A stretch of 30,035 nt of DNA. It comes from a virus. Taxonomy: Duplodnaviria > Caudoviricetes. Under the pieces are notes generated by a model, which saw only the letters and a program-made list of their open reading frames with translations, had not been told where the DNA came from and ran no database searches. Positions 1-30,035 of the stretch are shown piece by piece (within the stretch, counting starts at the first letter, position 1; every line of letters starts with the position of its first letter). The translations under genes were made by a program, and so were the position numbers. Where the stretch lies: positions 1-30,035 of the IMG/VR virus record IMGVR_UViG_3300020043_004311. One strand, given 5' to 3'.

Positions 1-135
1 GGACCAAGAATAGTAAAAGAGCACAGAGGCTCACCTCGAAAGATTGACGCTGCTGTGGCTGCCATCATTGCCTTTGATAGGGCAACAGTTGGTAGAGTAG
101 AGGCTGAGGAACTTACTCCGCAATTCTTTATTTAG
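1..135 (+). CDS. terL: Terminase large subunit, C-terminal fragment (5' truncated)
   Basis: Frame 1 reads GPRIVKEHRGSPRKIDAAVAAIIAFDRA...QFFI*; KIDxxVAxxxA is the typical C-terminal nuclease-domain motif of HK97-like TerL; directly upstream of the portal. Confidence 0.85.
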   Translation, partial: GPRIVKEHRGSPRKIDAAVAAIIAFDRATVGRVEAEELTPQFFI

Positions 136-142
136 GTTGGTA

Positions 143-280
143 ATGACAGCGACAATCCTACAAGCTATCGGCATCCTTACTATCTCACTAGGTGCAGGTT
201 TGATCTACCCACCAGCAGGAATCGTCTTGCTCGGTGTCGGTGTCCTCGTATTCGGTTTAGCTATTGAGCGAGGTAAGTAA
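143..280 (+). CDS. Small two-helix membrane protein (45 aa)
   Basis: MTATILQAIGILTISLGAGLIYPPAGIVLLGVGVLVFGLAIERGK; hydrophobic; stop overlaps the portal ATG (TAATG); not in ORF track. Confidence 0.7.
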   Translation: MTATILQAIGILTISLGAGLIYPPAGIVLLGVGVLVFGLAIERGK

Positions 281-1617
281 TGCTACGCAATCTTTTTGAG
301 CAGAGAGCTATTAGCTTTCAGACTGTCTGGGGAGCTGGCCTTGACTTTGGCTTGCAGTCCGAGGCTGGTGTCAATGTCACAACTAAAAAATCTTTTGAGA
401 TTGTTGCTTTCTTCTCTGCTGTCAGCCTTATCTCTGACACACTCTCGACCTTGCCATGTGGGGCTTATCTGAGAATCGGTGCAACTCGCCGACCACTAAA
501 CCCTCGACCAGTTTGGTTAGACCAGCCGGACATTGACCTAAGCACAAGGGCTGCTTTCTTTCAGCAGGTCTTTAGTTCTTTGCTGGTGCATGGCAACTCT
601 TACACTCGTGTCTTTAGAGATGCACAAGGGCAGGTTGTAAACCTAGTAAACCTTGACCCAGAAAAGATGCAGGTTGAGAGATCTAAAGTAGGCCGAAAGG
701 TTTACAAGTATCAGGATGAAGGCCGACTACTAACAACCGATGATGTCATCCACATCGTTGACCTGATTATGCCAGGCGAGCTAATCGGTATGTCCAGAGT
801 TGAAACACTAAAGCAAGCACTAGGTCTAAACATTGCCCTAAGCGATTACGCTGCAAGATTCTTTGGAACTGGTGCAAGTGCCGCCGGAGTGATCGAGTTT
901 CCAGGCAACCTCACCGCAGACCAGGCCTCTCAGTTAGCAGATGGCTTTGACGCTCGACACCGTAATGGTGGCCGCCGAGCACACAAGACTGGAGTGCTAT
1001 CTGGTGGAGCTAAGTTTGTTGCAACACAGCTAGATCCAGAAGCCTCACAAGCACTAGAGTCACGCAAGTTTGCAGTAGAGGAAATAGCAAGAGCGTTCAA
1101 TGTTCCACTTCACCTGCTAGGTGTACCAGGCACAGCAAGCTACGCATCTGTTGAGCAAAACAACTTGCAGTTTGTTTCTATGACCCTACGCCCACTTGCA
1201 GAAAAGGTTGAGGCAGCGTTCTCACGCTTACTGCCAGGCGATGCCTTTATCAAGTTTCAGTTCGGTGACCTACTTAGAGCTGACCTAGAAACTAGAGTTG
1301 CTTCCTACTCAGTCGGTTCACAGGCTGGGTTCTACTCGACCAACGACATCCGCAGACTTGAGGACTTAGAGCCAGTTGAGAATGGTGACCAGTATCGAGT
1401 GCCACTAGCTAACATCGCACTAGCTGACACCAAGGTCATTACCGATGAAAAGAAAATCAAGATGGTTCAGCAGCTTGTGCTATCAGGCTTCCTACCTAGC
1501 GAGGCACTAGCCGCTGTTGGTCTGCCAGAGATCACACACACAGGACTACCAAGCACTCAACTGCAACCGATTGCACAAATTGACCCAGCCAACCCAGAGA
1601 GTGTTTACGAGGTATAA
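280..1617 (+). CDS. Portal protein, HK97 family
   Basis: 445 aa; LLVHGNSY, EEIARAFNVPLHLLG, YASVEQNNLQF, NDIRRLEDL motifs; position after terL. Confidence 0.95.
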   Translation: MLRNLFEQRAISFQTVWGAGLDFGLQSEAGVNVTTKKSFEIVAFFSAVSLISDTLSTLPCGAYLRIGATRRPLNPRPVWLDQPDIDLSTRAAFFQQVFSSLLVHGNSYTRVFRDAQGQVVNLVNLDPEKMQVERSKVGRKVYKYQDEGRLLTTDDVIHIVDLIMPGELIGMSRVETLKQALGLNIALSDYAARFFGTGASAAGVIEFPGNLTADQASQLADGFDARHRNGGRRAHKTGVLSGGAKFVATQLDPEASQALESRKFAVEEIARAFNVPLHLLGVPGTASYASVEQNNLQFVSMTLRPLAEKVEAAFSRLLPGDAFIKFQFGDLLRADLETRVASYSVGSQAGFYSTNDIRRLEDLEPVENGDQYRVPLANIALADTKVITDEKKIKMVQQLVLSGFLPSEALAAVGLPEITHTGLPSTQLQPIAQIDPANPESVYEV

Positions 1618-1619
1618 CC

Positions 1620-1975
1620 ATGCAAGCCCCAGCAACCCTAAACCTTTCAATGTTTCAAGGTGCATCCTTTGACTACAACCTTGTTTGGAATACAACAGCA
1701 GGTACAGTCACAACCCCTGTCAACCTAACTAACTGGTCTGCAAGGATGCAGATGAGAGAGAGCTACGATGCTACCGATGCAGCCCTGTCTTTGACATCAG
1801 GCACAGGCATTACTTTGGGTGGCACTGCCGGTTCAATCCTGATCGAGGCAACCGCAACTCAGACTGCTGCCATCGGTGCTGGCCCTTATGTCTATGACCT
1901 TGAGCTTGTTAGCCCTGCCTCAGTGGTGACTCGGCTAGTAGAGGGCACAATTATTGTGGACCCAGAGGTCACTAG

Positions 1976-1979
<4 letters not shown>
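1620..1979 (+). CDS. Ig-like beta-sandwich virion adaptor protein (usually paired with fibres)
   Basis: 119 aa; QGASF...PVNLT...ARMQ.R...YVYDLEL...TRLVEG...V.PEVTR pattern; overlaps the collagen gene (GTGA). Confidence 0.6.
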
Positions 1980-3399
<1,420 letters not shown>

Positions 3400-3400
<1 letters not shown>

Positions 3401-4893
3401 TGCCCTACTTCATCTCACAAAACACAGACTGCCCTGATTGGGCTGTCGTCAAAGAGGATAACTCAGTTGTATCCTGCCAAGACTCAAAAGACTCTGCCAT
3501 TGCACAGATGGTTGCACTATCCCTAGCGGAGAACCTAGAGCCAGGTGGCGAACTCAACTCAACTAGAGAACTACCAGACAACTACCGACCAGCACTTGCC
3601 GATGATGTGCCAGAAGGCCGAGCCTGTGGCAACTGTTTTTTCTTCAACGAGAACCGACTAAACCCAGAGGGTGACAAGGCTTGGTGTGAGCGTTGGGATG
3701 ACTTTGTTGATGGTGGAAACTATTGCAACGCTTGGGAGCCTGATGAGGATGATGACGATTCTATGGGCGAGGAAAGAGCAATCAACCAGGAAGCCCCTGC
3801 CTACATGAGGGCAGCAGCTCGGCGTGGACTTGAGTTTTACGAGAAAGGTCTTGCTGGTGATGGTGTCACCGCTGGAACTATCCGAGAGGCCAGAGCTATG
3901 GCTCGTGGCGAGGTAAGCGATGACAAGTGGATAAGGATTGCAGCTTGGATTGCTAGACACCTTGTAGCCCTTGACTCACCTGATGCAGACCCAAGCTCAG
4001 ACAACTACCCATCTGCCGGTGTGGTTGCACACTTACTTTGGGGATCAGGTCCAAGCAAGAGAGCTGCACAACGCACCAAAGACTACGCTGATTCGGTTGT
4101 TGCTAGAATCAGAGCAGAGGAAACTAATAGCATGAGAACTAACAAGTGGCTAGATGTAGCCAGAGCCATCCAGCTCAAGATTGACGGCCCACAGCCAGAG
4201 TCTAAAGAGCCTGAGATTAGAGTGCACACTACTGACATCGAGGTCAGGGCTGAGGGTGACGGCATGACCTTCACCGGATACGCCGCTGTGTTCAATTCCC
4301 CCTCTGAGGATCTAGGTGGGTTTATTGAGTATGTTGCACCAGGAGCCTTCAAGCGTTCCTTGCAGTCCAGGAATGAAATCAAACTTCTTTGGAACCACGA
4401 CTCAGGTGAACCACTTGCCTCAGTCCGAGGTGGCAGTATGCAGTTGGTTGAGGATGAGCGTGGCCTAAAGGTCACAGCAACCTTGCCACAGACTTCTAGA
4501 GGTCGAGATGTTGCCGAGCTTTTGAGAACTAAAGTTATAGACTCAATGAGCTTTGGTTTCAATGTCATCAAAGATAGCTGGTCAAGAGATGGACAGACAA
4601 GGACATTGGAGTCTGTCAGATTGTTTGAGGTATCAGTCGTGAGCTTCCCAGCGTACGCAGCAACAACCGCACAAGTTAGATCTGCCCCACCGACAATCAA
4701 CCCTGATGAACTTGCCGAGGCTTTACTAAAGCTAGAGTCTGGTGAGGAACTAGACCCCGAAAGTGCCGAGCTAATCACCAATGTGGTAAACAAGCTAAAG
4801 GCACAACCAGACGCAGAGCCAGTTATTGACAACGGCCTTGACCTGCTGGACCTAAAAAAGAAACAATTTGACCTACTACTGAAAAGGATCTAA
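3400..4893 (+). CDS. Prohead protease (HK97 family) with long N-terminal extension including a HiPIP-like 4-Cys module
   Basis: C-terminal half has FTGYAAVFN, LLWNHD (His), SMSFGF (Ser), LFEVSVV (Glu); N-terminal half has CxxC-x16-C-x12-C and a helical domain. Confidence 0.9.
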
Positions 4894-4895
4894 AC

Positions 4896-5072
4896 ATGGC
4901 AACCAAAGATGAAATCAAGTCAGCTATCCTAAAGACCGCCGGCAACCCATCAGCAGGAATCATCAAAGACCTAGCTGAGGACTTTGCTCAAGCAGTTTGG
5001 GAGCTAGACAACAAGAACTCAATCAACCCAGCCAAAGAGGTTAGGATTATTGACAGTAAAGAAACTCGCTAA
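4896..5072 (+). CDS. Hypothetical protein (58 aa) between protease and capsid
   Basis: MATKDEIKSAILKTAGNPSAGIIKDLAEDFAQAVWELDNKNSINPAKEVRIIDSKETR; fills the gap 2 nt after the protease stop; not in ORF track. Confidence 0.7.
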   Translation: MATKDEIKSAILKTAGNPSAGIIKDLAEDFAQAVWELDNKNSINPAKEVRIIDSKETR

Positions 5073-5083
5073 CTCGTTTCTTT

Positions 5084-5125
5084 AGCCCCAGCTCGGTCCC
5101 CCTTCCTGAGCTGGGGTTTTCTTTT
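5084..5125 (+). terminator. Rho-independent terminator
   Basis: AGCCCCAGCTCGG-tcccccttc-CTGAGCTGGGGTT followed by TTCTTTT. Confidence 0.85.
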
Positions 5126-5130
5126 GCCTA

Positions 5131-5192
5131 TAAACTTGTTGTTATCAGTTGAGTGTTAGCACCGCTGTATCTGTTGAGTGTCAGCACCGCAG
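5131..5192 (+). promoter_or_regulatory. Capsid promoter (-10 TAAACT) and tandem structured leader hairpins
   Basis: TAAACT at 5131-5136, then two copies of GTTGAGTGT(T/C)AGCACCGC with compensatory closing stems. Confidence 0.65.
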
Positions 5193-5222
5193 GAACCCAA
5201 TCAACTAACTATTAGGAGAATC

Positions 5223-6362
5223 ATGTCTGACTTTATCAAGTCACAGATGGATGCTCGCAACAACCTCATCGCACAGGCTAGAGAAGTTCTAGACTTTGCT
5301 GAGGCTGAAAAGCGTGGCCTGTCTGCAGAAGAAAACCAGAAGATTGCTCGTATCGAAGCTGACATTGACTCAGCCGACACAGCTATCTCAACCGCTCGCT
5401 CTATCGCAGATCGTGAAGCTCGTGCTTCCGAGGCTGCTGCTACATTCACCCCAACCACAGCACCAGCTAACACTGACGCTGACATCCTACGCTCAATCGC
5501 TATGGGGGAGATTCGTGGCTATGACTTCGTAAAAGAAGCTCGTACCCTTGTGCCATCTGCAAACACTGTTGGTCAGTCTTTCTATGACCAGGTATTCCAG
5601 ATTGCACAGCTAGTTGGACCAATGCTTACCACCTCAGAGATTTTTAACACAACCTCTGGTGAGAACTTGGTTATCCCAACTGTTACTGCAACCTCAACAT
5701 CAGGTTCAGTATCAGCAGCAGGAACCATCTCAGAGTCCAACCCAACCTTCTCATCCATCACCCTTGGTGCTGAGAAGTACGGAGCTCTAGTTCAGGTCGC
5801 ACAGGAACTTGTTTCTGATGCCGGCTTCAACATCACTAGCTACATTGCACAGCAGCTTGGAACCTCACTTGGCCTAAAGGTCAACGATGTTCTAACCACA
5901 AAGCTAGCCTCAGCAGCAGGTTCAGTTGTTCAGGGAACTGCTAACGCAGCCACCTATGAGAACTTGATTGACCTTGTTTATGGAATCGCTGATGGTGCTC
6001 GTGTTCTACCTGGACTTGGCTTCATGATGAGCAAGACCGGTATCGCAGCAGCTCGTAAGCTAAAGGATGGCTCAGGTGCTTACATCTGGACCGATTCTGC
6101 AGTCCCAGGACAGCCAGCTACACTACTTGGCTACGCTGTTAACGAGAACCCAAATGTCGCAGCAGTAGGATCAGCAACCAAGTCAGTTCTGTTTGGTCAC
6201 CTACCAAGCTTCAAGGTACGAGTCGCAGGTGGAATGAGAGTTGACCAGTCAACCGACTTCGCTTTCAACACCGACACTGTTACCTACCGAGGACTCATGC
6301 GAGTTGATGGTGGACTAACTCACGCAACCCACATTGGATACTTCCAGGGTTCCGCAAGCTAG
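5223..6362 (+). CDS. Major capsid protein, HK97 fold
   Basis: N-terminal coiled-coil delta domain; KYGALVQVAQELVSD, LKDGSGAYIW, TLLGY, VLFG, R.DG motifs; AGGAG RBS at 5214-5218 favours ATG 5223 over the ORF-track start 5178. Confidence 0.95.
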   Translation: MSDFIKSQMDARNNLIAQAREVLDFAEAEKRGLSAEENQKIARIEADIDSADTAISTARSIADREARASEAAATFTPTTAPANTDADILRSIAMGEIRGYDFVKEARTLVPSANTVGQSFYDQVFQIAQLVGPMLTTSEIFNTTSGENLVIPTVTATSTSGSVSAAGTISESNPTFSSITLGAEKYGALVQVAQELVSDAGFNITSYIAQQLGTSLGLKVNDVLTTKLASAAGSVVQGTANAATYENLIDLVYGIADGARVLPGLGFMMSKTGIAAARKLKDGSGAYIWTDSAVPGQPATLLGYAVNENPNVAAVGSATKSVLFGHLPSFKVRVAGGMRVDQSTDFAFNTDTVTYRGLMRVDGGLTHATHIGYFQGSAS

Positions 6363-6377
6363 TAGCTAACAAAAGCT

Positions 6378-6419
6378 GACAAGCCCCAAGCGTGTAGGTT
6401 CGCTTGGGGCTTGTCTTTT
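6378..6419 (+). terminator. Rho-independent terminator after capsid gene
   Basis: Perfect 15-bp stem GACAAGCCCCAAGCG/CGCTTGGGGCTTGTC, 8-nt loop, TTTT tail. Confidence 0.9.
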
Positions 6420-6453
6420 GCTAGGATAAGGACAACAGAGGGAGAACCTACCA

Positions 6454-7656
6454 ATGGGCAAATCAGGCAACCCAGCCAGAAGTGAAAAGCTAAAGGGTAC
6501 TGTTTCAGTATTCTCAAACTCACCAGGACAGCCAACAGGCTATGGCCAAGCTACCGATGCACTTGTCAAGCTACTAAAGCGACAAGGTGCCAATGTTGCA
6601 GCTCTAAGCAATTATGGGCATGAAGGCATCAACACGATCTACAACACTGAGTACGGCGAGATACCAATCTACGCTAGAGGCTCAGAGGCTTACAGCAACG
6701 ATGTTGCACCAGCTCATCACAAGCACTGGAAGGCTTTGAACGACAAGCAACCAGACTTGATGATTACCCTCTACGATGTTTGGGTTTTGAACTCTAAGGC
6801 TTACGACACAATCCCTATTGCAAGCTGGACACCGATAGACCACAACCCAGTCCCACCTGGTGTCTTGCAGTGGCTAAAAAAAGAAAATGTCACACCCCTA
6901 GCCATGTCTAAGTTTGGGCTTGACCAAATCAACAAAGCAGGTGTCGAGGGCTACTACATACCCCACAGCATTGACACCAAGGTATTCAAACCAACCGACA
7001 AGATACTTGACCAGTCAGTCCAAGAGTTTATGGGTTTTGAGGATGACCGCTTTGTTGTCGGTATGAACGCTGCCAACAAAGCCTCTGGAATCATCCATCG
7101 CAAAGCCTTTGGCGAGAACATGATGGCCTTTGCAATGTTGTGTCGAAAATACCCCGATGCAATCCTTTACATCCACACCGATGCAAGCTCACAGCATGGC
7201 TGGAATCTGATGGCTCTAGGGCAGATGCTAGGTATCCCAGTAGACAACATGGCCTTCCCTGACCCACTCTCCTACCGATACGGCATGACCCAAGAAATGC
7301 TTGCAGGTATCTACTCAAGCTACGATGTCTTACTTGCCCCTAGTTATGGCGAGGGTTTTGGAGTGCCGACTATTGAGGCTCAGGCTTGTGGTGTTCCTGT
7401 TATTGTCAGCAACTTTGCTGCCTCACCTGAGCTAGTCGGAGATGGTTGGGTTGTCAGTGGTCAGCCACTCTACGATCCTGCCCAGCACTCATTCTTTACA
7501 ATCCCATCGGTTCCTGAAATCTTTGCTGCCCTCGAGGAAGCCTACAAGCGTGGCAAGGGTAAGTCAGCTAAGGCCATTGAGTTTGCCCAAGCCTTTGACC
7601 ATGAAAAGGTGTGGCAAGAGAACTGGATGCCGGTGCTTAGAAACCTACTCAAGTGA
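6454..7656 (+). CDS. Glycosyltransferase, GT-B fold (GT4-like)
   Basis: PTGYG N-terminal motif, IPHSID, PSYGEGFGVPTIEAQACGVPVI (ExFG...E motif). Confidence 0.93.
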   Translation: MGKSGNPARSEKLKGTVSVFSNSPGQPTGYGQATDALVKLLKRQGANVAALSNYGHEGINTIYNTEYGEIPIYARGSEAYSNDVAPAHHKHWKALNDKQPDLMITLYDVWVLNSKAYDTIPIASWTPIDHNPVPPGVLQWLKKENVTPLAMSKFGLDQINKAGVEGYYIPHSIDTKVFKPTDKILDQSVQEFMGFEDDRFVVGMNAANKASGIIHRKAFGENMMAFAMLCRKYPDAILYIHTDASSQHGWNLMALGQMLGIPVDNMAFPDPLSYRYGMTQEMLAGIYSSYDVLLAPSYGEGFGVPTIEAQACGVPVIVSNFAASPELVGDGWVVSGQPLYDPAQHSFFTIPSVPEIFAALEEAYKRGKGKSAKAIEFAQAFDHEKVWQENWMPVLRNLLK

Positions 7657-8396
7657 TTGCCTGGATAAGCCATCACCTGCCTGAGTATTGGGATGGCAAG
7701 CTAGTCGGTGGGGCTGAGATGACCGATGCAACCTTGTTGGCTGATGCCCCTGTTGAGGTCAAGACATTCCTGCCACAAGACTGGAAACAGGCAATGGACT
7801 TTGACCAGATAGTCATTACCGGCACAGACCTACTTAGCCCTTATGCAATGTTGCAACTAGCAAAGAAGAACCCTGTTGTTGCAGTCCATCACCAGCAGAC
7901 CCAAAACGAGCACCGAGCCACACTCATCAACTCAGCCAAAACCTTTATCTGCCATACACCTAAGCACCTAGAGCTAGAGCTATCCTGGACCAACCCCAAG
8001 TCAAGCACTTGGATCATTAGCCCTCACGACCCTAGCTTGTTTACTCAAAAGCCAAAAGAGAACTTTGCTCTGTGGGCTGCAAGGATGCACCACCAAAAGG
8101 GGCCAGAGGAAGCTAAGGCATGGGCTAACCAGCAGGGCATACCCCTAGTGATGATGCATGACAAGACTAGGGCAGAGGTCCTAGAGGCAATGAGCCGAGC
8201 CAGCCACTTTGTCTTTCTACCTAACGGCTTTGATGCCGAGCCTCGCACAATTATCGAAGCAGTCCTGTCGGGCTGTGAGGTACACACTAACGACCTTGCT
8301 GGTGTCAGTTCGATACCAAACTGGCGTGACCCTCAAGTGCTGACCGAGCTAATCACCAATTCTAAGGATCTATTTTGGCAAACAGTCCTACGGTAG
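7653..8396 (+). CDS. Compact GT-B glycosyltransferase
   Basis: GGAE N-terminal motif, R...KG, FVFLP..FDAEPRTIIEAVLSGC (E-x7-E type motif, variant). Confidence 0.8.
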   Translation: MIAWISHHLPEYWDGKLVGGAEMTDATLLADAPVEVKTFLPQDWKQAMDFDQIVITGTDLLSPYAMLQLAKKNPVVAVHHQQTQNEHRATLINSAKTFICHTPKHLELELSWTNPKSSTWIISPHDPSLFTQKPKENFALWAARMHHQKGPEEAKAWANQQGIPLVMMHDKTRAEVLEAMSRASHFVFLPNGFDAEPRTIIEAVLSGCEVHTNDLAGVSSIPNWRDPQVLTELITNSKDLFWQTVLR

Positions 8397-9061
8397 GAAT
8401 CTGCTCAAGTCTGTTTGGCACTGGCTACTCAGGCTTTTACCCTCGATGGTGGGCAGGGGTCAAGTCACTCAATAAGCAACCAGCCGAGATAGTTATTGTC
8501 CATGACCCTGACAACAGGGCCGAGGTGCTGGACTCTATCCCACAAGATTACAAGTCAATAACAAAGACAATAGAAATGACCGGCACTTACTCAGACTTTA
8601 GGCTGGCAATGCAAAGGGCACTAAAGACCGACTGGCTATCAGTAGGCGATGTAGATGACCAGTATCTATCAGGTGCTTTTGACGAACTAGATCAGGCTGA
8701 TGCTGAGGGCTGTGACATCTACATTGACAAGGTGCAATTCAAACATAACGGCTCAATCTTTGAAGGCACTTGGCAACCCGACCAGATACCTTACAGAATG
8801 ACTTGCCCTGGCAACGCCCCTATCAAGCGAGAGCTGTATGAAAAAACAGGTGGCTCAACATCAGGTAGCTTCTACGATGACTGGGAGCTTTACATCAGAT
8901 GTGTTGCTGCTGGTGCCAAGCCTTTCCACGCCTCGACTGTTAGGCTGATTCACGACCTCGGCCATGACAGAGTGACACTCAGCGGTGTCAACAGGCCAAG
9001 TATCAACGACAGCATCGGGCAAGATGCAATTGCCAAAGTTCGACTAGAGCTTGGCTTTTAG
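8375..9061 (+). CDS. GT-A fold glycosyltransferase (GT2-like)
   Basis: EIVIVHD, DVDD (DxD motif), GG...YDDWELYIR; TTG start with AAGGA RBS. Confidence 0.8.
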   Translation: MANSPTVGICSSLFGTGYSGFYPRWWAGVKSLNKQPAEIVIVHDPDNRAEVLDSIPQDYKSITKTIEMTGTYSDFRLAMQRALKTDWLSVGDVDDQYLSGAFDELDQADAEGCDIYIDKVQFKHNGSIFEGTWQPDQIPYRMTCPGNAPIKRELYEKTGGSTSGSFYDDWELYIRCVAAGAKPFHASTVRLIHDLGHDRVTLSGVNRPSINDSIGQDAIAKVRLELGF

Positions 9062-9071
9062 AGAGGAAGCA

Positions 9072-10103
9072 ATGAAGGTAGGAATCACAGGCGGTCAGGG
9101 CTTTATTGGGTCATGGGTTGCAGAGGAACTTGTGAGGCGAGGCCACTCAGTCCTAATCCTCGATCACCGAGTACGGACCCACGCCGACAATGTAATGCTT
9201 GGAGATGTTAGGGATGAAACAGCAGTCATGGAGTTTGCAGCTCATGTTGACGGCATCATCCACTTAGCAGCAGTCTTGGGCACAGTAGAAACTATTGACC
9301 GACCCTTGCCAGCAGCACAAACAAACATCATTGGAACCCTCAATGTATTTGAGGCTGCTTCACGCTATGACCTACCAGTTGTCTTTGCTGCTGTAGGTAA
9401 TGCCAACATTGCCAGAGGAACCTACTGCATAACTAAGTCAGCATCAGAACGCTTTGTTGAGATGTACCGAGAGGACCGAGGCCTTAGAGTCACAAGCGTT
9501 AGACCTATGAACGCCTATGGCCCAAGGCAGTCTGCCCCTGAGCCTTATGGATCTGCCAAGGTCAGGAAGATTGTGCCTAGCTTTGTTTGCTCTGCCCTAG
9601 CTGGTGACCCACTTAGGGTCTACGGAGATGGCACTCAGGTCAGCGATTCAGTCTGGGTAGGCGATGTGGCCAGAGTCTTTGTGAGTGCCCTAGAGAAGGC
9701 AGCCGAGGGCATAGTCCCAACACACCCAATAGATGTGGGCAATGAGCACCCGACCACAGTGCTTGATGTTGCCAATGAGGTAATCAAGAATGTGCCAGGT
9801 GCAACACTTGACACTGTACCCATGAGAGCCGGTGAACCCTTTGGCGGTCCGATGAGCACTCAGGCAGACTTGCTCAAGGTTGTCGAGGCAGTCAAGTCAG
9901 CCAACCCAAACCTTAGACCTGTGGATGTTAGGCGTGTTGTCCGAGAGCTGGGCACAGTAGTAAGTGCAGACATCACAACCCTTCAGGTTATAGGAATTGA
10001 CCCTGCCAGCTTCAAGCCACTATCCGAAGGTATTGCCGAAACTGTTGCCTGGTTCAAAGCTAACAAGGGCACAACTTGGGATACTTTTCAGCAAGTAGAA
10101 TAG
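9072..10103 (+). CDS. NAD-dependent NDP-sugar epimerase/dehydratase (extended SDR)
   Basis: GGQGFIG Rossmann motif, IIHLAA, NIIGTLNV, YCITK (YxxxK), NAYGP, VYGDGTQ; RBS GAGAGGA favours ATG 9072. Confidence 0.93.
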   Translation: MKVGITGGQGFIGSWVAEELVRRGHSVLILDHRVRTHADNVMLGDVRDETAVMEFAAHVDGIIHLAAVLGTVETIDRPLPAAQTNIIGTLNVFEAASRYDLPVVFAAVGNANIARGTYCITKSASERFVEMYREDRGLRVTSVRPMNAYGPRQSAPEPYGSAKVRKIVPSFVCSALAGDPLRVYGDGTQVSDSVWVGDVARVFVSALEKAAEGIVPTHPIDVGNEHPTTVLDVANEVIKNVPGATLDTVPMRAGEPFGGPMSTQADLLKVVEAVKSANPNLRPVDVRRVVRELGTVVSADITTLQVIGIDPASFKPLSEGIAETVAWFKANKGTTWDTFQQVE

Positions 10104-10110
10104 GACCACT

Positions 10111-10710
10111 ATGGCGATTACAAATGGTTACGCAACTCTCACAGATGTCAAAAACGCACTACGCATAACTGACGCAATGGATGACTCACTACTTGAAACA
10201 GCTATTGAGTCTGCCTCTCGTATGATTGACGGCTTCACAGCTCGCACCTTCTACAACGCTGGAACGGCAACTAGGGACTTTGCTGCAACCGACTCAATCA
10301 ACCTAATCATTGACGATGCAATCAGCGTTAGTGAAGTCAAGGCAACAGATGAGAAGGGCAGCACCTACACAATCTACGGTGTCAATGACTACCAGCTTGA
10401 GCCAGTCAACTCTCGATCAGATGGTCTTTACTTTCCATACACCGGCATCAGAGCAGTCAACACTTACTCTTGGCCAGTAGTGGACCAGCAAGCACTTGTT
10501 AGAGTCACAGGTGTTTGGGGCTGGGCACAGATACCAACAGCTATCAAGCAAGCCACAATCATCCAGTCATCTCGACTATTCAAAAGACTTGACTCGCCTC
10601 TCGGTGTCCTCGGTATGGGTGACATGGGCCAGATAAGAGTTAGCCGATACCTTGACCCAGATGTCGAGCAGTTAGCTATGCCTTACCGAATCATGAGGAA
10701 CTTCGGCTAA
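10111..10710 (+). CDS. Head-tail connector/adaptor (gp6/gp15-like)
   Basis: YATLTDVK..L...DD.LL..AI..ASR.ID; WGW..IP.AIKQAT; position after the head module. Confidence 0.85.
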   Translation: MAITNGYATLTDVKNALRITDAMDDSLLETAIESASRMIDGFTARTFYNAGTATRDFAATDSINLIIDDAISVSEVKATDEKGSTYTIYGVNDYQLEPVNSRSDGLYFPYTGIRAVNTYSWPVVDQQALVRVTGVWGWAQIPTAIKQATIIQSSRLFKRLDSPLGVLGMGDMGQIRVSRYLDPDVEQLAMPYRIMRNFG

Positions 10711-11111
10711 TGAGCATCAGCCTAATTAGGCAAGCCCTAGCAGCCAACCTTGCAACTATCCCAGGACTCCGCACCGCTGCCGAGGTACCTGATCTACCAA
10801 ACCCACCTATCGCTATTGTGGCCCTAAGAGCTGTCACCTATGACGGTTCCTTTGACGGTGGGCTTACCAACTACAACTTTGCTGTGACTGTCATTGTTGG
10901 CAGAGCTGCCGAGCGTGAAGCACAAAGAAGGCTTGATTCCTACATCAGCACAGGGGCAACAAGTGTCAAAAGTGCAGTAGAATCAGATAAGACTCTCGGT
11001 GGTAATGCCTACGATTGCCGAGTGGTGTCAATGGACTCCGTTGGTTCTTTGACTATAAGTGATACCACATACCTGGCTGCCGACTTCACAGTCACAGTCA
11101 TTGCAAACTAG
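10710..11111 (+). CDS. Tail terminator / neck protein
   Basis: 133 aa, IRQALA...PP.A...A.E.D.TLGG pattern; immediately before the tail tube gene. Confidence 0.7.
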   Translation: MSISLIRQALAANLATIPGLRTAAEVPDLPNPPIAIVALRAVTYDGSFDGGLTNYNFAVTVIVGRAAEREAQRRLDSYISTGATSVKSAVESDKTLGGNAYDCRVVSMDSVGSLTISDTTYLAADFTVTVIAN

Positions 11112-11120
11112 GAGAAATAA

Positions 11121-11537
11121 ATGGCAAAGTTTTACGCCCAAGACTACAAGGTCACAGTAGGTACTCATGTACTAAGCACTTCCGTTGCTTCTGTGACTCT
11201 TGACATTACAACCGATGAGGTCGAAACAACCGCTTTCGGTTCCACATACCGCACTCGCATTGGTGGACTAAAGGATGCATCAGTATCCCTAGACTTCCAC
11301 CAGGACTTTGCTGCTGGTGCTATTGACGCTATCTTGTTCCCACTTATGGGCTCAACTGTTGCAGTCAAGATTGCCCCTACATCAGGCACAGTCACAGCTA
11401 CCAACCCTGAGTACCGCTTCGATGCTCTAGTCACCCAGTACCAGCCATTCGCCGGTGCTGTTGGAGATCTAGCTACCCTCTCTGTCACTTGGCCTGTATC
11501 AGGCGAGGTTGTCAGAGGAACTGCCCCAGCCGCATAG
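11121..11537 (+). CDS. Major tail tube protein
   Basis: 138 aa beta-rich; VETTAFG...GGLKD...NPEY...VGDLAT.SVTWP; AGGAG RBS. Confidence 0.85.
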   Translation: MAKFYAQDYKVTVGTHVLSTSVASVTLDITTDEVETTAFGSTYRTRIGGLKDASVSLDFHQDFAAGAIDAILFPLMGSTVAVKIAPTSGTVTATNPEYRFDALVTQYQPFAGAVGDLATLSVTWPVSGEVVRGTAPAA

Positions 11538-11549
11538 TAAGCTAAGAGC

Positions 11550-11807
11550 ATGAAAATAAACCTACAAATCACTTATAGCGACAAGCCCAGTGAACCAAAA
11601 CAGATTACTTGTTTAGCGTCTGACATGGTGAAGTTTGAATCTAAGTTCGACATCAGCGTGGCAGACCTAGACAAGAATCTAAAAATCACTCACTTGCTGT
11701 TTCTAGCTTGGGCAAGTGAAACACGAAGCAAAGGTACAACCAAGACTTTTGAGGAGTGGGTGGACACAGTTGACTCTGTTGAGCCAGCCGAATCCCCAAA
11801 AGAATAA
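11550..11807 (+). CDS. Tail assembly chaperone (G)
   Basis: Follows the tail tube gene; ends at slippery C CCA AAA. Confidence 0.8.
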   Translation: MKINLQITYSDKPSEPKQITCLASDMVKFESKFDISVADLDKNLKITHLLFLAWASETRSKGTTKTFEEWVDTVDSVEPAESPKE

Positions 11808-11962
11808 AAGGTCTAGGCGATCAATCCGCACATTGGTACATCGCAACCTTGGCAGTCGAAACCGGCATTAGTCCCATTGAGCTGATGAAGCTTGATGACC
11901 GGATGCTTTGGACACTAGGCCGATACCTAATCTTCAAGAACCAGAGTCGTACAAAAAGATAA
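11795..11962 (+). CDS. Tail assembly chaperone GT extension reached by -1 frameshift
   Basis: -1 frame open from CCCAAAA: PKRIKGLGDQSAHWYIATLAVETGISPIELMKLDDRMLWTLGRYLIFKNQSRTKR*; no own start. Confidence 0.75.
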   Translation, partial: PKRIKGLGDQSAHWYIATLAVETGISPIELMKLDDRMLWTLGRYLIFKNQSRTKR

Positions 11963-11988
11963 GCCCCCCAAAAGGGGGTTTTTCTTTT
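11961..11988 (+). terminator. Rho-independent terminator (possibly bidirectional)
   Basis: AAGCCCCC-caaaa-GGGGGTTT followed by TTCTTTT; A-run upstream. Confidence 0.75.
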
Positions 11989-12023
11989 GGGTAGAATAGA
12001 CAGAGTTATCCGATTTAGGAGTC

Positions 12024-12656
12024 TTGTTGGTTGCCCCAATCCAAAGAATAAAAGTGCAAGGTGTCAAAGAGATGCTGCAACTTCTTGATTCTGTGCAACC
12101 AGGAGCAATAAAAGAACTTCGCAAAGACATCAGGCAGATTGCACAACCAGCTGTGTCTGCCATCAAGTCGAACCTGCCGACATCATCACCCTTGTCAGGC
12201 ATGAACCACTATGGCCGGACTCGCTTTGCTGGTGCCAAGGTCAATGCTCAACTGCTACTTGGCAGGGCTATAAACAGCGACACAATCCCCCTTGTCAGAT
12301 TGCAGGTTGTATCACCTGGCGATGCTGTCGGACTTGAGATAGCTGACATGGCAGGTCGAAAGACAATGATGCATGGACCACGCTTGCCCTACGAATACAA
12401 GGGCAGGGGTCGAATCGGTGGCTCAGGCAGACAAAGCCCAACCAAGTCACGATCTGTTGTTAGGCGTGGTCAAACAGCAGCCTTCCAGTACCGCATCAAC
12501 GGACAAGGCAAGGGCATGACCGACAACCTCGGTGGAGTTCCATCTCGATACATCTACCCAGCACTAGCTGGCAAGGTTGATGGCATAGCTGCAGACATGC
12601 TGAAAACCATAGAAAAATACTCTGAGAGAATCAACTACAAGCTTAAGGTCACCTAA
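12024..12656 (+). CDS. Putative tail completion protein (HK97 gp10-like)
   Basis: IKVQGVKE..Q.L N-terminus, basic middle, SRYIYPA C-terminal motif; AGGAG RBS. Confidence 0.55.
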   Translation: MLVAPIQRIKVQGVKEMLQLLDSVQPGAIKELRKDIRQIAQPAVSAIKSNLPTSSPLSGMNHYGRTRFAGAKVNAQLLLGRAINSDTIPLVRLQVVSPGDAVGLEIADMAGRKTMMHGPRLPYEYKGRGRIGGSGRQSPTKSRSVVRRGQTAAFQYRINGQGKGMTDNLGGVPSRYIYPALAGKVDGIAADMLKTIEKYSERINYKLKVT

Positions 12657-14908
12657 TGGCAATTAGAATACCCATCCTCACCAGCTTTGACCCTAAAGGC
12701 CTAAAGCAAGCAAACGCTCAGTTTGCGAAGCTCGGCACATCGGTTGGCTCACTCGGTAGGAACTTTGCTGTACTTGGTGCAGCGATAGCAGGTGCTGGTG
12801 CTCTCATTGCTAAGAATGTGCAATCCCTTGCTCGCATTGAGAAGATCAACGCACAGACAGCTCAGACCATCAAGTCAATGGGCGATGTTGCTGGCATCTC
12901 AGCATCAGGTGTTAGCCAGCTTGCAGGAAGCCTAGAAAACCTTACAGCTACCGAGGCTGAAACAATCCAAGAGGGTGCCAACCTACTACTTACCTTCAAG
13001 AACATTCAGAACCAGGCAGGTGTTGGCAACGACATCTTCAACCAGACCACAGCAGTCATGGTGGACCTTGCAAGGGCTATGGGCACAAGTGCCGCTGGTG
13101 AGGCTATCCGACTAGGTAAGGCACTCAACGATCCAGTCAAGGGCATCGCTGCTTTGACTCGTGTCGGTGTTAGCTTTACCGAGCAACAGAAGGAACAGAT
13201 CAAGGCACTTGCCAACTCTGGTGACCTACTCGGTGCACAGAAGCTAATCCTTGCAGAACTACAAGCACAGTTTGGTGGGTCGGGTGCTGCCTTTGCCAAG
13301 ACCTTTAGTGGTCAGCTTGAGCTTATGGGCCACGAGCTTGGCACCATCGGCGAGGAAGCAACCATGTCGGTTATGCCGGCACTGCAAGGCATGGTTGAGC
13401 AACTTCGAGAGCTAATCCCTGTCATCGGCCCACAGCTAAAGGCTGCCATCGAGTCTGTTGACTTCAAAGCTTTAGCCACCTCTGTTGTTGGCTTCACAAC
13501 TTTCCTAGTACAGAACGCTGAGGCAATCGCTAGAACTATTGCTGCCTTGTTTATTATCTCAACGGCTTACAAAACACTCGCTGTTGCTGTCGGTATAGCC
13601 AAGACTGCTATTGCTCTAAAGACTTACTTTGTTGCTCAAGCCGCCGCTGGTATGACTGTTGCCACAGTTGCAACCAATGTCTTTAGTGCATCACTACGGC
13701 TTATTCCTTTAGTCGCTGTCATCTCAGGGCTTGCTCTGTTGGTCACAGCCTTTACTAACACAAATGACTGGGCAGGAAAAGCAGCCTCTGGTGTTGCAAC
13801 CTTCGGTGACAAATTACAGTTTGTCGGTGGCAAAGCTGGTATAGCCAGAAAAGAAATTGAGAACCTTAACAAGGCCATAAGCTCTATGCCGAAAATCCCA
13901 ACTATTGACATTCCAGTTGTCGGTGGGGGTCGAGGTTTACAGTTGCCACCAGGACTCGGCGGTAGTACCCCGACAGGTATTCCTGGTGTTTCAGGAAAAG
14001 CCGCAGCTACTGGTGGTAAGGCTACAAAACAACCTAGCTTTGCACAGAGCCTAAAGAAACAGGTCACCCTATCTAAAAAGACCGGCAAGCTAGTCGGTGC
14101 TGGTTTGAGTGAGGGGCTTGCTCAAGCTATTACCTCAAGCAACAAGCCAGTCCAGACTGCCAACAAGATCCTGCAACGCATTGCCAAGAACGGTCAAAAG
14201 GCAGTCAACAGATTACAAGGCCAGTTCAACAAAACTGCTGCTGGGCAAGCTGAACTTACAAGCATCTCCCAGGCACAAGAGGCTGCCTCGGCTGCTGCAT
14301 CACAAGCCGCTCAGGAAGCTGCAAGAGAGGCACAGCAACAGGCCGATGAGCTACAAAGGTCACAAGAGGAACAGGCTCGCAAAGAGCAAGCAATCCTTGA
14401 TGAGCGAGCAAGGGTCTACAACAGCTTCCTTGATTCAGTAAAGCAAACCTTTGCAGGTATCAAAGACTCTATCCTTGGAGCCTTTGACCTTACCCAGCTC
14501 GGTGGATCTACTAACGCTATAACCAGGAACATGGAGAAGCTACTTGTCAAGGTTAGGTCTTTTGCTTCTAATGTCAGCAAGCTAAGTTCGATGGGCCTCG
14601 ACCCCTCACTACTACAACAGGTCATTGCTGCCGGTCCACTAGCAGGGGCTCGACTCGCACAGACCCTTGTAGCTGGCGGTGCTAACGCTCTAGGAAGCAT
14701 CAACGCTGGCTTTGCAGAGATAGGCTCACTTAGCTCGATGATTGCTCAGACAGGCACAGAGTCACGCTTTGGCACACCTCAACAGCAGAACATCTACAAC
14801 ATCGAGGTCGGCGGCGGTGTTGGCTCTGGTGCAACAATCGGTAAGGCAATTGTGGATGCAATTAAGGCTTATGAACGCACCTCTGGTGCAGTATTCCAGG
14901 GTGCATAG
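12656..14908 (+). CDS. Tape measure protein
   Basis: 750 aa, longest ORF, Ala/Gly-rich helical, LGKALNDP motif, hydrophobic mid-section. Confidence 0.92.
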   Translation: MAIRIPILTSFDPKGLKQANAQFAKLGTSVGSLGRNFAVLGAAIAGAGALIAKNVQSLARIEKINAQTAQTIKSMGDVAGISASGVSQLAGSLENLTATEAETIQEGANLLLTFKNIQNQAGVGNDIFNQTTAVMVDLARAMGTSAAGEAIRLGKALNDPVKGIAALTRVGVSFTEQQKEQIKALANSGDLLGAQKLILAELQAQFGGSGAAFAKTFSGQLELMGHELGTIGEEATMSVMPALQGMVEQLRELIPVIGPQLKAAIESVDFKALATSVVGFTTFLVQNAEAIARTIAALFIISTAYKTLAVAVGIAKTAIALKTYFVAQAAAGMTVATVATNVFSASLRLIPLVAVISGLALLVTAFTNTNDWAGKAASGVATFGDKLQFVGGKAGIARKEIENLNKAISSMPKIPTIDIPVVGGGRGLQLPPGLGGSTPTGIPGVSGKAAATGGKATKQPSFAQSLKKQVTLSKKTGKLVGAGLSEGLAQAITSSNKPVQTANKILQRIAKNGQKAVNRLQGQFNKTAAGQAELTSISQAQEAASAAASQAAQEAAREAQQQADELQRSQEEQARKEQAILDERARVYNSFLDSVKQTFAGIKDSILGAFDLTQLGGSTNAITRNMEKLLVKVRSFASNVSKLSSMGLDPSLLQQVIAAGPLAGARLAQTLVAGGANALGSINAGFAEIGSLSSMIAQTGTESRFGTPQQQNIYNIEVGGGVGSGATIGKAIVDAIKAYERTSGAVFQGA

Positions 14909-16155
14909 TGCCAGCCCCAAGTGTCAAGGTTGAGCTGGGTTTTGATTTAGGACAGAACGACCCACAGGGTTTTGTGCTTGACAGCCTAACAAGAGGATTG
15001 CTTGACAACACTAGCTTTACTCTTGGTGGTCCAAGGTTTTTTGACATCACCGACAGGCTTGTCACAACTACTGTTAGGCGAGGAAAGAACCAAGCACTTG
15101 ATCGCATAGATGCCGGTGTTGGCTCTATTACGGTTGACAACTCGGATCGACTATTTGACCCACTCTATGAGGCAGGTCTTTACTATGGTCAGCTAATCCC
15201 AAGGCGTGAGGTTAGAGTCAGCTCAAACGACCAGCCTGTGATGCTTGGTCTTATAGATGACTTTGACATTCAGTATGAGCCAGGCAAGCAGTCTGTTGTA
15301 CGGATTGACTTCTCTGATACCTTCTCTGTCTTATCAAACGCAGAGCTGCCAGAGTTTACTCCTGCTAGTGAGCTGGCTGGTGATCGAGTCAATACAATTC
15401 TTGACCTGCCAGAAGTAGCTTGGCCAGCAGCTCAAAGAGAAATTGACACAGGCAATACCTTGATGCTTGATGCAGACATCGCTGAGGGCACCTCGGCAAT
15501 AGAGTATTTACAGCTTGTTTCTAACTCCGAGTTCGGAACTTTGTTTATAGGCAAAGACGGCAAGCTCGTGTTTAAAGCCAGGAACGCTATACCTAATGTG
15601 CCAAACATAGTGTTCAGCGATGAAGTAATTGACGAGGAATACACAGGCATACAGTTTGCTGATGTGAACATTGTCTACGGATCAGAAACGCTTTACAACA
15701 GGATTGTCTTGACCAACGCTGACATCTTCCCTGAGCAAGCCATAGCTGAGGACTCAGTATCACAACAGGTCTACGGAGTTAGAACATTCTCTAGCGATGG
15801 CATCTTGGTACAAGAGCCAGCAACCCTACAATTCCTAGCTGACTTCCTACTTGCTAGGTTCAAAGACCCTCAGTACCGCTTTGAGGCTGTGACTGTTGTA
15901 ATGGACACCCTGACCACGCCTAATCAGGATGCAGTGCTTGACCTAGAAATTGGTGACATTGTGCTGATTAGGTTTGAGCCATCAGACATACCACCACCGA
16001 TTGAGCAGTATTGCAGGATTATAGGAATCAACCAAGACTGGAACCCGGCAAGCAAAAACATAACCTTTAGCCTAGAGAGGCTTGACTTTGCCATCTTCAT
16101 CCTCAATGACCTAGTGCTGGGTGAGCTGGACAATGACCGCCTTGCCTACGAGTAG
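14908..16155 (+). CDS. Minor tail protein (distal tail/hub)
   Basis: 415 aa, acidic beta-rich, directly after TMP; RRG...DAG...DN.DR.FDP pattern. Confidence 0.75.
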   Translation: MPAPSVKVELGFDLGQNDPQGFVLDSLTRGLLDNTSFTLGGPRFFDITDRLVTTTVRRGKNQALDRIDAGVGSITVDNSDRLFDPLYEAGLYYGQLIPRREVRVSSNDQPVMLGLIDDFDIQYEPGKQSVVRIDFSDTFSVLSNAELPEFTPASELAGDRVNTILDLPEVAWPAAQREIDTGNTLMLDADIAEGTSAIEYLQLVSNSEFGTLFIGKDGKLVFKARNAIPNVPNIVFSDEVIDEEYTGIQFADVNIVYGSETLYNRIVLTNADIFPEQAIAEDSVSQQVYGVRTFSSDGILVQEPATLQFLADFLLARFKDPQYRFEAVTVVMDTLTTPNQDAVLDLEIGDIVLIRFEPSDIPPPIEQYCRIIGINQDWNPASKNITFSLERLDFAIFILNDLVLGELDNDRLAYE

Positions 16156-16188
16156 TAAACTAAAACAAGACCAAACTAAGGAACCCTA

Positions 16189-16716
16189 ATGCCACGCAAA
16201 ATCTTTACACCAGGTGAAGTCCTAACAGCCTCTGATGTCAATACCTACCTAATGGATCAGTCCGTTATGACCTTTGCCGGTACAGCAGCTAGAGGGTCAG
16301 CTATCGGCACAGCTACTGAGGGTATGCTCACCTACCTAGCTGACACCAATGCCTTTGAGTACTACAACGGCACAGCCTACGAAGCTCTAGTAAGCGTTAG
16401 CTCACCAACCAACACAACAGTCACAACTGCTTACACAGCAGTCTTGGCTAACGCTGGTGGCTTCCTTTACTCAACCAGCTCATCAGCAGTCACAGTCACA
16501 GTCCCAGACCTCTACGCAATCGGTGATCGCATAGATGTTATTCGAGATGGTGCTGGAACTGTCACTATTGCAGCAGGTACAGGCGTGACTGATTGGGCAG
16601 GAGCAGGAACCGCAGGAACCGCTGTCACCTTCAAGATTGACCAGCAATACAACGCTGCTACTGTTTTGAAGGTAGCTGCCAACACCTACCGAGTAGTTGG
16701 AAAGATTACTGTCTAA
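16189..16716 (+). CDS. Minor tail / fibre-anchor protein
   Basis: F..GEVLTA.DVN.YLM.Q...EGM..YL.DT pattern of actinophage tail proteins; Thr/Ala-rich. Confidence 0.7.
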   Translation: MPRKIFTPGEVLTASDVNTYLMDQSVMTFAGTAARGSAIGTATEGMLTYLADTNAFEYYNGTAYEALVSVSSPTNTTVTTAYTAVLANAGGFLYSTSSSAVTVTVPDLYAIGDRIDVIRDGAGTVTIAAGTGVTDWAGAGTAGTAVTFKIDQQYNAATVLKVAANTYRVVGKITV

Positions 16717-17576
16717 TGCTTATTCCATTAGGAATACTTGCTGCTGCTGGGGCTAGTGCCGCACCAACTTTTTCAGCAACAGGGGGCACCGAATTCACAT
16801 CAGGTGGTTTTAAATACCACAAATTTACTTCTAACGGAACTTTTCAAGTCCTTTTTGGCACTTCTACTGTCGAGATTATTGCGATAGCTGGTGGTGGCTC
16901 TGGAGGTACGCCACAATTAAATACCAACCGAGCTTCTGGTGGTGGTGGTGCTGGTGGTTTGATGTATCAGTCAGTTGCTGGAGTAACAGTTGGTAGTTCT
17001 TCGGTTGTTATTGGGGCAGGTGGCTCAAACGCAAATGGTAACGCTACTACATTTCCTTTGTTAACGACTAATCCAACGGGCGGTGGTAAAGGTGGCAACA
17101 CTGCTAGTGGAACACGCGACGGTTCTAATGGTGGTTCTGGTGGTGGTGGTGGAACTGATGGCCCAAACATTGGAAGTGGTGGAACTGGTATAGCAGGTCA
17201 GGGGTTTGCTGGTGGTGACGCTAATGCTAGCGATAGTGGTGGTGGTGGTGGTGGTGCCGGTGGTATAGGTCAGGCAGGACAAATTGCCGGACTAGGTGGT
17301 GCTGGTGGTGCTGGCTCAACTACTTATTCAACTTGGCTAACAGCAACTTCTTCAGGAGTTTCGGGCAGTATTGCTGGCGGTGGTGGTGCCGGTGGATTTA
17401 CTACTGGTGGTGGTGCTGGTTCTGGTGGTGGTGGTGCTGGTGCTAGTGGGTCTGACAATGGTGGTAATGGAACTGCTAATACTGGTGGTGGTGGTGGTGG
17501 TATCGAGGGCGCTGCGGTACTTCCAACTATCGGAAATGGTGGCTCTGGTATTTTGATTTTGAGGTACGCAATCTAA
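16716..17576 (+). CDS. Glycine-rich tail fibre / receptor-binding protein
   Basis: YHKFTSNGTF, GGGGAGG repeats, NTGGGGGG, GGSGILILRY C-terminus. Confidence 0.75.
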   Translation: MLIPLGILAAAGASAAPTFSATGGTEFTSGGFKYHKFTSNGTFQVLFGTSTVEIIAIAGGGSGGTPQLNTNRASGGGGAGGLMYQSVAGVTVGSSSVVIGAGGSNANGNATTFPLLTTNPTGGGKGGNTASGTRDGSNGGSGGGGGTDGPNIGSGGTGIAGQGFAGGDANASDSGGGGGGAGGIGQAGQIAGLGGAGGAGSTTYSTWLTATSSGVSGSIAGGGGAGGFTTGGGAGSGGGGAGASGSDNGGNGTANTGGGGGGIEGAAVLPTIGNGGSGILILRYAI

Positions 17577-17908
17577 TGGCACATTGGGCAGAACTAGACA
17601 ACGACAACATTGTTATTCGAGTAACTGTTGGCGATAACAACGAACCAGATGAGGGTTACCAATGGTTGCTCGATAACTTAGGTGGTCGCTGGATAAAAAC
17701 AAGTTACAACGCAACTATTCGTGGGAAGTTTGCTGGCATAGGTGATTCCTATGATGAGTTACTAGACGCTTTTATACCCCCAAAGCCTTACCCTTCTTGG
17801 CTTTGGGTCAATAATAAATGGGAAGCTCCAATCCCTAAACCTAATGACGAACTTATTTATGACTGGTCAGAAGAAAGTCAAACTTGGATTCTGGTTGAGG
17901 TTCAATAA
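17576..17908 (+). CDS. Fibre-associated protein (possible assembly chaperone)
   Basis: MAHWAELD...WIKTSYN...AGIG..YD...DAFIPPKPYPSW; a family commonly adjacent to Gly-rich fibres. Confidence 0.6.
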   Translation: MAHWAELDNDNIVIRVTVGDNNEPDEGYQWLLDNLGGRWIKTSYNATIRGKFAGIGDSYDELLDAFIPPKPYPSWLWVNNKWEAPIPKPNDELIYDWSEESQTWILVEVQ

Positions 17909-18153
17909 TGGCTGAGGAAACAACTGGGGTACGCATAACCCAGCAGATGATCTACCAGAAGCAAATAGAGATGAATGACACTCAGCTCAAGATGCTGGTA
18001 AAGCTAGACAACCTTGATGATGTGCCGGACCGTATCCGAGAGGTAGAGCTATCACTAGCTCGCCTGGCATGGATTGAGAAGATTGCCTACACAGGTTTGA
18101 CTGCTTCTGTTGTATCTCTGGTTGGCTTGCTTGTTGGGTTGGTCACTCGATGA
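17908..18153 (+). CDS. Coiled-coil protein with C-terminal transmembrane helix (lysis-associated)
   Basis: Heptad region then IAYTGLTASVVSLVGLLVGLV; upstream of endolysin. Confidence 0.6.
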   Translation: MAEETTGVRITQQMIYQKQIEMNDTQLKMLVKLDNLDDVPDRIREVELSLARLAWIEKIAYTGLTASVVSLVGLLVGLVTR

Positions 18154-18632
18154 GGTTTCCTTTTGACAAGCCAATGCCTCGTATCAGCTCGCCCTACGGC
18201 TGGCGAATACATCCCATCCTAAAAACACGCCGGCACCACAATGGGGTTGACTACGCCTCTGCTGTTGGCACACCTGTCAAAGCTATTGAGGCTGGCAAGG
18301 TTCTATTCGCTGGACCCTCAACGCTCAAGTTCCCTAGCGGTGAACCTGCTGGTGGTGGCTACATTGTCAAGATTCGCCACAAGGTAAACGGTGAGTGGAT
18401 TACCTCGGCCTACATGCACTTAGCTAAGGGCAGTATCCGAGTCAAGAAGGGTCAGCTAATAACCGAGGGTGTTGTTATTGGACTATCTGGCAACACAGGG
18501 GAATCAACAGGCCCACATCTACACTTTGAGATCCAGCGTGGCAAGAACTACATCTGGACTAACAACGGCACCAGATACACCGAACCAACCAGCTACATCA
18601 AAACACAAATAGCAATGGAGAAAATAAAGTGA
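18150..18632 (+). CDS. Endolysin, M23 metallopeptidase
   Basis: HNGVD (HxxxD), YMHL, GNTGESTGPHLHFE (HxH). Confidence 0.92.
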   Translation: MRFPFDKPMPRISSPYGWRIHPILKTRRHHNGVDYASAVGTPVKAIEAGKVLFAGPSTLKFPSGEPAGGGYIVKIRHKVNGEWITSAYMHLAKGSIRVKKGQLITEGVVIGLSGNTGESTGPHLHFEIQRGKNYIWTNNGTRYTEPTSYIKTQIAMEKIK

Positions 18633-18898
18633 AAGACATTATCGAAAGACTAAAAACCGAAGAGTCAATCAGACAGCTAAAGTCTGCACTTGGCTCCTAC
18701 CTAAGAGCTGCACTTGCTGCTGTTGGTGCAATGCTGCTTGCCGGTATCGAGGATCCAGCACAGATCACTCTGTCAGCCATCCTTGCAGGTATCCTTGGCC
18801 CACTTATCAAAGCCCTCGACCCTAACCAGGATGAGTACGGCATTGGGGCAAAGGTAGAGGCAGCAGTCAAGCCTACTGAGCCTGATTCTGGCGAATAG
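18629..18898 (+). CDS. Holin
   Basis: 89 aa, two hydrophobic helices, LDP.D..YG tail; follows endolysin. Confidence 0.7.
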   Translation: MKDIIERLKTEESIRQLKSALGSYLRAALAAVGAMLLAGIEDPAQITLSAILAGILGPLIKALDPNQDEYGIGAKVEAAVKPTEPDSGE

Positions 18899-18999
18899 CC
18901 CCTAAACAGCCACAGAACGCCCCTACAAGGCTTTATAGCCTTGGCAAGGGTATCAGTCTAGGCAGGTAGCCCCAAGCCCTGTACGAGCCTTACAGCAGG

Positions 19000-19272
19000 T
19001 CAGTTTGACCTAAGCCTTGAGCGTTCCTCGCTAGTTGTCCCACCCCAGATACCAACCATGTGGGCTGATAAGGCATAGTCAAAGCACCTAAGCCTGACAG
19101 GGCAGTCATTACAGACTTCTTTTGCTACTGCAACTAACTTTTTACGCAGGTATAGATCAGGCTCATCATCGGGGAAGAAACAGTTGGGTAGCTGAGAGCA
19201 CTGCACCCCACCGTTCTCTCGGATTGCCTCTTGCAGTTCAATGTATTTACGCTCTATTTGTCTTGATGTCAT
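19000..19272 (-). CDS. whiB: WhiB-family Fe-S transcription regulator
   Basis: C...FFP...AK.VCNDCPV...C...AL...GIWGGT...ER; four Cys plus G[IV]WGG. Confidence 0.93.
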   Translation of the reverse strand: MTSRQIERKYIELQEAIRENGGVQCSQLPNCFFPDDEPDLYLRKKLVAVAKEVCNDCPVRLRCFDYALSAHMVGIWGGTTSEERSRLRSN

Positions 19273-19278
19273 AGGGGC

Positions 19279-19288
19279 ACTCTAGAGT
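19279..19288. promoter_or_regulatory. Palindromic bidirectional -10 element ACTCTAGAGT
   Basis: Reads TAGAGT on both strands; the minus-strand copy is 6 nt from the whiB ATG. Confidence 0.6.
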
Positions 19289-19299
19289 AAAAGCAAGAC

Positions 19300-19373
19300 A
19301 AAAGGCAAACCCACGCCGAGAGAGTTAGCGTGGGTTGCCGGACAAGATGAAAAGAGAGGGAAACACCTTGCCA
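19300..19373 (-). ncRNA. Putative cis-antisense RNA to the yqaJ leader
   Basis: Minus-strand TAGTTT -10 (19385-19380), hairpin with loop UUUCCCUCUCUUUU, terminator hairpin plus U4; G-U pairs form only on minus. Confidence 0.55.
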
Positions 19374-20258
19374 GTATCCAAACTACCAAGCGAATCAAAC
19401 CAGTTGCTTGAGGCAGTCCTACTAGGTGACTTTGCCAACGGCTCCCCTGAATGGCATGAGCTACGCAATGAGCCAGGTGTTATCGGTGGGTCAGACATCG
19501 CCGCTTGTGCAGGACTATCAAGCTGGACCTCACCCATCACACTCTGGGCAAAGAAAACAGGGCAGATACCTGATGAGGTCACACCTAACATGAGCATGAA
19601 GCTTGGCACAATTCTTGAAAACCCTATCCTCGAACTGTTTGCAGACGAGCACCCTGAGCTAAAGATTCTGACAACAGGAACTTGGGCTAACAAAACTTAC
19701 CCTTGGATGAGAGCAAACCCAGACGGCCTTTACCTAGATGCCAATGGTGAGTGGGGCATTGTCGAGGTCAAGTTCTCTCGGGACTACTGGACAGCGGTGC
19801 CACAGAGTTATCGAGCACAAGTGCTTTGGTACATGAAGGTCTTTGGTATCCGGCAAGCCAAGCTTGTTGCCCTTGCAGGGTCGAGCTACCAGGAGTATGA
19901 CATTGAGTGGGATGAGTTTGAGGCAGACAGCTTGTTTGAGTCTGCTGTCAGATTCCGACAGGCTTGCCTCGATCTAAAGATGCCTGACTGGGATGGTAGC
20001 AACTCAACGCTAGAAACAGTCAGAGCCTTGAACCCTTACATTGAGGATGGCGAGGTTGACCTTGATGAGCTTGGGGTGCACTACTTCAACGCTGTGACAG
20101 ATGCCGAGGCAGCTAACACCAAACTAACCGAGCTAAAGAGTAGAGTCGTAAAAGCTATGGAAGGTAAGAAGCGAGGGCTAGTGTACGGTGACCACATGAT
20201 TAGCCTTAGATCAAGAGCCGGTGGGATGCCCTACCTGCACCACGAGAAGGGAAAGTAA
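19368..20258 (+). CDS. YqaJ-like (lambda exonuclease family) recombination exonuclease
   Basis: EW..LR...IGGSD, LW..KTG, G..LE, ANPDG, VEVK, Y.AQV.WY; TTG start after GAGAGGG SD (ORF track start 19335). Confidence 0.9.
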   Translation: MPVSKLPSESNQLLEAVLLGDFANGSPEWHELRNEPGVIGGSDIAACAGLSSWTSPITLWAKKTGQIPDEVTPNMSMKLGTILENPILELFADEHPELKILTTGTWANKTYPWMRANPDGLYLDANGEWGIVEVKFSRDYWTAVPQSYRAQVLWYMKVFGIRQAKLVALAGSSYQEYDIEWDEFEADSLFESAVRFRQACLDLKMPDWDGSNSTLETVRALNPYIEDGEVDLDELGVHYFNAVTDAEAANTKLTELKSRVVKAMEGKKRGLVYGDHMISLRSRAGGMPYLHHEKGK

Positions 20259-20788
20259 TGGCACAGTTCAACCTTGCAGACTACGAAACAGTAGAGGAAC
20301 GCATCAGGCGGTTCTACAAAGACAACAAAACTGGTCGCATCATCACCGACAACATCACAACCTTGCAGGACAGGCAGGTAAGCACTTGGGTTGTCAAGGC
20401 ATCTGTCTACCTGGATGACCAGACCGACAAGCCCAAGGCAACAGGTCTAGCTTTTGAGGTTGACGGTCAGGGCATGGCTAACAAAACAAGTGCACTAGAG
20501 AACGCTGAAACCTCAGCCATCGGTAGAGCACTAGCCAACGCTGGATACTCAGGCAACAAAAGAACAAGCAGACAAGAGATGGAAAAAGTTGCTAGAGGTG
20601 CAACACCTAAAGCAACAAGCAAAGACTGGATTGCTATGGCAACGGATCTAGGCAATGACATCGAGGGGCTACGATTGCTTTACAGCCAAGCCAAGACTGC
20701 TAACGCAGCACCGGCAACCCTCGCAAAGATACAGGAACTAGCAGTTGGACCGACAAGCACAGAGGATACTACTGACCTCAATAGTTGA
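20258..20788 (+). CDS. Single-strand annealing recombinase (putative)
   Basis: DYETV.ERI, ATGLA.E, ENAETSAIGRAL motifs; coupled to the exonuclease. Confidence 0.7.
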   Translation: MAQFNLADYETVEERIRRFYKDNKTGRIITDNITTLQDRQVSTWVVKASVYLDDQTDKPKATGLAFEVDGQGMANKTSALENAETSAIGRALANAGYSGNKRTSRQEMEKVARGATPKATSKDWIAMATDLGNDIEGLRLLYSQAKTANAAPATLAKIQELAVGPTSTEDTTDLNS

Positions 20789-20960
20789 GCTGCAAGAATG
20801 TCTGCAACAGCAATTTGACAACGGCGAACTTGACCTCGTTTCAGAGCTGTGGCAACTACAAAGAGAGAGAGCGAGAAGGCTAAGAGATGGAAATTATTAC
20901 ACCGAGCCACATAGTCCAAGAACTCCAACGCATAACAGCGGAGATGGACAAGGGAGCTAA
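20745..20960 (+). CDS. Hypothetical protein
   Basis: 71 aa helical ORF, TTG start with AGGA upstream; fills the gap in the operon. Confidence 0.5.
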   Translation: MDRQAQRILLTSIVELQECLQQQFDNGELDLVSELWQLQRERARRLRDGNYYTEPHSPRTPTHNSGDGQGS

Positions 20961-21225
20961 CGCACTCTATGACGCTGAGTGCAAGATGGCTGATGCAGAG
21001 GCCAGTTATGACAAGGCAGTATCTTTAGCCTTTATCAACAATGCTGGGACTGTTGCAGACCGACAAGCTGTGGCTAAATTGCAAGCAGTAGAGGAAAAGC
21101 TAAAGGCTGACCTAGCCAAAGCTGAGTACAACAGGGTACGAACCAAGCTAAAAACCCTGTCAGACCAAGCCACAATGATGGCAGTTATCAGCAAGAATGT
21201 TGAGATCCAATGGAAACACGCCTAG
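20887..21225 (+). CDS. Hypothetical coiled-coil protein
   Basis: 112 aa helical, Ala/Lys/Glu-rich; in the recombination operon. Confidence 0.7.
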   Translation: MEIITPSHIVQELQRITAEMDKGANALYDAECKMADAEASYDKAVSLAFINNAGTVADRQAVAKLQAVEEKLKADLAKAEYNRVRTKLKTLSDQATMMAVISKNVEIQWKHA

Positions 21226-21241
21226 CTGGTAGCCTTGCTGG

Positions 21242-21457
21242 GTGATAGCCGAAACCTGCTCATGTGGTGCCAAGTTCAGGACCGATGAACCTGAGCCGGT
21301 CAAGCTTGTCCGAGAGTGGCGAAGGAAACATACCTGCCAAGAGCAAGACATTACCGACACACCTACCAGCGGTCTAGCAGACACACAGCTTGCAATGGGA
21401 TTCCAACCAGGTGAGATGCCAGCAAAGAAGCATGACCCTTGGGAAGATGATGAGTAA
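21242..21457 (+). CDS. Small Cys/His (zinc-binding) protein, probably leaderless
   Basis: CSCG...WR..H.C; TAGCCT 6 nt before GTG. Confidence 0.65.
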   Translation: MIAETCSCGAKFRTDEPEPVKLVREWRRKHTCQEQDITDTPTSGLADTQLAMGFQPGEMPAKKHDPWEDDE

Positions 21458-21489
21458 AAAAAGACGGCTATTTTTTACAGGTTGCCGGA

Positions 21490-21831
21490 ATGAATAAAAA
21501 GCAGTTTGACAAGTTCTTAGAACGAGATCGAGTCTGCCCTCACTGTGGCACCGACAACGACACGCTTATCCCACAGCACCGAGCTAACCGAGGCATGGGT
21601 GGCAGTAGATCACTAGACCGACCAAGCAACATCATTGTGCTTTGCTCCGAGGCTAATTTTTTGCTCGAAAGTTCAGCTAGGTTTGCTCAGGTGGGCAGAG
21701 AGCTGGGCTGGAAGCTAACCAGGGACCAAGTGCCAGAGTTTACCCCTGTCCTACTCGCTGACGGATACTGGCTTTTAGATAACGACTTTAACAAGACACC
21801 TGTGCCAGAAATCAACACCGAGTACAACTAG
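21490..21831 (+). CDS. HNH-family endonuclease
   Basis: RD..CPHCG...HR.NRGMGGS...SNIIVLC...N. Confidence 0.8.
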   Translation: MNKKQFDKFLERDRVCPHCGTDNDTLIPQHRANRGMGGSRSLDRPSNIIVLCSEANFLLESSARFAQVGRELGWKLTRDQVPEFTPVLLADGYWLLDNDFNKTPVPEINTEYN

Positions 21832-21858
21832 GGTGCTAGGGTGGAAACATAACTAAAT

Positions 21859-21918
21859 AAAAGGCCCCCCTGAGAGAACTCAGAAGGGCCGATACCAACA
21901 ACTGGACTGTTGGCATCC
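21859..21918 (-). ncRNA. Putative cis-antisense RNA to the replication operon leader
   Basis: Minus-strand TATGAT -10 (21930-21925), 10-bp hairpin, then 12-bp terminator hairpin plus U-tract; three G-U pairs form only on minus. Confidence 0.6.
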
Positions 21919-21962
21919 CTACTAATCATAGTGTGCCAACTCATTAGAGAAAGGCACATTTT

Positions 21963-22160
21963 ATGTTTAACTGGGACAACAAAAACCTCGCTGAGGTTCT
22001 GGAAATGTATGGCAACAACATCTTTATGGCCGAGATGGATTATCAGGCTATGGGACTCGACAACGGCCAATGGGTAATGCTAGTCAAAGAGGGCTACGAT
22101 AACAGAGTCATTAGCCCAACAGTAATGATGCTGATGGCTGAGAGAGCAGCTGCAAGATGA
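21963..22160 (+). CDS. Hypothetical 65-aa protein translationally coupled to the initiator
   Basis: GAAAGG SD; ATGA overlap with the next gene. Confidence 0.65.
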   Translation: MFNWDNKNLAEVLEMYGNNIFMAEMDYQAMGLDNGQWVMLVKEGYDNRVISPTVMMLMAERAAAR

Positions 22161-22828
22161 GCGGTGTTTACAAGATTTACCGGCACGATTCGCAACCCTT
22201 TGCCCAGGTGCCCAACAGTGCAATCAGAGATCCAGAGATAAGCCCCAACGCTTTTAGATTGCTTGCTTACCTCATGAGCCACAAAGAGGGCTATGAGCTG
22301 ACCTATGGGCAGATAGAGCGACAGACAACACTTGGCCGATACGCAATCAACGAAGCAATCAAAGTGCTTACTGACAAAGGCTGGCTGAGGACAGAGAGAA
22401 CCAAGAAAGACAACGGCCAGTTTGGTCCAACCTCGTTTCACATCCTTGACCCAGAGGCGGTTGATTCCATAGCGGATGACTCCAGCGTGGGTGGTTCCAC
22501 TATGGAACAGCCAACGGACAATAAGAATACTAATTACTTAGAGAATACTAAAGATAAAGAAAAACACTTAGAGGGGTTTGAAACATTTTGGTTGTTGTAT
22601 CCAAAAAAGGTAGCTAAAGCTGATGCCCTAAAAGCTTGGAAACAAGCAACAAAGAAAAAAACCGCTGATGAGTTGATTGGACTTGTCAAGGTCTACTCTG
22701 AGGGCAAACTACCCGACCAGCAATACATCCCCTACCCAGCCTCTTGGCTAAACAAAGAGCTTTACGATACAGTCCAGGTAGAGCAACCCAAAACATTCCC
22801 GACCCCAATCTACGGCAGGATCAAGTGA
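22157..22828 (+). CDS. Replication initiator (N-terminal winged HTH)
   Basis: F..VPN..IRD..IS..A..LL.YL.SH; FETFW.LYPKKV.K..A.KAW; YIPYPASWLN; upstream of DnaB. Confidence 0.85.
   Translation: MSGVYKIYRHDSQPFAQVPNSAIRDPEISPNAFRLLAYLMSHKEGYELTYGQIERQTTLGRYAINEAIKVLTDKGWLRTERTKKDNGQFGPTSFHILDPEAVDSIADDSSVGGSTMEQPTDNKNTNYLENTKDKEKHLEGFETFWLLYPKKVAKADALKAWKQATKKKTADELIGLVKVYSEGKLPDQQYIPYPASWLNKELYDTVQVEQPKTFPTPIYGRIK
22466..22573. other. Putative replication origin inside the initiator gene
   Basis: Three TCCA-N3-(C/T)GG(A/G) quasi-palindromes at 15-bp period followed by AT-rich AGAATACTAA repeats. Confidence 0.55.
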
Positions 22829-24057
22829 GCAACTTCGAGGAATCAGTCATCGGCTCAGTGCTGCTAACTAACGGCAAAGCACTCGATGACCTGACACTCA
22901 CACCGGCAGACTTCTACGACCTCAACAACGGCAAAATCTACGAGGCCATGCTTGAGCTAAAGCGTGACAGGCAGCCTTTAGATGTTGTCACTGTTTCTGC
23001 AATGTTGCCTCGGTTTGCAAGCTTCCTGCATGACTGCATGACAGCAACCCCAACCGCTGCAAGTGTCGGCTACTACGCCACCAAGGTAGTCGAGGAATCA
23101 ACTAGGCGAAAGCTCGCACAAGCTGGCACCATGATTCACCTCAAGGCTCAGAGCGATGACCTACCTGCTGCTATGGATCAAGCCAAGAGAGAGATTGACA
23201 ACCTCATTGACAGAAACCAAGCAACCAAACCTAGCTATGTTTCTGAGGAACTAATCCCTTACCTCGATGAGATTGACAAGCCAAAAGATTACCCAGTCAG
23301 CCCTTGGGCAGGACTCAATGACATCCTCGGTGGCTTTAGACCAGGTGCCCTTTACATCATCGGTGCTCGACCTGGTATCGGTAAAACAATCGTTGGCTTG
23401 CAGATTGCTTGGGAGCTATCCAAGACAGGACCGGTCAGCTTTCACTCACTTGAGATGGGCAAGTCAGAGTTGTACAACAGAATCATCTCGATGGAAGCTG
23501 AGGTCTACATTGGCAACATTGAGAAGGGCACACTCAAGGATGTTGACTGGACCAAGATTGCCAGGGCAAGAGAAGAAATCCAAAAGCACCAGCTCGCTAT
23601 CCATGACAAGTCAGGCCAGAACCTAATGCAGATTAGAGCCTTAGCAAACTCAGTCAAGGGCAACGGCAAGCTCAGGGCGATTGTTGTTGACTACCTTGGT
23701 TTGATTCAGGACACAGAGAAGGGCCGAAAGAGATACGAGATGATTACCGACATCTCCATCGGGCTCAAGAACCTAGCTCGTGACCTCGATGTCCCAGTCA
23801 TTGCCCTAGCCCAGCTCAACCGAGGACCAGAGCAACGCAAAGACTCGAAGCCCGACCTAGCTGACCTTAGAGATTCAGGCGGTATCGAGCAAGACGCTGA
23901 TGCAGTAATCCTGTTGCACCGAGAGTCAATAGCTGAGGATCAGTTTGAGTGGCAAAAGAGCTGGATGATTATGAAGGTTGCAAAGAACCGACAAGGTGGC
24001 TTAGGCGAGGCAGGACTCAAGTTCGAGGGTCACCTGTCCAGAGTTGTCGAGGGCTAA
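22825..24057 (+). CDS. dnaB: Replicative DNA helicase, DnaB family
   Basis: GARPGIGKT Walker A, SLEM, IVVDYL, AQLNR, DLRDSGGIEQDAD, KNRQG; GTG start overlapping the initiator stop. Confidence 0.95.
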   Translation: MSNFEESVIGSVLLTNGKALDDLTLTPADFYDLNNGKIYEAMLELKRDRQPLDVVTVSAMLPRFASFLHDCMTATPTAASVGYYATKVVEESTRRKLAQAGTMIHLKAQSDDLPAAMDQAKREIDNLIDRNQATKPSYVSEELIPYLDEIDKPKDYPVSPWAGLNDILGGFRPGALYIIGARPGIGKTIVGLQIAWELSKTGPVSFHSLEMGKSELYNRIISMEAEVYIGNIEKGTLKDVDWTKIARAREEIQKHQLAIHDKSGQNLMQIRALANSVKGNGKLRAIVVDYLGLIQDTEKGRKRYEMITDISIGLKNLARDLDVPVIALAQLNRGPEQRKDSKPDLADLRDSGGIEQDADAVILLHRESIAEDQFEWQKSWMIMKVAKNRQGGLGEAGLKFEGHLSRVVEG

Positions 24058-24066
24058 GATTATGGC

Positions 24067-24342
24067 GTGGATGACAATGTGGCCTTATGTTGCCGATGTG
24101 GTGCAACCTGGAAGGTCAACACCCATAAGCGAAAGAGGAAAGACCTCAAGTGTCAGTCCTGCCGGATGCACCGAGCCTTGGTCATCAAGTACGGCTCTGA
24201 GAAGTGCCTACCTTGGCAAGGTGAGTTTGACAAGGCAACCCTCAGCATCCCAATGTTTGACGGCCAGCCAGTCCTACCAGGCATTAGATCTTGTGGCCAC
24301 ACAGACTGCACCAACCCCAATCATGTCTTAGGTGACCATTAG
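24067..24342 (+). CDS. Cys-rich zinc-binding protein (His-Cys box-like C-terminus)
   Basis: CCRCG, CQSC, CGHTDCTNPNH; TAAGAT 6 nt before GTG. Confidence 0.65.
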   Translation: MDDNVALCCRCGATWKVNTHKRKRKDLKCQSCRMHRALVIKYGSEKCLPWQGEFDKATLSIPMFDGQPVLPGIRSCGHTDCTNPNHVLGDH

Positions 24343-24378
24343 AGTAAACAAAACAACAAGAGATAAGGAAACAAAGAG

Positions 24379-24711
24379 ATGGCAAGTATCAAAGTCAAGG
24401 GCACTATTACACGAGTGTTTTACGAAGGCAAAGGGCTAGAGGTATCTGAGCAGTTTCAGACCAAAGCCGGTGAGTCAATAACCAAGCGTTATACAGTTTG
24501 GCTAAGACAAGCAGGTCAGTACGATGTCGGCGATGAAGTATCGGTTGAGGGTCTTTATAGTTCAGAGATTGACAACTGGACCAACAAAGAAGGCGAGTCG
24601 AAGCAGTCCATCAAGGTCAGCATCAACAACCCCAACATCACCCCTGCTGATCCAATCGCCACAATCAAAGGCATCTTTGAGCCGACCCACAGCGAGCCGA
24701 TGCCCTTTTGA
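24379..24711 (+). CDS. ssb: Single-stranded DNA-binding protein (OB fold)
   Basis: GD.V.VEG...W..K.G...; C-terminal PMPF tail; AAGGA RBS. Confidence 0.7.
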   Translation: MASIKVKGTITRVFYEGKGLEVSEQFQTKAGESITKRYTVWLRQAGQYDVGDEVSVEGLYSSEIDNWTNKEGESKQSIKVSINNPNITPADPIATIKGIFEPTHSEPMPF

Positions 24712-24875
24712 AAGAACTCCGATGGCTAGTCCCTGCCCTAACAGCAGGACTTTTGCTAAACCTATCGCTCGACACCACTAGCCCTCTGGCTGGGTGGGGG
24801 CTGGCCCTCGGTATCTTCTACGGCATCGCTGCCATAATGGGAGCATGGGACTTGTATGGCAGAGGTAAGCCTTAG
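24708..24875 (+). CDS. Small membrane protein (55 aa)
   Basis: MKELRWLVPALTAGLLLNLSLDTTSPLAGWGLALGIFYGIAAIMGAWDLYGRGKP; TTGA overlap with the ssb stop; not in ORF track. Confidence 0.55.
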   Translation: MKELRWLVPALTAGLLLNLSLDTTSPLAGWGLALGIFYGIAAIMGAWDLYGRGKP

Positions 24876-25254
24876 CGTTGTCGGTGATCCTGCCAGCCAA
24901 GGCAGTCACGCAATTATGCAGGGCCGAATAGTCCAAGTCAATAGCAAGAAACACAAGGCTTGGCGAAACGCCATCACCCAAACAGCCCTCGCAACCCTGC
25001 CAGCCGACTGGGAACCCATTGACGAGCCATGCGAGCTTATTGTCAACTTCTACATGCCAAAGCCAGCGTCAGCAAAACGCTCATTGCCTACTGTCAGCCC
25101 AGACCTAGACAAGCTGATTAGGGCAGTCGGGGACAGCCTCACAGACTCAGGGGTAGTCGTAGATGACAGCCGAATTGTCAGGATCTCAGCCCGAAAGCTC
25201 TACGCCATAGGCATTGAACCAGGTGCCACCATCGAGGTCAGAACCCTCAACTAG
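24856..25254 (+). CDS. rusA: RusA-family Holliday junction resolvase
   Basis: G.P.SQGS, PDLDKL.RAV.DSL, DDSRIV motifs. Confidence 0.9.
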   Translation: MAEVSLSVVGDPASQGSHAIMQGRIVQVNSKKHKAWRNAITQTALATLPADWEPIDEPCELIVNFYMPKPASAKRSLPTVSPDLDKLIRAVGDSLTDSGVVVDDSRIVRISARKLYAIGIEPGATIEVRTLN

Positions 25255-25263
25255 GGGTTTATT

Positions 25264-25335
25264 CCGACACGCCGAAAAAGGCAAAAAAACCTAAAAAATA
25301 CCAAAAAAAGCCAAAAAAGGTGCTAGGTTTGTCTT
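25264..25335 (+). promoter_or_regulatory. Promoter with five phased A-tracts and upstream GACAC
   Basis: CCGACACGCC; A5-A7 tracts ending at 25279, 25289, 25298, 25309, 25318; gcTAGGTT at 25324-25329. Confidence 0.6.
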
Positions 25336-25369
25336 ATGACCCAAGGGGGGTCAAAGAAGGAGCACCAAA

Positions 25370-25558
25370 ATGAGCAACATTCAAGACATCATGGCAACAG
25401 CAAAAGTTTCACAGACAGACGCAGTAGAGCTACAAGAAGTCATCATGAACGAGGACTTGCTTGATTGGTCAGAGTGCACCACAGCTCAGTTCAAGAAGGC
25501 AATCAAATTAGCTCAGTCTTTTATTGCTAATGGCAAGAGCTGGGAGTTCACAGCATGA
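25370..25558 (+). CDS. Hypothetical protein
   Basis: 62 aa, strong AAGGAG RBS. Confidence 0.7.
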   Translation: MSNIQDIMATAKVSQTDAVELQEVIMNEDLLDWSECTTAQFKKAIKLAQSFIANGKSWEFTA

Positions 25559-25716
25559 AGGGCTGGCTACTAACAGTCAGCATCCTTTTATCTTTTGGCA
25601 TGGTACTCGCTATCCAGCAATACAGCTTCACACTTGGCTACCTCATTGGGGCAGTCCTAATTGCGATTCACTTCCTTGTCATTGCACTTTGGTTTACTCG
25701 CAAGGGTGCCAGATGA
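25555..25716 (+). CDS. Small two-helix membrane protein (53 aa)
   Basis: MKGWLLTVSILLSFGMVLAIQQYSFTLGYLIGAVLIAIHFLVIALWFTRKGAR; ATGA overlaps at both ends. Confidence 0.7.
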   Translation: MKGWLLTVSILLSFGMVLAIQQYSFTLGYLIGAVLIAIHFLVIALWFTRKGAR

Positions 25717-25901
25717 ATAAGAAAACACAACAACTACTTATCGAGGCTCGAAGCTGGGCAGATGAGCAGTATGAGCTAAAGGGTGGGCAACTTGGCACAG
25801 ACCTTTACTTCAAGAACAAGCACCGAGCAATGATTGAGCTTATAAATCACATCGAAGCAACACAAACAGAAAAGAGCGAGCATGGCCAATTACAATCCTG
25901 A
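25713..25901 (+). CDS. Hypothetical protein (62 aa)
   Basis: MNKKTQQLLIEAR...; ATGA coupling indicates start 25713 rather than 25524. Confidence 0.65.
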   Translation: MNKKTQQLLIEARSWADEQYELKGGQLGTDLYFKNKHRAMIELINHIEATQTEKSEHGQLQS

Positions 25902-26124
25902 ACCAATCGAGTTTGCAGTCATGGACTACAACCCGAACCAATACAACTTTGGAGTAGCAAAGGCCGATGGAATACACATGGGCAGGATGCTAATGAAGGA
26001 TGAGGTGCTGCGACTTATTAAAGCTGCCTACCCTCAGCCAACCAAAGCAATCACAATCATCATTGACCTAATCGAGGGGGTGCCAGTTGATACAGATAGC
26101 CGTTACTCAGATTCCGTCAGATAA
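25882..26124 (+). CDS. Hypothetical protein
   Basis: 80 aa, overlapping operon packing. Confidence 0.65.
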   Translation: MANYNPEPIEFAVMDYNPNQYNFGVAKADGIHMGRMLMKDEVLRLIKAAYPQPTKAITIIIDLIEGVPVDTDSRYSDSVR

Positions 26125-26281
26125 GCTCGCTGCTTACAACAAGGGAAGGCGTGACCAGCTCAAGGCCATGTGGTCAATCATCGAGGCACTACGCATCGGA
26201 GGTGTCTTAGACATTGCAACCGGACACATGATCCTCAATGAGCTACACACTATTGACCAGCGACCAAAGGTGGAGATGTGA
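26087..26281 (+). CDS. Hypothetical protein
   Basis: 64 aa, GAGGGGG SD before TTG. Confidence 0.6.
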   Translation: MIQIAVTQIPSDKLAAYNKGRRDQLKAMWSIIEALRIGGVLDIATGHMILNELHTIDQRPKVEM

Positions 26282-26475
26282 ACGACCTACAAAGCATCAT
26301 CGCTGACAGCTCAATCAGAGCCTTCAATCATGGCATGAGAGCCGAGCGTGAGCACATTATTCGCTTGCTTGCCGAAACAAAAGATGAAACCTTATGCACC
26401 TGTGACGGCTGTAAAGAGTGGGTCAATGCTTTTGACTATGTGATTGCCAGGATAGAAGGCAAAATCCATGAGTGA
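26278..26475 (+). CDS. Hypothetical protein (G..AERE.II.LL motif, CxCxxC)
   Basis: 65 aa, GGAG SD, GTGA overlap. Confidence 0.65.
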   Translation: MNDLQSIIADSSIRAFNHGMRAEREHIIRLLAETKDETLCTCDGCKEWVNAFDYVIARIEGKIHE

Positions 26476-26653
26476 GTACGAGCAGGGCACAGCCAACGGC
26501 AAACGCATTGAGCGTGAAGCCATCCTCGAATACATCGAGTATCACCCACAGGCCACACTCTCAGACATCATTGACGAGATAGAGGGCCGCTACAAGTTTG
26601 ACCAGAGAATGAAACTAGGGGGTATCCAATGGGCAGCACACTGGCGGAGATAG
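26468..26653 (+). CDS. Hypothetical protein (G..IEREAI motif)
   Basis: 61 aa, GAAGG SD. Confidence 0.65.
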   Translation: MSEYEQGTANGKRIEREAILEYIEYHPQATLSDIIDEIEGRYKFDQRMKLGGIQWAAHWRR

Positions 26654-26754
26654 AGATGAGGCTTGAGCTACTTAGCATCGAGCTAAAGGAACTGTCAAAG
26701 ATCATCCAAGAGATAGATGCAAGGGCACAGGAATTGCAGGATGGCAATGTTTAG
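26629..26754 (+). CDS. Small coiled-coil protein (41 aa)
   Basis: MGSTLAEIEMRLELLSIELKELSKIIQEIDARAQELQDGNV; AGGGGG SD; not in ORF track. Confidence 0.55.
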   Translation: MGSTLAEIEMRLELLSIELKELSKIIQEIDARAQELQDGNV

Positions 26755-26998
26755 TGCAACCAAGCGTAAGTGGCTTAGGCGTAAGGCTAATGAGATCTGG
26801 TACCGAGGCTACGCCGCCGGATACCAAGACTCACACTATGACACCCTTGACTTCTTTGCTGACCAAGTAATCCTTGAAATACAAGAGGATGCAGTCCTCA
26901 GCATGACAGCAGACTTAGACACCTTAGAACGCATTGTCGAAATCATCGAGGCGGTGAAAGACAATGGGGAAACACATCGGCACAAGAGCCAGGACTAA
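26741..26998 (+). CDS. Hypothetical protein
   Basis: MAMFSATKRKW...YRGYAAGYQD...ERIVEII; AGGA upstream of ATG 26741. Confidence 0.6.
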   Translation: MAMFSATKRKWLRRKANEIWYRGYAAGYQDSHYDTLDFFADQVILEIQEDAVLSMTADLDTLERIVEIIEAVKDNGETHRHKSQD

Positions 26999-27089
26999 CT
27001 GGCAATTCCAGCTACGCTATTACAGGTACAGGATTCACTTTTACCTTGGCAGAATAGTCAAGGCATACATAACACGAGGCAGAAGCTAA
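26964..27089 (+). CDS. Small basic protein (41 aa)
   Basis: MGKHIGTRARTNWQFQLRYYRYRIHFYLGRIVKAYITRGRS; fills the gap before 27099. Confidence 0.45.
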   Translation: MGKHIGTRARTNWQFQLRYYRYRIHFYLGRIVKAYITRGRS

Positions 27090-27098
27090 GGGGCAAAG

Positions 27099-27314
27099 AT
27101 GCTTGAAGGGTTAGAACCACCAAAGAAAATACCAGCTTGTAAGGTTAGAGCTGTGATGCAAGGGCTAGAGGCTAAGGATCAAGAGATACTAAAAAACGCT
27201 CTTGCTAATCCTGAGTGGCCTCACTCCACACTTGCCCATGAGCTAAACAAGCGAGGTGTCAAGATAAGCGAACAGCCTGTCAGGATGCACAGATTAGGAA
27301 GGTGCTCTTGTTAG
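27099..27314 (+). CDS. Small HTH-like protein with C-terminal H...CSC metal site
   Basis: C.V...L...D...L..AL...LAHEL..RG..IS...V..HR...CSC. Confidence 0.65.
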   Translation: MLEGLEPPKKIPACKVRAVMQGLEAKDQEILKNALANPEWPHSTLAHELNKRGVKISEQPVRMHRLGRCSC

Positions 27315-28462
27315 AAAACTTAGAGCCAGCCCCAAAGCTAACCCCACCAAAAGATTGGCGGCCAGCAGTACAGTTCGATGGAACTAACGGCGAGGCAACC
27401 ACACCACCGACCACCGGCAACCAGCCAGACTTTGACCAATTCCTACTTGATCAAGGTTTCTCACCTGAGCTAATCGAAATCTACGGCCCGATTAGAACAT
27501 CTCGTTGGCAACAGCGAGAAGGCGGTGACTGGCTGGTTAGCTGGCGGTTTAACTTTCGCATGAAGGCAGACCTTGATGTTGACCTGCCAACACTTTATGC
27601 ACAGGCAAAGAAAACTAAGTTGCCAGCCAGAAAAGAAACCAACCAAGGCAAGGCACTTGTCATTGTGCCAGCCGACTACCAGGTAGGCAAGGTAGGTAGC
27701 AGGGGCAACACCCAAGACCTCATTGCCAGAGTCTTTGCAAGCTACGAACGCATCGAGCAAAAGCTAAAGCATGGCAAGTACGAGAAGGTCATCATCCTCG
27801 ATGCAGGGGACATGATTGAGTCGGTATCAAACAAGGCAAGCATGGCTCAACTTGAAAGCAACGACCTCTCGCCATTCCAGCAACAAGACCTCGCTGCTGC
27901 CTTACTGTGGGATCTAATAAAGCTGGCTCACAAGTACGCACCAGTGACCTATGCCTCAGTAGGGTCCAACCATTGCCAGTGGCGAGTCAACGGTCAGGCA
28001 GTCGGTAAGCCAGGGCTAGATGATGTTGGCATTGTCATTTTGCAACAGCTAAGGCGATTGAGCACCGAGCTGGGCATGGATGTCAACTACCTGATTCCAG
28101 ACCCTTACGATGAGTCACTAGCCTTTGATGTCTTTGGCGATGAGTTCCACATCCTTGCAGTAGCTCATGGACACCAAGCTGCCCGACCTAACGGAGTACC
28201 TGATTGGCTAATCAAGCAGACCTACTCTCAAGGCCCAATCTCAGCCTTTACCACTTTTGTCAGCGGTCACTTCCACCATGTCAGGGTTGAGGAACTAGCA
28301 CCTGCAAGCAATGGGGGATCTAGGTATTGGATTCAGGCTTCAACCAGCGACAATGGCAGTGATTGGTTTCGCTTGAAAAGTGGGACTGAGAGTACAACCG
28401 GAATTGTCTGCTTTGAGCTTGAGCGTGAGGTTCACTTTCGAGGCACAATCTACAAACTCTAA
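27302..28462 (+). CDS. Calcineurin-like metallophosphoesterase (Mre11/SbcD superfamily)
   Basis: ADYQ.GK, GDMIE, SNH, HGH, GHFH motifs. Confidence 0.85.
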   Translation: MLLLENLEPAPKLTPPKDWRPAVQFDGTNGEATTPPTTGNQPDFDQFLLDQGFSPELIEIYGPIRTSRWQQREGGDWLVSWRFNFRMKADLDVDLPTLYAQAKKTKLPARKETNQGKALVIVPADYQVGKVGSRGNTQDLIARVFASYERIEQKLKHGKYEKVIILDAGDMIESVSNKASMAQLESNDLSPFQQQDLAAALLWDLIKLAHKYAPVTYASVGSNHCQWRVNGQAVGKPGLDDVGIVILQQLRRLSTELGMDVNYLIPDPYDESLAFDVFGDEFHILAVAHGHQAARPNGVPDWLIKQTYSQGPISAFTTFVSGHFHHVRVEELAPASNGGSRYWIQASTSDNGSDWFRLKSGTESTTGIVCFELEREVHFRGTIYKL

Positions 28463-28481
28463 GTTGCAGGAAAAGAGAGAG

Positions 28482-29039
28482 ATGAAAATCGGGAGCCTAT
28501 TCAGCGGCTATGGCGGACTTGACCTAGCAGTCAGTAAAGTCCTCAACGCCGAGGTTGCTTGGCATTGTGAATGGGAGGATGCCCCGAGCAAAGTGCTTGA
28601 GGCGAACTTCCCAGGCGTGCCTAACTACCGAGATGTAAGCAAGGTTGACTGGCACTCAGTTGAGCCTGTTGACATCCTCACAGGGGGATTCCCTTGCCAA
28701 GACTTATCACTAGCTGGCAAGCGTGCCGGACTACAAGAGGGAACTAGATCAGGTCTGTGGTCAGAGTTCTACAAAGCCATTGACATCCTCAGACCATCAC
28801 TTGTTGTTATCGAAAATGTAAGGGGTTTACTAAGTGCCAAAGCAGATAGCGGTCTGGAATACGGACCTGAAATTATGGTCAAGCTCAAAGACCAGCCAGC
28901 CCTCAGAGCCTTGGGAGCCGTTCTTGGGGACTTGGCCGAAATCGGGTATGACGCAAAGTGGACAAGCGTTCGAGCTTCCGATGCAGGTGCCCCTCACCAA
29001 AGGTTCAGAGTCTTTATCACTGCCTACCCCAACCACTAG
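28482..29039 (+). CDS. C5-cytosine DNA methyltransferase, N-terminal subunit (motifs I-VIII)
   Basis: LFSGYGG, GGFPCQD, ENV, HQRFRVF; stops directly after motif VIII. Confidence 0.9.
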   Translation: MKIGSLFSGYGGLDLAVSKVLNAEVAWHCEWEDAPSKVLEANFPGVPNYRDVSKVDWHSVEPVDILTGGFPCQDLSLAGKRAGLQEGTRSGLWSEFYKAIDILRPSLVVIENVRGLLSAKADSGLEYGPEIMVKLKDQPALRALGAVLGDLAEIGYDAKWTSVRASDAGAPHQRFRVFITAYPNH

Positions 29040-29508
29040 AGATTACAAAGACGGCTCGGCTGATCACAAAAGGAAGGGCAAAGTTCAGACAGACACAGTA
29101 GCTAGGGCAATCTTTAGTAGCGGTGAGATAGCCCTCATGGGCACACCACGCACCAGCTCTGCTAACGGCTCAACACCTAAGCAAGTAGCAGCAGGGGCAC
29201 CAAAGGCTCGCATTGAGGATCAAGTCTTGCTAACTAACTGGGGCAAGTTCGAGCCAGCCATAAGACGCTGGGAAGCCATCCTTGGCAGACAAGCACCAGA
29301 GCCTACGAAGCCAGACGGAAAAGACGGAAACCACAGACTGTCATCCAAGTTCACCGAGTGGATGATGGGGCTACCTGATGGCTGGATAACCAGACACAAT
29401 CTAAAACGCAATGATGAGCTAAAGCTTGCAGGTAATGGAGTTGTGCCACAACAGGCTGAGTTAGCATTGAGGCTATTGCTTGAGTTGCCAGAGATAAGAG
29501 AGAACTAA
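28834..29508 (+). CDS. C5-cytosine DNA methyltransferase, C-terminal subunit (TRD, motifs IX-X)
   Basis: LPTP, RLS..F.EWMMGLP.GW, LKLAGNGVVPQQA; AAGGGG SD before GTG; different frame overlapping the first part. Confidence 0.8.
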   Translation: MPKQIAVWNTDLKLWSSSKTSQPSEPWEPFLGTWPKSGMTQSGQAFELPMQVPLTKGSESLSLPTPTTRDYKDGSADHKRKGKVQTDTVARAIFSSGEIALMGTPRTSSANGSTPKQVAAGAPKARIEDQVLLTNWGKFEPAIRRWEAILGRQAPEPTKPDGKDGNHRLSSKFTEWMMGLPDGWITRHNLKRNDELKLAGNGVVPQQAELALRLLLELPEIREN

Positions 29509-29510
29509 AG

Positions 29511-29690
29511 ATGTCACCTGCCTACGACTACAAGTGCCAAGACTGTGGCATGACCCTAACCATCATCAGAGGTATCAAGGATGACGAACACAAACCTATC
29601 TGCATCAACTGTGCCAAGGTAATGCCTAGAGCCTACGACTCAGCTCCAGCTGTGACATTCAAAGGTGAAGGCTGGGGCAAGGATGGGTAG
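29511..29690 (+). CDS. FmdB-family zinc-ribbon protein (59 aa)
   Basis: P.YDYKCQDCG...CINC...M.R.Y...FKG.GW; not in ORF track. Confidence 0.8.
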   Translation: MSPAYDYKCQDCGMTLTIIRGIKDDEHKPICINCAKVMPRAYDSAPAVTFKGEGWGKDG

Positions 29691-30035
29691 GTTCCCTAAG
29701 CCCTGCCTAGTGTGTGGTGTATTGACTCAAGGCTTATCTCGATGTCAACAACACCAGGCTGAATGGCAGACACTAGAGAACCTTAGATTGCAGGAGATGA
29801 AGAGTAGAAGGCCTACCCTGTATGACAGCAGCTATCGCAAGCGAGCTAAGAAGGTAAGAGAGAATGCATTGTATTGTCATATATGTAAGGAACCAGCCAG
29901 ACCCAATGACCCCTTCACAGCAGATCATCTTATTGCCGGAGATCCAGAGAGTCCTCTAGCAGCAGCTCACAGGTCCTGCAACAGTCTTGGCACTTGTAGT
30001 CGTAGGCAGGTGACATCTTTAGTTCTCTCTTATCC
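29683..30035 (+). CDS. HNH endonuclease (probably packaging-associated), 3' end corrupted or truncated
   Basis: PCLVCG...RC..H; CHIC...TADH...AHRSCNS; sequence after about 29985 is an inverted copy of upstream DNA. Confidence 0.8.
   Translation, partial: MGRFPKPCLVCGVLTQGLSRCQQHQAEWQTLENLRLQEMKSRRPTLYDSSYRKRAKKVRENALYCHICKEPARPNDPFTADHLIAGDPESPLAAAHRSCNSLGTCSRRQVTSLVLSY
29981..30034 (-). repeat. 54-bp perfect inverted copy of 29493-29546
   Basis: Base-by-base reverse complement match. Confidence 0.95.

Follow-up and report, generated by a model that had tools for sequence, protein, structure and literature searches.

A conserved and covarying RNA element was found at the head of a phage replication operon, where it likely acts as a plasmid-type cis-antisense translational switch. 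We give this reading, which was built from sequence comparison and folding models, a probability of about 0.75. The RNA element is real, widespread, and apparently undescribed.

Phage and operon context

The element was studied in a window of 30,035 nt, meaning the whole stretch of DNA analyzed, which is one virus record. The window contains siphovirus head and tail genes along with whiB, yqaJ, and an HNH gene; a 65-aa ORF, a lambda-O-like initiator, and DnaB form its replication operon. Pfam and phrog profile searches revealed neither an integrase nor a repressor. The replication initiator (22157..22828, plus strand), which has a lambda-O-like HTH, matched phrog_270 (E 4e-35) and the Pfam families MarR_2 and HTH_36, with no match to RepA_N, and a search for an iteron array in its gene found none. 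The DnaB helicase (22825..24057, plus strand; PF03796 and PF00772) is translated from 22825. As the earlier note had claimed, an ATGA overlap (at 22157) joins the ORF, at 21963-22160, to the initiator; the initiator is joined to DnaB by a GTGA overlap at 22825. The initiator carries its own GAGAG-type ribosome site, so its coupling to the upstream ORF may not be strict. The initiator is also a mosaic in the window (22157-22828) and its relatives, in which at least five N-terminal and two C-terminal types have been exchanged between genomes that are close in other respects.

Among annotated relatives of the initiator, the best is RepO from Pontimonas phage phiPsal1 (37% identity), and we therefore infer a streamlined Microbacteriaceae host. 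The phages that carry the element are small and aquatic, and their hosts are likely Actinobacteria.

Conservation of the element

Protein-anchored loci were fetched by DnaB or initiator similarity, which brought no pattern bias and gave 58 distinct stretches from the HNH gene to the next gene. The core of the element was present in 55 of them, and these copies carry 27 different loops. Pattern scans, in which a match was kept when the minus-strand fold upstream reached -18 kcal/mol or lower, enlarged the set to 175 distinct copies. These stand before many initiator types and have six stem sequences with compensatory changes. Searches anchored on the HNH gene and the initiator reached versions of the element with other letters, among them that of phiPsal1, which lies directly 5' of RepO and differs in the letters of all three pairings described below. 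Many relatives have the HNH gene directly 5' of the initiator and lack the element, despite having the same initiator types, which makes the element optional across the wider group. L123, a chance match, was left out of the counts, as were L109 and L096 from the protein-anchored comparison and one empty record from the comparison of the second element near 19300. Since MAFFT misplaced one leader segment (C, below) between clades, pair counts were anchored segment by segment.

A pattern scan of GTDB returned 16 matches, none with the full architecture, and the window-type core was complete in no GTDB species genome. Plasmid DNA gave no match, and the element was absent 5' of the initiator in Microbacterium phage Matzah and Gordonia phage Morgana. 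The isolate-derived matches L619-L628 and L633 were rejected as chance matches inside coding DNA. In Rfam, neither of the window's two elements had a match at E<=1, and in eight loci the main element had none at E<=0.5. A full-text literature search (most subscription journals lay outside it) returned no description of the element. Parts of it may stand, with no function assigned, among the 8,495 unannotated IMG/VR candidate RNAs of Fremin 2023 (PMC10690425).

Several structures were seen around the element or at similar sites. Morgana has a minus-strand hairpin (L640:1355-1415; region z -3.8) and an SD-closing hairpin 5' of a RepA-like gene, with no A:B target and no evident antisense -10 box. 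Between the HNH gene and the switch, L086 carries a tmRNA-like RNA cut to its tRNA-like domain (1432-1513, about 82 nt), which matched RF00023 at E 1.3e-10, below the gathering score, and has its own promoter-like motif; similar insertions occur in L022, L043, L068, L088, and L103. A different structured insertion of about 90 nt, whose long arms are complementary and which matched nothing in Rfam, occupies the same site in L030 (about 3430-3530), L040, and L104, and a short tRNA-like one, with no Rfam match at E<=0.5, in L063 (about 1255-1330). There are also natural deletions, where assembly errors are possible: the antisense terminator hairpin is missing from L155 and the A-rich tail from L110.

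Exclusive pairings in the sense leader

The sense leader is predicted to start at about 21849 from an extended -10 promoter on the plus strand (TG-C-TAGGGT, 21834..21842; TG at 21834-35), and the TGnTANNNT motif was present in 93 of 146 distinct regions upstream of the element. The motifs on which the earlier note had built its proposal were all at the correct coordinates: TAGGGT (21837-42), GTTGGCA (21909-15), TATGAT in reverse (21930-25), GTGTGCC (21931-37), TGCCAAC (21934-40), GAAAGG (21949-54), and GGCACAT (21953-59).

Four segments of the leader, A (21895-900), B (21908-16), C (21931-40), and D (21953-59), form three exclusive pairings. A:B (21895-900 with 21908-13), which the earlier note did not contain, is the target of the predicted antisense RNA; this hairpin spans 21895..21913 on the plus strand, has a 7-nt variable loop at 21901-21907, and occurs with six A/B stem variants. 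The ON hairpin B:C (21909..21940, plus strand), drawn from folding and pairing counts, leaves the ribosome site open and holds the antisense -10 box. The OFF hairpin C:D (21930..21960, plus strand), drawn from folding, shuts the Shine-Dalgarno (SD) region (GAAAGG) just 5' of the start codon.

When the window leader was folded by transcript length, A:B formed first, B:C was found at 3' ends from 21942 to 21954, and A:B with C:D appeared from 21957 and was the final minimum of the full leader. Folding of RNAs that end after C gave B:C as the dominant pairing in 166 of the 175 copies. At equilibrium, the full leader was mostly OFF even without antisense RNA, with A:B dominant in 151/175 copies, and in the window the OFF form was favoured at -45.4 kcal/mol versus -33.6.

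The mutually exclusive pairings claimed earlier were supported by conservation, covariation, and folding models, and covariation across relatives showed the alternative pairings to be conserved with compensatory changes. A:B has six variants with zero mismatched combinations among the 175 copies. This included the 87 CCGATR and nine CCGGYA copies, where the pattern permitted a mismatch, and A:B was exact in 98 of 101 raw pattern matches. For B:C, 394 of 500 cells were paired versus 338 +/- 7 after shuffling, in a register picked to maximise pairing. The closing stem comes in two types. In type I (135/175 copies) C pairs with D, and 197 of 217 cells were paired versus 150 +/- 5 after shuffling in 31 representatives chosen for at least five pairs; the stem ends at most 3 nt from the start codon in 124 of these 135 copies. 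In type II (27/175) the partner of the SD is an anti-SD located between B and C, and 16 representatives show matching changes. The remaining 13 copies fit neither type and have no clear closing stem. In folding, a copy's own partners were about 5 kcal/mol better than swapped ones on average, and the own partner was better than 90% of swaps in only nine of 18 representatives for B:C and 11 of 18 for the closing hairpin.

Predicted antisense RNA

An antisense RNA of about 63 nt is predicted on the minus strand at 21855..21918, with a 5' hairpin (21917-21891), a terminator (21890-21863), and a U tail. The two hairpins are perfect, with 11 and 12 bp and two G-U pairs each. The minus-strand fold of this stretch was -37.7 kcal/mol (z -6.9, reached by 0/200 shuffles) compared to -26.3 for the plus strand; the minus strand folded better in all 18 representatives, and a terminator search gave a match within the antisense stretch. 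The predicted -10 box of the antisense promoter, TATGAT (21925..21930, minus strand), stands at a fixed spacing from B. A reverse TANNNT lay 7-11 nt past B in 55/55 protein-anchored copies, with no pattern forcing it, and the free fourth position of the box was A in 117 of 147. A start counted seven bases from the box falls on the base of the first hairpin, leaving a 5' tail of 0-1 nt in 174/175 copies. At least five U follow the terminator in 163/175 copies, and terminator loops measure 3-12 nt. Sequence signals and folding supported the claimed antisense promoter, hairpin, and terminator with G-U pairs, and the transcript is a prediction. In three runs from the same study, a single contig (85%-like) fell on the HNH gene and none covered the element, which is a blank and not evidence.

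Because the antisense RNA would have no 5' tail, loop-loop contact is the likely route of binding. A YUNR motif was found on either strand in 39 of 92 loops and was absent from 53. It occurred less often than expected from column shuffles, with 10 versus 20.8 on the sense strand and 34 versus 38.0 on the antisense strand.

Proposed switch and rival explanations

We propose that A:B folds first and would display its 7-nt loop. Without antisense RNA, B would switch to C and the ribosome site would be open briefly, while the remaining leader is transcribed. Antisense RNA on A-loop-B would leave C with D alone, and the first gene would be silenced; in type II copies, binding would free the anti-SD to pair with the SD. 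The stop/start overlaps would relay silencing to the initiator and DnaB. The level of antisense RNA would track genome copies and so cap initiator synthesis, and the loop alleles would decide which co-resident genomes silence one another.

The earlier note had suggested that the antisense RNA locks the SD-closed form, and folding models lent support to this. Blocking A-loop-B raised the modelled cost of opening positions -15 to +6 from a median of 9.1 to 12.5 kcal/mol, with a median rise of 3.6 and a rise of at least 1.5 in 153/175 copies. In an in-silico control that exchanged arm A for arm B, the rise was 0.3 and reached 1.5 in 26/175. For the window's leader type, the cost was 10.5 unblocked and 13.3 blocked. 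The modelled ON-to-OFF barrier was modest (median 7.3 kcal/mol), so that the ON form would depend on kinetics. Since the ON form is metastable, expression would rest on ribosomes catching a brief opening or a small open fraction.

Various other explanations were considered. In pT181-like attenuation, the antisense RNA would induce termination of transcription at C:D, acting as an intrinsic terminator instead of or besides blocking the ribosome site. In the window's clade, 77 of 78 copies have at least four T after the closing stem, and the OFF hairpin of plasmid pSA564 is proposed to serve both functions (PMC8129170). However, at most two T follow the stem in 90 of 97 copies outside that clade, type II copies shut the SD by a different, covarying anti-SD arm, and type I stems mostly end within 3 nt of the start codon (124/135), all of which make attenuation improbable as the explanation. 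Because the U-rich run is limited to the window's clade, translation appears to be the general output, to which attenuation may add there. A device of the sense strand alone, such as a kinetic or temperature-sensitive translational damper whose minus-strand hairpin serves as an insulator against stray transcription, would fit a leader that relaxes to OFF unaided in the models and a counter-transcript predicted from sequence signals alone. We nevertheless regard it as unlikely, since it leaves unexplained the minus-strand -10 box at a fixed distance (55/55), a loop whose length is fixed but whose sequence is free (7 nt in 92 of 96, where the pattern permitted 6-7), and the base of A:B, an A.C mismatch that becomes a G-U pair only on the antisense strand in 48/50 representatives.

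It is very unlikely that the small RNA does something else, such as encoding a leaderless peptide, priming replication, or regulating a target in the host or in another phage. The window RNA does begin near an ATG that opens 26 codons, and mycobacterial prophages have been described with RNA-based origins (PMC7157519). This frame is not conserved, however, running from 4 to 47 codons in the window's clade, and 63 of the 97 other copies have no ATG. In addition, the RNA ends in a strong terminator and the phages encode an initiator protein, and segment B, the antisense complement, covaries with C downstream, which ties the RNA to the cis leader.

First gene under the proposed switch

In the window, the first operon gene is the 65-aa ORF (21963..22160, plus strand), whose product is a four-helix protein with no function assigned. 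It follows 67 of the 175 copies, all in the window's clade, and none of the 97 non-CCAACA copies. The protein has 240 homologues and a confident four-helix model (pLDDT 93), with no PDB or BFVD match at E<=0.001; a CopG-like identity was ruled out by its four helices and lack of a strand. Its stop overlaps or abuts the next start in 40/40 distinct 3' ends, which fits coupling but is no proof of it. In most copies without this ORF, the switch appears from the sequence to be placed directly on the initiator's own ribosome site. Six or seven copies have a mini-ORF; in six it has 11-14 codons and runs up to or into the start of the initiator. In another four the initiator itself comes first. Among the other long first genes, 77 of 100 matched an initiator profile, and most of the rest resembled, by eye, GIY-YIG or HNH insertions. 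Such GIY-YIG-like or HNH-like genes are repeatedly inserted just 5' or 3' of the switch, several being the first controlled gene (L014, L030, L069, L071, L097, L424, L500, L546, and others).

In plasmid R1, the leader peptide tap is coupled to rep. The parallel with R1 CopA/tap was not supported in the form drawn earlier, since the 65-aa ORF follows just 67/175 copies and folds as a confident protein. The ORF is a real gene under the switch and not a required tap-like peptide.

Variation of the loop

The copies carry 96 loop sequences, 92 of them 7 nt long. Identical scaffolds with different loops were seen in 16 cases, and 17 of 36 loop alleles were shared by two or more of five initiator types. 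Across 25 close pairs with no overlap between pairs, 51/125 central loop positions differed compared to 172/1353 four-fold sites, and a split-half control gave 0.54 for the loop versus 0.19. Loop differences in close pairs were about three times those at synonymous sites of the flanking genes and mostly all-or-none, with nine of the 25 pairs identical and 14 having at least three changes. Where both non-coding flanks were identical, 32/215 loop positions differed versus 173/968, which counts against diversification. Loop alleles were not spaced apart either, with one-step neighbours numbering 29 versus 21.8 expected and 80 versus 59.4. The evidence for diversifying selection on the loop is mixed. 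Recombination of whole cassettes can explain much of the loop pattern, and free drift of a self-compensating cis-antisense loop together with cassette exchange is sufficient. Selection for new loop specificities is possible.

Comparison with known systems

Antisense control of copy number is a plasmid hallmark, and the plasmid-like antisense logic proposed earlier was supported, with the closest counterpart being the ON/OFF switch of pSK41/pSA564 and not R1 CopA/tap. In the RepA_N plasmids pSK41, pSK1, and pSA564, the counter-transcript has two stem-loops of which the second is the terminator, the exclusive ON/OFF folds follow a GG(up)-CC(mid)-GG(down) plan in which OFF hides the ribosome site of the replication gene, and the antisense -10 box lies within the ON stem, all as predicted here (PMC8129170). 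For pSA564, this GG-CC-GG plan, including the position of the antisense -10 box, was shown genetically (PMC8129170). The element has these folds too and, judging by sequence signals, a counter-transcript with its own promoter and terminator in the rep leader. It differs from the plasmid systems in standing in virion-encoding phages before a lambda-O-like initiator that has no RepA_N Pfam match, in lacking a U tract after the OFF stem in most copies, and in having a second (type II) closing geometry. Its leader is about 114 nt, compared to 197 nt for the RepA_N system, and the likely contact loop is that of the 5' hairpin (96 sequences) instead of the terminator loop as in pSA564 (PMC8129170). 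Because the initiator family and contact loop differ, the element works like pSK41/pSA564 but is not a member.

The I-complex plasmids (ColIb-P9, pMU720) and R1 CopA/tap resemble the element in loop-loop antisense control upstream of the initiator (PMC10286972, PMC3753616). A further likeness is that the window's clade has a short ORF overlapping the initiator start, and a few copies have only a mini-ORF there. In contrast to these systems, there is no obligatory leader ORF here, YUNR is not kept, and Rfam gave no match. The loop sequence is free and B:C uses a stem arm; since B comes from the stem and not the loop, the activating pseudoknot that the I-complex forms from its target loop is not needed. 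In the pT181/pIP501 attenuators, antisense RNA on a nascent 5' hairpin redirects downstream folding, as proposed here (PMC3753616), whereas the output here appears to be translational in most copies.

Phage immunity RNAs (P4 CI, P1 c4, lambda OOP, P22 sar) are likewise small phage RNAs acting on early genes; P4 CI shuts off replication genes and OOP is a counter-transcript in the lambda replication region (PMC4825925, PMC12197685). Unlike the element, P4 CI is processed out of a transcript from the same strand and brings about termination, the targets of c4 and sar are antirepressor genes, and that of OOP is cII; in the passages cited, none of the four is described as a counter-transcript that refolds the initiator's ribosome site (PMC4825925, PMC12197685). 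Finally, pMV158 RNAII and pGA1 ctRNA are short counter-transcripts at the rep translation start (PMC4485353, PMC9592669). The main element differs in having no single-stranded 5' tail (0-1 nt in 174/175) and in not being overlapped by its antisense RNA at the ribosome site.

Second predicted antisense RNA

A second antisense RNA of about 79 nt is predicted on the minus strand at 19295..19373, with a hairpin loop complementary to the yqaJ Shine-Dalgarno followed by a terminator (19339-19304). Its fold had a z of -6.9, and the two-hairpin fold was found in 25/25 distinct copies as well as in the distant L096, with different letters. The predicted extended -10 box (19380..19388, minus strand) lies inside yqaJ codons 5-7, where it uses free third positions and was in a fixed place in 30/31 relatives; the yqaJ Leu codon in the box ends in A in 31/31, compared to 44/126 in the background. 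The terminator loop is nearly invariant (20/28). Because the relatives are close, these counts are not independent, and the 19300 element was not apparent in the stretches inspected from two distant element-bearing genomes. The idea that this hairpin is a mere insulator was dropped given the conserved -10 box and two-hairpin fold.

The 19300 element, which the earlier note had named as part of a possible RNA-based circuit, does look like an antisense RNA, but one of the direct type, which would itself mask the yqaJ ribosome site in that recombination operon. The RNA is predicted from the sequence to accompany the main switch in the window's clade. pMV158 RNAII and pGA1 ctRNA are its nearer analogues, from which it differs in targeting a recombination operon. 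The neighboring whiB gene (19000..19272, minus strand; PF02467) is divergent from yqaJ and probably leaderless, with a -10 box (19284-79) seven bases 5' of its ATG.

Lifestyle and significance

Among five near-complete relatives, none had a tyrosine integrase, ParA (PF13614), or resolvase, and HTH_3 appeared below the cut-off in two. phiPsal1 has genes annotated as cI/cro-like. Its circular-mapping genome was present at 2% host stoichiometry and absent from a second DNA preparation, and its authors called it lytic and poorly adapted (PMC6106888). These data allow for a transient carrier state but do not demonstrate one.

The conserved, predicted antisense control on the replication operon of small, lytic-looking phages suggests self-limited replication or persistence without an integrase or a recognisable repressor. 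This is relevant to the survival of phages that infect slow-growing Actinobacteria of fresh and coastal waters when host activity is low. We suggest, tentatively and at clearly less than even odds, an RNA-only immunity of these abundant, integrase-less phages in which two counter-transcripts silence the recombination and replication operons and the genome, plasmid-like but unpartitioned, is carried along in streamlined Actinobacteria that grow slowly. Some 100 loop alleles would then define types for incompatibility or superinfection exclusion and be reshuffled independently of the initiator. The variable loop is a concrete candidate determinant for phage-phage exclusion, by which rivals with the same loop might be excluded. 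The 175 compact switches with 96 loops also form a natural library of possibly orthogonal translational regulators, a kind now engineered by hand in synthetic biology (PMC3753616).

Other features of the window

At 21227-21457, an extended -10 box seven bases 5' of a GTG marks a probable leaderless 71-aa gene that is kept in relatives. Back-to-back extended -10 boxes (minus strand 25303, plus strand 25321) lie in an A-rich gap between hairpins at 25250-25370 and may mark a divergent promoter or a third small RNA. A C5 DNA methyltransferase is divided between two overlapping frames at 28380-29508, and a block of glycosyltransferase and nucleotide-sugar epimerase genes stands between the capsid and connector genes at 6454-10103.
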